Part shown: in pieces, positions 1-42,203 of the stretch | Layout of the letters: every line of letters begins with the position of its first letter | Position numbering within the stretch: the first letter of the stretch is position 1 | NCBI GenBank assembly: GCA_963588755.1 | Contig: CAVAIM010000001.1 | Span: 1 to 42,203 of the forward strand | Direction of reading: 5' to 3' | DNA length: 42,203 nucleotides | From: a bacterium | Lineage (GTDB): Bacteria > Bacillota_I > Bacilli_A > Acholeplasmatales > Anaeroplasmataceae | Translations under genes and position numbers: made by a program | Notes under the pieces: generated by a model | The model's database searches: none | Told to the model about the DNA's origin: nothing | The model's input: the letters and a program-made list of their open reading frames with translations, nothing else

Positions 1-53
1 ACTATAAATATGTAAATGCAACAAAATTTATTCAATATGCTACTTCATGTTGT

Positions 54-81
54 TTGCTTATTTTTTTAATTAAACTATAAT
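54..81 (+). promoter_or_regulatory. putative sigma-A promoter of the XRE-family gene (TTGCTT-16 nt-TATAAT)
   Basis: -35 TTGCTT at 54-59 and -10 TATAAT at 76-81. An inverted repeat GCTTAT-N6-ATAAGC at 88-105 lies just downstream. SD GTGAGGA at 110-116 precedes ATG 124. Confidence 0.4.
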
Positions 82-123
82 AAGAAGGCTTATGTATAAA
101 TAAGCGAAAGTGAGGATTATATT

Positions 124-603
124 ATGACTCTTGGAGAAAGAATACAAGATTTACGAAAGAAAAAAGGATATAGTCAAGAAAAACTAGCTGATCATTTAAA
201 TATGTCACGACAAGCTGTTGCTAAATGGGAACAAGATGCTTGTGAACCTAATATTGGTTGCTTGATTTCTATGTCTGAATTGTTTGAAGTTGATTTAGAT
301 TATTTAATTGCTGGAAAGATTAAGGAAAAAACTAGTGAAAAAATAATAGTAAAAGAGAAAGAACACTTGTTAGATAAAATTGATATTATTCTTTTATTGG
401 TTCTTATTATTTCAATTATTTTTTTCTTTGGATTATTCATATATGCCGTATTAAATCCGATGTATTACCATCAAGCATATTCTTTTATATGGTGGTATAT
501 TTACTTTTGGGTATCTTCAGGAACTTTATTTCGTTTTATGGTTCTTATTTCAGTTTTTGGTATAGTTTTCTCACTTTATAATTTTTTAAAAAGGAGAAAA
601 TAG
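124..603 (+). CDS. XRE-family helix-turn-helix transcriptional regulator with C-terminal transmembrane region
   Basis: N-terminus LGERIQDLRKKKGYSQEKLADHLNMSRQAVAKWE is a classic Cro/C1-type HTH. The C-terminal ~70 aa are strongly hydrophobic (IILLLVLIISIIFFFGLFIYAVL; FMVLISVFGIVFSLY), consistent with 2-3 TM helices. Confidence 0.85.
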   Translation: MTLGERIQDLRKKKGYSQEKLADHLNMSRQAVAKWEQDACEPNIGCLISMSELFEVDLDYLIAGKIKEKTSEKIIVKEKEHLLDKIDIILLLVLIISIIFFFGLFIYAVLNPMYYHQAYSFIWWYIYFWVSSGTLFRFMVLISVFGIVFSLYNFLKRRK

Positions 604-606
604 GAT

Positions 607-681
607 ATGATATTTAAAGTATGTTTATTGATTACAACACTCTTAAGTGCAGGAATTACTTCAGCAACGACTATATGTTAA
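607..681 (+). CDS. hypothetical 24-aa hydrophobic micropeptide (MIFKVCLLITTLLSAGITSATTIC)
   Basis: ATG at 607 lies 10 nt after AGGAG (592-596), and the stop TAA is at 679-681. It sits 3 nt after the regulator stop and before the terminator at 694-744. It is not in the ORF track (too short) and has no homology support. Confidence 0.3.
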   Translation: MIFKVCLLITTLLSAGITSATTIC

Positions 682-693
682 GGATAAAATGAT

Positions 694-744
694 ATGAACA
701 ATTTGGATGCAGTTAAAATGTACAATAATTGTTCATGTTTTTTT
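694..744 (+). terminator. rho-independent terminator (10-bp perfect stem, long loop, T-run)
   Basis: ATGAACAATT (694-703) pairs perfectly with AATTGTTCAT (727-736). A G plus a T7 run (738-744) follows. Confidence 0.6.
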
Positions 745-771
745 ATTTATTATATAATTTGATAAATCCAT

Positions 772-800
772 TTGAAATAGAGTGTAACACGTGTTACAAT
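772..800 (+). promoter_or_regulatory. sigma-A promoter (TTGAAA-17 nt-TACAAT) with embedded perfect 16-bp palindromic operator
   Basis: -35 TTGAAA at 772-777 and -10 TACAAT at 795-800. The palindrome TGTAACACGTGTTACA at 783-798 spans the spacer and the -10. An extra half-site ATGTTACA at 814-821 overlaps the start codon. Confidence 0.55.
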
Positions 801-820
801 TTGATTAAGGGTGATGTTAC

Positions 821-1678
821 ATGTTTTATGATTTAAATAAAGATATTAGATATACGAAAACTGTGTTAAATATGAATGATACTTCTATTTCAGAATTTTT
901 TGGTGTTTCAAGGATGACTTTGTCAAGATGGCAAAATGGAACGTCTCGCCCAAATATTGATACATTAAATAAAATATATAATACAATTTATAAGTCGGGT
1001 ATTAATTTGAATAGAATTAAAGAAGAAATGCATATGTCTAGTATGAAAGATAATCACGTGTTATTATTTCATGGCGCAAAGACAGAAATCAGTGGAGAAC
1101 CTAGTATAGAATATAGTAACGGAAAGAAAGATTTTGGTAAGGGATTTTATCTTGGCGAATCTTTTAATCAAGCTGCAAGCTTTGTCGTTGGATATGAAAA
1201 TTCTTCAGTATATCTATTTGATTTTGATAAATCTAATGTGAGTATCAAGGAATACAATGTATCAAAAGAATGGATGATATTAATTGCTTATTTCAGAGGT
1301 AAACTTGATAGATATAAGGATTCTAAATATCTTAATGAACTATTAGATACCTTAAAGAATGTTGATGTAGTAATTGCACCTATCGCAGATAATACAATGT
1401 ACACTACATTAGATGATTTTATTGAAGGAAAGATAACTGATTTACAATGTTTGAATGCCCTGTCTGCTAATAGACTTGGAAGACAATATGTATTTTTAAA
1501 TGATTCAATTATTAAAAACAATTTAAAAATGATTGAAAGATGTTTTTATTCTGCTTTAGAGAAAAAAGATTATTTAGAATATAGATATAAAGAAAACGAA
1601 ATTGGTAAGAATAAAGTAATACTTGCATTAAGAGAATATGCAGGTAAAGGAAGTTATATTGAGGAATTGTTAAAATGA
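821..1678 (+). CDS. fusion protein: N-terminal XRE-like HTH plus DUF3990-like domain
   Basis: The HTH-like segment is SISEFFGVSRMTLSRWQNGTSRPN. Downstream landmarks LLFHGA, DFGKGFYLGESFNQA, IAPIADN and RQYVF match my recollection of the DUF3990 family. The gene overlaps the next gene by ATGA. Confidence 0.8.
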   Translation: MFYDLNKDIRYTKTVLNMNDTSISEFFGVSRMTLSRWQNGTSRPNIDTLNKIYNTIYKSGINLNRIKEEMHMSSMKDNHVLLFHGAKTEISGEPSIEYSNGKKDFGKGFYLGESFNQAASFVVGYENSSVYLFDFDKSNVSIKEYNVSKEWMILIAYFRGKLDRYKDSKYLNELLDTLKNVDVVIAPIADNTMYTTLDDFIEGKITDLQCLNALSANRLGRQYVFLNDSIIKNNLKMIERCFYSALEKKDYLEYRYKENEIGKNKVILALREYAGKGSYIEELLK

Positions 1679-2133
1679 AGGATACTGATTTAATTAAGTG
1701 TAGATTTGTATCAAACTTGTTTGAATATGCAAGTAAGGTTAAAGAGGGATCATCTAAGATATTTATTAAAGCTTTTGTTTATTCAGCAATATCAAATCGT
1801 ATATCAAATGACGCATTTTTAATAGATTCATTTGATGTTAGTTATGCATATGAATCTATTAAGAAAGAGAAAGTGTTGAATAAAGGATGTGAAACATATC
1901 CTACATATATAATGTCATGGATTGGATATATTATGGAGTATTTCACACTAAATACAGGTATATCTTTAAAAATATTGTATAAGCATGTAAAACCAGAAGA
2001 ATTATATATGTTATATGAGTCATATCATTCATTAGATAATGATGAAGTTGTGAATAGATTATTAGAGGCTCATAATATAAATAGAAATTTAAATGATGTA
2101 GACTTAATGAAAAAAATATATAAAACTCAATAG
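1675..2133 (+). CDS. DUF3791-like protein (usual partner of DUF3990)
   Basis: There is a 4-nt overlap with the upstream gene. The C-terminal EELYMLYESYHSLDNDEVVNRLLE resembles the DUF3791 signature. The assignment comes from memory of the family and its genomic pairing. Confidence 0.6.
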   Translation: MKDTDLIKCRFVSNLFEYASKVKEGSSKIFIKAFVYSAISNRISNDAFLIDSFDVSYAYESIKKEKVLNKGCETYPTYIMSWIGYIMEYFTLNTGISLKILYKHVKPEELYMLYESYHSLDNDEVVNRLLEAHNINRNLNDVDLMKKIYKTQ

Positions 2134-2155
2134 ATATGTGAAAACCTTTTCACTC

Positions 2156-2184
2156 TTAAAATTATTGTTATTATGTGTTATAGT
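2156..2184 (+). promoter_or_regulatory. putative extended -10 promoter (TTAAAA-17 nt-TGtTATAGT)
   Basis: TG at 2176-2177, -10 TATAGT at 2179-2184 and a weak -35 TTAAAA at 2156-2161. It lies upstream of the enzyme-I-like gene. Confidence 0.35.
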
Positions 2185-2213
2185 TAGAAATATATCTAAA
2201 GGAAGTATTTATT

Positions 2214-3731
2214 ATGTATAAACTTATAGGAAATGTAATTTCTGAAGGCGTAGCTTATGGTAATATAGTTAAGATTAATAATGATAATTTATTTGTATCT
2301 GAAAGAACTTGTAAAGATATAGCTTATGAAAAGGAAGAAATTAGAAAAGCCTTAAAAATAGTAGTAGCTGATTTAAAAGAATTAAGAGATACTTGTAAAG
2401 ATGATTTTCTAGACGCTCATATAATGATTCTTGAAGATAAGACATTAATTGATGAAATAGATAAAGAAATAGATGAACATAATTATGAAGCTAGTAAGGC
2501 TTGTGATATTGTATTTAATAAATATATTAAACAATTTATGAGCTTTGATAGTACTTATTTAGAGGAACGTAATCTAGATTTTAAGGATTTAAGAAGAAGA
2601 GTATTAAGAACATTAAATAAAGATTATGTTGCATCTCTTGAACATGATAAGGTTATTTTAGTATGTGAAGAATTATATCCTAGTTATCTATCTGATTTTA
2701 GATCTACTGTTGCAGGAGTGATTGCTAAAAAAGGTGGAACTACAAGTCATGGTGCAATCTTGTGTCGCGCAAGAGAAATACCTTTTATTGTAGTTGATGA
2801 TATTAATATAGCTGATAATTCTTTAGTTGTTATAGATACTAGAGAAAAAACTTGTTATATTGATTGCGAAGAGGGATTTATAAATAAGTATATTGATTAT
2901 AAGAAATCTATATCAGCTAGAGTAAGAATTAGAGATTTCTCAGAACAAGGTATAAAGATATTTGGTAATGTATCTGAAAATAAAGATTTATATAAGGTAA
3001 GAAAATATAAGTTACATGGTGTAGGTTTATATAGAACTGAATTTATATTTATGAATAAGTCACGTGCTTTAACACAAGATGAACAATATCAAATATATAA
3101 TGATGCAGTACTAGAGATGAAGCAACGTCCTATTACATTTAGAACTTTTGATATAGGTGATGATAAGCAATTATCTTATTTAAAGGCTGATAAGAAGGGT
3201 ATTAGAAATTATAAGAATTATCCGGATTTGTTTAAGGATCAAGTAGTTGCCTTAATTAAAGCTAATAGATATCAAAATATGCGTATTATGTTTCCGATGA
3301 TTGAATCTCAAGAAGAGTTTAGATATTTAAAAGATTTAGTTGTTAAATATAAAAATGAATTAGGAAATAAATCATATTTAAAAATAGGTATGATGTTAGA
3401 AACTAAGGAAGCATTAAAGAACTTATCTAGTTTTATTGATGTAGATTTTATCTCTTTAGGTACTAATGACCTAACTCATGAACTATATAATATTGATAGA
3501 TCTGAAATGTCTAACTATAAGGTTTATATTGAAGATTTAATTAAAGAACTAGAACGTGTAGTAAATCATTGCAAGACTTATAATATTGATTTATCTATAT
3601 GTGGTGAACTTGCGGGAATACCTGAGGTTACTAATAAATTACTTGAAATTGGTATTAGGAACTTCTCAGTTTCAGCTCCTTTATCTAAGGGTGTAGAAGC
3701 TTCTATTGTTAAATATTATAATTTAAAATAA
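2214..3731 (+). CDS. ptsI: phosphoenolpyruvate-protein phosphotransferase (PTS enzyme I) homologue, compact 505-aa form
   Basis: The phospho-His motif is GGTTSHGAILCRA (His179). EI C-domain motifs are all present: YRTEFIF, FRTFDIGDDK, MFPMI, MMLETKEA, LGTNDLT and ICGELAG. It is about 70 aa shorter than canonical EI, and no ptsH or EII gene lies nearby. Confidence 0.75.
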   Translation: MYKLIGNVISEGVAYGNIVKINNDNLFVSERTCKDIAYEKEEIRKALKIVVADLKELRDTCKDDFLDAHIMILEDKTLIDEIDKEIDEHNYEASKACDIVFNKYIKQFMSFDSTYLEERNLDFKDLRRRVLRTLNKDYVASLEHDKVILVCEELYPSYLSDFRSTVAGVIAKKGGTTSHGAILCRAREIPFIVVDDINIADNSLVVIDTREKTCYIDCEEGFINKYIDYKKSISARVRIRDFSEQGIKIFGNVSENKDLYKVRKYKLHGVGLYRTEFIFMNKSRALTQDEQYQIYNDAVLEMKQRPITFRTFDIGDDKQLSYLKADKKGIRNYKNYPDLFKDQVVALIKANRYQNMRIMFPMIESQEEFRYLKDLVVKYKNELGNKSYLKIGMMLETKEALKNLSSFIDVDFISLGTNDLTHELYNIDRSEMSNYKVYIEDLIKELERVVNHCKTYNIDLSICGELAGIPEVTNKLLEIGIRNFSVSAPLSKGVEASIVKYYNLK

Positions 3732-3738
3732 AATTTGA

Positions 3739-3773
3739 ATCTTAAGAGTTAATTCTCTTAGGATTTTTCTTTT
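3739..3773 (+). terminator. rho-independent terminator
   Basis: ATCTTAAGAG (3739-3748) pairs with CTCTTAGGAT (3755-3764) with one G-U pair and loop TTAATT. TTTTCTTTT follows. Confidence 0.7.
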
Positions 3774-3828
3774 AATATAAGATAAACTTAAGTATAATAT
3801 AGGTAATTTAGAAAAGAAAAGGAATTAC

Positions 3829-6315
3829 ATGAAAATGAAAAGAAAAAGAATAATACTAGGCTGTGTTATATTAGGGCTTGCATCTTTATCAAGCTGTGTA
3901 AGAATTGATAAAGAAGATGACTCGACTAGTAAGACAAGTGAAAACTCTAAACCTAATTCAAGTAGTACGAATAAGGAAAGTTCTACTCTAAGTGGAGAAA
4001 CTAGTAGTACAACTAGTGAGACTACAACAAATAATAGTACTACAACAGAAACTCAAAACACTACTGAGACTACAACTACTCATGAAGAAAAGTATACAGT
4101 TAACTTTATGGTGAATGGAGAGATTAGTGAAGTTGTTGTTAAAAAAGGAAATAAGGTAGTAGCGCCAGCCGCTCCTTCAAAAACAGGCTATACTTTTAAG
4201 GGTTGGTATACAAATACTAGTGGTCTAGGAGAAGCTTATGATTTCAATACTTTAATTGAAAGTGATATTACCTTATTTGCAATCTTTGTTAAAGATGCGA
4301 CTAAGTATACTATAACATTTGATATTGATGGTGAGCTACAAACCCAAACAGTAGTTGAAAATAGTAAGGCAATAGAACCATCCGCTCCTTCAAAGACTGG
4401 TTATACTTTCAAGGGTTGGTATAAGTCAAGTGACGGAAGTGGTGAAGCTTATAATTTCAACAGTTCTGTAACATCAAGTTTTACTTTATATGCAATCTTT
4501 GAAAAAGATCCTGTTAAATATACTGTTACATTTAATGTTGATGGGGTTACATCAAGTAAAACAGTTCTTGAAAATAATAAAGTAGAAAAACCAGCAGACC
4601 CTAGTAAGGATGGCTATACATTTAAGGGTTGGTATGAGAATTTAAGTGATAGTGTTGAATTTGATTTTGATACTGAGATTACATCAAATATTACATTATA
4701 TGCTAAATTCGAAGAAACTTTAAAAGATGTATATTCTTCTTATGAAGAAGGATTATATGTTGAATGGGATGATACTAGTTTGGACAATGTATCAGTTTAC
4801 TATAAGAAGACAAGTGATGATACATATACTAAAGTAGATTCTGAATTAATTAGATTAGATAAGACTACATCAAGAGTTAGAGCTGATATTGTAGGTCTTG
4901 AAAAAGGAGAATATCAAATTAAATATATCAAGTCTGATACTACTTCTTATGTAACAAGTGCCTTAAATGTAAGTAACTATGATAGATCAGGTTATGCACA
5001 TTATAATTATTCATCAGATTCTACAGGTGTAGATGTATCAGAAGGTATTGGTGCATATACAAATAGTGGTGTATTAAAGAGTGATACTACTGTAGTATAT
5101 GTAACTGATGAAACTAAGAATACTGTAACTGCAGATATTGCAGGAAAGTCTTATACGGGTATATCTTCAATACTTCAAGCTCAAAAGAATTCTAAGACTC
5201 CACTTAATATTAGAATCATTGGTTCTATAAATGCAGCTACTTGGAATACGATTGATTATAAAGTTAATGGTGTTACAGCTATTACTCCTGATTTAGTTAT
5301 TGGTGCAAATGGTAAGGCACTAGAGAAAAAGAGTTATGATGAGAGTGAAATTATTGAAGCAGGATATAATACACTTCAAACTAACTATACAAAGTTAAAT
5401 GGATTAACTAATAAGATTAAATATGATTCTAGTAAAAAGGAATTTGATAGTTATTATAATATGCTTGATGTTAAGAACGCTATGAATGTAACTGTTGAAG
5501 GTATAGGAGAAGACGCAACTATATTCCAATGGGGATTCACTTGGAAGAGTTCATCATCAATTGAAGTTAGAAATTTAATATTTGATGACTATACAGAAGA
5601 TGCATGTTCATTTGAGGGTTCTGATGATTCTAAAACTTTAAGTGGATTTAAGAGTGGACATATCTGGATTCATAATAATCAATTTAATGAAGGTATGAAT
5701 TATTGGGATGTATGTAATGAACAAGATAAACATGATGGTGATGGTGCAACTGACTTTAAGAAGAATGCATTTATTACTTTATCATATAATCATTATATTA
5801 AGAACCATAAGACTGGTTTAGTTGGTGGTAGTAACTCACAACATACAGCTTGTATTACATTCCATCATAATTATTATGAAGAATGTCAATCTCGTTTACC
5901 TTTAGCTCGTCAAGCTAATATGCATATGTATAATAACTACTATTATAAATCATCAAGTTATTCAATGAGTATTCGTGCAAATGGTTATGCATTCCTTGAG
6001 AACAATTATTTTGAAGGTGGACAAAATCCATACGAACTACAAACTGATTCATCTAATGGTAATGGATATGTAAAAGCATTAAATAATGTATTTGATAATG
6101 TTAATGTTAATGGTGATACATACTATGCGGTTAATAATGTATCTTCTAGACTAGAAACTGTAACTAATACTAATATATATTCAACTACATTTGATACTGA
6201 TTCTAGTGTTTTCTATTTTGATGATGTAAACAAGGTTAGTAAAGTAGAAGTACTTGATACAGCTGATAAGGCTAAAGAGAATTGTTTAAAGTATGCAGGT
6301 GTGCATAAGAAATAA
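3829..6315 (+). CDS. surface lipoprotein: S/T-rich linker, three Listeria-Bacteroides repeats, C-terminal PL1-family pectate lyase-like domain
   Basis: The signal peptide has lipobox LSSC (Cys23), followed by a Ser/Thr-rich aa 30-85 and three GYTFKGWY repeats. The C-terminal beta-helix motifs are HIWIHNNQF, DGDGATDFKKNAFITLSYNHY..HKTGLVGGS, ITFHHNYY..CQSRLPLARQANMHMYNNYY, typical of pectate lyase family 1. Confidence 0.8.
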   Translation: MKMKRKRIILGCVILGLASLSSCVRIDKEDDSTSKTSENSKPNSSSTNKESSTLSGETSSTTSETTTNNSTTTETQNTTETTTTHEEKYTVNFMVNGEISEVVVKKGNKVVAPAAPSKTGYTFKGWYTNTSGLGEAYDFNTLIESDITLFAIFVKDATKYTITFDIDGELQTQTVVENSKAIEPSAPSKTGYTFKGWYKSSDGSGEAYNFNSSVTSSFTLYAIFEKDPVKYTVTFNVDGVTSSKTVLENNKVEKPADPSKDGYTFKGWYENLSDSVEFDFDTEITSNITLYAKFEETLKDVYSSYEEGLYVEWDDTSLDNVSVYYKKTSDDTYTKVDSELIRLDKTTSRVRADIVGLEKGEYQIKYIKSDTTSYVTSALNVSNYDRSGYAHYNYSSDSTGVDVSEGIGAYTNSGVLKSDTTVVYVTDETKNTVTADIAGKSYTGISSILQAQKNSKTPLNIRIIGSINAATWNTIDYKVNGVTAITPDLVIGANGKALEKKSYDESEIIEAGYNTLQTNYTKLNGLTNKIKYDSSKKEFDSYYNMLDVKNAMNVTVEGIGEDATIFQWGFTWKSSSSIEVRNLIFDDYTEDACSFEGSDDSKTLSGFKSGHIWIHNNQFNEGMNYWDVCNEQDKHDGDGATDFKKNAFITLSYNHYIKNHKTGLVGGSNSQHTACITFHHNYYEECQSRLPLARQANMHMYNNYYYKSSSYSMSIRANGYAFLENNYFEGGQNPYELQTDSSNGNGYVKALNNVFDNVNVNGDTYYAVNNVSSRLETVTNTNIYSTTFDTDSSVFYFDDVNKVSKVEVLDTADKAKENCLKYAGVHKK
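4090..4716 (+). repeat. three tandem ~71-aa coding repeats (Listeria-Bacteroides / Flg_new-type repeat)
   Basis: The units are KYTVNF...GYTFKGWY...LFAIF, then KYTITF...GYTFKGWY...LYAIF, then KYTVTF...GYTFKGWY...LYAKF. They cover aa 88-158, 159-229 and 230-296. Confidence 0.85.
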
Positions 6316-6332
6316 TTAAATATTTATATAGC

Positions 6333-6374
6333 AAAAGAACCAGTAGATACTTGATACCTGCTGGTTCTTTTATT
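6333..6374. terminator. bidirectional terminator between convergent genes
   Basis: AAAAGAACCAG (6333-6343) pairs with CTGGTTCTTTT (6361-6371). The A-run on one side and T-run on the other allow it to work on both strands. Confidence 0.7.
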
Positions 6375-6400
6375 ATGAGTTTTAAATTTTTGAAAAAGAC

Positions 6401-7321
6401 TTAATATTTTATTTTGAAATAGTCGAGATAACTTTTCATTATATCTTGTGCAAATAAACAGGTATCTATTAAATATCCCTTTTCGGTGTTCCATTCTTTT
6501 AGACCTCTATAATAGAATGCTTTATATTGATCGGTGATTAAAATCGGAACAATATTATGTTTTAAACACTCCTTAAGCATAATTAGTCTTCCCACTCTAC
6601 CATTTCCATCTTGGAAAGGATGGATTGTTTCAAAACGATAATGAAATTCTATTATATTTTCTAAAGATACATTTTGAATATTATTGTACCAATTAAGTAA
6701 ATCAATTATTTTTGATTTAACTTCGCCGGGCTTTGCGGTTTCTTTGCCCCCAACTTCATTATCTATCATCTTATAATCTCCAACCTTAAACCAAGTCTTT
6801 AAAGAATCAGTGGTTCCGGATTTTAAAATAAAATGAAATTGTTTTATTAATGATTCACTTAATTTTGAATTTGCTGAATCAATGGCTAAATCTATACATC
6901 TAAAATGATTTATTGTTTCGATAATATCATCGACTTTAATGGACTCTTTTTCAATACCTATAGTTTTAGTTTCAAATATATATCTTGTTTGGTCGTATGT
7001 AAGTGTACTTCCTTCAATGTGGTTAGAGTTATAAGTCATATCAACTTGTAACTTATGATAAATACCACCCTTTAAAGACAAACCTTTTTCCCTCTTAAGA
7101 GTTTCAAGTAAAGTAACTTCCTTTACAGAATGACGTGTTTGTCTTTCTGGTTTTTCAGCATTATCAGGAATTAACCATGATTTTTTATCTAGAATTGCAC
7201 CGGGAACCCTACCCTTATTACAATAATCCCTAACGCTTCTTTCTGATATATTCCATTTCTTTGAAACTTCTGATACATTTAAATATTTCAATATATCACC
7301 TACTTTATTATATATTATCAT
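6401..7321 (-). CDS. Fic-family protein (putative AMPylase) with N-terminal HTH and intramolecular inhibitory motif
   Basis: The Fic motif HPFQDGNGRVGR is at 6587-6622 and the inhibitory-helix motif SNHIEG ([ST]xxxE[GN]) at 7010-7027. The N-terminal LNVSEVSKKWNISERSVRDYCNKGRVPGA is HTH-like. The start is uncertain: ATG 7321 has no SD, whereas TTG at 7291 has AGGTGAT (7301-7295) at ideal spacing. Confidence 0.85.
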   Translation of the reverse strand: MIIYNKVGDILKYLNVSEVSKKWNISERSVRDYCNKGRVPGAILDKKSWLIPDNAEKPERQTRHSVKEVTLLETLKREKGLSLKGGIYHKLQVDMTYNSNHIEGSTLTYDQTRYIFETKTIGIEKESIKVDDIIETINHFRCIDLAIDSANSKLSESLIKQFHFILKSGTTDSLKTWFKVGDYKMIDNEVGGKETAKPGEVKSKIIDLLNWYNNIQNVSLENIIEFHYRFETIHPFQDGNGRVGRLIMLKECLKHNIVPILITDQYKAFYYRGLKEWNTEKGYLIDTCLFAQDIMKSYLDYFKIKY

Positions 7322-7359
7322 TTTGCGGCAATCTATTCAATAATTTGTGGCTCAAAGAC

Positions 7360-7397
7360 GCTTTTTATTTTGCCGATGCTTTTTGCATATTGCCGAT
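7360..7397 (+). repeat. imperfect tandem direct repeat carrying two TTGCCGAT boxes
   Basis: The units are GCTTTTTATTTTGCCGAT (7360-7377) and GCTTTTTGCATATTGCCGAT (7378-7397). A third TTGCCGAT is at 7549-7556, and an inverted ATTGCCGC is at 7332-7325. Confidence 0.5.
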
Positions 7398-7476
7398 ATA
7401 AAAAACTATAAAGATTATTATAAATAAGAAGAAGTAAACAAATTTAGGCACGTGAATTAAAATTTTAAAAAAACTA

Positions 7477-7505
7477 TTGCATTCTATATTTCTTTGTGAT
7501 AGAAT
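7477..7505 (+). promoter_or_regulatory. S10-operon sigma-A promoter, TTGCAT-17 nt-TGaTAGAAT (extended -10)
   Basis: -35 TTGCAT at 7477-7482, TG at 7497-7498 and -10 TAGAAT at 7500-7505. The predicted TSS is near 7512, giving a leader of about 130 nt. Confidence 0.65.
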
Positions 7506-7551
7506 GGAAAGGCTTATGGATAAAAGCACATGGCTGTGAAGTGGAAGGTTG

Positions 7552-7594
7552 CCGATACGCCGAAAAGCGTTGTCATACAGAGTGTCGGGTTTTT
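7552..7594 (+). promoter_or_regulatory. candidate leader attenuator hairpin upstream of rpsJ
   Basis: CCGATAC (7552-7558) pairs with GTGTCGG (7582-7588) with one G-U pair. G plus TTTTT (7590-7594) follows, about 50 nt before the rpsJ start. Confidence 0.35.
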
Positions 7595-7644
7595 CCATGG
7601 AGCAAGTCTATACAAGATTATAGGCGAAAGGAGTATTAAATATT

Positions 7645-7953
7645 ATGGCACAAGAAAAAATTAGAATTCGTTTAAAATCTTATGATCACAGATTATTAGA
7701 TCAATCTGCACAAAAGATCGTTGAAACAGTAAAGAAGGCAGGTTCTACAGTAAATGGACCAATTCCTCTTCCAACAGATAAGGAAATCTTCACTATTCTT
7801 CGTTCTCCACACGTAAACAAAGATTCACGTGAACAATTCGAAAGAAGAACTCATAAGAGATTAATCGAAATTGTGGCTCCAAACCCACAAACAATCGATG
7901 CTTTAATGCACATCAACTTACCTAGCGGTGTTGATATCGTGTTAAAGAAGTAG
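7645..7953 (+). CDS. rpsJ: 30S ribosomal protein S10
   Basis: [21 protein letters not shown]..., a strong SD, and first position in the conserved cluster. Confidence 0.97.
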
Positions 7954-7991
7954 TTTTAAAATTTTTAAATTAAGAAAGGTGTAATTAACTC

Positions 7992-8642
7992 ATGGCTAAG
8001 GGAATCTTAGGAAGAAAATTGGGCATGACTCAAATTTTCGATGCAAAGGGAACTCTAGTTCCTGTTACAATTATTGATTGCTCACAAAACGTTGTTCTTC
8101 AACAAAAGACAGTTGAAACAGACGGTTATGTAGCAACAAAGATCGGTTTCGTTGACAAACGTGAAAGCCTAGCAAACAATTGTGAAAAGGGTATTGCTAA
8201 GAAAGCAAATACTGCTCCTAAGCGCTTCGTAAAAGAAATTCGTTTCTCAGTACAAGCACAAGGAGAAAATGTTCTAGCTGCTTATCAAGTTGGTCAAGAG
8301 ATTAAATGTGATATTTTCGCTGCTGGTGACGTAATCGACGTTACTGGTACATCAAAGGGTAAAGGTTTTGCTGGTACTATCAAGAGATATAACCATCATA
8401 GACAACCTATGTCTCACGGTGTTTCTGCTTCTCATAGAGAAGTTGGTTCAATGGGTCCTATCAAAGGAAACATGAAAGGTAAGAAGATGCCAGGACATAT
8501 GGGATGCGACACTGTAACTCTTCAAAATTTATCAATCGCTTCAGTAGATGCTGAAAGACAATTAATTTTAATTAAGGGTAATGTACCTGGTCCAAAGAAC
8601 GGATTAGTTGAAATTAAGTCTGCAGTTAAGGCTACTAAGTAA
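7992..8642 (+). CDS. rplC: 50S ribosomal protein L3
   Basis: [17 protein letters not shown]... and the conserved gene order. Confidence 0.97.
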
Positions 8643-8661
8643 TTAGGAAGGAGATTTAAAT

Positions 8662-9285
8662 ATGTTAAAAGTTGCATTATTAAATCAATCTGGTTCAAAG
8701 ATTAAAGATTTAAAGTTAAATGAAGAAATCTTCGGAATCGAACCTAATCAACAAGTAGTTTACGATGTAGTAAACGCTCAAAGAGCTGCAATGCGTCAAG
8801 GTACTCATGACACTTTAACTCGTACAGAAGTACGTGGTGGTGGAAGAAAGCCTTGGAAGCAAAAAGGTACAGGTCATGCTCGTCAAGGATCAATCAATGC
8901 TCCACAATGGCGTCATGGTGGTATCGTATTTGGACCTACTCCAAGATCTTATGCTGTTAAGGTTAACGCTAAGGTTAGACAATTAGGTTTAAAGTCAGCT
9001 TTATCTTACCATGTTCAAAACAACACATTAACAGTTGTTGATGATGTTAAGTTTGACTCAATCAAGACTAAGAATTTCGTTGAATTCTTATCAAACATTA
9101 AGGCAGAAGGAAAGACAATCGTTTTAGTTTCTGAATTAACAGCAGAAGTATGCTTATCAGCAAGAAACATTTCAAACGTTTTCGTTTGCCCAGTAGATCA
9201 TTCTTCAGTATATGATATTCTTTCTTACAAGAATTTAGTATTAACTGAAGGTGCAGTAAAATACTTCGAGGAGGTTCTAGCATAA
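8662..9285 (+). CDS. rplD: 50S ribosomal protein L4
   Basis: The [20 protein letters not shown] motif and the gene order. Confidence 0.97.
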
Positions 9286-9286
9286 T

Positions 9287-9571
9287 ATGGAAATCTACAA
9301 CGTTATTAAAGAACCAATTATTACTGAAAAGTCAATGGCTTTAAAGGAAAAGGAAAACAAGTATACATTTGCTTGCGACGTTAAAGCTAACAAAATCGAA
9401 ATCAAAAATGCAGTTGAGAAATTCTTCAATGTTAAAGTTGTTTCAGTAGCAACTTTAAATGTTAAGCCAAAGGCAAAGACAGTTGGAAGATATGCTGGTT
9501 ATACTCAAGCATATAAGAAGGCTATCGTTAAACTTGCTGAAGGTAACAAGATTGACGCATTTGAATTATAA
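9287..9571 (+). CDS. rplW: 50S ribosomal protein L23
   Basis: [10 protein letters not shown]... and its position between rplD and rplB. Confidence 0.95.
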
Positions 9572-9604
9572 TTAATTATATAGGAAATATTATAGGAGAT
9601 TATT

Positions 9605-10438
9605 ATGGCAATTAAAGTTTATAAACCAACTTCAAATGGTCACAGAAACATGTCAGTTTCTACATTCGAAGAAATTACAACAAGCACTCCTGAAAAATCA
9701 TTACTTGCTCCAATTAAGAGTAAGGGTGGAAGAAATAATACTGGTCTTGTAACTGTTCGTCACCAAGGTGGTGGAGTTAAGAGAAAATACAGAATTATTG
9801 ATTTCAAGAGAAATAAGGACAATGTTCCTGGTAAGGTTGCTACTATTGAGTACGATCCAAACAGAACATCAAACATCGCATTAATCGTTTATGCTGATGG
9901 TGAAAAGAGATATATCATTGCTCCATCAGGATTAACAGTTGGTATGACAGTTATCTCTGGTGAAACTGTTGACGTTAAGGTAGGTAATGCTTGCCCAATC
10001 ATCAACATCCCAGTTGGTACAGTTATTCACAACATCGAATTACACCCTGGTAAAGGTGGACAACTTGCTCGTTCAGCTGGTTCATCTGCTCAAATTCTAG
10101 GTCGTGATGAACGTTACGTTCTAGTACGTTTAACTAGTGGTGAAGTTCGTAAGGTTCTAGGTACTTGCCGTGCTACAATCGGTACAGTAGGTAATGAAGA
10201 TCATAGCTTAGTTCGTATCGGTAAAGCTGGTCGTGCTAGACATATGGGATTACGTCCTGAAGTTCGTGGTTCTGTAATGAACCCAGTTGATCACCCACAC
10301 GGAGGTGGAGAAGGTAAAGCTCCAATCGGACACAAGGCTCCAATGACTCCATGGGGTAAGAAGGCTCTAGGTGTTAAGACACGTAGAAATAAGAAGTCTT
10401 CTACAAAATTAATCGTTCGTAGAAGAAACGAAAAGTAA
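9605..10438 (+). CDS. rplB: 50S ribosomal protein L2
   Basis: [22 protein letters not shown] and [13 protein letters not shown] motifs. Confidence 0.97.
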
Positions 10439-10456
10439 TCGAAGGAGGATAATTAA

Positions 10457-10729
10457 ATGGCTCGTTCAATTAAAAAAGGTCCATTCGTTGATGCTTCTCT
10501 AATGAAGAAAGTTGAAGCTCAAAATGCGGCTAAAGAAAATAAAGTAATTCAAACATGGTCACGTCGTTCTACAATTTTCCCATCATTCATCGGACACACT
10601 TTCGGTGTATATAATGGTCGTGAACACACTCCAGTTTATGTAACTGAAGATATGGTTGGTCACAAGTTAGGAGAATTCGCTCCAACTCGTACTTTCCATG
10701 GTCACAAGGCAGACGACAAGGCAGCTTAA
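10457..10729 (+). CDS. rpsS: 30S ribosomal protein S19
   Basis: [12 protein letters not shown]...[13 protein letters not shown]. Confidence 0.97.
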
Positions 10730-10746
10730 TAGGAGGGTAATGAATT

Positions 10747-11082
10747 ATGGATGTTAAAGCAATTTCTAAATCAGTTCGTTCTACTCCACGTAAGGCTCGT
10801 CTTGTAGTAGATATGATTCGTGGTAAGAACGTTAATGAAGCATTCGGTATTTTAGCATTTACTAATAAGACTGTATGCGAAGACGTTGAAAAAGTATTAA
10901 AATCTGCAGTTTCAAATGCAGTTAACAATAACAAGCTTGATATTAACAAGCTTTATGTAAAAGAAATCTACGTTGGTGATGCAATGCGTATGAGACGTAT
11001 GATGCCAAGAGCTAAGGGTTCTGGTGACATCGTTACAAAGAGACTTTGCAATATTACTGTAGTAGTTTCAGAAAGAGATTAG
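10747..11082 (+). CDS. rplV: 50S ribosomal protein L22
   Basis: RSTPRKARLVVDMIRGK motif and the gene order. Confidence 0.96.
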   Translation: MDVKAISKSVRSTPRKARLVVDMIRGKNVNEAFGILAFTNKTVCEDVEKVLKSAVSNAVNNNKLDINKLYVKEIYVGDAMRMRRMMPRAKGSGDIVTKRLCNITVVVSERD

Positions 11083-11094
11083 GAGGACACACAC

Positions 11095-11886
11095 ATGGGT
11101 CAAAAGGTAAGTCCAAAAGGATTACGTATTGGTGTTAACCGTGAATGGGATGCTCAATGGTATGCTGGTAAGAATGAAGTAGCTGATCTATTATTAGAAG
11201 ATCAAAAGATTCGTAAGTTCTTAAGCACAACATATGCTAAGGCTCAAGTTTCACGTGTTGTTATCGAACGTCTTAAAGGAACAGATAAAGATATAGTTAG
11301 CATTACTGTTTATACAGCTAAACCAGGTGTTGTAATCGGTCGTGATGCTGAAACAAAGAACAATACAGTTAAACAACTAGAAAAGTTAACTAACAAGAGC
11401 GTTCGTATGAATGTTGTTGAAGTTAAGAAGCCAGATCTAGACGCTACTTTAGTTGCAAGATCAATCGCTGAACAACTTGAAGCTCGTGCTTCTTTCCGTA
11501 GAGTTCAAAAGATTGCTCAACAAAGAGCTATGAAGGCTGGAGCAAAGGGTATCAAAACTCTTATCTCAGGTCGTCTAGGTGGAGCTGAAATCGCTCGTGG
11601 TGAAGGTTATTCAGTAGGTCAAGTACCTCTTCAAACATTACGTGCAGATCTTGATTATGCATGGGATGAAGCTCATACTACTTATGGTAAGCTTGGTATT
11701 AAAGTATGGATCTACAAGGGTGAAGTTTTAAACTTAAAGAAAGCCCAAGAAAAGAAAGCCCAAGAAGAAAAGGCTTTAAGAGATGAAAGAGCTAAGCGTC
11801 AAAACCGTAATGGTGACAAGAAGCAAGCTAGACCATCTCGTCCACATAAGAACAATAATGACAAATCTTCTGAAGGAGGTAAGTAA
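11095..11886 (+). CDS. rpsC: 30S ribosomal protein S3 with Lys/Glu-rich C-terminal extension
   Basis: [24 protein letters not shown]... The protein is 263 aa, with a charged tail of about 45 aa that contains a 15-nt tandem duplication at 11737-11766. Confidence 0.97.
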
Positions 11887-11888
11887 TT

Positions 11889-12296
11889 ATGTTAATGCCT
11901 AAAAGAGTAAAGTATCGTAGACCACACAGAGTTTATTATCATGGTAAAGCTAAAGGTAATACTTCTGTAGACTTTGGTACATATGGTTTAATGGCAACTG
12001 ATGGTGCTTGGTTAACTACTAACCAAATCGAAGCTGCCCGTGTTGCGATCACACGTACTATGGATCGTCAAGGAAAACTATGGATTAGAGTTTTCCCACA
12101 ACTATCTAAGACTAAGAAGCCTCTTGCTGTACGTATGGGTTCAGGTAAGGGTTCTCCAGAATCTTGGGTTGCTGTTGTAAAGAAAAATACAATCTTATTC
12201 GAAGTTGCTGAAGTTTCAGAGGATATCGCTCGTGAAGCATTCCGTCTAGCTGGACATAAGCTTCCTATCGGAACTAAGTTTGTTAAGAAAGCATAG
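11889..12296 (+). CDS. rplP: 50S ribosomal protein L16
   Basis: [14 protein letters not shown]... Confidence 0.97.
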
Positions 12297-12306
12297 GTGA
12301 CGAGTA

Positions 12307-12504
12307 ATGAAAAATAAAGAAATTCGTAATCTTTCAGTAGAAGAGCTTAACAAGCAAATCGTTGAACTTAAGGATGAATTATTCAATCTTAAGCTTCAAG
12401 CTTCTCTAAATCAATTATCTAACACTGCTCGCATCGCGCAGGTTAAAAAGACTATCGCTAGAATGAAGACAGTTTTAGCTGAAAAAAATCATGAAGTAAG
12501 ATAA
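12307..12504 (+). CDS. rpmC: 50S ribosomal protein L29
   Basis: 65 aa, with [23 protein letters not shown], and the gene order. Confidence 0.95.
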
Positions 12505-12516
12505 GGAGGATAAAAC

Positions 12517-12780
12517 ATGGAAGAACGTAACAGTCGTAAAACATTTACTGGAGTTGTTTCATCTGTAAAGTGTGATAAGACAATCACAGTAGTTGTTGAT
12601 ACTTATAAAAAAGATAGATTATACGGTAAACGTGTTAAATTATCTAGTAAATTACATGCTCATGACGAAAACAATGTTGCTAAAGTTGGTGACACTGTTA
12701 AAATTATGGAAACTAGACCTTTATCAAAGACAAAGAGATATACTCTTGTGTCAGTAGTAAAGACTAGTGAAAATCTATAA
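12517..12780 (+). CDS. rpsQ: 30S ribosomal protein S17
   Basis: [21 protein letters not shown]...YGKRVK...HDENN. Confidence 0.96.
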
Positions 12781-12807
12781 TTCTGGTTCTTGAAAGGAGG
12801 CAGTCTC

Positions 12808-13176
12808 ATGGTTCAACAAGAAACAAGACTTGCAGTAGCTGACAATTCAGGTGCTCGTGAGTTATTAATAATTAAAATTTTAGGTGGTGCATTACACAGA
12901 TATGCTTCAGTTGGAGATATCGTTGTATGCGCTGTTAAGGATGCCATTCCTAACGCTGCTATTAAAAAAGGTGACGTTGTGAAGGCAGTTATCGTACGTA
13001 CAAAGGCTGGTATTAGAAGAGCTGATGGATCTTATATCAAATTTGATGAAAACGCTGCTGTTATCATCAATGCTGACAAGAATCCTAAGGGAACTCGTAT
13101 CTTCGGACCAGTAGCTCGTGAGCTTCGTGATCATGGATATATGAAGATCGTATCACTTGCTCCTGAAGTACTATAA
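12808..13176 (+). CDS. rplN: 50S ribosomal protein L14
   Basis: [16 protein letters not shown] at ATG 12808, preceded by AAGGAGG. The track start TTG 12790 sits inside the SD and was rejected. The product is 122 aa, as expected. Confidence 0.95.
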
Positions 13177-13189
13177 GGAGGTTCACTAT

Positions 13190-13531
13190 ATGGATATTAA
13201 AAAAGGTGACACAGTCGTTGTTATTTCTGGAAAAGATAAATTCCAAATTGATAATAAGGGTAACAAAACTTTAAAATCTGGTAAGGTTTTAAAGGTTAAC
13301 CCAAAAGATAATACAGTCGTTGTTGAAGGTATTAACAAAGTTAAGAAGCACGTTAAGCCAAGCCAAACTAACCAAACAGGTAGCATCGTTGAAGTTGAAG
13401 CTCCAATCGCTGCATGCAAGGTAGCTATTCTTGACCCAAAGAAAAAGGTTCCAACTCGTGTTTCACACACTACAGATGAAAAAGGTAACAAAGTTAGAGT
13501 TACTAAGAAGTCTGGTACAATTTTAAAGTAA
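13190..13531 (+). CDS. rplX: 50S ribosomal protein L24
   Basis: MDIKKGDTVVVISGKDK (KOW motif) at ATG 13190 after AAGGAGG. The track start 13157 overlaps rplN. Confidence 0.94.
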   Translation: MDIKKGDTVVVISGKDKFQIDNKGNKTLKSGKVLKVNPKDNTVVVEGINKVKKHVKPSQTNQTGSIVEVEAPIAACKVAILDPKKKVPTRVSHTTDEKGNKVRVTKKSGTILK

Positions 13532-13546
13532 TAGGAGAACAAAGGT

Positions 13547-14089
13547 ATGAATCGTTTATTAGAAAAATATAATACTCAAGTTAAACCTGAACTTCAAAAG
13601 AAGTTTAACTATACATCACCAATGCAAACTCCAAAGATTGTTAAAATTGTAATTAACATGGGTCTTGGTGATGCAGTAGCTAATTCTAAGGTTTTAGATG
13701 AAGCAGTAGAAGAATTAACTGCTATTGCAGGTCAAAAGCCAGTTGTAACTAAAGCTAAGAAGTCAATCGCTAGCTTCAAGTTACGTGAAGGTATGCCTAT
13801 CGGTTGCAAGGTAACATTAAGAGGAGAAAAGATGTATGAGTTCTTTGATAAGCTTGTATCAATCGCTCTTCCACGTGTTCGTGATTTCCATGGTATTTCA
13901 GCTGACTCATTTGACGGTCGTGGTAACTACACATTAGGTGTTAAAGAACAATTAATCTTCCCTGAAATCAATTTCGATAAGGTTAAGAAGATTAGAGGTA
14001 TGGACATCGTTATCGTTACTACAGCTAATACTGATGAAGAAGGACGTACTTTATTAGGTTTAATGGGTATGCCTTTTAAGAAGAAATAA
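13547..14089 (+). CDS. rplE: 50S ribosomal protein L5
   Basis: [22 protein letters not shown]... Confidence 0.97.
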
Positions 14090-14106
14090 TTGAGAGGACA
14101 AATATT

Positions 14107-14292
14107 ATGGCAAAAACATCACAAATCGTTAGAAACCATAGAAAAGCAAAGTTTGGTGTTCGTGAATACACTCGTTGCGAGCGTTGCGGACGTCCTCATG
14201 CTGTATATGGTAAGTTTAAATTATGCCGTGTTTGCTTCCGTGAATTAGCTTACAAGGGTGAAATCCCTGGCGTTAAAAAAGCAAGCTGGTAA
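14107..14292 (+). CDS. rpsZ: 30S ribosomal protein S14 type Z (zinc-binding)
   Basis: 61 aa, with [20 protein letters not shown] (two CxxC pairs). Confidence 0.96.
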
Positions 14293-14323
14293 TCATTTTT
14301 CCAAATGGAAGGAGGAATTAATT

Positions 14324-14719
14324 ATGAGTATGACAGATCCAATTGCAGATATGCTTACACGTATTAGAAATGCAAGCAGTATGCGTTCAGAAACTGTTTC
14401 AATGCCTGCTTCAAAAGCTAAGAACGCTATTTTAGACGTTTTAGTTCAAGAAGGATACATTGACAGCTATAAAAATGAAACAAATGATAATAAAACAGTA
14501 ACAACAGTTACTTTAAAGTATTCTCATGGCCAATCAGTAATTAAGGGACTTAAGAGAGTTTCTAAGGTTGGTTTAAGAGTTTATGCAAAGGCTGAAGAAC
14601 TTCCACAAGTATTAAATGGTTTAGGTGTTGCAATCATCTCAACTTCTAACGGAGTTATGTCTGATAGAGAAGCACGTAAGCAAAATATTGGTGGCGAAGT
14701 TATCGCCTATGTTTGGTAA
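14324..14719 (+). CDS. rpsH: 30S ribosomal protein S8
   Basis: MSMTDPIADMLTRIRNA at ATG 14324 after GGAGGA. The track start 14258 overlaps rpsZ. Confidence 0.95.
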   Translation: MSMTDPIADMLTRIRNASSMRSETVSMPASKAKNAILDVLVQEGYIDSYKNETNDNKTVTTVTLKYSHGQSVIKGLKRVSKVGLRVYAKAEELPQVLNGLGVAIISTSNGVMSDREARKQNIGGEVIAYVW

Positions 14720-14738
14720 TATTTAGGAGGTATAAAAT

Positions 14739-15278
14739 ATGTCACGTATTGGTAAGAAAATTATTACTATACCTTCAGGTGTTACAGTTACAAAGAACGG
14801 TAACGTAGTTACTGTTAAAGGACCTAAGGGTGAATTAACTCAAACAATCGACTCTCGTGTTGATTTCGAGTTAAAAGATAATGAATTAACATTAATCGCT
14901 GATAACAATGATAAGGTAGCTAACATGATGCATGGTACAACTAGAGCTAATGTTGCTAACATGATCACTGGTGTATCAGTAGGATTTACAAAAACATTAG
15001 AAATCGTTGGTGTAGGTTACCGTGCAGAATTAAAGGGTACTAAGTTAATCCTTTCTCTAGGTTATTCTCACCCAGTTGAATTCGACGTTCCAGAAGGAAT
15101 TTCAGTTGAAGTAATCAAGGGTGTTAAAGTTAATGTTTCTGGTGTAAATAAGCAAGCTGTTGGTCAATTTGCGGCTAATATTCGTTCAATGAGAGAACCT
15201 GAACCATATCATGGAAAAGGTATTCACTACTCTGATGAACATGTTCGTCGTAAAGAAGGTAAGACAGCTAAGAAGTAA
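14739..15278 (+). CDS. rplF: 50S ribosomal protein L6
   Basis: MSRIGKKIITIPSGVTV... Confidence 0.97.
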   Translation: MSRIGKKIITIPSGVTVTKNGNVVTVKGPKGELTQTIDSRVDFELKDNELTLIADNNDKVANMMHGTTRANVANMITGVSVGFTKTLEIVGVGYRAELKGTKLILSLGYSHPVEFDVPEGISVEVIKGVKVNVSGVNKQAVGQFAANIRSMREPEPYHGKGIHYSDEHVRRKEGKTAKK

Positions 15279-15300
15279 TAGAAAGGAGTACTAAAATAAT

Positions 15301-15657
15301 ATGATTAGTCAAGTATCAAGAAATTCAAAGCGTGAAGCAAGACATTTACGTATTAGACAAACTATCGTAGGTACTGCATCAAAACCACGTTTAAACGTTT
15401 TCCGTTCTAACAAAGGAATTTATGTTCAAATTATTGATGATGAAGCTGGTAAGACATTATGCAGTGCTTCTTCACTAGACAAAGAAATCGCTTCAGGTAA
15501 TAAGACTGAAACTGCAGCTGCAGTTGGTACTCTTATTGCTAAGCGTGCTCTTGCTTTAAATATCGAAAACGTAGTATTTGACCGTGGTGGTTATTTATAT
15601 CATGGTCGTGTTAAGGCTTTAGCTGACGCAGCTCGTCAAGCTGGCTTAAAATTCTAG
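15301..15657 (+). CDS. rplR: 50S ribosomal protein L18
   Basis: [34 protein letters not shown]. Confidence 0.97.
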
Positions 15658-15673
15658 TAAGGAGGAAAATCTC

Positions 15674-16189
15674 ATGTCTAAAGAACGCGAAGAAATTAAA
15701 GATGAACAACAAGATGAATTCGAAGAAAAAGTAGTTTCAATCAAGAGAGTTACAAAAGTTGTTAAAGGTGGTAAGCATTCTCGTTTTGCTGCACTTGTAG
15801 TTGTTGGAGATAAGAAGGGACACATCGGTTTCGGTGAAGGTAAGTCTACTGAAGTTCCTGATGCCATCAAAAAAGGTATTGAAAATGCTAAGAAGAACAT
15901 CGTTGCTGTTGAACTTAAGAACAACACAATTCCACATGCTGTAACTGGTGAATTCGGTGCTGGTAAAGTAGTATTACGTCCAGCTGTTCCAGGAACAGGT
16001 ATTGTTGCTGGTGGTTCAGTTCGTGCTATCCTTGAGTTAGCAGGTATCACAGACATTCTTTCAAAGAGCTTAGGATCAAAGACTCCTGTTAATGTAATTA
16101 GAGCTACATTTGAAGGTTTAAAGCAATTAGAATCAGCTGAACAAGTTGCTGCTCGTCGTGGTAAGACAGTTGCTGAGATTTTGGAGTAA
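15674..16189 (+). CDS. rpsE: 30S ribosomal protein S5
   Basis: [38 protein letters not shown]. Confidence 0.97.
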
Positions 16190-16193
16190 TATT

Positions 16194-16373
16194 ATGAAGA
16201 AATATCAGATCACATTAGTTAAGTCAATTAACGGTCAAAGACCAAACCAAGTTGCTACTGCTAAGACTTTAGGACTATCTCACATTGGTGATACAGTTGT
16301 TAAAGAAGAAAATGCTGCAATCAGAGGTATGTTAGTTACTATTGCACATTTAATCAAAGTTGTAGAACTTTAA
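16194..16373 (+). CDS. rpmD: 50S ribosomal protein L30
   Basis: MKKYQITLVKSINGQRPNQ at ATG 16194 (59 aa). The track start 16146 overlaps rpsE. Confidence 0.94.
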   Translation: MKKYQITLVKSINGQRPNQVATAKTLGLSHIGDTVVKEENAAIRGMLVTIAHLIKVVEL

Positions 16374-16420
16374 TTTAAAAAAGATTATAATTAAATAGAT
16401 AAACAAGGAGGTGCCTATAT

Positions 16421-16858
16421 ATGTTAAATCAATTAGCGCCAGTTGCTGGAGCAAGACACACAAGAAAGCGTGTCGGTAGAGGTATTGGAAGCGGATTAGG
16501 TAAGACTTCTGGTAGAGGAGAAAATGGACAAAACAGCCGTTCAGGTGGTGGTACTCGTCCAGGCTTCGAAGGTGGTCAATTACCATGGTTCCAACGTTTA
16601 CCAAAGCGTGGTTTCAAGAATATTAATAGAAAAGAATACGCTATTGTTAACCTTTCAGATTTAAATTTATTTGAAGATGGTTCAGTAGTTACTGTAGAAG
16701 AACTTTATGCTAAAGGTCTTGTAAAGAAAGTATTCGACGGTGTTAAGGTTCTTGGAAACGGTCAACTAGAAAAGAAACTTACAGTTAAGGCTAATAAGTT
16801 CTCTCAATCTGCTAAAGAAGCTATCACAAAAATCGGTGGTACAGTAGAGGAGATCTAA
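16421..16858 (+). CDS. rplO: 50S ribosomal protein L15
   Basis: [33 protein letters not shown]. Confidence 0.97.
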
Positions 16859-16864
16859 TAAGTC

Positions 16865-18157
16865 ATGATCAATAAGTTTAAGAAGATTTTTAGTGATCCA
16901 GAAATTATTAAACATTTAGCTTTTACTATTTTAATTTTATTTGTATTCAAAGTTTGTACATTCATTCCGGTGCCACTTATTGACATCAATGGTGTACAAA
17001 ACACTTTAAAAAATAATGACTTCTTGTCAATCCTTAACACCTTCTCAGGTGGAGGATTGTCAAGTTTCTCTATTTTATCTTTAGGTATTTCACCTTACAT
17101 TACTGCATCTATCATTGTTCAAATGCTTCAAATGGTTATTCCAGCTATGAAGGATTGGCAAGAAATGGGAGAAGTAGGTAAGACAAAATCTAATAGAGTT
17201 ACAAGATATTTAACAGTAGTAATTGCTTTAATTCAAGCATTAGCCCTATTACTTGGACTTGGTACTCGTGCCGAGAACATCTTCTGGGTTAAAGCTTTCC
17301 CAGTAAATTGGTTCTACTATCTGTATATGGCTATCGTCATTACAGCTGGTTCAGCATTTACAATGTGGTTAGCAGATCTAATCACACAACATGGTGTTGG
17401 AAACGGATCTTCTATGATCATCTGTGCTGGTATTGTTGCTTCTATACCTAGTATGTTTAATACACTTAACACAGATTACCTAGGAAGTAACTTCTCAGGT
17501 GCAAATCTTGCTAAGTTTATTGCGATTATCGTAATATATGTATTAATGATTTTAGGAATTGTTTACTTTGAATCTGCAAAGAGAAAAATTCCTGTACAAT
17601 ATGCAAATAGACAAGGTAGCGAACGTTCTGAAATTCCACTTAAACTTAATAGTTCAGGTGTTATGCCAGTTATTTTTGCTCAAACTCTATTATCAATTCC
17701 TACAACAATTGTAGGTATGATGGGTTTAAGTACATCTACTAATACAGGTGCTTATTGGATTGATCAAGTATTCACTACTACCAAACCAATAGGTATGCTA
17801 CTTTATATTTTATTGATAGTATTCTTCACTTATTTCTATTCGTTCTTAACAATAGATCCTGATAAGATGGGTGATAATCTATCAAAACAAAATGCCTTTG
17901 TTCCTGGATTCAAACCAGGCGAAGAAACAAAAACTCAAATTTCAAACGTATTATTCCGTGTTACAACAATCGGTGCTGTAGGTATTACATTAGTAGCCTT
18001 AGTTCCTATTTTTGTACAATTAGCATTTGGCACTTCTAGCTCAATTACAATTGGTGGTACTTCATTACTTATCATTGTAGGTGTAGCTGTAGAAACAGTT
18101 AACCAAATCGAAACAGAAGCGGAAAATAAAGAATCTTATCAAAAGTTTATAGACTAA
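16865..18157 (+). CDS. secY: preprotein translocase subunit SecY
   Basis: 430 aa and polytopic, with SILSLGISPYITASIIVQML, in the conserved position after rplO. Confidence 0.97.
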   Translation: MINKFKKIFSDPEIIKHLAFTILILFVFKVCTFIPVPLIDINGVQNTLKNNDFLSILNTFSGGGLSSFSILSLGISPYITASIIVQMLQMVIPAMKDWQEMGEVGKTKSNRVTRYLTVVIALIQALALLLGLGTRAENIFWVKAFPVNWFYYLYMAIVITAGSAFTMWLADLITQHGVGNGSSMIICAGIVASIPSMFNTLNTDYLGSNFSGANLAKFIAIIVIYVLMILGIVYFESAKRKIPVQYANRQGSERSEIPLKLNSSGVMPVIFAQTLLSIPTTIVGMMGLSTSTNTGAYWIDQVFTTTKPIGMLLYILLIVFFTYFYSFLTIDPDKMGDNLSKQNAFVPGFKPGEETKTQISNVLFRVTTIGAVGITLVALVPIFVQLAFGTSSSITIGGTSLLIIVGVAVETVNQIETEAENKESYQKFID

Positions 18158-18171
18158 ACAAGGATGGAAAT

Positions 18172-18816
18172 ATGAGATTATTAATTATGGGAAGACCTGG
18201 TGCTGGAAAAGGTACTCAAGCCTTCACTATTAAAAATTATTATAACATCCCACATATTTCAACAGGAGATATGTTCAGAGATGCTATTAAAAATGGTACT
18301 CAACTTGGAAATACAGCTAAGAGCTATATGGACAAGGGATTACTTGTACCAGATGAAGTTACAATTGGACTTGTTAGAGAGAGATTATCTCAAAAGGACT
18401 GTGAAAATGGTTTCTTACTAGATGGTTTCCCAAGAAATGTTTCTCAAGCTGAAGAACTTGATAAAATCTTAAATGATTTAAATGTTAAGTTAGATGCAGT
18501 TCTTGATGTAAACGTTGATCCACAAATCTTAATCAGACGTATCGTTGGTCGTCGTGTATGTAAGAATTGTGGTGCTACATTCCACATTGAATTCAACAAA
18601 CCTAAGAAAGATGGTATTTGCGATAACTGTGGATCAGCTCTTGTACAAAGAAATGATGACACAGAAGCAACAGCAGGTTCTCGTTTACAAGTATACGATG
18701 AATCAACTGCACCAGTTCTTGCTTATTATAAGAAACAAGGTTTACTTAAGACCGTTAACGGCGATCAAGCTGTTGATAAAGTTTTTGATGATATTAAGGT
18801 TGCATTGTCAAAATAA
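18172..18816 (+). CDS. adk: adenylate kinase (zinc-lid type)
   Basis: P-loop GRPGAGKGTQ and lid CKNCG...CDNCG. Confidence 0.97.
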   Translation: MRLLIMGRPGAGKGTQAFTIKNYYNIPHISTGDMFRDAIKNGTQLGNTAKSYMDKGLLVPDEVTIGLVRERLSQKDCENGFLLDGFPRNVSQAEELDKILNDLNVKLDAVLDVNVDPQILIRRIVGRRVCKNCGATFHIEFNKPKKDGICDNCGSALVQRNDDTEATAGSRLQVYDESTAPVLAYYKKQGLLKTVNGDQAVDKVFDDIKVALSK

Positions 18817-18832
18817 ATATGGTATGATAGAA

Positions 18833-18853
18833 AAAGGGAGTTTGTCTCCCTTT
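18833..18853 (+). terminator. hairpin after adk (weak terminator or processing site)
   Basis: AAAGGGAG (18833-18840) pairs with CTCCCTTT (18846-18853). The only T-run is the one inside the stem. Confidence 0.3.
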
Positions 18854-18969
18854 ATCTAGCCATATGGCAAAAAAACACAAAATGGATTCAAAAGCTATAA
18901 AAAGTAGACCAGCTATTGATCATTGAACCTTTATGGGTTTCATACATTAATTACAATATGGAGGTAATT

Positions 18970-19324
<355 letters not shown>

Positions 19325-19348
19325 TTAGAAAGAAAGAGGTAAAAAACT

Positions 19349-19720
19349 ATGGCACGTTTTGCTGGAGTAGATATTCCAAGAGATAAAAGAATTGTTGTAG
19401 CTCTTACTTATATTTATGGTATCGGTTTACACACATCACAAGAAATTTTAAAAGCTGCTAATGTATCAGAAGATACACGTACTAAGGACTTAACTGAAGA
19501 AGAAGAAGGACGTATTCGTTCTCAAATTTCTAATTACAAAGTTGAAGGTGACCTACGTAGAGAAGTAGCACTTAATATTAAGCAATTAATGGAAATTGGT
19601 TGCTACAGAGGTATTCGTCACAGAAAAGGACTTCCTGTTCGTGGACAAAATACTAGAAACAATGCAAGAACTCGTAAGGGTCCTAAGCATACAATTGCAA
19701 ATAAGAAGAAAGCAGCATAA
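19349..19720 (+). CDS. rpsM: 30S ribosomal protein S13
   Basis: [26 protein letters not shown]. Confidence 0.97.
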
Positions 19721-19736
19721 GGAGGTTAAATAGGTT

Positions 19737-20114
19737 ATGGCAGTTACTAAGCGTAGAGTGAAGAAGAACATACCAGTTGGTTGTGCTCACATTCATTCAA
19801 CATTTAATAATACAATTATTTCAATTACAGACCCAGCTGGTAATGTAATTTCATGGGCTTCTGCAGGTACTTGCGGATTCAAGGGTAGCCGTAAATCTAC
19901 TCCATTCGCAGCTCAACAAGCATCTGAAGCATGTGCTAAAGCTGCAATGTTAGCAGGTGTACAAAAGGTTGAAGTAGAAGTTAAGGGACCAGGACCTGGT
20001 CGTGAATCTGCAATCAGATCATTAAGCACTGCAGGTTTAGAAGTTACTTCTATCACTGACGTAACACCAGTTCCACATAATGGTTGCCGCCCACCAAAGC
20101 GCCCACGTGGTTAA
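19737..20114 (+). CDS. rpsK: 30S ribosomal protein S11
   Basis: [28 protein letters not shown]... Confidence 0.97.
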
Positions 20115-20160
20115 TTGATGAATAAAAATTATTTTATAATATTTTTAGAGGAGGCTCATT

Positions 20161-21126
20161 ATGAAGGATTTAAAATTCGTTAAACCAGTTAACAGAGAAA
20201 CAAAGATTGATGTTGTAGATAATGATGTTAATCATGCAAAAATGGTAATCACTCCACTTGAAAGAGGATTTGGTATTACTATTGGTAATGCATTACGTCG
20301 TATCTTATTATCTTCAATGGCTGGTACTGCATTTGTTAATTTTAAATTAGAAGGTGCACAACACGAATTCCAAAGCGTTGATGGAATTGTTGAAGATGTA
20401 ATTACTATCATTTTAAATTTAAAGAGAGTAATTTTAAAGTCTGAATCTGATGATCCAGATTTCCAAACAACTGTTGAAATCCATCACGGTGAAGGAGAAG
20501 TTACTGCCGGTGACATTATTCATGGTAGTGAAATCGAAGTAATTAATCCTGATCAACATATCTGTACTGTTGCTAAGGGTGGATCATGCAATATGACTCT
20601 TACTGTACGTAGAGGTATTGGTTATGTTCCTGCAAGCAAGAATAAGGTATATACTGAAACAATCGGTGATGTAATCGCTATTGATTCAATTTATACACCT
20701 ATTACTAATGTTGCTGTTACTGTTGACAAGACTCGTGTAAAGAACGAAGCTAATTGCGATAAATTAACTATCGATGTTACAACAAATGGTTCAATAGAAG
20801 CAAAAGAAGCATTAGCTATTGCTGCAAAGATAATGATCGAACACTTAAATGTTGTTGTTGAATTATCTGAAACTGTTAAAGATACAGAATATATGACTTT
20901 ACCTGATAATGACCAAACTAATTCTGACTTAAATAAGCCTGTTGAAGAACTAGATTTATCAGTTCGTGCTTATCATTGTTTAAAGATTGCTCAAATTGAT
21001 ACTGTTGGTGAATTAGCTAACATGAGCGAAGAAGAAATGATGAAGGTAAGAAACCTAGGTCGTAAGTCATTAAAAGAAATCAGAGAAAAATTAGAGGGTA
21101 TGGGTTTAGGTTTTAAGAAAAACTAA
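20161..21126 (+). CDS. rpoA: DNA-directed RNA polymerase subunit alpha
   Basis: ITIGNALRRILLSS, plus the C-terminal domain LDLSVRAYHCLK...VRNLGRKSLKEI. Confidence 0.97.
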   Translation: MKDLKFVKPVNRETKIDVVDNDVNHAKMVITPLERGFGITIGNALRRILLSSMAGTAFVNFKLEGAQHEFQSVDGIVEDVITIILNLKRVILKSESDDPDFQTTVEIHHGEGEVTAGDIIHGSEIEVINPDQHICTVAKGGSCNMTLTVRRGIGYVPASKNKVYTETIGDVIAIDSIYTPITNVAVTVDKTRVKNEANCDKLTIDVTTNGSIEAKEALAIAAKIMIEHLNVVVELSETVKDTEYMTLPDNDQTNSDLNKPVEELDLSVRAYHCLKIAQIDTVGELANMSEEEMMKVRNLGRKSLKEIREKLEGMGLGFKKN

Positions 21127-21144
21127 TCCAAGGAGGAATTTAAT

Positions 21145-21504
21145 ATGGCATATTCTAAATTACGTCGTTGCGGTGCAGCTCGTAAAGCATTAATCCGTGA
21201 CTTAGTTACCGATTTAATCCTTAATGGATCAATTGAAACAACTGAAGCTAAAGCAAAAGAATTAAGAAAGTTAGCTGACAAGATGGTTACTCTAGCTAAG
21301 ACTAATACTCTAGCTAGCCGTCGTGAAGCTGCTAAGTTAGTTCGTTTTGAAAAGGATGACCAAGGTCAATACGCTATTCAAAAGTTATTTAGCGAAATTG
21401 GTCCAAAGTTTGCTGATAGAAATGGTGGATACACTAGAATCATTAAGACTAGTTTCCGTCGTGGAGATGCAGCACCTAAGGCTATCATTTCATTCGTTGA
21501 CTAA
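21145..21504 (+). CDS. rplQ: 50S ribosomal protein L17
   Basis: [20 protein letters not shown]...GGYTRIIK. Confidence 0.97.
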
Positions 21505-21520
21505 TTAAATGGTAATATAT

Positions 21521-21551
21521 AAAGAGGCATTTTATGGTGCCTCTTTTTTTG
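21521..21551 (+). terminator. rho-independent terminator of the alpha operon
   Basis: AAAGAGGCA (21521-21529) pairs with TGCCTCTTT (21538-21546), followed by a T-run. Confidence 0.8.
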
Positions 21552-21580
21552 TTGCTTCAAATCGTTTGATATATTATAAT
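21552..21580 (+). promoter_or_regulatory. sigma-A promoter of the inserted three-gene cassette (TTGCTT-17 nt-TATAAT)
   Basis: -35 TTGCTT at 21552-21557 and -10 TATAAT at 21575-21580. SD AAAGGAG precedes ATG 21616. Confidence 0.55.
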
Positions 21581-21615
21581 GAAATTAGGAAGTTAGATTA
21601 CAAAGGAGAAAGTTT

Positions 21616-22833
21616 ATGAGTTCAATAACTACAAAAAAGTATAAAATAGTATTGTTTCAAAGTGGTTTAGCTGAACCTAAAGGTGCATTAACTAAAATGA
21701 TTAACTTAATAAGTGAGGCTAGTAAGAATTTTTTGAAGTATCCAACAATTGTTGATATGTCGCATTTTAATCCTCAAGAAAATTGTTTTTATAGAAAAGA
21801 TAGTGGTTATTATGGTAAATCAACGAAAGCTTTAAATGAATTCAAATTGCTCATAGCCGATATTGTTTCATATGCTAAACAAAATGCTGGTAAAACAATA
21901 CTTGTAGAAACCTATTTAAATAGAGGATTTAATTTAGAGCATAACGTAGACTCTATAGATAATCAAAAGATAAAACTAGAATTTATTGTTGATGAGATTA
22001 AGAAATACCCTGGAGTCTATTTGAGTTTAGTTGGTCATAGTCAAGGTGGATTAGTCAATCTTGAGACAGCAATTGAACGCAATTTTAAAATTAATCAATT
22101 GGTTTCTATATCCACTCCATATTCACCTGTATACTTAGGTAAAAAACTAATATTTTTAGATTTTTTCTTTAAAATTGGTGGACAATCTGCATATGATATG
22201 TTTGTAGAAAAAGAGTATGTTTCATATTATAAATCTTGTGTTGAACAACTTTGCTCAAAAGATTATTACGACACCCTTAAAAATAAATGGAATAATTTAT
22301 CATTAAGACCTAAATTTACTGTTATAACAGGAACTGCAGGTCATCTTTATAATTATTCTCCAGGAATTAGTACACCTTTAGTTTATAATCCTGATACTAT
22401 CACTAAAGAGTCTTTTGATGGCTTAGTAAGGTTCTATGAACAGGCTAATATTGAACATGCTGATTTTATCCATTTAACAGACAAGAATTTATCATGCTAT
22501 TCCGAACAAAAATATGCTCAGTTAAGATGTTATTATCAAAACGGATTTATATTAACGTGTAAGAAAAAATGTTCTTTAAGTTCAGTTAGTGTTGGTAGTA
22601 CTATAATTGATGCTTTATTTGATGTTATAGATCAAGTATTAAAAGGTACAAACATAAATGAACTTGCGGAATTAAAAGTGGTTCAAGCAATTCATGCTGG
22701 ATTAAAAAGAAATAAAGATGCTTTACCTTCAGGATATGATGAATATTATAATATTTATGCAAATGATTATAATCATAACTATATAAGATATAATAAAGAA
22801 ACTATTGCATATTTATTAGCTTTACTAAATTAA
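21616..22833 (+). CDS. alpha/beta-hydrolase fold protein, lipase/esterase-like, with helical C-terminal region
   Basis: The nucleophile elbow is LVGHSQGG (Ser142, codon 22039-22041). A candidate acid is in FDGLV (Asp268) and candidate His residues are H281/H286. There is no signal peptide, and the last ~90 aa look helical. Confidence 0.7.
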   Translation: MSSITTKKYKIVLFQSGLAEPKGALTKMINLISEASKNFLKYPTIVDMSHFNPQENCFYRKDSGYYGKSTKALNEFKLLIADIVSYAKQNAGKTILVETYLNRGFNLEHNVDSIDNQKIKLEFIVDEIKKYPGVYLSLVGHSQGGLVNLETAIERNFKINQLVSISTPYSPVYLGKKLIFLDFFFKIGGQSAYDMFVEKEYVSYYKSCVEQLCSKDYYDTLKNKWNNLSLRPKFTVITGTAGHLYNYSPGISTPLVYNPDTITKESFDGLVRFYEQANIEHADFIHLTDKNLSCYSEQKYAQLRCYYQNGFILTCKKKCSLSSVSVGSTIIDALFDVIDQVLKGTNINELAELKVVQAIHAGLKRNKDALPSGYDEYYNIYANDYNHNYIRYNKETIAYLLALLN

Positions 22834-22848
22834 GTGCTTAGGTATTAT

Positions 22849-23307
22849 ATGAGAAAAATATGCTATTTCTTTTCATGCATTTGTTTTTTGTTGATTCTTT
22901 GTGGATGTCGAGAACCAAATTTAAGTAATTATCATTACGTAGGTGAAAAATGGACAGAAATTGTTGATGATACTATTTATACGATTGATTATTATAAAGA
23001 AGAAGATGATTGGGCTTATTTAACTATTACACGAGATACAGAACTTCTCATTGATGGAGAAGTAATCGATAAAATATATATGAAAGCGGGAGGGCTTTAC
23101 ACTATTGATAAAGTGCTTGCTGATAATACGAAACCGGAGTCTTCTTTTTATTTTTTAGTTTTTCCAATGCAATATTATGTAATTGGACATGATAATGTTG
23201 CAAACATATCTTTACATGCTAAAGATGAGTTCCACGGATATGTCAAAATCTCAATTGAAAGTAGTAAAATCGAACCACAGGATTTATTTTCTATGGTATT
23301 ATATTAA
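22849..23307 (+). CDS. small putative lipoprotein, function unknown
   Basis: MRKICYFFSCICFLLILCGC is a signal peptide with a lipobox-like LCGC. ATG 22849 is preferred over the track GTG 22834, which abuts the upstream stop. Confidence 0.6.
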   Translation: MRKICYFFSCICFLLILCGCREPNLSNYHYVGEKWTEIVDDTIYTIDYYKEEDDWAYLTITRDTELLIDGEVIDKIYMKAGGLYTIDKVLADNTKPESSFYFLVFPMQYYVIGHDNVANISLHAKDEFHGYVKISIESSKIEPQDLFSMVLY

Positions 23308-23336
23308 GATTATTGTAATAAAGGATATTAAAAAAT

Positions 23337-24152
23337 ATGGTTAATAGAAGAACTACTGAATACGAATATAAAATGATATCATCATTTTATGACAATTATT
23401 TGAAGCTACATAATTATTTAAATATTAAAAGAATAGTTTTAGGTATATGTTTTTCTACTAATGAAGAGAATAAAATGATCAAACAATTCCATGAGTTCTT
23501 ATTATGCATGACAATTACTTCAAAAGAAAATATTTTAAATAATCTTAAAAGATGTTCTAAATTTTCACTAGATATAGAAATGAGTGAAGAAACTTGCAAC
23601 ATGCTTGAAAAAATAATTAATGAAGAAACGATGGATGATGTTCAAAAAAGTTTAAGATTATTAGAATGCTCTATGGTTGAAAAAGATGTTAGACAAGCTT
23701 ATATCTTATTTATCTTATCAGGAATGTATTTAAACTTTTATTATAAAGATTATGTTGTAATTCCTGTTTATATGTTTACTCAATTAGAAGCTATAGTTAA
23801 AGATTACGAGATTAGATATATATTTTATAAATCATTAATAGAACAAACATTAAAGTGCCATGATAATAATCTTAAAGAGAAAATTATAAAAGTATATGAA
23901 GAAAATAAAGATAATTTTATTTCCTTTGGTATAGATAAATTATTTCTGTTTGGCTCTATAATTGATGATACATATTATGAACATAGTGATATAGATATTG
24001 TTATTAAGATGAAAGAAAATGGGAATTATTATGAAGCTAGAAAATTGTTGATAGAGTTTAATAAGGAACATTTTTCAATGGATAGTGACATAATTGAAAG
24101 CGATGATTTTATTGCTTTAAATCCTTGCGTAAAAAAGTATAAAGTGTTCTAA
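23337..24152 (+). CDS. protein with unknown ~190-aa N-terminal domain fused to a C-terminal minimal nucleotidyltransferase (MNT/Pol-beta-type) domain
   Basis: LFLFGSIIDDTYYEHSDIDIVI fits the G[GS]-x10-DxD signature (23952-23996). A third acidic cluster, DSDII, lies about 30 aa later. I recognise no motif in the N-terminal part. Confidence 0.65.
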   Translation: MVNRRTTEYEYKMISSFYDNYLKLHNYLNIKRIVLGICFSTNEENKMIKQFHEFLLCMTITSKENILNNLKRCSKFSLDIEMSEETCNMLEKIINEETMDDVQKSLRLLECSMVEKDVRQAYILFILSGMYLNFYYKDYVVIPVYMFTQLEAIVKDYEIRYIFYKSLIEQTLKCHDNNLKEKIIKVYEENKDNFISFGIDKLFLFGSIIDDTYYEHSDIDIVIKMKENGNYYEARKLLIEFNKEHFSMDSDIIESDDFIALNPCVKKYKVF

Positions 24153-24188
24153 GCATTATGTTATTTGATTTAAACTAATAATTTTAAT

Positions 24189-24215
24189 AAGGCATTTATA
24201 ATAGTGCCTTTTTTG
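24189..24215 (+). terminator. rho-independent terminator closing the cassette
   Basis: AAGGCA (24189-24194) pairs with TGCCTT (24205-24210), followed by TTTT. Confidence 0.65.
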
Positions 24216-24247
24216 AATTGTCAAATGTTTTATTATCAAGTAAAATG

Positions 24248-24256
24248 TGATACAAT
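24248..24256 (+). promoter_or_regulatory. extended -10 promoter element (TGaTACAAT) for the ecf operon
   Basis: TG at 24248-24249 and TACAAT at 24251-24256. The motif is nearly identical to the S10 promoter TGTGATAGAAT. There is no good -35. Confidence 0.4.
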
Positions 24257-24283
24257 ACTTTAAGATAAGGAGATGTGATTTAA

Positions 24284-25087
24284 GTGATAAAAGTAGAAAA
24301 TTTAGACTATAGTTATACACAAGAAGATCACGCATTAAAAGGTGTCTCATTTAATGTAAATGATGGCGAATGGCTATCTGTTATCGGACACAATGGTAGT
24401 GGAAAATCTACATTATCTAAATTACTTGTTGGACTTATGAAAGCTGATAAAGGTAAAATTATTTATGATGATGTTGAACTAAATGAAAAGACTGTCGATA
24501 AAGTTAGACAATCTATTGGTATTGTTTTCCAAAATCCAGATAATCAATTTGTTGGTGTGAATGTTAAATATGATATTGCTTTCGGACTTGAGAATAGACA
24601 AGTTGAAAGAGAAGAAATGTTAAGATTAATAGATGAATATTCAAAAAAAGTTGGTATGTATGAATATTTAGATAGACAACCAGAATCTCTTTCTGGAGGT
24701 CAAAAACAAAGAGTGGCCATTGCAGGTATATTAGCTCTTAATACTAAATACATTATTCTTGATGAAGCTACATCAATGTTAGACCCTGAAGGTGTAGAAG
24801 ATATTACTAATTTAATTAAAGAACTTAAAGATAAGTATCATAAAACTATTATTACAATAACTCATGATTTAGACCTTGCGAGTTTGTCTGATAGAGTAAT
24901 TGTAATGAAAGATGGAAATATCATAGGTGAAGGAACGCCTAAAGAAGTATTTGAAGATGAGAATATCTTACAAAGTTCTAATTTAGATATGCCATTTAAT
25001 TTAAAATTATATAAAGATGTTTTAAAGGATGAAAAGTTATCTAAAAACAAAAGGCTGGTGGATGCATTATGCAAATTAAATTTCTAA
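24284..25087 (+). CDS. ecfA1: energy-coupling factor transporter ATPase EcfA1
   Basis: Walker A GHNGSGKST, signature LSGGQKQR and Walker B ILDEATS. The start is GTG, with SD AAGGAG 11 nt upstream. Confidence 0.9.
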   Translation: MIKVENLDYSYTQEDHALKGVSFNVNDGEWLSVIGHNGSGKSTLSKLLVGLMKADKGKIIYDDVELNEKTVDKVRQSIGIVFQNPDNQFVGVNVKYDIAFGLENRQVEREEMLRLIDEYSKKVGMYEYLDRQPESLSGGQKQRVAIAGILALNTKYIILDEATSMLDPEGVEDITNLIKELKDKYHKTIITITHDLDLASLSDRVIVMKDGNIIGEGTPKEVFEDENILQSSNLDMPFNLKLYKDVLKDEKLSKNKRLVDALCKLNF

Positions 25088-25932
25088 ACACTAGTCATGA
25101 ATATCAAGGTCTTACTAAAAAAGATAATGTAGCAGCTATTAAAAATATTGATTTAACTATCGAAGAAAAGAATGAATTTGTTGCGATTGTGGGAAAGACT
25201 GGTTCAGGTAAAACTACATTAGTAGAGCACATGAATGGTTTATTACTACCTACTGATGGATTTGTAGATATTTTAGGATTTAAACTTGGAAAGAATAAAA
25301 AGAAGAATCCTAAATTAATTAATATTAGAAAAAAAGTCGGATTTGTGTTCCAATTCCCTGAATATCAATTGTTTGAAGAAACAGTATTAAAAGATATTAT
25401 GTTTGCACCAAAGAACTTTGGTTACAAAGAGGAAGAAGCTAAATCTCATGCTATTGAGGCTGCAAACTTAGTACAATTAGATCCTAAACTTTTAAATAAG
25501 TCACCATTTAATTTATCTGGTGGACAAATGAGAAAGGTTGCGATTGCAGGAATACTTGCATATAACCCTGATGTATTACTACTTGATGAACCTACAAGAG
25601 GTTTAGACCCTAAGGGAATGAAGGATGTAATGGATTTATTCTATAAGATTTATCAAAAGATGAATAAAACCATTGTATTAATTTCTCATTCTATGGATAA
25701 TGTATATCAATATGCATCAAGAGTTGTTGTAATGAATGATGGTAAGGTTGCGTATGACGGAGATAAATATACTTTATTTAAGTCAGGTATATATAAGGAA
25801 TTACATTTAGAAAAACCTCAAGTATTAAAGGCTATAGATTATCTAAATCAAGAACTAAACTTAAATCTTGATTATGATATTTATACTTTAGAAGAACTTG
25901 AAGAAAAGTTGAGGGAGGTTTGCCATGAATAG
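25069..25932 (+). CDS. ecfA2: energy-coupling factor transporter ATPase EcfA2
   Basis: GKTGSGKTT, LSGGQMRKVAIAG and LLLDEPT. It is the second ATPase of the conserved pair. Confidence 0.9.
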   Translation: MQIKFLNTSHEYQGLTKKDNVAAIKNIDLTIEEKNEFVAIVGKTGSGKTTLVEHMNGLLLPTDGFVDILGFKLGKNKKKNPKLINIRKKVGFVFQFPEYQLFEETVLKDIMFAPKNFGYKEEEAKSHAIEAANLVQLDPKLLNKSPFNLSGGQMRKVAIAGILAYNPDVLLLDEPTRGLDPKGMKDVMDLFYKIYQKMNKTIVLISHSMDNVYQYASRVVVMNDGKVAYDGDKYTLFKSGIYKELHLEKPQVLKAIDYLNQELNLNLDYDIYTLEELEEKLREVCHE

Positions 25933-26935
25933 TATTACAATTGGTCAATATATCCCTCTAAATACATGGATTTATAAATTGGATCCTCGTGTTAAAATCT
26001 TACTTACTATTTTCTGGATAGTTATATTATTCTTAGTACCAGTAAATAATATTTATGCAATGTTAACAGCTTTAGCAGTTATGGTTATTATTACTCTATC
26101 TACTCGTGTACCATTTATGAAAATGGTTAAAGGTATGAAACCAGTACTATTCTTAATGTTATTTACTTTCTTCTTACAAATAGTTTATTATGACCCTTCT
26201 AGAGGTGGAGAACTACTCGGAAGTGCTAATTTTACATTTGGTTTATATCCATTATTAATAATTATATTACTTGCACTACTTTATTTATTCACATCAAAGT
26301 TTGTAAGCTTTAAATTAATATATTTAATCTTAATTGTAGCGTTGTGCTTTGTAGTACAATCAGATTATATTTTAAACAAACTAAATTTAAATTTCTTAAT
26401 TGATAATGTTAAGTTTGGCTCATATACTATAAGTATCTATGATCAAGCACTAAATAACGCTACTAGTATTGTTATAAGAATTATTTGTATGATTATGATT
26501 ACTTCACTGTTAACATTTACAACGCGTTATCAAGAAATTAATCAAGGCTTTACCGCAATACTATCTCCACTTAAGATATTTAAGTTTCCTGTAGGTACAT
26601 TTGCGATGATGTTATCACTTTCATTACGTTTTATTCCTACATTAGTAGAAGAAACTGAGAAAATCATGAAAGCTCAAAGTTCTCGTGGTGTTGATTTTAA
26701 TGAAGGTAGTCTTAAACAAAAAGTAAATCAAATTATATCATTACTTGTTCCTCTATTTGTAGTTTCATTTAGAAAAGCTGATGATTTAGCTAATGCAATG
26801 GAAGCTAGAGGATATGTAATGGATCAAAAGAGAACTAGCGTAGATCTTCTTAAGTTAAGTTATAGAGATTTAATAGTTAGTATTATTTCAGTATTAGTGT
26901 TAGTGGGTGTTATTTTTGCAAGAATCTACTTATAA
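25925..26935 (+). CDS. ecfT: energy-coupling factor transporter transmembrane subunit EcfT (elongated, 336 aa)
   Basis: A polytopic protein with the two coupling-helix Ala-Arg-Gly-type motifs (KAQSSRGVDF, AMEARGY), in the position after ecfA1A2. Confidence 0.88.
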   Translation: MNSITIGQYIPLNTWIYKLDPRVKILLTIFWIVILFLVPVNNIYAMLTALAVMVIITLSTRVPFMKMVKGMKPVLFLMLFTFFLQIVYYDPSRGGELLGSANFTFGLYPLLIIILLALLYLFTSKFVSFKLIYLILIVALCFVVQSDYILNKLNLNFLIDNVKFGSYTISIYDQALNNATSIVIRIICMIMITSLLTFTTRYQEINQGFTAILSPLKIFKFPVGTFAMMLSLSLRFIPTLVEETEKIMKAQSSRGVDFNEGSLKQKVNQIISLLVPLFVVSFRKADDLANAMEARGYVMDQKRTSVDLLKLSYRDLIVSIISVLVLVGVIFARIYL

Positions 26936-27665
26936 ATATAATATTAAATGTATAGTTGAATATGATGGTTCTATGTATCAAGGTTTTCAAATTCAACCTA
27001 ATGGAGATACTATTGAGGCTCATATTCTAGAAGTACTTAGATTAATATTAAGAGAAGATGTAAAGATAAGCGCATCCGGCAGAACAGATGCAAAAGTACA
27101 CGCAAGAGGTCAAGTGTTTAATTTTTATACTAATAAGAATATACCACTTGAAAAACTTAAATACGCAATGAATAATCAATTGCCATTGGATATTAGAATT
27201 AAATCAATAGAATATGTATCAAGTGACTTTCACGCTAGATTTAGCGCTGTAAAGAAAGAATATAGATACTATATTAAGACTAGTGAATTAAATGCATTTG
27301 AACATAATTATTATGATTATCAAAGAAATTTAGATATTAATTTACTTAAAAATGGTTTAGAATTATTAAAGGGAACACATAATTTTGAAGGATTTTGTTC
27401 TGTTGATGTTGATAAGAGAAAAGATTTCAATAAAACTATATATGAAACAAAATTAAATGTGTTTGATAATTATTTAGAATTTGTATTTATAGGATCAGGA
27501 TTCTTAAAATATCAAATTAGGCGTATGATGGCGCTATTAATTGCAGTTGCAAAAGGTGAAGAGGATTTGGGTTTAATAAGTGTAATACTTGAAACTAAAA
27601 ATCCACTTCTTTATACAAAAGTTGCTAACCCATCTGGGTTATATTTAGAGAAAGTTTATTATTAG
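26907..27665 (+). CDS. truA: tRNA pseudouridine(38-40) synthase TruA
   Basis: IVEYDGSMYQGFQIQPN and ASGRTDAKVHARGQV (catalytic Asp). The start is uncertain: GTG 26907 or in-frame TTG 26916. Both overlap the end of ecfT. Confidence 0.9.
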   Translation: MLFLQESTYKYNIKCIVEYDGSMYQGFQIQPNGDTIEAHILEVLRLILREDVKISASGRTDAKVHARGQVFNFYTNKNIPLEKLKYAMNNQLPLDIRIKSIEYVSSDFHARFSAVKKEYRYYIKTSELNAFEHNYYDYQRNLDINLLKNGLELLKGTHNFEGFCSVDVDKRKDFNKTIYETKLNVFDNYLEFVFIGSGFLKYQIRRMMALLIAVAKGEEDLGLISVILETKNPLLYTKVANPSGLYLEKVYY

Positions 27666-27676
27666 AGGTGTTTATT

Positions 27677-28300
27677 ATGAGCTACAATAAATTCATTACA
27701 TTTGAAGGTGGAGAAGGAAGCGGAAAAACTAGCATTATCAATAAGTTAGTTCCACTTCTTGAAAAAGACGGACTTACTTGCCTTACCTCAAGAGAACCAG
27801 GAGGAGTAGTCATTGCGGAAAAGATTAGAGAAATCATTCTTGACCCTGAAAATACTCAAATGTGTTATGAGACAGAAGCATTACTATTTGCAGCTAGCCG
27901 TATGCAACACCTTAAGGAAAAGATTATACCTGCACTAGAAGATAATAAACTAGTTATATGTGATAGATATTTAGATTCATCTTTAGTATATCAAGGTATT
28001 TGTCGTGGTCTTGGTATTGAAAAGGTAAAGACTGTTAACTCATTCGCATGTGACTACATGCCAAGTATTACATTCTTTATTGATGTAACTCCTGAAGTTG
28101 GTTTAGCAAGACTTAAAAATAGAGAAGGTAAGATTGATAGATTAGATCAAGAAAAACTTGATTTCCATAATAAGATTTATAATGGATATATTGAATTATC
28201 TAAACTATATCCTGAAAGAATAAAAAGAATTGATGGAATGAGAGATATAGATTTAATTGTTAAAGATATTTATAATTATATAAAGGAAATATTAGATTAG
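27677..28300 (+). CDS. tmk: thymidylate kinase
   Basis: FITFEGGEGSGKTS P-loop and DRYLDSSLVYQG. ATG 27677 lies 8 nt after AGAGG and is preferred to the track GTG 27668. Confidence 0.93.
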   Translation: MSYNKFITFEGGEGSGKTSIINKLVPLLEKDGLTCLTSREPGGVVIAEKIREIILDPENTQMCYETEALLFAASRMQHLKEKIIPALEDNKLVICDRYLDSSLVYQGICRGLGIEKVKTVNSFACDYMPSITFFIDVTPEVGLARLKNREGKIDRLDQEKLDFHNKIYNGYIELSKLYPERIKRIDGMRDIDLIVKDIYNYIKEILD

Positions 28301-28305
28301 TATTT

Positions 28306-29262
28306 ATGGATTTAGAATTGTTAAATAATCAAAAAAACTTAATACAATTCTTAAATAATGCATATTCAAAATCAAGACTTAATCATGCATATATTTTTGA
28401 AGGAGAAGAAGGCGTTGGTAAGAATGAATTAGCACATTACTTTGCGTGTATGCTATATTCTGATTCAAGCGTAGATTTAGGCTCTAATTCTTCAAGACTT
28501 ATATTAAATGATGAGCATTTAAATGTAGTTACTATAAATCCTGATGGTAAAAATATTAAGAAAGACCAAATTAAAGATCTTCAAGAAGAATTCTCTAAGA
28601 CAAGTTTAGTTAAAGGACCTAGAGTATATATAATTAATGATGCGGATAAGATGAATATATCTAGTCAAAACTCACTACTTAAATTCATTGAAGAGCCTAG
28701 TCCTAATATCTATGGTATATTATGTACTACAAATTCTTCTGGCCTACTTCCTACTATTTTATCAAGATGCCAAGTACTTACTTTAAATAGTCTTAATCCT
28801 AAAACTTTAGAGAGTATTTATTCTAAAGAAATTAGTGATAAGAGGGTATGTTTATTATTGTCCCTTATTACAAATAATAAACAAGAAGCTTTAGAATTAA
28901 GTAAGAATCCATATTTATTAAAGATGTTTGAATTATTTAATAAGTTCTTTAATATTAAATCAGATAAAGATAGAATTGAATATTTCACTGAAGTTCAAAG
29001 ATTGATTACTGATATTAAAATATATAATTATTTTATTAAATTATTAATATATGCATATGAAGACATGTTACATTTATCTATTGGTAATTTAAATATTAAC
29101 TTAGATAAGTATGCAGATAAATTAACGAAATATAGTGAAAGTAAGAATGAGAGTGATATATTAAGTGGACTAGAACTTTTATATAAAGTATCTAAGGAAT
29201 TAAATTATTCTAATGTAACACTTAAGAATATTACTACATTACTTATGTTTAACTTAAAGTAG
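28306..29262 (+). CDS. holB: DNA polymerase III subunit delta-prime
   Basis: SRLNHAYIFEGEEGVGK and ILSRCQVL motifs, and its position after tmk. Confidence 0.88.
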   Translation: MDLELLNNQKNLIQFLNNAYSKSRLNHAYIFEGEEGVGKNELAHYFACMLYSDSSVDLGSNSSRLILNDEHLNVVTINPDGKNIKKDQIKDLQEEFSKTSLVKGPRVYIINDADKMNISSQNSLLKFIEEPSPNIYGILCTTNSSGLLPTILSRCQVLTLNSLNPKTLESIYSKEISDKRVCLLLSLITNNKQEALELSKNPYLLKMFELFNKFFNIKSDKDRIEYFTEVQRLITDIKIYNYFIKLLIYAYEDMLHLSIGNLNINLDKYADKLTKYSESKNESDILSGLELLYKVSKELNYSNVTLKNITTLLMFNLK

Positions 29263-29270
29263 AGGTGCTT

Positions 29271-30113
29271 ATGAAAGCAATTAGAGTACAATTTAAAAAG
29301 ACAGGCAAAAGATATTATTTTTCTCCTGGTAAATATCAAATTAAGAGCGGTGATTATGTAGTAGTAAACACTATTCATGGTATTGAAGTGGGTATTGTTA
29401 GTGGAGATATAATTGATGTTGATATGAAATCTTTAGAGTCTGAACTTAAAGAAATCATTCGTCCTGCAACAGAAGAAGATATTAAAAATAATAAAGCTAA
29501 TCAAGAACTATCTAGTGAGGTTATTTCTTCAGTTAAAGGTTTTGTTAAGCAAGTAGGTCTAGATATAAAGATTTTACAAGCTGAATATACACTAGATAAA
29601 GCTAAACTTACTATCTATTTTGAATCTGAAGATAGAATTGATTTTAGAGAATTAGTTAGACTTATTGCAGATAAATACCATACTAGAATTGAAATGAGAC
29701 AAGTGGGTTCTAGAGATGGCGCAAAAGAAATCGGTGGAATAGGTCCTTGTGGACTTGTAATGTGCTGTAAGACATTCTTAACTGAGTTTTCTAATGTATC
29801 TATTAAGATGGCTAAGAATCAAGGATTGTCACTTAACCCTACTAAGATATCAGGTAACTGTGGAAAACTACTTTGTTGCATAAGTTATGAGAATGACTTC
29901 TATACAAAGTTAAGAGAGAATGCACCTGATATTAATGATATTGTAGAAGCTGAAAAAGGTGAAGCTAAGGTACTTGCGGTTGACGTATTAAATAGAACAT
30001 GTAAGATTAAATATCTAGCTGATGAATCATTTGCTTACCCTCATTTTGAAGAATTAAAGCTTATTAGAAAACGTAAGAATTTTAGTCAAAATGATACTAG
30101 AAAGGATAAATAA
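29271..30113 (+). CDS. ricT: PSP1-domain regulatory iron-sulfur protein RicT (YaaT)
   Basis: It is close to B. subtilis YaaT as I recall it: VQFKKTGKRYYF, GGIGPCGLVMCCKTFL, SIKMAKNQGLSLNPTKISGNCGKLLCC. The start is ATG 29271. Confidence 0.9.
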   Translation: MKAIRVQFKKTGKRYYFSPGKYQIKSGDYVVVNTIHGIEVGIVSGDIIDVDMKSLESELKEIIRPATEEDIKNNKANQELSSEVISSVKGFVKQVGLDIKILQAEYTLDKAKLTIYFESEDRIDFRELVRLIADKYHTRIEMRQVGSRDGAKEIGGIGPCGLVMCCKTFLTEFSNVSIKMAKNQGLSLNPTKISGNCGKLLCCISYENDFYTKLRENAPDINDIVEAEKGEAKVLAVDVLNRTCKIKYLADESFAYPHFEELKLIRKRKNFSQNDTRKDK

Positions 30114-30850
30114 TGATTGAATTACATGAACTACTTGGTATAGAAAAATTAAAGATATATCAAGATAGTGAATTAAATCCTTTCTCAATTGATTCAAATT
30201 TACTTGCCTATTTTGTTACAATAAAAAAAGGTACTACACAAATATTAGATTTAGGTTGTGGTAACGCACCTATACCTTTGTATTTAACACTTAGAACAAA
30301 TGCCCATATCACTGGTATTGAAATTCAAAAATCAATATATGAATTAGGCTTAAAAAGTGTTAAAATAAATATGAAGGAAGATCAAATAACTTTAATTAAT
30401 GATGATTTAAAGAATATAAATAACTACTTTAAACCAAAAAACTTTGATGTAGTTGTGTCTAATCCTCCGTTTTTTAAAGTAACTGATACTTCTCATATTA
30501 ATCCAAATGAGGCGAAAGCTATCGCTCGTCATGAGTTATTAACTAATCTTGATGAGATTGTAAAAACATCTAGTAGCCTGTTAAAAGACTTAGGTGTGTT
30601 TGCGCTAGTGCATAGACCTGAAAGATTGTCTGAGATTATCTCAACTATGATTAAATATCATATTGAACCTAAGAGAATTAGATTTGTATATCCTAATGAA
30701 TCAGCAGAGTCAAATATGGTATTAATTGAAGGTGTAAAGTGCGCTAAAAATGGCGGATTAAAAGTATTAAAGCCTTTATATATTCATCCTACTCAAGATA
30801 TAAATAAGGATGAAATTTTAGATATATATAACGGGGTAATAAAGGAGTAG
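30113..30850 (+). CDS. trmN6: SAM-dependent N6-adenine methyltransferase, YabB/TrmN6-like (tRNA1(Val) m6A37)
   Basis: SAM motif ILDLGCGNA and catalytic NPPFF. It holds the syntenic position between ricT and rsmI, as yabB does in Bacillus. Confidence 0.7.
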   Translation: MIELHELLGIEKLKIYQDSELNPFSIDSNLLAYFVTIKKGTTQILDLGCGNAPIPLYLTLRTNAHITGIEIQKSIYELGLKSVKINMKEDQITLINDDLKNINNYFKPKNFDVVVSNPPFFKVTDTSHINPNEAKAIARHELLTNLDEIVKTSSSLLKDLGVFALVHRPERLSEIISTMIKYHIEPKRIRFVYPNESAESNMVLIEGVKCAKNGGLKVLKPLYIHPTQDINKDEILDIYNGVIKE

Positions 30851-30855
30851 ATATT

Positions 30856-31266
30856 ATGTTTTTAAGTTTATTAAGTAGAAAAGAACAATTAAAATTTTTA
30901 GATTTAGCTATCTATATGATTGACGTAGACGGTGATCCTTCTGATGCAGAAGTAAGATTAATGTCTAAGATTAGAGGAGAATTAGGTAGAGAAGTTGTAG
31001 ATGAATATACATTCGCAAAATCAAAGAGTGTAGAAGAATCTATCGAATTCTTTAAGGATAAGGCTGATGTAGTTAAGAACATTGTATATATTAATCTTGT
31101 AGAGATTTCTATGCTTGAAGATTTATATAATACAAGTGAACATGCATTCCTTGAAAAGATTCAAAAGGCTTTCCCTATTTCTCAAGAAAAGAGAAGACAA
31201 TTAATTGGTATTGTTTACGATATGCGTGATATTAAGGAAAGAGCTTTAAGAGAGATTAAATACTAA
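30856..31266 (+). CDS. small TerB-like (tellurite-resistance TerB/DjlA N-domain-like) protein, function unknown
   Basis: LKFLDLAIYMIDVDGDPSDAEVRLM resembles the TerB-type (A/V)DG..x.E helix pair. This is a weak call made by eye only. Confidence 0.4.
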   Translation: MFLSLLSRKEQLKFLDLAIYMIDVDGDPSDAEVRLMSKIRGELGREVVDEYTFAKSKSVEESIEFFKDKADVVKNIVYINLVEISMLEDLYNTSEHAFLEKIQKAFPISQEKRRQLIGIVYDMRDIKERALREIKY

Positions 31267-32120
31267 TGAAACGTATTTATTCTTATTCTAGTGATAAAGG
31301 TATATTGTATTTAGTCGCAACTCCAATCGGTAATCTATCCGATATGACTTATAGAGCTGTAGAAACTCTAAAGAGTGTTGACGTAATATATGCTGAAGAT
31401 ACTAGAAATTCTATATTCTTACTTAAACATTTCGATATTAATACTAAACTTTTAAGTTATCATGAATTCAATAAGGAATTAAAAGAAGAGGAAATTATTA
31501 ATAGACTAAAGAATGGTGAGAACGTTGCGATTATATCTGATGCAGGACTTCCTGTAATATCTGACCCTGGTTATGATATTGCGGTTGCATGTATCAAAAA
31601 TGATATTCCTGTTACACCAATTCCAGGTGCTTCAGCTGGAATATCTGGATTAATTGCTTCTGGTATCAAACCTCAACCTTTCACTTTTGTAGGTTTTTTA
31701 GATAGTAAAACTACTAAGAGAAAGAAAGAGTTAGAAGAGCTTAAGTATTTAAAGTCTACTATAATATTCCATGAAGCTCCTCATAGAATTAAAGAGTGTC
31801 TGATAGACATGGAGGAAGTTCTAGGAGATAGATATATTTGTATTGCAAGAGAACTTACTAAAAAGTATGAGGAATTTATTAGAGGTAATATTTCTGAAAT
31901 ATTAGAATCCGTTGAATCTATTAAGGGTGAGATGGTTGTAATAGTTGAAGGATATAAAGAAGAAGCTATATCAAAAGATCCTATGAGTGAAATAGAATCT
32001 CTTATAAATTTAGGTTATAAGCCTAAAGAGGCTATTAAAGAAGTAGCTTCGATGCTAAATTTAAATAAACAAGATTTATATAAACAATATATAAATTATA
32101 AAGAAACAGGTAAAGACTAA
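31266..32120 (+). CDS. rsmI: 16S rRNA (cytidine1402-2'-O)-methyltransferase
   Basis: ILYLVATPIGNLSDMTYRAVETLKSVDVIYAEDTR and ISDAGLPVISDPG. Confidence 0.93.
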   Translation: MKRIYSYSSDKGILYLVATPIGNLSDMTYRAVETLKSVDVIYAEDTRNSIFLLKHFDINTKLLSYHEFNKELKEEEIINRLKNGENVAIISDAGLPVISDPGYDIAVACIKNDIPVTPIPGASAGISGLIASGIKPQPFTFVGFLDSKTTKRKKELEELKYLKSTIIFHEAPHRIKECLIDMEEVLGDRYICIARELTKKYEEFIRGNISEILESVESIKGEMVVIVEGYKEEAISKDPMSEIESLINLGYKPKEAIKEVASMLNLNKQDLYKQYINYKETGKD

Positions 32121-32140
32121 TTTTACTTGTTTTTTTCTTT
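32104..32140 (+). terminator. rho-independent terminator overlapping the rsmI stop
   Basis: AAACAGGTAAA (32104-32114) pairs with TTTACTTGTTT (32122-32132) with one G-U pair, followed by a T-run. Confidence 0.55.
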
Positions 32141-32186
32141 ATTTAGCTAGTATTTACTAAATTTTATTTCATTTGTTGAAAATGTA

Positions 32187-32195
32187 TGTTATAAT
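32187..32195 (+). promoter_or_regulatory. extended -10 element TGtTATAAT
   Basis: TG at 32187-32188 and TATAAT at 32190-32195. No convincing -35 was found. Confidence 0.4.
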
Positions 32196-32250
32196 GTCAT
32201 GTATGTAAGCGCTATTATAATTGAAAAAGATAAAGAAAGAGGAAGTAGTT

Positions 32251-34953
32251 ATGAGTTTGAATTTGGATACGTTTTTAAAATCGTTTGGATGTACCTTATC
32301 CGTTGTAGATACTAATAGTAAAAAAATATTAGAAGCTACTTTTGATGATGGAACTAGCGCAAAAGATATTGATTACTATACTTTTGCGAATAAGATAATT
32401 GAACTTGAAAATATAAAACCTGAAAGCATTGATATAAATCAATATATTACTTGGGTTAATAAGACTCAAGAAGATTCATCTTTAGTCATCAAATGTGAAA
32501 CTAAACAAGGTAAGGAAGAGAGATTTAAGTTTAGAATAACTAAGCCTAATAACGGATTACGTTCACTTGTAATTTATAAGATGAGCTTAAGCTCAGAAAC
32601 AACACTAATAGTAGATCCTTTGACAGGTCTTTATATGAAGAATGGTATGATGACTGTTGTTTCAAAGGAATTAGTAAGTACAAAACCAAGAGACTTTAGT
32701 TTAATTGTTATTGATATTGATAATTTCAAATCTATTAATGATATGTATGGTCACTTATTCGGTGATTATATTTTAAAAGAAGTATCATCTGTTTTTAAGA
32801 AGCATTTTAGTGATGCATATATCGGTAGAATTGGTGGTGATGAATTCTTAATTATTGATTTTAAGAGTCATGATTATAATTCTATTTGGAATACTATGCA
32901 TAACTTATATAACGAGATTAGAACATATGATTTTACTCAGAATATTGATTCATCTTTAGAAGAGAAGATGGATAAAGATTTTGATATTAAGAATTTTAAA
33001 CTTACTTTAACTAGTGGTATTGTTCGTTACCCTGTAGACGGTAAGGTATATGATGATTTATTTGGTAAAGCAGATAAGGCGTTATATAGAGGTAAGAAGA
33101 AGGGTAAGGATTGTTTTATTATTTATAAACAAGATTTACACGCTAATATTGTTGTAGAAAAGAATAATACTGAATTCGGTCAAAGAGATATTATTATATT
33201 TGAATCTATTATTAATGCATTTTTAACTCAACTTGAAACAGGAGATTCCTTTGAAGAAACAGTTAAGAGAGCTTTAAAGATTATTGCAAATTATTTCCAA
33301 CTTGATAGAATTTGCATGTATAAGAAGAGTAGAATATTTAGTGAAGACTTAATTACTTACTATGCAAGTGAAGATTGTCCTTTAGCACAAGATTTAACTC
33401 ATCACGCTACATTAAGTGAAGATGAGGTTAGTGTATTAGATTTTGATAGAGTGATTAAGAGAACTGATGTAGAGCATTTAAAGAAATGGCCTAAGATATA
33501 TAAGTTCTTTAAGAGTCTAAATATTAAATCATTTGTACATCTACCACTTATTTATAATGATACTGTATATGGTTATGTTAGATTTGATATGGTATCAGAA
33601 AATAAAACATTTAATGAAGAAGAACTTATTTTCTATAAGATTATAAGTAAGATATTATCTCTATATTTATATACTTATACTATTAATGGAGATAAGATGT
33701 TATTCTTAAAGGATAACTTAACAGGACTTGACGACTTTAATACAGCTATATCTAAACTTCAAAGAAAGTTAATGTCATCTAAAGAAAAGACAGTTATCTT
33801 GTACTCTGATTTCTATAAGTTTAGATTCTTTAATGATAACTTTGGATATGAAACAGGAGATTTAGTATTAAAATTACTTGCACAAACTATTAATAATTCA
33901 AACTTTGATATAACTTCAAGACTTAATGGAGACCATTTCATGGTTACATTTGAATATAAGTCTGATAGTGATGTTATAGAGCGTGTTGAACAATATATAA
34001 ATGATGTAAAGAAAGAATTAGTACATATTGATGGTACTAGTGCTCTTAACTTCTTAGTAGGAGTTTATGTTACATCAGGCTTTGAAGATAATGCAAAATC
34101 ATGTCTTGATAAAGCTAGACAAGCTTTAATTAGTCTTGAACAAAGCCAACATACATTATCTTATAAGGTTTATGATACTACACTAAATCAAGAATATAAG
34201 AGAAATAAGAATATTATTTCTAACTTTGAATCAAGCTTAAAGAATGGTGATTTTAAGATTTATTTACAACCAAAGTTTGATGCGAAAACTGATACTTTAA
34301 TCGGTGCTGAGGCATTAACCCGTTGGCAATTAAATGGGAAAATCATGCCACCAGACTCTTATATTCCTCTATTAGAAGAATATAATCTAATTGAATTCTT
34401 AGACTTATATGTTTTCTCTAAGGTAATGAAATTATTAAAGAGATTAAAAGAAGAAAATATTAAGCAAATACCTATTTCAGTAAATGTATCTAAGAATGTA
34501 AGTAATATTTTAGATTATGTTGATAGAATAGAAGAATTAAGAAAAGAATATGATATTGATTCTAAGTATATTGAAATAGAATTTACTGAATCAATTATTA
34601 ATTATGATGAAGATACTGTTGCGAAAGCAATTCATAAATTAAAAGATTTAGGTTATAAAATTGACATGGATGACTTTGGTAAAGGTTCTAGTAATTTAGA
34701 ATTATTATCTCGTGATTTATTTGATGTAATAAAACTAGATAAATCATTAACGCAAAGAAAATCTCCTAATGATAGTATTTTAACTCATGTAGTAGCGCTA
34801 ATTAAGGCATTAGAGTTAGATATTGTTTGTGAAGGTGTTGAAACTGAGGAAGATAAGAATAGAATAATTAAAGCTGGTGCTAGAATTATTCAAGGTTATT
34901 ATTATTCTAAACCAATACCTAGTGAAGAATTTGAAGATAAATATTTGAAATAG
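32251..34953 (+). CDS. multidomain c-di-GMP protein: unknown N-domain, GGDEF, GAF-like, degenerate GGDEF, EAL
   Basis: GGDEF at 32833-32847, degenerate NGDHF at 33925-33939 and EAL at 34309-34317. The full EAL catalytic set is present (SVNVS, EFTE, DDFGKG, KLDK, EGVETEE, QGYYYSKP). ATG 32251 after AGAGGA is preferred to the track TTG 32221. Confidence 0.88.
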   Translation: MSLNLDTFLKSFGCTLSVVDTNSKKILEATFDDGTSAKDIDYYTFANKIIELENIKPESIDINQYITWVNKTQEDSSLVIKCETKQGKEERFKFRITKPNNGLRSLVIYKMSLSSETTLIVDPLTGLYMKNGMMTVVSKELVSTKPRDFSLIVIDIDNFKSINDMYGHLFGDYILKEVSSVFKKHFSDAYIGRIGGDEFLIIDFKSHDYNSIWNTMHNLYNEIRTYDFTQNIDSSLEEKMDKDFDIKNFKLTLTSGIVRYPVDGKVYDDLFGKADKALYRGKKKGKDCFIIYKQDLHANIVVEKNNTEFGQRDIIIFESIINAFLTQLETGDSFEETVKRALKIIANYFQLDRICMYKKSRIFSEDLITYYASEDCPLAQDLTHHATLSEDEVSVLDFDRVIKRTDVEHLKKWPKIYKFFKSLNIKSFVHLPLIYNDTVYGYVRFDMVSENKTFNEEELIFYKIISKILSLYLYTYTINGDKMLFLKDNLTGLDDFNTAISKLQRKLMSSKEKTVILYSDFYKFRFFNDNFGYETGDLVLKLLAQTINNSNFDITSRLNGDHFMVTFEYKSDSDVIERVEQYINDVKKELVHIDGTSALNFLVGVYVTSGFEDNAKSCLDKARQALISLEQSQHTLSYKVYDTTLNQEYKRNKNIISNFESSLKNGDFKIYLQPKFDAKTDTLIGAEALTRWQLNGKIMPPDSYIPLLEEYNLIEFLDLYVFSKVMKLLKRLKEENIKQIPISVNVSKNVSNILDYVDRIEELRKEYDIDSKYIEIEFTESIINYDEDTVAKAIHKLKDLGYKIDMDDFGKGSSNLELLSRDLFDVIKLDKSLTQRKSPNDSILTHVVALIKALELDIVCEGVETEEDKNRIIKAGARIIQGYYYSKPIPSEEFEDKYLK

Positions 34954-34962
34954 ATGTAAAAT

Positions 34963-34990
34963 GATAGCTTTTAGCTATCGTTTTATTTCG
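34963..34990 (+). terminator. rho-independent terminator
   Basis: GATAGCT (34963-34969) pairs with AGCTATC (34973-34979), followed by GTTTTATTT. Confidence 0.6.
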
Positions 34991-34997
34991 TTAGAGA

Positions 34998-35026
34998 TTG
35001 TTTAAAATGTTATATTTTAGTATAAT
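34998..35026 (+). promoter_or_regulatory. sigma-A promoter of metG (TTGTTT-17 nt-TATAAT)
   Basis: -35 TTGTTT at 34998-35003 and -10 TATAAT at 35021-35026. Confidence 0.55.
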
Positions 35027-35052
35027 ATTAGAAGTAAGAAATGAGGGATATT

Positions 35053-37020
35053 ATGGAAAATAAAAAGTTTTATTTATCTACTGCAATTGCATACACATCA
35101 TCTACACCTCATATAGGAAATGTGTATGAAGCTATATTAGCTGATTCTATATGTAGAATGAAGCGTACTTTAGGATATGATGTATATTTTCAAACAGGTA
35201 CTGACGAACATGGTCAAAAGATTGAACGTAAGGCCATTAGTCAAGGTGTTACTCCTAAGGAGCATGTAGATAAAGTAGCTAAAGAATTAAGAGATATTTA
35301 TGATTTAATGGATGTTTCTTATGATAGATTTATTCGTACAACTGATCTAGATCATGTAGCAGCTGTACAAAAGATTTTTAAGCGTTTATATGATAAGGGA
35401 GATATCTATAAAGGATATTATGAAGGATATTACTGCGTTGCAGATGAATCTTATTATCTTGAACGTGATTTAGTTGATGGTAAGTGTCCTGACTGTGGTA
35501 GAGCAGTTGAACTTACTAAAGAAGAATGTTATTTCTTAAGATTAAAGCCATATCAAGAGCGTTTAGTAAATCATATTAAGACTCATGATGAATTTATTCA
35601 ACCTGAATCTAGAAAGAATGAAATGTTAAATAACTTCTTAAAAGATGATTTACCTGATTTATGTGTATCACGTACAAGTTATAAGTGGGGTATTCCTGTA
35701 TCATTTGATTCAAAACATGTAACTTATGTATGGATTGATGCATTATGTAACTATATTACAGGTATTGGATATGATCCTGATAAATCATTTGAAGAACAAA
35801 ATGAAAAGTTTAAGAAGTACTGGCCATGTGATTGTCATTTAATTGGTAAGGATATTTTAAGATTCCATACTATTTATTGGCCAATTATGTTAATGGCTCT
35901 AGACCTACCTCTACCTAAACAAGTATTCGGTCATCCATGGGTATTATTTGGTAATGACAAGATGAGTAAGTCTAGAGGTAATATTATTTATGCTCAAGAC
36001 TTAGTTAAGCGTTTTGGTGTTGATGCGGTTAGATATTATGTATTACATGAAATCCCATTTGCACAAGATGGATCTATTACTTATGAATTATTAATTGATA
36101 GATATAATTCTGATTTAGCTAATACTTTAGGTAATTTAGTATCTCGTAGTTTAGCTATGACTAATAAGTATTTCAACGGTACTGTTAAATATCACGGAGC
36201 TTTATCTGATGTAGATAAGGACTTAGAAGCATTAGCAGTTGAAACTCGCACTCAACTAGTAAAACATATGGATATGTTTAAGACTGGAGATGCGATTGAG
36301 GACGTTATGAAGTTCTTACGTAGAGCTAATAAGTATGTTGATGAAACAGAACCTTGGGCTCTTGCAAAAGATGAATCAAAGCGTGATACGCTTGAAAATG
36401 TATTATATCATTTACTAGAATCTATTAAGGCTAGCGCATTAATGTTAGAACCATTTATGCCATCAACTAGTAAGAAAATCTATAAGTTCTTGAGGTTAAC
36501 TGACCCTAAGTTTGATGAAGTTGGAGATTATTCTAAAGAAGGAACTTATACTATCGGTGAATATGAAAACTTATTCCAACGTTTAGATTCTAAGAAGGTA
36601 TTAGATGAAATCTATCAAGAACAAGCTCTTAAGCAAGAACAAGCTAAAGAAGCTAATAAGTTAAGTGATGATTTAGCTAAGACTGAAAGTAAGCCAGAAA
36701 TTACTATTGATGATTTTGAAAAGATTGAATTAGTAGTTGGTAAAATTTTAGAAGCTCGTAAACACCCTAAGGCTGATAAGTTATTAGTATTTAAGGTTGA
36801 TATTGGTACTGAAGTTAGACAAATAGTATCTGGTATTGCAAAATGGTATAACCCTGATGATGTTGTAGGTAAGAAGGTTGTTGTTGTAAAGAACTTAAAG
36901 CCTATTAAACTAAGAGGAGAAGAATCTTGTGGTATGTTACTATGTGCTGCAGATAAAGAGGATAAGACTCTAGAATTATTAAATGTTAATGCATTAAATC
37001 CTGGAGATATTGTAAGATAA
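35053..37020 (+). CDS. metG: methionine-tRNA ligase with C-terminal tRNA-binding (Trbp111/EMAPII-like) domain
   Basis: HIGH-type PHIGNVYE, KMSKS, a zinc knuckle CPDCG, and the C-terminal LVVGKILEARKHPKADKLLVFKVDIG. The start is ATG 35053. Confidence 0.95.
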   Translation: MENKKFYLSTAIAYTSSTPHIGNVYEAILADSICRMKRTLGYDVYFQTGTDEHGQKIERKAISQGVTPKEHVDKVAKELRDIYDLMDVSYDRFIRTTDLDHVAAVQKIFKRLYDKGDIYKGYYEGYYCVADESYYLERDLVDGKCPDCGRAVELTKEECYFLRLKPYQERLVNHIKTHDEFIQPESRKNEMLNNFLKDDLPDLCVSRTSYKWGIPVSFDSKHVTYVWIDALCNYITGIGYDPDKSFEEQNEKFKKYWPCDCHLIGKDILRFHTIYWPIMLMALDLPLPKQVFGHPWVLFGNDKMSKSRGNIIYAQDLVKRFGVDAVRYYVLHEIPFAQDGSITYELLIDRYNSDLANTLGNLVSRSLAMTNKYFNGTVKYHGALSDVDKDLEALAVETRTQLVKHMDMFKTGDAIEDVMKFLRRANKYVDETEPWALAKDESKRDTLENVLYHLLESIKASALMLEPFMPSTSKKIYKFLRLTDPKFDEVGDYSKEGTYTIGEYENLFQRLDSKKVLDEIYQEQALKQEQAKEANKLSDDLAKTESKPEITIDDFEKIELVVGKILEARKHPKADKLLVFKVDIGTEVRQIVSGIAKWYNPDDVVGKKVVVVKNLKPIKLRGEESCGMLLCAADKEDKTLELLNVNALNPGDIVR

Positions 37021-37943
37021 TGAGCGAAAAAGTAAAAACGGTAGTATCACGTGTACTTGTTGTAATATTTGCAAATATAATATTACAACTTGCAACCATG
37101 TGGTTCTTAGAGCCTGCACAACTATATTCAGGTGGTGCAACAGGTTTAGCTCAATTAATACTAAGAACTATTTATTATATTAGTGGTAATAGTGCAAGTA
37201 TTGGTAATTCTGTATATTCTGCTTATTTATCATTAACAGTATTTTTAGTTAATATTCCATTCTTATTAATTGGTATTAAATTTGTTTCATTACGTTTTGC
37301 GTTCTATAGTTTTGTTGCAGTAGTAGTACAATCTGTGATTTCACTTATTGCACCTCCTACAACAAGTCCATTTATTGAATATGGAACAGATGGTACAATC
37401 ACTAATGTATTAGCTTTAGCCTTAATGGGTGGTTTATTATCTGGATTTGCAAGTGGATTTGCACTAAAGTTTGGAACATCTACTGGTGGTATTGATGTAC
37501 TAGCTCAAGCTGTAGCACTTCATAAAGGTATATCAATTGGATCTATTACTCTAATATTTAATGTATTAGTAGCTGTAATAGGTGGAGGATGTCTTCAAGG
37601 AAGTTGGACAGTTACATTATATACTTGCTTACGTATGGTAATTAATTCACTTGTAACCGATAAAATTCATACATCATATACATATTCAGCTATAAATATC
37701 TTTACAACTCATGATGAAGAAATCTCAAACGCTATTCTTTCAAAAATGAATAGAGGAGTAACTGAGATGAATGTTGTTGGTGAGTATACTCATCAAAATA
37801 GAAAAGAACTATATTGTGTAGTGTCTACATATGAAGTTGAAAAAGTAGTAGAGATAGTGAAGACTTATGATGATCATGCGTTTATTACTATTTCACCTGT
37901 TAAAAAAGTTGTAGGTAACTTTATTAAAAAGACTATTATTTAG
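37020..37943 (+). CDS. YitT-family membrane protein (DUF2179 C-terminal domain)
   Basis: Polytopic, with GGATGLAQLI and GTSTGGIDVLA repeats, plus a soluble C-terminal domain TEMNVVGEYT...AFITISPV. Confidence 0.8.
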   Translation: MSEKVKTVVSRVLVVIFANIILQLATMWFLEPAQLYSGGATGLAQLILRTIYYISGNSASIGNSVYSAYLSLTVFLVNIPFLLIGIKFVSLRFAFYSFVAVVVQSVISLIAPPTTSPFIEYGTDGTITNVLALALMGGLLSGFASGFALKFGTSTGGIDVLAQAVALHKGISIGSITLIFNVLVAVIGGGCLQGSWTVTLYTCLRMVINSLVTDKIHTSYTYSAINIFTTHDEEISNAILSKMNRGVTEMNVVGEYTHQNRKELYCVVSTYEVEKVVEIVKTYDDHAFITISPVKKVVGNFIKKTII

Positions 37944-37981
37944 TCTTATAAATTTTAGTAATTTGATTATATAAACATTCT

Positions 37982-38008
37982 GACTAGGTATTAGCCTAGT
38001 CTTTTTCT
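37982..38008 (+). terminator. rho-independent terminator (plus strand)
   Basis: GACTAGG (37982-37988) pairs with CCTAGTC (37995-38001), followed by TTTTT. Confidence 0.65.
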
Positions 38009-38022
38009 TATTTTAATACAAA

Positions 38023-38050
38023 TAAAAAAGCCAAGACTTAAGCAGTCTTG
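38023..38050 (-). terminator. rho-independent terminator (minus strand) overlapping the rqcP stop
   Basis: CAAGACT (38032-38038) pairs with AGTCTTG (38044-38050). The A6 run at 38024-38029 reads as a T-run on the minus strand. Confidence 0.6.
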
Positions 38051-38307
38051 ACTTCTTTTGTAGTTTCACTAACTAATTCATACATTGAACTTGAATCAGC
38101 TTTCTTAGTTAAAGGATCTAGAGATACAACTTTAATTTTAACTTCCTTATTACCAAATTCAATAGTAATAATATCACCTAATTTAAGTTGATATGATGGT
38201 TTAACTAATCTATCGTTAACTAGTATTCTGTTAGCTTCTGTAGCTTCTTTTGCAAGAGTTCTACGTTTAATAATTCTTGTAACTTTTAAATACTTATCTA
38301 TACGCAT
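38038..38307 (-). CDS. rqcP: S4-domain RNA-binding protein RqcP (YabO), ribosome quality control
   Basis: MRIDKYLKVTRIIKRRTLAKEA... is close to B. subtilis YabO as I recall it. It is 89 aa and starts 2 nt after the ftsH stop. Confidence 0.85.
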   Translation of the reverse strand: MRIDKYLKVTRIIKRRTLAKEATEANRILVNDRLVKPSYQLKLGDIITIEFGNKEVKIKVVSLDPLTKKADSSSMYELVSETTKEVKTA

Positions 38308-38309
38308 AG

Positions 38310-40322
38310 TTATTGATTATTTGATTCTTCGTTAGTTGGAGTTGTATCTTCACTAGTTGATTCAATGTTATTATTTGATTCAACAGTAGTAGAAGAAGTG
38401 GTTTCATCAACTTGAGCATCTATAACAGTACTTGAAGCTTTAGCTTCTTTCTTAGCTTTTTGTTCATCATACCATTTTAACTTACCAGTCTTGTTAATTT
38501 CATCGATATCTTGTTTAGTAAGAGTTTCGATTTCCTTTAAGTAGTAAGCAATTTGCTCTAGTAAATCTCTATTAGCGTTAATACAATTAACTGCGTCTTG
38601 GTAACATTCTTCAATGATACGACGAGTTTCTTTATCAATTTCGTTTGCAACTTGATCAGAGAAATTCTTATCCTTTAAGTAATCTCTACCTAAGAATACA
38701 GAACCTTGATTTTGTTCATAAGTAAGAGGTCCTAAATTAGACATACCATATTCAGTAACCATTGAACGTGCAATCTTTGTAGCTCTTTCAAAGTCATTAG
38801 AAGCACCTGTAGAAACTTCATTGTATACGATTTCCTCAGCTACTCTACCACCTAAGAAACCAGTGATAGTATCAAGTAAATCACGTTTAGTTTGTAAATA
38901 CTTTTCTTCCTCAGGAAGCATTAGTGCATAACCACCAGCTTGTCCACGTGGAATAATAGTAACCTTTTGAACGATGTTTGCATGTTTTAACTTTAAACCG
39001 ATAACTGCGTGACCAGCTTCATGGTGCGCTACTCTATCACGTTCTTCATCATTCATTCTGTGACTCTTTTTAGCAGGACCCATCATAACACGGTCTGTTG
39101 CTTCATCGATGTCGAACTTGTTAATAACTTTACGGTTTGATCTTGCAGCAAGTAATGCAGCTTCATTAAGTAAGTTTTCAATATCAGCTCCGCTGAAACC
39201 AGGAATTCTGTGCGCAATGTCTTCAAAATTAACATCAGCGTCAAATTTCTTATTTCTAGCGTGTACCTTTAAAATAGCTTCTCTACCCTTTACATCAGGA
39301 AGAGAGATAGTAATTTGTCTGTCAAATCTACCAGGACGAAGAATAGCAGGGTCTAGTACGTCAGGACGGTTTGTAGCGGCCATAACGATAATACCAATGT
39401 TTCCAGTGAAACCATCCATTTCAACTAGAAGTTGGTTTAGAGTTTGTTCTCTTTCGTCATTTCCTCCACCCATACCAGCTCCTCTTTGTCTACCAACCGC
39501 ATCGATTTCATCGATGAAGATGATACATGGAGCATTTTGTTTAGCTTGTTTGAATAAGTCTCTAACTCTTGATGCACCAACACCGACGAACATTTCAACG
39601 AAGTCAGAACCAGAGATAGAGAAGAATGGAACACCAGCTTCACCAGCTACGGCTCTAGCTAGTAAAGTTTTACCAGTACCTGGATTACCTGAAAGTAGAA
39701 CACCCTTAGGTATACGAGCACCGATTTCTGCATATTTGCTTGGGTTTTTTAAGAAATCAACAATTTCAACAAGTTCTTGCTTTTCCTCATCACATCCTGC
39801 AACATCATTAAATGTTACAGTCTTACCTCTTGCAAGACGTGCAGTAGATTTACCGAATTCCATAGCCTTACCATTTCCATTAGACTTCATAATCCAGAAG
39901 TAGAATAGAACGATAATAACTATAGGTAGAAGATTTAGAATAATGTTTAACCAAGTATTATCATCTGGTAAATCTTTAGTAATACTAATATTATATGTAG
40001 TTTCTAATGCAGTAATATTAGATTCTGTTAATACACAAGTGAATTGAGTTGCAACTTTTTTACCAGTTGTATCTGTTTTAGTATAATAACCAGTTACAGT
40101 AAATAAAGTAGTAGTTTCTTGTTTTGCAGTAACGTTTGAAACTTCTGCCTTAGAAGTAGAATTAGGATCTACCCATGAAACGATGTCGTTATAAGTAACA
40201 GTTTCTGCAGTAGGTTTAGATAAATTTACAAATGCAATAATAAGTGCAATTAGTAATATAAATGTTAAGATATAGGCTCCTATATCAACACGTTTACGTT
40301 TTGGATTCTTTTGTGTTTGCAT
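38310..40322 (-). CDS. ftsH: ATP-dependent zinc metalloprotease FtsH
   Basis: Walker [12 protein letters not shown], the zinc motif HEAGHA and N-terminal TM helices. The C-terminal tail is S/T/N/E-rich. A strong SD AAGGAGG is present. Confidence 0.97.
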
Positions 40323-40331
40323 AATGCCTCC

Positions 40332-40874
40332 TTATTTTGTATAAACTTCTTCCTTTAGTACACCAACAAAGCCTAAATTACGATAGTTATTATTGTAATC
40401 AAGACCATATCCTACTACGAATTCCTTAGGAACAGTAGTACCAACATAGTCAGCTTCAATATGCTCTTTTCTTCCTTCAGGCTTATCTAATAATACACAA
40501 GTTTTAACAGATTTAGCTTTCTTAACATTTTTAAATAGAGAAACAGTTTCTTTTAAAGTTAAACCTGTATCAATAATATCATCTACAAGTAAAACATCTT
40601 TTCCTGCAACATCAATGTTAAGATCAGATTTAATCTCTAAATGTCCTTTAGACTCACATCCACTATAGCTAGAAACCTTCATATAATCTGTTTGAATATA
40701 TAAATCAATATTTCTAACTAAATCAGACATGAATGGAAGACATCCAGATAATAGTCCTACAACAACTAAATCCTTATCCTTGTAATCATTAGTAATCTTT
40801 TCACCTAGCTTCTTACAGATTGAATCAATTTCTTCTTTAGAAACTAGAACCTTTTTAATATCATTCTCAAGCAT
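40332..40874 (-). CDS. hpt: hypoxanthine phosphoribosyltransferase
   Basis: The PRPP-binding motif VLLVDDIIDTGLT, and the conserved tilS-hpt-ftsH order. Confidence 0.93.
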   Translation of the reverse strand: MLENDIKKVLVSKEEIDSICKKLGEKITNDYKDKDLVVVGLLSGCLPFMSDLVRNIDLYIQTDYMKVSSYSGCESKGHLEIKSDLNIDVAGKDVLLVDDIIDTGLTLKETVSLFKNVKKAKSVKTCVLLDKPEGRKEHIEADYVGTTVPKEFVVGYGLDYNNNYRNLGFVGVLKEEVYTK

Positions 40875-42174
40875 TTTTAACCTCCATTATTAAATATAAA
40901 TCCCACTTATCTAAACAAGAATTAATTAAACTTGATTTAGCTACAGAAGGAATCCATATGGTATTATCACAAGATATAACAAGCGGTAATTTATCACGTA
41001 AAGATATATCTATTTTCTTATCAATAAATAAATCTTTAACCTTTTTACTTCCACCTGGTAATTTAATTCTATCACCATTTTCCCGCTTCCTTATTTTTAG
41101 TGGCAAGTTTATAGTATTATAGCATAATTTAATATAATTTTTCACATGATTTGGACAAACTTTAGAAAAATAAAATATATAATTTCCAAATTCTTTTTTC
41201 TCATTGATATCAAGAGTAATTTCATCTAATTTTTGAGTCTCTTTTAAAGAGATAAATGCTCTGTTATATCTTTTAAAGAAGAAGTAGTCACTAGATAAAG
41301 TGATTTCTAGTTCTGACTTTTCACTTAAAAGTGAAGAATCTATTAAATTAATTAATTTATTAGATCTATTAATATGATTATTTTCAAGTAATAAACATAT
41401 AACATCTTTTCTTAATGCATTATCTAATGTTTTATAAGAAGAAATATCAATAGTATTAGAATGTGCTATTAAATAATTAATTGATTCTCTTCTTATATGA
41501 TTAAACGCGTCTTCTAACATATTAGAATAGTCAGCTGTCTTGTATAAAATATTAGAATCTAGTTGTTTAAGAGATGGGATAATATTATTTCTAATCTTAT
41601 TACGCATTTGAATATCTAGGCTATTAGTATAATCTTCAAAATATAATAAATTATGACGCACTTGATACTCTCTGATTTCATCCTTAGTAGTACACATTAA
41701 AGGTCTAATTATCTCAAGGCCAGATTTAAATACTTGAGGATGAATTCCGGAATATCCATATATATTAGAACCTTGATAAAGTTTTAGAAGTATAGTTTCT
41801 AAATTGTCATCTAAGTGATGTGCTAGTGCAAGTACACGTGTATTTTCTTTTTGACATACTTCGCTAAAGAAAGAATAACGCTCTCTTCGTGCGCTATCTT
41901 CAAAATTAGATTTATCTAAGTTTAAATGTTTAATGTATATTCTAATATTTAACTCTTTCGCAAGCTTTATAGCTTCTTGTTCCTCAAGTTTAGATTCCTC
42001 TCTAACTTGATGATTTACATGAGCTAAGACTACTTTATATCCTAAATTAATTAAGATATTAAGTAATACTCGAGAATCAATTCCATAAGAGAAAGCTAAA
42101 ACTATAGTAGAGTTATTAATATTAAGTTGTTTATCTTTAATAAAATTTTTGATTTTTAATTCTAACTTGTCCAT
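40867..42174 (-). CDS. tilS: tRNA(Ile)-lysidine synthetase
   Basis: A PP-loop-like VLAFSYGIDS, the motif LAHHLDDNLETILL, and its position upstream of hpt-ftsH. Confidence 0.9.
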   Translation of the reverse strand: MDKLELKIKNFIKDKQLNINNSTIVLAFSYGIDSRVLLNILINLGYKVVLAHVNHQVREESKLEEQEAIKLAKELNIRIYIKHLNLDKSNFEDSARRERYSFFSEVCQKENTRVLALAHHLDDNLETILLKLYQGSNIYGYSGIHPQVFKSGLEIIRPLMCTTKDEIREYQVRHNLLYFEDYTNSLDIQMRNKIRNNIIPSLKQLDSNILYKTADYSNMLEDAFNHIRRESINYLIAHSNTIDISSYKTLDNALRKDVICLLLENNHINRSNKLINLIDSSLLSEKSELEITLSSDYFFFKRYNRAFISLKETQKLDEITLDINEKKEFGNYIFYFSKVCPNHVKNYIKLCYNTINLPLKIRKRENGDRIKLPGGSKKVKDLFIDKKIDISLRDKLPLVISCDNTIWIPSVAKSSLINSCLDKWDLYLIMEVKNA

Positions 42175-42203
42175 AAACTAATACAACCTCTAGTATATAA
42201 TAC

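Follow-up and report, generated by a model that had tools for sequence, protein, structure and literature searches.

Does a DUF3990 protein that carries its own DNA-binding domain, followed by a small overlapping gene, constitute a self-regulated toxin-antitoxin or defence pair, and might it rely on chemistry of the ADP-ribosyltransferase (ART) type? This possibility was raised by the first-pass annotation for two genes, ORF1 and ORF2, of a stretch of bacterial DNA of 42,203 nt, which is called the window in what follows. The features of the locus are collected in Table 1.

Table 1. Features of the two-gene locus (positions are those of the window)
Feature	Position	Strand	Description
-35-like hexamer TTGAAA	772..777	+	promoter scan, 10/12 match with TG extension
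Perfect 16-bp palindrome TGTAACAC / GTGTTACA	783..798	.	candidate operator for the ORF1 HTH
Third half-site TGTTACA	815..821	+	abuts the ORF1 ATG; 23-nt spacing to the palindrome's right arm
ORF1	821..1678	+	285 aa: XRE-type HTH (aa ~5-73), DUF3990 ART-like domain (aa ~78-241), C-terminal helix/tail
HTH DNA-binding domain of ORF1	833..1039	+	aa 5-73; five helices (AF2)
DUF3990 domain of ORF1	1061..1516	+	aa 81-232, profile positions 2-148 of 152
C-terminal helix and tail of ORF1			aa 245-285; conserved
Shine-Dalgarno GAGGA of ORF2	1661..1665	+	within the last codons of ORF1
ORF2	1675..2133	+	152 aa; all-alpha partner, PADLOC PDC-M42B family

Organisation and conservation of the gene pair

The 4-nt overlap of the two genes was correctly located in the first-pass annotation, the ATGA being formed by the start codon of ORF2 (ATG, 1675-1677) and the stop codon of ORF1 (TGA, 1676-1678). 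The same ATGA overlap is found in 32 of 39 homologous ORF1-ORF2 pairs, and in 38 of the 39 an SD-like motif is located inside ORF1 at the equivalent position. The internal Shine-Dalgarno sequence and the overlap together support a coupling of ORF2 translation to that of ORF1. The whole two-gene HTH-fused form is compact, the module region (772-2133) amounting to 1.4 kb. A reading of TGA as tryptophan (code 4) was rejected, as the conserved tryptophans use TGG and the long ORFs are intact in table 11. An XRE membrane protein encoded upstream (124-603) was also discarded as a part of the module, as it is not conserved beside the pair.

The first-pass proposal depended on the two genes being neighbours in other genomes, and they are: of about 46 loci that encode a full-length ORF1 homologue, 45 have a homologue of ORF2 as the very next gene downstream. 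No other neighbour is common to more than 6 of 47 loci and the flanks are unrelated. The two proteins diverge together (r = 0.95), with ORF2 evolving faster in 78% of the comparisons, and several MAGs harbour multiple divergent copies (L005/L042, L009/L013 and L023/L024). Pair, overlap and the candidate operator described below all recur across dozens of loci, which is beyond what chance would produce, and on this comparative evidence ORF1 and ORF2 are a genuine two-gene module that moves as a unit.

An enrichment of the pair in defence islands, also considered in the first-pass annotation, is not evident for the HTH-fused subfamily, whose neighbours are mostly housekeeping genes. PADLOC matches (E <= 1e-10) account for roughly 10% of 145 flanking proteins from 46 loci, a raw fraction; they belong mostly to the candidate PDC-S01 (AAA_14/DUF4143), with single matches to dGTPase, DRT, REase, AbiLi and AriA. 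With such neighbours and such a fraction of matches, the context gives no clear support to a defence role.

A candidate operator within the promoter

The candidate operator that had been placed in the promoter is borne out as a perfect 16-bp palindrome over the -10 element, which recurs in related loci. Its right arm coincides with the predicted extended -10, TGtTACAAT (-10 at 795-800). The leader predicted between this -10 and the start codon of ORF1 is very short, about 14 nt, which speaks against the reading favoured below. The candidate operator motif reads TGTAACA-N2-TGTTACA. Across the 42-kb window the palindrome is single-copy, even allowing three mismatches. In at least eight related loci the arms, position and spacing are alike while the centre bases vary, and TTGAAATAG is kept at the equivalent site in L001, L003, L005, L006, L007 and L018. 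Upstream palindromes are enriched among the homologous loci (19 of 45, against 1.6 expected); a distant HTH subfamily has another palindrome upstream (AACTTGTTTGTTCAA...), the operators thus changing with the HTH subfamily.

The 23-nt spacing of the third half-site is also found in L001, L003, L005, L006 and L007, and a spacing of 22-23 nt in L018 and L026; this half-site may be bound as well. Operator units are present at both module ends in five loci. The palindrome was also considered as a terminator, a role rejected on account of there being no loop, no T-run and no terminator match. The position and recurrence of the operator-like palindrome support an autoregulation of the module promoter.

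Domain architecture and predicted fold of ORF1

The assignment of ORF1 to DUF3990 is firm, with a Pfam match to PF13151 far above the gathering threshold (E 3.8e-28, 98.5 bits versus a cut-off of 32.2). The motifs listed in the first-pass annotation are found at the residues claimed, namely LLFHGA at 81-86, DFGKGFYLGESFNQA at 104-118, IAPIADN at 185-191 and RQYVF at 221-225, and ORF1 contains all the residues typical of the family as a whole: H-G-[ST], D-F-G-x-G-F-Y, Q-A, [AG]-P-I-A-D-[DN] and Q-Y-x-F. The XRE-like HTH is sub-threshold by sequence (HTH_3, E 8.5e-4, 19.8 bits versus a cut-off of 23) and was confirmed on the AF2 model, both by its helices and by a Foldseek search returning P22 C2, DdrO, HigA2, HipB and SinR with probabilities of 0.97-1.0. 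The unusual architecture noted initially, in which the HTH sits on the putative enzymatic partner, is therefore supported. An HTH fused to an ART-fold domain is found in more than 100 clusters; most DUF3990 proteins are without a DNA-binding domain. Searches of the window proteins in NCBIfam and PHROGs gave generic HTH matches only, and PDB sequences searched with ORF1, ORF2 and a DUF3990-domain profile gave weak HTH matches and no ART.

The AF2 model of ORF1 (pLDDT 90.9) was compared with solved structures by Foldseek. The RES toxin was found (9r35_A/D, probability 0.99, TM-target 0.51-0.53), followed by 7rb4 (0.94) and tankyrase 2 (0.47-0.66), with E-values against the solved ART structures that are modest, from 3.7e-3 to 0.3. 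The entry 7rb4 is a diphtheria-toxin homologue. Chains A and D of 9r35 correspond to RES (PMC12204516). In BFVD the matches were ART-PolyVal, PolyVal ART and a PARP-like protein, with probabilities of 0.97-1.0. A comparison of 43 HTH-fused and 35 standalone homologues shows that H84, G85, D104-F-G-x-G-F-Y110, Q117, D182, D/N190 and Q222 are essentially invariant, as is P187 among the HTH-fused forms; H84 is replaced by Tyr in 2 of 32 close ORF1 homologues. In the AF2 model H84, Y110 and Q222 are placed on the predicted strands 79-86, 109-112 and 221-225. The fold matches and this conservation support an ART-like split beta-sheet fold for the DUF3990 domain, and with it the resemblance of the His / Gly-x-Gly-Phe-Tyr / Gln-Tyr series to an ART triad. 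The fold part of the initial suggestion thus stands; its novelty does not, since DUF3990 is already listed in Pfam's ADP-ribosyl (ART) clan (PMC7955679).

The residue at the beta-5 position of ORF1 is Gln (Q222) and not Glu, which argues against a classical poly- or mono-ART catalysis. Given an ART-superfamily fold with an H-Y-Q active-site pattern, ORF1 most likely uses NAD+, either for ADP-ribosyl transfer or for NAD+ breakdown.

The small partner ORF2

ORF2 had been described as ending with a DUF3791-like segment. The segment YESYHSLDNDEVVNRLLE is indeed present, at aa 114-131, but it is located in the C-terminal third and not at the extreme end. The family assignment itself was not reproduced with Pfam, DUF3791 (PF12668, threshold 25 bits) giving no match to ORF2 at E <= 1 and matching 3 of 33 members of the wider ORF2 family, all sub-threshold (best E 6.6e-4). 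What could be retained is a remote relationship of the C-terminal half: hhalign of the ORF2 family against genuine DUF3791 neighbours gave a probability of 74.8% (E 2.6e-5) over 55 columns covering aa 77-131, and reciprocal HMM matches between the two families agree with hhalign in register. The C-terminal half (aa ~77-131) is thus suggestive of a remote DUF3791-like domain, at a level below usual proof. For the N-terminal half, the comparison with the second small ORF of the three-gene DUF3990 modules described below gave consistent registers with E-values that are not significant (0.02-0.06), and we hypothesise that it may be the counterpart of that ORF.

Conserved positions of ORF2 are W82-x-G84-Y85, Y114-x3-H118-x2-D121 and R128, and some of its relatives carry C-terminal GNAT domains. 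The structure model is all-alpha (pLDDT 88); a Foldseek search of the PDB with it returned nothing better than E 1.2, and tblastn of ORF2 in phage and plasmid collections gave no match. A HEPN-like nature, hinted at by a sub-threshold Adenyl_transf C-terminal match (E 0.0034), was dropped, because R-x4-H is not conserved and H133 is usually Lys in the homologues.

Relation to known systems

The pair type is already catalogued in PADLOC-DB as a phage-defence candidate, PDC-M42, with PDC-M13 and PDC-M10 as relatives. PDC-M42 shares the two-gene layout, and one of its PDC-M42A models, with 280 aa, has DUF3990 at 69-234 and is thus N-extended in the way ORF1 is. The proteins of the window are divergent from it, with E 3.7e-7 for ORF1 against PDC-M42A and E 5.8e-6 for ORF2 against PDC-M42B, values obtained without PADLOC's own cut-offs, and ORF1 scores higher on PDC-M13A/B than on PDC-M42A. 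PDC-M42B is matched by 31 of 33 members of the ORF2 family and PDC-M42A by all eight ORF1 homologues (8/8). We found no published test of PDC-M42 in the literature; it is a computational candidate. The first-pass statement that DUF3990 and DUF3791 lack experimental characterisation agrees with the searchable literature, in which we found no experiment on either.

Next to standalone DUF3990 genes there is DUF3791 (22 of 22 Pfam matches) together with a second small gene; these modules have no HTH and their partners are helical proteins of 70-80 aa. Such three-gene DUF3791/DUF3990/small-ORF modules are found in Bacteroidales (L049-L080) and on Moraxella osloensis plasmids, where DUF3990, the small gene and DUF3791 lie between hsdM and hsdS of a type I R-M operon. 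Like the pair studied here, they have tightly overlapping genes, identical DUF3990 core residues and a partner with the DUF3791 Y-x3-H motif; in contrast, the DUF3990 protein of the window has acquired an HTH at its N-terminus and a helix at its C-terminus, and a single 152-aa ORF2 takes the place of two partners of ~75 aa. In phage and plasmid collections ORF1 was matched via standalone DUF3990 only, in four unannotated phage contigs and ten plasmids.

DUF3990 is known, too, from T6SS Rhs proteins, where it is the toxin domain at the C-terminus (PMC4524185; PMC10763514). Serratia Rhs5 and Enterobacter bugandensis RhsA share the Pfam domain as a deliverable toxin with a small gene for cognate immunity downstream, whereas the cassette of the window is intracellular and self-regulated, with no Rhs core, PAAR or secretion context.

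Xre-RES of P. putida (PDB 6GW6, 9R35) is also a two-gene operon with an Xre-type HTH, and among solved structures its ART-superfamily toxin RES matches ORF1 best. There the HTH represses the operon via a promoter palindrome (PMC12204516). The HTH of Xre-RES, however, is on the antitoxin and not fused to the ART-like protein, the active-site pattern is R-E-S instead of H-Y-Q, and the partner ORF2 has an unrelated all-alpha fold without a PDB match. No RES Pfam match was found in the window proteins, and the resemblance does not go beyond the fold. DarTG, ParST and MbcTA pair an ART-fold effector that uses NAD+ with a neutralising partner encoded alongside it; that partner is a macrodomain or an Xre-COG5642 protein, and any HTH in these systems belongs to the antitoxin. 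To our knowledge there is no sequence-level relationship between these systems and the pair of the window. As in type II toxin-antitoxin systems, ORF1 and ORF2 are co-directional, coupled small genes moving as a unit, but the HTH is on the presumed toxin, the DUF3990 protein, and not on the antitoxin, which implies either an atypical architecture or a reversed polarity.

Proposed mechanism and alternatives

The reading that we favour, with a little more than even confidence, is that 772-2133 is an autonomous, self-repressing two-gene cassette of the toxin-antitoxin or abortive-infection type, belonging to the DUF3990 family and corresponding to PDC-M42. ORF1 would be the effector, toxic through its DUF3990 ART-like domain and presumably through NAD+ chemistry. 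A dimer of its XRE HTH would bind the palindrome over the -10 and thereby shut off its own promoter, possibly occupying the nearby half-site too. ORF2, an all-helical protein with a remote relationship to DUF3791, the small protein that usually accompanies DUF3990, most likely binds ORF1 and would keep the enzymatic domain inactive. Once ORF2 is lost or sequestered, as might follow phage infection or loss of the cassette, the effector would be freed.

The antitoxin gene canonically precedes the toxin gene, and here the HTH protein is encoded ahead of the small one, so the polarity could be reversed, ORF1 being the DNA-binding antitoxin and ORF2 the toxin; we regard this as a minority possibility, the most serious of the alternatives. 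The DUF3990 domain would then use its enzymatic activity to neutralise ORF2, as in type VII systems, for instance by ADP-ribosylation, or would reverse its effect. Canonical type II operons have this gene order and likewise an HTH on their first gene; in addition, polar and aromatic residues of ORF2 are strongly conserved (W82, G84, Y85, Y114, H118, D121 and R128) and the GNAT domain of some of its relatives is a known toxin type. However, DUF3990 is the toxin module at the C-terminus of Rhs effectors, it is found standalone without an HTH beside 70-80-aa helical partners typical of immunity proteins or antitoxins, and the faster evolution of ORF2 is usual for such proteins.

It is rather unlikely, though conceivable, that the pair represents a new class of ART-fold effectors in which ORF1 is both the toxin and its own repressor, possibly DNA-modifying, and ORF2 is a fusion of two partners. 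ORF1 bound by ORF2 would sit on the operator and silence the cassette, and on loss of ORF2 the freed ORF1 would modify its target, possibly DNA reached via the HTH; ORF2 would be a previously unseen fusion of both small DUF3990 partners with a fold absent from the PDB. If this were true, it would provide a first function for two DUF families widespread in gut and rumen.

Slightly less probable is a non-toxic regulatory pair without addiction or defence, the ART-like domain of ORF1 sensing NAD+, ADP-ribose or a related ligand and ORF2 acting as a co-regulator. The functional appearance of the HTH, the conserved operator, the largely housekeeping neighbourhood and the Gln in place of the catalytic Glu would be in line with such a role. 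Against it, the operator occurs just once within the 42-kb window, at the promoter of the module itself, and self-only regulation is a hallmark of selfish or defence cassettes. In addition, the pair moves among unrelated contexts with several divergent copies per genome, and the invariant catalytic-type residues are common to HTH-less forms and to those embedded in R-M operons. Last, DarT or pierisin-type enzymes ADP-ribosylate DNA, and ORF1 might do so at its own operator-like sites or on invading DNA, brought there by its HTH and inhibited by ORF2, but this is improbable, for although a sequence-specific DNA-binding domain is joined to the ART fold across so many clusters and five loci repeat the operator units at either end of the module, most of the family has no such domain and autoregulation fully accounts for the HTH.

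Significance

Gut and rumen bacteria very often carry DUF3990 modules, with 3,324 calls for PDC-M13 alone in a single rumen survey (PMC13356809), and DUF3990 also forms Rhs toxin tips. Public databases already record the family assignment, the link to the ART clan and the status as a defence candidate; since its type is catalogued there, the pair is a well-founded lead within a kind of system already recognised. The HTH-fused form is a tractable member of the family, with a candidate operator, H84, Y110 and Q222 as targets for point mutation, and a single partner. If the toxicity, the neutralisation and the NAD+ chemistry that we propose for the cassette hold true, they would provide a function for two DUF families and define a type of ART-fold toxin-antitoxin or defence system whose enzyme carries the repressor domain.

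Results

Sequence and structure of the two gene products

The table-11 ORF listing confirms that ORF1, the HTH-DUF3990 gene, and ORF2, its small partner, overlap by four nucleotides as ATGA, and each ORF1 motif quoted in the first-pass annotation was found at the residues claimed. The genetic code in the window is standard, as shown by conserved Trp residues encoded by TGG and by long unbroken ORFs. The proposed DUF3990-like character of ORF1 was borne out by Pfam, where residues 81-232 match PF13151 (E 3.8e-28, 98.5 bits versus a cut-off of 32.2). The N-terminal HTH is below threshold by sequence (HTH_3, E 8.5e-4) and clear in the AlphaFold2 model (pLDDT 90.9, pTM 0.86; helices 5-16, 20-27, 31-39, 46-58 and 63-73), and Foldseek matches to P22 C2, DdrO, HigA2, HipB and SinR (probability 0.97-1.0) agree with the XRE-like type previously assigned.

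Coordinates of the module, its control region and related features (window unless a homologous locus, L, is named)
Feature	Location	Strand	Details
ORF1	821-1678	+	285 aa
ORF2	1675-2133	+	152 aa
-35-like TTGAAA	772-777	+	predicted sigma-70-like promoter
Extended -10 TGtTACAAT	-10 at 795-800	+	predicted; 17-nt spacer after TTGAAA
Perfect 16-bp palindrome TGTAACAC/GTGTTACA	783-798		occupies spacer, provides -10
Third half-site TGTTACA	815-821		adjoins ORF1 ATG
XRE HTH fusion gene	124-603		5' of module
Inverted repeat	684-746		between 124-603 and module promoter
PTS enzyme I-like and surface-protein genes	2214-6315		3' of module
Second operator copies	L005:5318-5355; L006:1379-1417; L013:1825-1842; L029:5320-5337; L040:1906-1921		at or near ORF2 stop
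Orphan ORF2-like gene	L043:8228-8589		Butyrivibrio hungatei NK4A153
Long ORF2-family genes	L015:4813-5583; L019:4849-5664; L037:4849-5652		
Restriction-modification operon with DUF3990 set	L086:4454-11482		Moraxella osloensis pNP7-2 (NZ_CP024445.1)

The earlier suggestion of an ADP-ribosyltransferase (ART) resemblance is supported by the fold class, and as an idea it was not new, DUF3990 having already been placed in the ART clan by Pfam (PMC7955679). In the PDB, the ORF1 model best matches 9R35 chains A and D (probability 0.99, TM-target 0.51-0.53), identified as the RES toxin from the Xre-RES system of P. putida (PMC12204516), followed by the diphtheria-toxin homologue 7RB4 and tankyrase 2. 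Among predicted viral structures it matches ART-PolyVal, PolyVal ADP-ribosyltransferases and an iridovirus PARP-like protein (probability 0.97-1.0). Searching solved structures by sequence detected none for the ART-like domain. Essentially invariant in 43 HTH-fused and 35 standalone (HTH-less) homologues are H84, G85, [ST]86, D104-F-G-x-G-F-Y110, Q117-A118, D182, [AG]186, A189-D/N190 and Q222-Y-x-F; P187 is invariant only among the HTH-fused forms. H84, Y110 and Q222 lie on predicted strands 79-86, 109-112 and 221-225, which, judged from established ART topology, would be strands 1, 2 and 5 of the core. Since Gln replaces Glu at strand 5, mono-ADP-ribosylation, NAD+ cleavage or a phosphotransferase-like reaction are all possible. 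Two close homologues, P0031 and P0094, carry Tyr in place of H84 (LFYGAK) and may be inactivated or altered-activity variants.

The claim that ORF2 is DUF3791-like fared less evenly: it failed at the Pfam level, with no match at E <= 1, and profile-profile comparison suggests a remote likeness of the C-terminal half. Residues 77-131 align to DUF3791 with a probability of 74.8% (E 2.6e-5) using a diverse alignment and 27% using a shallow one; Y-x3-H-x2-D is in register and reciprocal HMM matches agree. The AF2 model (pLDDT 88) is all-alpha with ten helices, and its PDB matches were no better than E 1.2. A word-indexed search gave 37 family clusters, none with Pfam domains, and a full profile search 480 representatives at E <= 1e-3. 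Some members have C-terminal extensions and reach 250-380 aa; most extensions lack a Pfam match, and a GNAT acetyltransferase domain occurs in three of 33 sampled proteins (P0210 and two others).

Standalone DUF3990 genes (L049-L080) occur in overlapping three-gene sets, in which one flanking gene of ~75 aa encodes a genuine DUF3791 protein (22 of 22 Pfam matches) and the other a second ~75-aa helical family with no Pfam assignment. On pNP7-2 such a set lies inside a type I restriction-modification operon, in the order hsdM, DUF3990, an 83-aa hypothetical gene, DUF3791, hsdS, hsdR; the insertion between hsdM and hsdS recurs on four further M. osloensis plasmids. The N-terminal half of ORF2 aligns to the second small family in consistent register, including FIKAFxxS against AIKAFISS (Moraxella), with non-significant scores. 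Among PADLOC-DB phage-defence candidates, PDC-M42B is matched by ORF2 at E 5.8e-6, as it is by 31 of 33 diverse proteins of the ORF2 family, and PDC-M42A, PDC-M13A/B and PDC-M10A all match ORF1 and its homologues; one PDC-M42A model of 280 aa has its DUF3990 part at 69-234, the architecture of ORF1. The most fitting description of ORF2 is thus a member of the PDC-M42B family whose C-terminal half is remotely DUF3791-like; the protein may be a fusion of the two small DUF3990 partners.

Conservation and genomic context

There are 1,383 detectable ORF1 homologues; in the best 120 clusters almost every protein is full-length (284-288 aa, 55-98% identity), and many are from gut MAGs of Acholeplasmatales or Bacilli. 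Genome scanning gave 80 loci, and the module is intact, an ORF2 homologue lying immediately 3' in 45 of about 46 full-length HTH-DUF3990 loci, as expected of conserved neighbours. Coupling signals are retained, with an overlap of exactly ATGA in 32 of 39 pairs and a GAGGA-type SD within the last ORF1 codons in 38. Both proteins co-diverge (r = 0.95, 741 comparisons), ORF2 being the more divergent in 78% of comparisons.

All-against-all comparison of flanking ORFs gave no further family common to more than 6 of 47 loci. Neighbourhood look-ups revealed unrelated contexts: an EAL protein with a transglutaminase; BioY with ABC transporters; PtsI with ribosomal proteins (the window and the 98%-identical contig CAVIYE010000044.1); and one island with Fic, a second DUF3990 pair and an nSTAND3 protein. 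With these varied contexts and two divergent copies in several MAGs, the module behaves as a selfish or defence cassette would. Loci L001, L003, L004, L007 and L018 are 64-70% identical to the AT-rich module of the window and are labelled Gemmiger formicilis, Prevotellaceae, Azospirillum sp. CAG:239, Alistipes onderdonkii and Slackia; these are probably mis-binned Acholeplasmatales-like or Bacilli contigs rather than wide horizontal transfer, so that taxon statements from such bins need caution.

Enrichment in defence islands, raised in the first-pass annotation, is not evident from the context of the HTH-fused subfamily, whose flanking genes are mostly housekeeping; about 10% of them match PADLOC models (a raw share), chiefly the candidate PDC-S01 ATPase. 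Context does not establish a defence role for this subfamily, and the only pointers to one are the restriction-modification-embedded standalone relative and the PADLOC candidate status.

In the window, the gene 5' of the module joins an XRE HTH (HTH_3, E 4.3e-11) to a C-terminal half that is hydrophobic and probably spans the membrane; this gene is also present in the 98%-identical contig and elsewhere is not conserved beside the module. The AT-rich inverted repeat that follows has 20-nt arms (85% complementary), a 23-nt loop and a terminal T-run. It may be the terminator of that gene, although it was not detected by a terminator scan based on G+C. On the 3' side lie a short 505-aa PTS enzyme I/PEP-utilising protein, an 828-aa surface protein with repeats, whose orthologue in the near-identical contig carries a pectate-lyase domain, and the S10 ribosomal-protein operon (7645 onward); thus the cassette is inserted among core genes.

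The putative operator

The promoter palindrome is single-copy in the 42-kb window, even at three mismatches. The same layout is found in L001, L003, L005, L006, L007, L018 and L026, which share TTGAAATAG upstream, palindrome arms around varying centre bases, and the third half-site at 22-23-nt spacing. Remoter homologues (Lachnospiraceae, Erysipelotrichaceae and Treponemataceae bins) have another palindrome, AACTTGTTTGTTCAA..TTGAACAAACAAGTT, at the equivalent position. Palindromes whose arms reach 8 nt or more were counted within 80 nt upstream in 19 of 45 loci, versus 1.6 expected (maximum 5) in Markov-resampled controls, and in 0 of 45 coding controls. With conserved arms, variable centres and sequences covarying with subfamily, they have the appearance expected of an operator that the fused HTH would recognise.

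A second operator copy lies on, or no more than a few bases from, the ORF2 stop codon in five related loci from different subfamilies with different operator sequences, so that the cassette is bracketed by direct repeats of its own operator; in L005 and L006 the copy is the entire unit of palindrome, 22 nt and half-site. It is not a downstream promoter in L006, where the next gene is convergent, and could represent a cassette boundary or recombination site, a tandem-module remnant or a DNA-looping site. No second copy occurs in the window. The orphan ORF2-like gene of L043 (profile HMM, E 6.4e-8), 3.4 kb 3' of the main module, is preceded by a short palindrome, AACATATATGTT, as at the main module's promoter.

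Discussion

On balance we favour an autoregulated toxin-antitoxin or abortive-infection-type cassette, with toxicity, neutralisation, chemistry and trigger as presumed elements. In this proposal ORF1 dimers would sit on the operator via the HTH and repress the promoter, translational coupling would keep ORF2 stoichiometric so that it holds the ART-like domain inactive, and loss of ORF2 would free an NAD+-using effector. The main external reason to regard DUF3990 as the toxic partner is its reported use as the variable toxin domain at the C terminus of Rhs proteins of the T6SS in Serratia and Enterobacter. The reversed polarity, with the HTH protein as a possibly enzymatic antitoxin, appears unlikely; a non-toxic ligand-sensing regulator is more doubtful still, and a DNA-directed ART very improbable.

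The autoregulated cassette would work most like ART-fold toxin-antitoxin systems such as Xre-RES, in which operon repression by an ART-fold toxin and an Xre HTH acts through a promoter palindrome (PMC12204516). It is not an Xre-RES family member, since it lacks a RES domain, shows an H-Y-Q active-site pattern, carries the HTH on the enzyme and has an unrelated partner. By sequence, ORF1 is a Pfam DUF3990 member and the module corresponds to PADLOC PDC-M42. Neither DUF3990 nor DUF3791, nor any of these PDC candidates, is assigned a function in the literature searched; the module belongs to a kind already defined computationally and would be a new variant beside experimentally characterised systems. 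Key ideas about the module were present in databases beforehand, and it offers a clean and testable example of a family that is abundant and uncharacterised.

What the first reader, a model, noticed from the sequence alone, without database searches (positions are those of the whole stretch)
21552..24215. Self-contained three-gene cassette wedged into the conserved rplQ | ecfA junction
- **Expected synteny.** In Bacillus-type synteny rplQ is followed directly by ecfA1-ecfA2-ecfT-truA.
- **What is here.** 2.6 kb are interposed, with their own promoter (TTGCTT-17-TATAAT, 21552-21580) and terminator (24189-24215). They encode a cytoplasmic lipase-like hydrolase, a small lipoprotein and an unknown-domain/NTase fusion, tightly packed with gaps of 15-30 nt.
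- **Flanking terminators.** The two terminators resemble each other (AGGCATTTTAT..GTGCCTCTTTTT versus AGGCATTTAT..GTGCCTTTTTT). This could be a footprint of insertion next to, or duplication of, the rplQ terminator.
- **No mobility genes.** No integrase or transposase is present.
- **Interpretation.** A lipid-hydrolase-like effector, a membrane-anchored small protein and a nucleotidyltransferase together recall the logic of effector/immunity or nucleotide-signalling defence modules. The cassette matches no system I can name.
Basis: partly seen in the sequence, partly recalled or inferred. Interest (0 to 1): 0.72.

Follow-up and report, generated by a model that had tools for sequence, protein, structure and literature searches.

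The report
Mobile lipase–lipoprotein–nucleotidyltransferase gene trio
Three genes sitting between a ribosomal-protein gene and a vitamin-transporter operon form a rare, unnamed module that recurs in uncultured gut bacteria at unrelated genome sites, often beside anti-phage genes, so it is probably a new conflict (defence or toxin/immunity) system whose function is still untested.

Summary
Three tightly packed genes lie between the rplQ terminator and ecfA1:
- A (21616-22833): lipase-like alpha/beta hydrolase.
- B (22849-23307): lipoprotein.
- C (23337-24152): a helical domain with no detectable relative, fused to an MntA-like minimal nucleotidyltransferase.

The cassette is bracketed by two terminators. 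These are part of a ~70-nt imperfect direct repeat, well above chance.

- **The slot is variable.** None of 80 related rplQ loci carries A, B or C. The closest relative (RplQ 91% identical) has one unrelated lipoprotein gene there. Others have a MATE pump, HipA/HTH or membrane proteins. Distant Firmicutes have rplQ directly followed by ecfA.
- **The trio is a unit.** It recurs in about 12 independent contexts with permuted gene order and with duplications of A-B or of B. These contexts include a prophage and sites next to Lamassu and the PADLOC candidates PDC-S06, PDC-S27 and PDC-S04/SoFic.
- **It is unnamed.** A and B match no PADLOC model. Only C's nucleotidyltransferase domain matches candidate PDC-S09.
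- **Composition is genome-typical.**

Best reading (inferred): a mobile conflict module. A would be a membrane-lipid-degrading effector, C its MntA-like regulator, and B a fast-evolving surface-anchored partner or immunity protein. An interbacterial lipase/immunity pair is the main rival. Function is untested.

The parts
21145..21504 (+). rplQ (ribosomal protein L17), left boundary gene
   Evidence: Pfam Ribosomal_L17 on the identical protein; ORF
21505..21574 (+). Left copy of the ~70-nt imperfect direct repeat. It contains the rplQ terminator hairpin (21521-21546) and the -35-like TTGCTT.
   Evidence: Terminator scan. Local alignment to 24170-24236 with 54 of 64 aligned positions identical; none of 1000 shuffles and none of 2930 random windows reach the score. 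The hairpin is positionally conserved in the closest relative, L024.
21552..21580 (+). Promoter-like TTGCTT-17-TATAAT upstream of gene A
   Evidence: Read directly from the sequence. The -10 is perfect and the -35 matches 3 of 6. Such motifs are not above chance in this AT-rich region.
21616..22833 (+). Gene A: cytoplasmic lipase-like alpha/beta hydrolase. Catalytic triad Ser142 (GHSQGG), Asp268 and His387, four conserved Cys, invariant N-terminal Met-Ser-Ser.
   Evidence: 34-sequence alignment. All 34 members hit PGAP1 and 9 hit the T6SS Tle3 domain. The PDB profile matches family-I lipases around the nucleophile elbow. No transmembrane segment or signal peptide. 71 clusters in 5.8 billion proteins.
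22849..23307 (+). Gene B: small surface-anchored lipoprotein (lipobox LCGC), beta-rich by sequence pattern and evolving fast
   Evidence: Lipobox or signal anchor in the B proteins of all loci. 15-35% identity between loci. No Pfam, PADLOC, NCBIfam, PHROG or PDB match.
23337..24152 (+). Gene C: N-terminal all-helical domain (about residues 1-175) with no detectable relatives, fused to an MntA-like minimal nucleotidyltransferase (about 180-260) with an intact active site (G206, S207, D218, D220, D251)
   Evidence: Alignments. Pfam and PADLOC. AF2 model with pLDDT 94. Foldseek against PDB and BFVD matches only the MNT domain, with MntA and HI0073 on top. The PDB profile's best hit is MntA SO_3166 at 2.9e-7.
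24170..24236 (+). Right copy of the direct repeat. It contains the cassette terminator (24189-24210) and overlaps the -35 of the ecfA1 promoter-like site (24218-24246).
   Evidence: This copy also resembles the 3' flank of the cassette in L001, a different genomic context (z = 5.1).
24284..25087 (+). ecfA1, right boundary gene (followed by ecfA2, ecfT and truA)
   Evidence: ORFs. ABC_tran, ABC_tran and CbiQ on the identical locus. 82% identical EcfA1 in L024.

Best explanation
The cassette is one copy of a rare, horizontally mobile three-gene module found in uncultured gut Bacilli (Erysipelotrichaceae-, Anaeroplasmataceae- and 'Bacilli bacterium'-type MAGs). It has landed in a slot behind the rplQ terminator that takes up different accessory genes in different relatives.

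**Shown**
- The three genes travel together while their order permutes and while A-B or B duplicates.
- A has an intact Ser-Asp-His lipase-type triad and no export signal.
- B is anchored on the outer face of the membrane and diverges far faster than A.
- C has an intact MntA-type nucleotidyltransferase site plus a helical domain with no detectable relative.

**Inferred mechanism**
- The module is a toxin-antitoxin-like conflict or defence module.
- A is the effector. It would kill by hydrolysing membrane lipids.
- C keeps A, or itself, in check in the cytoplasm by nucleotidylylation, by analogy with MntA, which AMPylates its toxin in type VII systems. Loss of that control during phage infection or stress would unleash A (abortive infection).
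- B is a surface-anchored binding protein. The most economical role for it is to neutralise A arriving from outside, for example released from lysed kin. That would explain why A and B duplicate as a pair and why B evolves fastest.
For: **The module is a unit**
- A, a membrane-anchored B and C are all present in 10 independent contexts with full coverage: the window, L001, L003, L004/L011, L006, L007, L010, L105, L107 and L111.
- Three truncated loci (L012, L104, L106) are consistent with this.
- Observed orders are A-B-C, A-B-A-B-C, A-B-B-C, A-B-C-B, B-C-A and A-C-B.
- Both families are small. A has 71 clusters at 90% identity. C has about 45 full-length representatives among 1.84 billion.

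**It is an insertion into a variable slot**
- No A, B or C was found in 80 rplQ loci.
- L024 (RplQ 91%, EcfA1 82%) has one unrelated lipoprotein gene in the gap. L040 has HipA/HTH, L035-37 a MATE pump, L031 and L042 membrane proteins.
- A flanking ~70-nt repeat brackets the cassette.

**Conflict context elsewhere**
- L004 sits next to a complete Lamassu system: LmuA 1e-70, LmuC 3e-46, LmuB 8e-182.
- L106 sits next to PDC-S27 and PDC-S04/SoFic, and L107 next to PDC-S06 at 7e-173.
- L001 sits next to a DrmD-like SNF2 helicase, a MoxR-type AAA ATPase and DUF2201.
- L010 lies inside a prophage, between the terS/methylase genes and terL/portal.

**Effector**
- The catalytic triad and GHSQGG motif are invariant.
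- All members hit PGAP1 and some hit Tle3. The elbow region resembles family-I lipases.

**Regulator**
- The MNT catalytic residues are invariant.
- The best structural and sequence matches are MntA antitoxins.

**B as the cognate partner of A**
- After the tandem duplication in L003, A and A2 are 67% identical but B and B2 only 36%.
- Mean identities between loci are A 39%, C 30% and B 26%.
Against: - No experiment exists, and no direct evidence shows that A is toxic, that C modifies A, or that B binds A.
- A lipoprotein cannot signal to cytoplasmic A or C. B's role therefore requires A to reach the outside, yet A has no recognisable export signal. Its four conserved Cys suggest a cytoplasmic Zn site.
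- C's N-terminal domain is not a HEPN domain and has no known fold relative, so the MntA analogy covers only the catalytic domain.
- Defence neighbours were seen in only 4-5 of about 12 contexts. No background rate was computed.
- A was not found in sequenced phages, in plasmids or in IMG/VR.
- Composition in the window is genome-typical, and the cassette is fixed in every contig of the species that reaches past rplQ. This is not a recent acquisition.
Confidence: 0.42

Rival explanations
1. The module is an interbacterial (bacteriocin-like) lipase toxin with a cognate immunity lipoprotein. A would be released or exported without a classical signal, for example by holin-dependent release or lysis, and would attack the outer leaflet of competitors' membranes. 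B would protect the producer and its kin. C would be an accessory factor, such as an intracellular safety catch or a maturation enzyme.
For: - The pairing of a GxSxG lipase with an extracytoplasmic lipoprotein matches the Tle/Tli and TslA/TilA logic (for the literature; 9 A members hit the Tle3 domain).
- A-B duplicates as a pair, and B diverges much faster than A.
- In L004/L011 the trio is followed by a lipoprotein, an XhlA-like protein, a holin, two C-like nucleotidyltransferases and a 2422-aa RHS/PT-HINT polymorphic toxin.
- A small sigma-70-family gene lies directly upstream in L004 and L107, and an HTH protein with only a weak sigma-region-4 match (Pfam E 0.023) in L012. From my own knowledge, this recalls the TcdR/UviA-type control of signal-less clostridial toxins.
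Against: - A has no signal peptide, LXG/WXG, PAAR, RHS or other trafficking domain. The catalytic His387 lies 18 residues from the C-terminus, which leaves no room for a TslA-like C-terminal targeting domain.
- The conserved Cys4 motif fits a cytoplasmic Zn site.
- The window cassette has no holin or sigma gene.
- This model gives no role to the strictly co-inherited, catalytically intact nucleotidyltransferase.
- Several neighbours are anti-phage systems rather than secretion systems.
Confidence: 0.25
2. The module is an accessory operon unrelated to conflict, serving envelope or lipid metabolism or xenobiotic modification. A would be an esterase, B a substrate-binding surface lipoprotein, and C a small-molecule nucleotidyltransferase in the manner of the aminoglycoside and lincosamide nucleotidyltransferases. 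The operon would be carried on mobile DNA because it is niche-adaptive.
For: - MNT/KNTase-fold enzymes include antibiotic nucleotidyltransferases, which appear as weaker structural hits (ANT(4'), AadA, AAD(9)).
- Composition is genome-typical and the cassette is fixed in the species.
- Other inserts in the same slot are ordinary accessory genes such as a MATE pump and membrane proteins.
- The host lineages are host-associated and have reduced genomes.
Against: - C's best matches by both structure and sequence are protein-modifying MntA antitoxins, not the drug-modifying enzymes.
- C lacks their C-terminal substrate-binding domain.
- B evolves at near-saturation rates, which is unusual for a substrate-binding protein.
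- The trio recurs next to defence genes and inside a prophage.
- No transporter or regulator typical of catabolic operons travels with it.
Confidence: 0.18
3. The three genes are unrelated housekeeping or hypothetical genes that happen to lie next to each other, and the arrangement is ancestral at this junction.
For: Composition is genome-typical. The cassette is present in every contig of the same species that extends past rplQ.
Against: - The cassette is absent from the junction in all 80 related loci, including a relative with 91% identical RplQ.
- The trio is conserved in about 12 unrelated contexts with permuted gene order.
- A flanking direct repeat brackets it.
Confidence: 0.03

Closest known systems
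Type VII toxin-antitoxin HepT/MntA (HEPN/MNT)
   Same: C's catalytic domain is a minimal nucleotidyltransferase with the G-S...D-x-D...D site. Its best matches are MntA antitoxins, by Foldseek (7bxo, 6m6u, 8xeo, 1no5) and by profile (SO_3166, 2.9e-7). It sits in a small operon with a potentially toxic enzyme. This family type is common in defence islands.
   Different: There is no HEPN domain. C's N-terminal domain has no Rx4-6H motif, no invariant Arg or His, and no HEPN hit by Pfam or Foldseek. The candidate toxin is a lipase-like hydrolase, not an RNase. A third gene encodes a lipoprotein. The domain order is helical domain first, then MNT.
Lipase effector with extracytoplasmic immunity protein (T6SS Tle/Tli; T7SS TslA/TilA and TslM)
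   Same: A is a GxSxG alpha/beta-hydrolase lipase-type enzyme encoded next to a small membrane-anchored or lipoprotein partner. The effector-partner pair duplicates in tandem and the partner evolves fast. Literature.
   Different: A has no secretion-system association and no targeting domain, with the catalytic His at residue 387 of 405. B has no detectable homology to known immunity families. A nucleotidyltransferase is an obligatory third component.
Defence systems in which a nucleotidyltransferase controls a membrane-damaging effector (CBASS with the CapV phospholipase; Hailong HalB/HalA; Panoptes)
   Same: The logic is the same: a Pol-beta-superfamily nucleotidyltransferase encoded with an effector that would destroy membrane integrity. 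C gives weak profile hits to HalB (E 0.006) and to Pfam NTase-conflict. The trio lies beside other defence systems.
   Different: C is not a CD-NTase/SMODS enzyme. A has no SAVED, CARF or other known signal-sensor domain. There is no transmembrane effector. PADLOC models of these systems do not match. How these systems work is stated from my own knowledge and from abstracts seen.
PADLOC candidate PDC-S09 (single-gene MNT candidate)
   Same: The nucleotidyltransferase domain of C matches PDC-S09 models (4e-12 in the window, 5e-10 in L107).
   Different: PDC-S09 models are about 100-aa stand-alone MNT proteins. The match covers only residues 180-258 of C. A, B and C's N-terminal domain are not part of that candidate.

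Membership tests
Type VII TA HepT/MntA | MNT nucleotidyltransferase with the GSx(n)DxD active site | tested here: met
   G206, S207, D218 and D220 are invariant and D251 nearly so across 44 sequences. MntA is the best PDB hit by sequence and structure. The NCBIfam MntA_antitoxin hit is below the curated cut-off (20.7 against 60 bits).
Type VII TA HepT/MntA | Adjacent or fused HEPN RNase toxin with an Rx4-6H motif | tested here: not met
   No HEPN Pfam hit in A, B, C or any of 44 C homologues. No HEPN structure among the Foldseek hits. No invariant Arg or His in C's N-terminal domain.
CBASS / CD-NTase signalling systems | cGAS/DncV-like (SMODS) nucleotidyltransferase plus an effector with a signal-sensing domain | tested here: not met
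   C hits only MNT-type families (Polbeta, NTP_transf_2). No PADLOC CBASS model matches any of the three proteins.
T7SS reverse-domain lipase toxins (TslA/TslM) with lipoprotein immunity | N-terminal lipase domain followed by a C-terminal LXG-like helical targeting domain | tested here: not met
   Catalytic His387 lies 18 residues from the C-terminus of A, so the hydrolase fold spans the whole protein.
T7SS reverse-domain lipase toxins (TslA/TslM) with lipoprotein immunity | Adjacent extracytoplasmic lipoprotein immunity gene(s) | tested here: inconclusive
   B is an adjacent lipoprotein in every locus. It has no detectable homology to any known family, and its binding to A is untested.
T7SS reverse-domain lipase toxins (TslA/TslM) with lipoprotein immunity | Genomic presence of, and dependence on, a T7SS | not testable with these tools
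   Only contig fragments of uncultured genomes are available. No T7SS genes were seen in the loci read.
T6SS Tle/Tli lipase effector-immunity pairs | Lipase effector linked to a T6SS (VgrG, PAAR or Hcp neighbourhood) in a diderm | tested here: not met
   The hosts are Bacilli, Erysipelotrichaceae and Anaeroplasmataceae. No T6SS genes appear in any context. Only weak Tle3 domain hits were found, in 9 of 34 A members.
Known or candidate defence systems in PADLOC-DB v2 | All components match the system's models | tested here: not met
   A and B have no hit. C hits only the single-domain candidate PDC-S09. DefenseFinder and newer PADLOC releases were not available.
Genomic island or integrative element | Presence/absence polymorphism at a conserved site, with flanking direct repeats | tested here: met
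   The cassette is absent from the junction in 80 related loci, which carry alternative cargo. A ~70-nt flanking repeat brackets it.
Genomic island or integrative element | Own integrase, transposase or recombinase, or compositional deviation | tested here: not met
   No such gene lies in or beside the cassette. GC and GC3 are genome-typical.

The most novel reading that the evidence does not exclude
The trio is a new kind of abortive-infection immunity with built-in bystander protection. A cytoplasmic lipase (A) is held inactive through nucleotidylylation by an MntA-like enzyme (C), whose N-terminal domain, which has no detectable relative, senses infection. When A is released it lyses the infected cell. 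The fast-evolving surface lipoprotein (B) shields uninfected kin from the liberated lipase. This would unite toxin-antitoxin, defence and effector/immunity logic in a single operon.
Probability: 0.15. Interest if true: 0.85.

Novelty: new variant of a known kind. Interest (0 to 1): 0.6.

Why it matters
- **A candidate new conflict system in poorly studied hosts.** If the trio is a conflict system, it adds a combination not present in PADLOC-DB v2 or in the literature searched here: a lipase-type effector, an MntA-type protein nucleotidyltransferase and a cognate surface lipoprotein. It comes from gut Bacilli and Mollicutes-like lineages, where almost no defence or competition systems have been studied.
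- **A test of how far type VII control extends.** It would show whether enzymatic neutralisation of the type VII kind reaches beyond HEPN RNases to membrane-targeting toxins.
- **A helical domain with no detectable relative.** The AF2 model is confident (pLDDT 94) yet has no relative in PDB, BFVD or Pfam.
- **A previously unremarked variable slot.** The rplQ|ecfA boundary, usually regarded as rigid synteny, acts as a recurrent landing site for accessory genes in this lineage.

Tried and rejected
- **Protein searches for C.** The word-indexed search, both with C alone and with an 11-sequence C alignment, returned only 6-7 proteins. The exhaustive HMMER search was needed to find the family.
- **First structure model of C.** The 7-sequence AF2 model was poor (pLDDT 66). 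It was replaced by a 44-sequence model (pLDDT 94).
- **Fold of C's N-terminal domain.** Foldseek with the good model against PDB and BFVD found nothing for this domain. The only suggestive hit was a Fic N-terminal domain at E = 0.34. I therefore dropped my idea of a degenerate Fic/Fido fold as unsupported. HEPN was rejected for the same reasons.
- **Genome scan with A.** The genome-contig scan was swamped by the GHSQGG pattern and gave only 2 true loci.
- **Phage, plasmid and virome searches.** There were no hits for A in the phage and plasmid collections. There were none in IMG/VR with the A alignment, the prophage copy of A, or C. The C alignment was too divergent to scan with.
- **Family scans of B and the trio.** The B profile found nothing in PDB. 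PHROGs gave nothing useful. Rfam found no RNA element in the cassette.
- **Literature.** Searches found no description of this gene combination. The apparent PGAP1 hit in the Domainator preprint was actually 'NCBI PGAP'.
- **Flanking repeats elsewhere.** None were found at the other cassette loci.


Full report
**1. What is in the window**

Between rplQ (21145-21504) and ecfA1 (24284-25087) lie three same-strand ORFs:
- A: 21616-22833, 405 aa.
- B: 22849-23307, 152 aa.
- C: 23337-24152, 271 aa.
- The gaps between them are 15 and 29 nt.

On the identical locus the gene caller finds Ribosomal_L17, then the three genes, then two ABC_tran genes and CbiQ (EcfT).

In a 10-kb scan, the two + strand terminator-like hairpins are at 21521-21546 and 24189-24210, exactly bracketing the cassette.

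The hexamers TTGCTT-17-TATAAT are at 21552-21580. The -35 is weak, and promoter-like motifs are no more frequent here than in shuffled sequence (62 against 63.9 +/- 9.5). The promoter is therefore plausible from its position only.

Rfam finds no RNA element in the cassette. Its only match in the window is the S10 leader at 7528-7627.

**2. The flanking repeat**

The similarity extends well beyond the hairpins.
- 21505-21574 aligns to 24170-24236 with 54 of 64 aligned positions identical.
- The local score is 36, against 19-21 +/- 3 for shuffles. Shuffles reached the observed score 0 times in 1000 and 0 in 2000, and 1 time in 500 when 200-nt flanks were used. None of 2930 random windows reached it.
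- The left copy contains the rplQ terminator, which sits at the same position in the closest relative, L024.
- The right copy also resembles the sequence downstream of gene C in L001, where the cassette lies in a different genomic context (z = 5.1).
- The right copy therefore seems to travel with the cassette. The pair looks like the decayed footprint of an insertion or recombination event at the rplQ terminator.
- No such repeat was found around the cassette at seven other loci.

**3. The junction in relatives**

Contigs with an RplQ identical to the window's come from one NCBI MAG and six sequencing runs.
- All that extend past rplQ carry the cassette at this site, so it is fixed in the species.

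A metagenome scan with RplQ gave 80 loci. tblastn with A, B and C found none of them in any locus. What lies in the gap varies:
- L024, the closest relative (RplQ 91%, EcfA1 82%): a 980-bp gap holding a single unrelated 172-aa lipoprotein gene.
- L035-37: a MATE transporter.
- L031: a transmembrane protein and an M50-like protease.
- L042: a 150-aa membrane protein.
- L040: a HipA-like kinase with an HTH partner, plus several other genes.
- L025, L026 and L029: ecfA is not downstream at all.
- About 30 more distant Firmicutes: ecfA1 starts roughly 65-220 nt after rplQ.

The 'expected synteny' is therefore real. The cassette is interposed, and the site behaves as a variable cargo slot in this lineage.

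Composition does not mark the cassette. Its GC3 z-scores are -0.9, +1.5 and +0.7 against the window's non-ribosomal genes (profile).

**4. The three proteins**

*A: lipase-like alpha/beta hydrolase*
- A 34-sequence alignment shows an invariant GHSQGG nucleophile elbow (Ser142), Asp268 and His387. It also shows four conserved cysteines (294, 305, 316, 320) in the insert between Asp and His, and an invariant N-terminal Met-Ser-Ser.
- All 34 members hit Pfam PGAP1. Most also hit Palm_thioest and Abhydrolase families, 16 hit DUF676 and 9 hit the T6SS Tle3 phospholipase domain.
- A profile search of PDB matches Burkholderia/Pseudomonas family-I lipases and esterases around the elbow only.
- A has no signal peptide and no transmembrane segment.

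*B: membrane-anchored surface protein*
- B has a lipoprotein signal peptide in the window and in most loci. In a few loci it has an uncleaved anchor instead.
- It matches nothing in Pfam, NCBIfam, PADLOC, PHROGs or PDB.

*C: helical domain plus MntA-like nucleotidyltransferase*
- The C-terminal domain is a minimal nucleotidyltransferase with G206, S207, D218 and D220 invariant and D251 nearly so.
- With a 44-sequence alignment AF2 gave a confident model (pLDDT 94, pTM 0.84).
- Foldseek against PDB and BFVD matched only the nucleotidyltransferase domain. MntA antitoxins and HI0073 came first.
- The best PDB hit by sequence profile is MntA SO_3166 (2.9e-7).
- The N-terminal ~175 residues form nine helices. 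Y27 is invariant, I14, K31 and P143 are nearly invariant, and Y9, K12 and I30 are conserved in the closer homologues. This domain has no Pfam hit in any of 44 homologues and no structural neighbour. It is not a HEPN domain.

**5. The trio is a unit**

Both enzyme families are rare.
- A has 71 clusters in 5.8 billion proteins, all from uncultured Bacilli, Erysipelotrichaceae or Anaeroplasmataceae and all annotated as hypothetical.
- C has about 45 full-length representatives among 1.84 billion. The remaining hits are ~100-aa stand-alone MNT proteins.

I read the genomic context of A or C homologues spanning 28-61% identity. Every locus with enough sequence has all three genes, in unrelated surroundings:

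| Locus | Arrangement | Surroundings |
|---|---|---|
| L001/L002 | A-B-C | after an SNF2 helicase, a MoxR-type AAA ATPase and DUF2201 |
| L003 | A-B-A-B-C | after polC |
| L004/L005/L011 | A-B-C | see section 6 |
| L006 | B-C-A, then a B-like lipoprotein with an Endonuclea_NS_2 motif | next to ffh |
| L007-L009 | A-B-C | between a peptidase M20 gene and an EF-G paralogue |
| L010 | A-B-C | inside a prophage |
| L105 | A-B-C-B | beside an HTH_3 gene |
| L104 / L106 | A-C-B | L106: see section 6; L104 is a 1.5-kb contig |
| L107-L110 | A-B-C | see section 6 |
| L111-L113 | A-B-B-C | after NUDIX and TM1506 genes, before an EF-G paralogue |
| L012 | B-A, then truncated | after an HTH protein and a transposase fragment |

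Conserved linkage under permuted gene order is strong evidence of functional coupling.

Divergence is unequal. Mean identities between loci are A 39%, C 30% and B 26%. After the tandem duplication in L003, the two A copies are 67% identical but the two B copies only 36%.

**6. Neighbours elsewhere**

PADLOC models identify the following next to the trio:
- A complete Lamassu system in L004 (LmuA 1e-70, LmuC 3e-46, LmuB 8e-182).
- PDC-S27 and a PDC-S04/SoFic-like Fic protein in L106.
- PDC-S06 in L107 (7e-173).
- A DrmD-like SNF2 helicase in L001.

In L010 the trio lies among methyltransferases, between the small and large terminase genes of a prophage.

In L004 the trio is followed by another lipoprotein, an XhlA-like protein, a holin, two C-like nucleotidyltransferases and a 2422-aa RHS/PT-HINT protein.

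A small sigma-70-family gene sits directly upstream of A in L004 and L107. In L012 the upstream gene encodes an HTH protein with only a weak sigma-region-4 match (Pfam E 0.023).

The trio itself matches no PADLOC system. Only C's nucleotidyltransferase domain hits the single-gene candidate PDC-S09.

A was not found in sequenced phages, plasmids or IMG/VR.

**7. Interpretation**

*Shown*
- The cassette is a mobile, functionally linked three-gene module inserted into a variable slot.
- It comprises an apparently active cytoplasmic lipase-type hydrolase, an apparently active MntA-type nucleotidyltransferase carrying a domain with no detectable relative, and a fast-evolving surface-anchored protein.

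*Inferred*
- It is a conflict module. I favour, at about 0.4, a toxin-antitoxin-like or abortive-infection design.
- In this design A is the membrane-lipid-degrading effector. C restrains it by nucleotidylylation, by analogy with MntA, which AMPylates its toxin (literature seen).
- B would neutralise A outside the cell. B cannot transmit a signal across the membrane in its lipoprotein form, so it must act extracellularly. Its co-duplication with A and its rapid divergence point to A as its partner.

*Main rival (about 0.25)*
- A is primarily an exported or lysis-released interbacterial lipase, and B is its immunity protein.
- In favour are the Tle/Tli and TslA/TilA parallels and the holin, RHS and sigma-factor context in L004.
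- Against it are A's lack of any trafficking domain and the unexplained nucleotidyltransferase.

*Other rivals*
- A non-conflict accessory enzyme set remains possible (about 0.18).
- Chance adjacency or ancestral housekeeping genes is contradicted by sections 3 and 5.

**8. Comparison with known systems, and novelty**

- The module works most like a type VII TA system, through the MNT enzyme. It fails that family's defining test because there is no HEPN toxin.
- It resembles lipase/immunity pairs but has no secretion determinant.
- It is not CBASS-like, because there is no CD-NTase.
- I rate it a new variant of a known kind: a small conflict operon built from a familiar regulator fold, a familiar effector class and an unfamiliar third partner.
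- Function is unproven. The key missing computations are complex prediction, a structure for B and a full defence-neighbourhood survey. The key experiments are toxicity rescue, nucleotidylylation mass spectrometry, phage challenge and competition assays.

Noticed in passing
L024:5361-6341; L031, L035-L037, L040, L042 downstream of rplQ: The gap between rplQ and ecfA1 is a recurrent cargo slot in this lineage. Its contents are an unrelated 172-aa lipoprotein (L024), a MATE pump (L035-37), a transmembrane protein plus an M50-like protease (L031), a 150-aa membrane protein (L042), and a HipA-like kinase with an HTH partner plus pepF, Hsp20 and thioredoxin (L040). In L025, L026 and L029 ecfA is not downstream at all.
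   Followed up: partly
window 6401-7321 (-), 124-2133 (+): A Fic-domain gene lies on the opposite strand just upstream of the S10 leader (Rfam RF03136 at 7528-7627). An HTH_3 gene, a DUF3990 gene and a 152-aa unknown ORF sit at the window start. These may be further accessory or toxin-antitoxin-like genes near the ribosomal cluster.
   Followed up: no
L004:8651-13239 (= L011:10236 onward): Downstream of the trio lie a 142-aa lipoprotein, an XhlA-like 99-aa protein, a phage-type holin, two 279-aa paralogues with the same 'helical domain + MNT' layout (C3 aligns to C over residues 31-261 with hhalign probability 97.5%), and then a 2422-aa RHS/PT-HINT polymorphic-toxin-like protein. Upstream is a complete Lamassu system.
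   Followed up: partly
L006:7224-7742: A 172-aa lipoprotein directly after gene A has an N-terminal part resembling B and carries an Endonuclea_NS_2 motif (Pfam 8e-9). It may be a B-derived fusion with a nuclease fragment.
   Followed up: no
L004:5346-5816, L107:4961-5551, L012:6204-7010: In L004 and L107 a small sigma-70-family gene (clear region-4 match) sits directly upstream of the trio on the same strand. In L012 the upstream gene is an HTH protein with only a weak sigma-region-4 match (Pfam E 0.023). These may be dedicated regulators; the window copy has none.
   Followed up: partly
L007:9099-11150 (-), L111:6887-8929 (-), L025:5461-7485: An EF-G paralogue lies next to the trio in two divergent loci. 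An EF-G-like gene also follows rplQ directly in L025 and L026. This may be coincidence or a shared neighbourhood.
   Followed up: no
window 21616-22833 (protein A residues 1-3 and 294-320): The A family has an invariant N-terminal Met-Ser-Ser, encoded by different codons in different loci. It also has a C-x10-C-x10-C-x3-C motif between the catalytic Asp and His. The first may be a modification or recognition site and the second a Zn site. Neither is explained.
   Followed up: no
L010:8888-10336: In the prophage, the trio is followed by an Amidoligase_2 gene and a GGACT/AIG2-like gene, then terL. It is preceded by several DNA methyltransferases, a SAM-synthetase-like gene and HNH genes. This makes a large accessory block between the small and large terminase genes.
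   Followed up: no
L024:5571-5592 and L024:6140-6160: A 20-of-21-nt match links the sequence just upstream of the L024 lipoprotein gene start to a stretch just after its stop. It is not significant by shuffling (164 of 1000) but recalls the flanking repeat in the window.
   Followed up: no

Follow-up and report, generated by a model that had tools for sequence, protein, structure and literature searches.

The locus studied here raises the question of why a lipase-like enzyme lacking any export signal is encoded beside a lipoprotein. We addressed it in a window of 42,203 nucleotides (the whole stretch of DNA analysed) from the genome of an Anaeroplasmataceae bacterium. [quoted passage not shown] Comparison with related loci pointed to a putative antibacterial lipase toxin with a lipoprotein immunity protein and a nucleotidyltransferase partner, a reading that we hold to be about equally likely to be right or wrong.

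The first gene (positions 21616 to 22833, plus strand) encodes a lipase-like alpha/beta hydrolase of 405 amino acids without signal peptide, as defined from the list of open reading frames, an alignment of 37 homologues and an AF2 model (pLDDT 89.7, pTM 0.90). The nucleophile elbow LVGHSQGG with Ser142 and the Asp268 of an FDGLV motif, both named in the original prediction, were borne out, as residues G140 to G145 and Asp268 are unchanged in 37/37 homologues. In the model, the elbow (G140-H-S142-Q-G-G, a GxSxG motif) lies between strand 134-141 and helix 143-154, and Asp268 directly follows strand 261-267. The histidine is a different one from that expected. His281 and His286, first taken as catalytic, are kept in only 12 and 8 of the 37 homologues, respectively, whereas His387, in a YxH motif near the C-terminus, is found in all 37 and is the sole invariant histidine outside the elbow. 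This residue lies in the loop preceding the last helix, and the Ser-Asp-His order is canonical in the model and in the homologues. The catalytic triad predicted from this conservation is Ser142-Asp268-His387.

The position of the histidine bears on the domain organization of the protein, the last ~90 residues of which had been described as a separate helical module. In the model, residues 288-382 form an excursion from strand 283-287 to the His387 loop, comprising a four-cysteine loop and variable helices (~320-375), and the final helix (394-404) closes the hydrolase fold. Because His387 follows these helices, the helical region belongs to the catalytic domain; with His387 as the catalytic histidine, it would be an insertion within one alpha/beta hydrolase domain. 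A second variable region, the lid, covers residues 173-226; the variable segments span 181-210 and 301-375. The conserved cysteines 294, 305, 315 and 319 (spacing C-x10-C-x9-C-x3-C) could form a cytoplasmic zinc site, which would suit an intracellular enzyme. The absence of an export signal, as originally proposed, was confirmed: no N-terminal hydrophobic segment is present (top 12-residue hydropathy of 0.81 within the first 36 residues), and the model assigns residues 9-15 to a core beta-strand.

A Foldseek search of the PDB gave family I.1/I.2 bacterial lipases, DUF915, PlaB and LCAT as top matches of the hydrolase (probability 1.0, E ~1e-5), and profile matches to PGAP1, DUF915, DUF676 and palmitoyl-thioesterase families were weak but consistent. 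Searches against Pfam, NCBIfam and the PDB (phmmer) returned only sub-threshold matches in the elbow region, and PHROGs and PADLOC gave nothing for either the hydrolase or the lipoprotein. The protein is thus predicted to be a single-domain, strongly diverged serine hydrolase of the lipase/phospholipase type. Its sister family consists of Sec-secreted or surface-located lipases.

The adjoining gene (22849 to 23307, plus strand) encodes a small surface lipoprotein, the candidate immunity protein, recognized from the list of open reading frames, its signal peptide and lipobox, and an alignment of partners. The ATG at 22849, giving 152 residues, is the likely start and was preferred over a GTG at 22834 that is also open. 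The N-terminus reads MRK, then ICYFFSCICFLLIL, then C-G-C, with a 12-mer hydropathy of 2.96 and an L-C-G-C lipobox; the original assignment as a lipoprotein (from the motif LILCGC) therefore stands. The mature protein would begin at Cys20. Among 15 cassette partners, 90% or more retain the lipobox cysteine, one homologue gave a faint LPAM_1 match, and an NLSNYH motif after the lipobox is common to the protein and its close relatives. No match was found in Pfam or NCBIfam at E<=1, in PADLOC or in the PDB.

The lipoprotein is the fastest-evolving member of the cassette, at about twice the rate of the hydrolase. Pairs of lipoproteins are on average 19% identical, against 30% for the nucleotidyltransferase and 40% for the hydrolase, and lipoprotein identity falls below hydrolase identity in 36/36 pairs. 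At L001, where both genes were duplicated together, identity is 67% between the hydrolases and 36% between the lipoproteins. The dN/dS ratio of tandem lipoprotein copies is 0.4-0.9, raised but not above 1, versus 0.10 for the hydrolase pair. Tandem arrays contain three lipoprotein copies at L057 and two at L011. Orphan lipoproteins occur in three genomes without a full-length hydrolase match (G220, G221 and G265) and on contig C111 of the genome to which the window belongs. In two further genomes (G240 and G235), the hydrolase is pseudogenised and the adjoining lipoprotein intact; in G240, the nucleotidyltransferase is intact as well. Most weak matches of a family-wide lipoprotein search (E ~1e-4) covered only the signal peptide and lipobox and were discounted. 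A profile search of a set of 5.8 billion proteins gave only 4 lipoprotein and 6 nucleotidyltransferase matches, which limits the counting of orphans.

Downstream lies a gene (23337 to 24152, plus strand) for a cytoplasmic Pol-beta/MNT (MntA-like) nucleotidyltransferase of 271 residues, identified from profile and structure matches. It is a third co-inherited gene, absent from the original prediction. Residues 1-180 form an all-alpha domain and residues 181-271 a minimal C-terminal domain of the MNT/MntA type. This domain was examined for the MNT signature, that is, hG[GS]-x9-13-D-x-[DE] plus a third acidic residue in a Pol-beta fold; G206-S207, S217-D218-x-D220 and D251 are present and invariant in 16 sequences. 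It matches PF18765 (1e-8) and the MNT structures 2rff, 5yep and 7bxo, the nearest structures being protein-AMPylating MntA/MNT antitoxins. In PADLOC-DB v2, the only match is PDC-S09, a generic candidate domain of ~100 residues (4e-12). In the N-terminal domain, only K12, Y27 and K31 are invariant. A HEPN identity was rejected for this domain, as it has no HEPN motif (Rx4-6H); no cassette protein gave a HEPN match. A Fic identity was likewise rejected, the Fic motif being absent and the only likeness a weak fold match to the N-terminal domain of a Fic-family protein (8uqu, E ~0.1). Full-length relatives of the nucleotidyltransferase accompany the hydrolase, except for one pseudogenised copy in G263.

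The three genes are bordered by related sequences. On the left, the rplQ terminator hairpin (21521 to 21546, plus strand; terminator scan) is followed by ~70 nt, up to position 21615, that duplicate the ecfA promoter/leader in diverged form. On the right, a second hairpin (24189 to 24210, plus strand; terminator scan and alignment) duplicates the rplQ terminator, again in diverged form, and precedes the resident ecfA promoter/leader, which extends to 24283. These borders were obtained by aligning the left with the right border and the locus with the rplQ/ecfA junctions of the two nearest relatives (G237 and G240), where the site is empty. As judged from these alignments, the cassette is an insertion into the rplQ/ecfA junction.

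To place this locus among others, we compiled related loci, which come from MAGs of uncultured gut Bacilli that are Anaeroplasmataceae-like and in part wall-less. Hydrolase and lipoprotein are adjacent in ~15 loci. In the window and in most of these, the nucleotidyltransferase adjoins them (L001, L002, L003/L005, L011, L012, L014, L052, L053, L056 and L057, among others), and the flanks are unrelated. L013 and L054 have no nucleotidyltransferase, and two further records end at the hydrolase. The distribution is patchy (of 307 genomes in the order, ~10 carry a full-length copy), and the cassette is often pseudogenised. The cassette of L002 is carried by a prophage, between ParB-methylase and TerL genes, and that of L003 adjoins the conflict genes AAA_23/MC2/CTD6. 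In two distant lineages, the cassette has a Hol44 holin, a giant RHS protein without signal and paralogues of the nucleotidyltransferase as neighbours, and sigma/HTH regulators are found nearby. Duplications involve the hydrolase with the lipoprotein, or the lipoprotein alone, and not the nucleotidyltransferase (L001, L011 and L057). These comparisons show the cassette to be a self-contained mobile unit of three genes with the hydrolase as its conserved core. Pattern scans for additional loci gave two true cassette matches in genome contigs, none in viral contigs and only unrelated GHSQGG hydrolases in metagenome contigs; tblastn against isolate phages and plasmids gave no match. A literature search found no paper on a cassette of hydrolase, lipoprotein and nucleotidyltransferase.

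A search for T7SS genes had been suggested together with the TslA comparison. Six cassette hosts, namely the organism of the window (genome 88% complete) and five others (four of them at least 94% complete), yielded no WXG100 protein. The window's genome contains only two open reading frames with an FtsK_SpoIIIE domain, the match being strong in one of at least 642 residues and weak in one of 819 residues; given how large they are and that one domain alone was matched, we read both as non-EssC. The RHS protein was not found in this genome, nor was a Hol44 holin, in a weak search whose model was positive in no control genome. Export of the hydrolase is by neither Sec nor T7SS, and the lack of a signal peptide, together with the failure to find T7SS, Hol44 holin or RHS genes in this genome, counts against the hydrolase meeting an extracellular lipoprotein. 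Penicillin-binding proteins and FtsW were not found in the window's genus. Wall-lessness as a general context of the cassette was rejected, since penicillin-binding proteins are encoded by three other hosts.

A "reverse" lipase of the TslA/Tsl type, secreted by T7SSb by means of a C-terminal LXG-like targeting domain behind an N-terminal lipase and neutralised by a lipoprotein, was the template of the original prediction. A signal-less lipase-like enzyme beside a lipoprotein, with helices near its C-terminus, does recall such a system. The template nevertheless failed on several points: His387 comes after the helices, the partner genes TlaA1/TlaA2 and a DUF576 lipoprotein were not found at the locus, and the six host genomes contain no WXG100 protein, the two FtsK_SpoIIIE open reading frames being read as non-EssC. 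Without WXG100 proteins in these genomes, Tla partners or DUF576, membership of the TslA/T7SS group is rejected, and we consider this explanation highly improbable. Another reading, to which we grant a small probability, is that of an ordinary lipase or esterase, serving fatty-acid scavenging or lipoprotein/lipid remodelling in a wall-less bacterium with a small genome, with the lipoprotein as a Lif-like folding helper. The missing penicillin-binding proteins and FtsW, and a sister family of secreted surface lipases, would agree with this, as would the family I.1/I.2 lipases that head the structural matches and need an adjacent membrane-anchored foldase (2es4, 9g8u). Lif-dependent lipases are Sec-exported, however, whereas the hydrolase has no signal peptide, and its neighbour has no Lipase_chap match. 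A folding helper would also fit poorly with a lipoprotein that is small, hypervariable, devoid of any other Pfam match and present as arrays and orphans, and an ordinary lipase with a cassette that is accessory, mobile, often pseudogenised and prophage-borne.

The nucleotidyltransferase raises a more serious alternative. To our knowledge, no lipase toxin/immunity pair described so far contains a nucleotidyltransferase that is strictly conserved and catalytically intact, and such a gene would be no less at home in a toxin-antitoxin or defence system. The cassette could then be an anti-phage defence, abortive-infection or type VII toxin-antitoxin-like module, in which a cytoplasmic hydrolase would destroy the membrane, the nucleotidyltransferase would neutralise or sense the hydrolase, and the lipoprotein would be a surface sensor or superinfection-exclusion factor. 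Such a module would agree with a hydrolase without export signal and with a nucleotidyltransferase whose full-length relatives accompany the hydrolase (bar the pseudogenised G263 copy) and whose domain matches PDC-S09 and MntA antitoxins; it would also suit a mobile, self-contained, patchy cassette that can lie in a prophage (L002) or beside conflict genes (L003). It is harder to reconcile with the lipoprotein, since an extracytoplasmic protein cannot neutralise a cytoplasmic enzyme, and since orphans and arrays of the kind seen here are typical of immunity genes. Moreover, the units that duplicate leave the nucleotidyltransferase out, L013 lacks it altogether, neither hydrolase nor lipoprotein matches a PADLOC model, and the cassette is associated with an RHS protein, a holin and sigma factors. 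We regard this module as unlikely, though clearly less so than the two explanations above.

The toxin/immunity reading is favoured, in comparisons of gene sequence and content, by the fastest divergence being that of the lipoprotein, by its arrays and orphans, and by intact lipoproteins beside decayed hydrolases. The holin, nucleotidyltransferase paralogues and RHS protein beside the cassette in two lineages, and a sister family that is Sec-secreted or surface-located, also speak for it; a dN/dS that does not exceed 1 and the possible cytoplasmic zinc site speak against it. The general idea of a lipase toxin with lipoprotein immunity was thus reinforced by the adjacency of the two genes in ~15 loci, the twofold rate and the pattern of arrays, orphans and decay, while its T7SS template was lost. 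Under the toxin/immunity reading, the hydrolase would be an antagonistic lipase attacking the outer face of target-cell membranes, and immunity would come from its cognate lipoprotein, anchored by lipid on the same outer face. The cytoplasmic nucleotidyltransferase would be a partner on the producer side, most plausibly restraining or regulating the hydrolase by nucleotidylylation, as MntA does HepT. The toxicity of the hydrolase, its lipid substrate and export, its binding by the lipoprotein and the target of the nucleotidyltransferase are what we infer on this basis. An extended version, which we judge rather improbable, would divide immunity between two compartments: the nucleotidyltransferase would silence the lipase in the cytoplasm by type VII toxin-antitoxin chemistry, the lipoprotein would guard the outer face, and the toxin would exit by holin, lysis or vesicle, with no need for a dedicated secretion machine. 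In wall-less gut Bacilli, with their directly exposed membranes, such a design, if true, would be fitting, and the nucleotidyltransferase paralogues beside signal-less RHS proteins would then point to a module for toxin handling that is general in this clade.

If the toxin/immunity reading is true, the cassette represents an undescribed family of antibacterial lipase toxins with lipoprotein immunity in uncultured, partly wall-less gut Bacilli. All characterised lipase toxins known to us are defined by type VI and type VII systems. The family would be independent of both, and an enzymatic nucleotidyltransferase as third component would be unprecedented in such pairs. It would offer a handle on competition among small-genome, Mollicutes-like gut bacteria and pose the question of how signal-less toxins are released yet stay harmless to the producer. 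A defence module would instead be a new kind of system, in which a lipase is the effector and a lipoprotein forms the surface component.

Several known systems resemble parts of the cassette. The GHSQGG elbow is shared with family I.1/I.2 lipases of Pseudomonas, Burkholderia and Proteus, and the structural neighbours (2lip, 1ex9, 4gw3, 3ds8) include DUF915/PGAP1-like proteins, with TM-scores of only 0.3-0.5 and 10-16% identity. Unlike family I.1/I.2, the hydrolase has a Cys-rich/helical excursion of ~95 residues between strand beta-8 and the catalytic histidine, and neither a signal peptide nor Lif. The Tle/Tli pairs of Gram-negative type VI secretion systems, in which Tli is periplasmic or a lipoprotein, share, by analogy only, the logic of a GxSxG lipase toxin and of immunity on the attacked membrane face; here, the hosts are monoderm or wall-less Bacilli, no Tle/Tli homology was detected and type VI delivery is not applicable. 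In Staphylococcus aureus, TslA/TilA (Tsl1) and TslM/TilM (Tsl2) are T7SSb-secreted phospholipase toxins with membrane-bound immunity (PMC10730906, PMC13560087). TslA has its triad S164/D224/H251 wholly in the N-terminal domain and a G-x-L motif at 310-312, and needs the partner genes TlaA1/TlaA2 and the DUF576 lipoprotein TilA (PMC10730906). As in TslA/TslM, a signal-less Ser-Asp-His lipase-like enzyme of Bacillota stands beside a membrane-anchored candidate immunity protein, the genes for which vary in copy number and form arrays. The cassette shows no sequence relationship to these systems and no Tla, DUF576 or T7SS genes were found here; a separate LXG-like domain is also lacking, because the catalytic histidine is C-terminal to the helical segment. 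The MntA-like nucleotidyltransferase, a fixed third gene here, further sets the cassette apart from them. The HEPN/MNT (HepT-MntA) pairs are type VII toxin-antitoxin systems whose toxin is neutralised when MntA AMPylates it (PDB 7bxo, 6m6u, 7ae9). Unlike HepT-MntA, the cassette has no HEPN partner, and its nucleotidyltransferase bears an all-alpha N-terminal domain of 180 residues; like these systems, it carries a C-terminal MNT domain with the full catalytic signature.

The rplQ-ecfA1 gap of this AT-rich window (GC ~25-40% in 1-kb windows) holds three ORFs, all on the forward strand. It is flanked by the ribosomal-protein/secY-adk-infA-rpmJ-rpsM-rpsK-rpoA-rplQ operon and an ecfA1-ecfA2-ecfT-truA-tmk block, gene names being assigned from reading the ORF translations. 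ORF calls gave a hydrolase of 405 aa (21616-22833), a lipoprotein of 157 or 152 aa depending on the start (22834 or 22849 to 23307) and a nucleotidyltransferase of 271 aa (23337-24152). The lipoprotein ORF most plausibly starts at ATG 22849, with AGG just upstream; from there, MRK, a 14-residue hydrophobic stretch and L-C-G-C make up a lipoprotein signal peptide, as expected from the original prediction of a hydrolase-lipoprotein pair. The adjacency of these two genes recurs elsewhere, but the third gene had been overlooked.

The predicted LVGHSQGG elbow and FDGLV motif are present in the hydrolase, and a hydropathy scan confirmed the proposed lack of an export signal, finding no N-terminal hydrophobic segment or signal peptide. 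Sequence searches returned only sub-threshold matches in the elbow region (PGAP1, DUF915, Palm_thioest, DUF676 and monoglyceride lipase). The family is small: clustering at 90% identity left 71 clusters, and a set of 1.8 billion proteins contained 85 representatives at the 50% level. Most members measure ~400-425 aa and can be aligned from end to end, shorter entries being fragments; named sources are MAGs called “Bacilli bacterium” or “Anaeroplasmataceae bacterium”, and one nr name begins “Erysipelotri...”. Invariant positions in a 37-sequence alignment include G17, Q117, GHSQGG 140-145, S164, TPY 167-169, W225, P232, D268 and H387, and four cysteines (294, 305, 315, 319) are kept in 33-35 sequences. 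Variability peaks in segments 181-210, 241-255 and 301-375, while residues 376-405 are conserved. At the N-terminus, Met-Ser-Ser (window 21616-21624) shows little or no variation among family members, despite residues 1-5 having a pLDDT below 50 and lying outside the folded core; it may serve as a signal for processing, modification or recognition.

The AF2 model of the hydrolase is confident (pLDDT 89.7, pTM 0.90) and canonical in topology. Strand 134-141 leads into Ser142 and helix 143-154, a helical lid occupies 173-226, and Asp268 immediately follows strand 261-267. After strand 283-287 comes an excursion of ~95 residues, consisting of the Cys loop and then helices 326-363 (lower confidence), and His387 lies in the loop preceding the closing helix 394-404. 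The closest Foldseek matches were family I.1/I.2 bacterial lipases (2lip, 1ex9, 4gw3), DUF915 (3ds8), PlaB and LCAT, with probability 1.0 and E ~1e-5 at a TM of only 0.3-0.5; in a viral structure library, PGAP1/LCAT-like proteins of giant viruses were closest. Alignment, topology and structural neighbours thus identify a predicted single-domain, highly diverged lipase-like serine hydrolase. Two details of the original prediction have to be revised: the putative catalytic histidines 281 and 286 are kept in 12/37 and 8/37 sequences, with His387 being invariant, and the supposedly separate C-terminal helical module is, in the model, an insertion ahead of the catalytic His, followed by the closing helix.

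The third protein matches Polbeta/NTP_transf_2, MntA and the PADLOC candidate PDC-S09, and its minimal-nucleotidyltransferase signature is invariant (G206-S207, S217-D218-x-D220, D251). Its model (pLDDT 90.8) comprises a 180-residue all-alpha domain, with only a weak structural match to a Fic-family N-domain, and an MNT domain whose closest structures are AMPylating MntA/MNT antitoxins (7bxo, 6m6u, 8xeo). Full-length relatives within the host family occur in hydrolase-carrying genomes, plus one pseudogenised copy in genome G263.

A hydrolase-lipoprotein (HYD-lipo) unit is common to the genomic contexts of hydrolase homologues, usually with the nucleotidyltransferase (NT) as third gene. The order HYD-lipo-NT, found in the window between rplQ and ecfA, is also that of loci L014, L052 and L053, of L002, within a phage genome between ParB-methylase and terminase genes, and of L003/L005, beside AAA_23/MC2/CTD6 genes and followed by a Hol44 holin, two NT paralogues and a signal-less RHS giant. 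Variants are HYD-lipo-HYD-lipo-NT after polC (L001), HYD-lipo-lipo-NT (L011), lipo-NT-HYD-lipo (L012), lipo x3-HYD-NT (L057), HYD-lipo without nucleotidyltransferase (L013), and lipo-HYD-NT-holin-NT-RHS together with a second, degraded cassette (L056). Several loci are flanked by sigma-70 region-4 or HTH proteins. In L002, the cassette is separated from the large terminase gene by Amidoligase_2 and GGACT/AIG2 genes (8888-10336). The sub-locus downstream of the cassette (L003 9634-13239, L056 12135-18999), in which a Hol44-family holin is joined by one or two ~280-aa NT paralogues and a giant RHS/YD protein lacking a signal peptide, is conserved in two distant lineages, suggesting that these bacteria may release signal-less toxins by a holin-linked route.

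Cassette lipoproteins share the lipobox Cys, to which close relatives add a C-x3-5-DLT[ND]YH motif, and gave no match in Pfam, NCBIfam, PADLOC or PDB sequences. The lipoprotein is always the fastest-evolving component, with a mean pairwise identity of 19%, whereas hydrolases average 40% and nucleotidyltransferases 30%; its identity was below that of the hydrolase in 36/36 pairs, which include non-independent kin. Among the products of one shared duplication in L001, the two hydrolases have 67% identity and the two lipoproteins 36%, the three tandem lipoproteins of L057 are 87-91% identical, and dN/dS is 0.4-0.9 among tandem lipoprotein copies versus 0.10 for the hydrolase pair. Duplication involves the lipoprotein, by itself or together with the hydrolase, but not the nucleotidyltransferase. 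Orphan lipoproteins, away from any HYD or NT, occur in three genomes without a full-length hydrolase match in the search of the order (G220, G221, G265) and at the end of contig C111 of the window's own genome. Genomes G240 and G235 carry pseudogenised hydrolases beside intact lipoprotein genes, the nucleotidyltransferase of G240 also being intact. On C111 (L084, 1796-4245), two lipoprotein genes follow an HTH gene and a 365-aa HipA-like ORF, both assigned by eye; the second lipoprotein gene, truncated by the contig edge, is a cassette-family member (E 4e-17) that lacks an upstream hydrolase. In L012 (7224-7742), the 172-aa lipoprotein encoded after the hydrolase looks chimeric, its N-terminal part resembling cassette lipoproteins and being followed by an Endonuclea_NS_2-like segment (GGHLIGRRFGG).

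Full-length cassette hydrolases were found in ~10 of 307 genomes of the order; stop codons interrupt several copies. The two nearest relatives, G240 (rplQ 99% identical) and G237 (97%), have an rplQ-ecfA spacing of only ~117 bp and carry the cassette elsewhere. In the window, an ~85-nt unit comprising rplQ terminator and ecfA promoter/leader stands in two diverged copies on either side of the cassette (21505-21615 and 24153-24283), with terminator hairpins detected by scanning at 21521-21546 and 24189-24210. Transcription of the cassette may therefore start from an ecfA promoter copy, and its insertion may have involved target duplication or recombination. Within the genus, the rplQ-ecfA junction is a hot spot for cargo, three other species having different or extra DNA there. 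G236 carries an unrelated 172-aa lipoprotein (L111 2091-2609), G238 a small membrane protein and a 216-aa protein that is SIMPL/DUF541-like by eye (L113 2025-2895), and in G239 the opening of the same 216-aa protein follows rplQ (L112 after 1857).

Genome-wide searches covered the window's own assembly (1.22 Mb, 225 contigs, 88% complete). Neither WXG100, a Hol44 holin nor an RHS protein was found in it (for the holin a weak negative, since its model gave no hit in any control genome), WXG100 was also not found in five other cassette hosts, and its only two FtsK_SpoIIIE-domain ORFs were read as non-EssC; the T7SS expected from the original prediction was therefore not recovered. Penicillin-binding proteins and FtsW/RodA were not found in the window's genus, as would fit a wall-less, Mollicutes-like organism. 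The cassette does not require a wall-less host, since penicillin-binding proteins are present in other genomes that carry it. Members of a sister hydrolase family (GHSRGG) are surface proteins secreted by Sec, and in some the lipase domain (GHSRGG...GTPYLGS...NDGFVD...VHNLE) forms the N-terminus of a ~1400-aa protein with a signal peptide (L060 6111-10517, L061 5751-9959). By eye, these long proteins also have repeats of LRR type and a C-terminal tail rich in Gly and Asn, and own-genome contig C178 (L048, 59-619) holds a fragment of one.

We see about an even chance that the cassette encodes a lipase toxin, an immunity lipoprotein and a cytoplasmic nucleotidyltransferase that would safeguard or regulate the toxin. 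Anchored outside by its lipid, the lipoprotein would act as immunity, since on topology it would meet the enzyme only outside the cell. Such a role fits its fast divergence, tandem arrays, orphans and survival beside decayed hydrolases, as well as a duplicating unit that excludes the nucleotidyltransferase, the proximity of holin and signal-less RHS genes in two distant lineages and the secreted sister family. Against a toxin and its immunity protein stand the lack of a signal peptide on the hydrolase and the negative searches for WXG100, EssC-like, Hol44 and RHS genes in the 88% complete host assembly. The conserved, predicted catalytically intact MntA-like enzyme also has no place in known lipase toxin pairs. 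Such an enzyme would suit a type VII toxin-antitoxin or a defence system, and a defence, abortive-infection or toxin-antitoxin-like module is a less probable but serious alternative. That the hydrolase is an ordinary lipase with a helper seems improbable.

Our literature search found no paper on this cassette. In S. aureus TslA, the whole triad (S164/D224/H251) lies within the N-terminal domain, a separate C-terminal LXG-like domain binds TlaA1/TlaA2, immunity comes from a DUF576 lipoprotein and secretion depends on T7SSb (PMC10730906); TslM is a second family of the same build (PMC13560087). Each of these defining features was looked for and none was found in the cassette or the searched genomes, so while the toxin/immunity-like pair of the original prediction gains support, its T7SS/TslA template does not, and a true TslA-type substrate is very improbable. 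Tle/Tli of the Gram-negative T6SS offers an analogy only. HepT-MntA, in which an MNT enzyme uses AMPylation to neutralise a toxin, is a precedent, but it includes a HEPN protein and the cassette has none.
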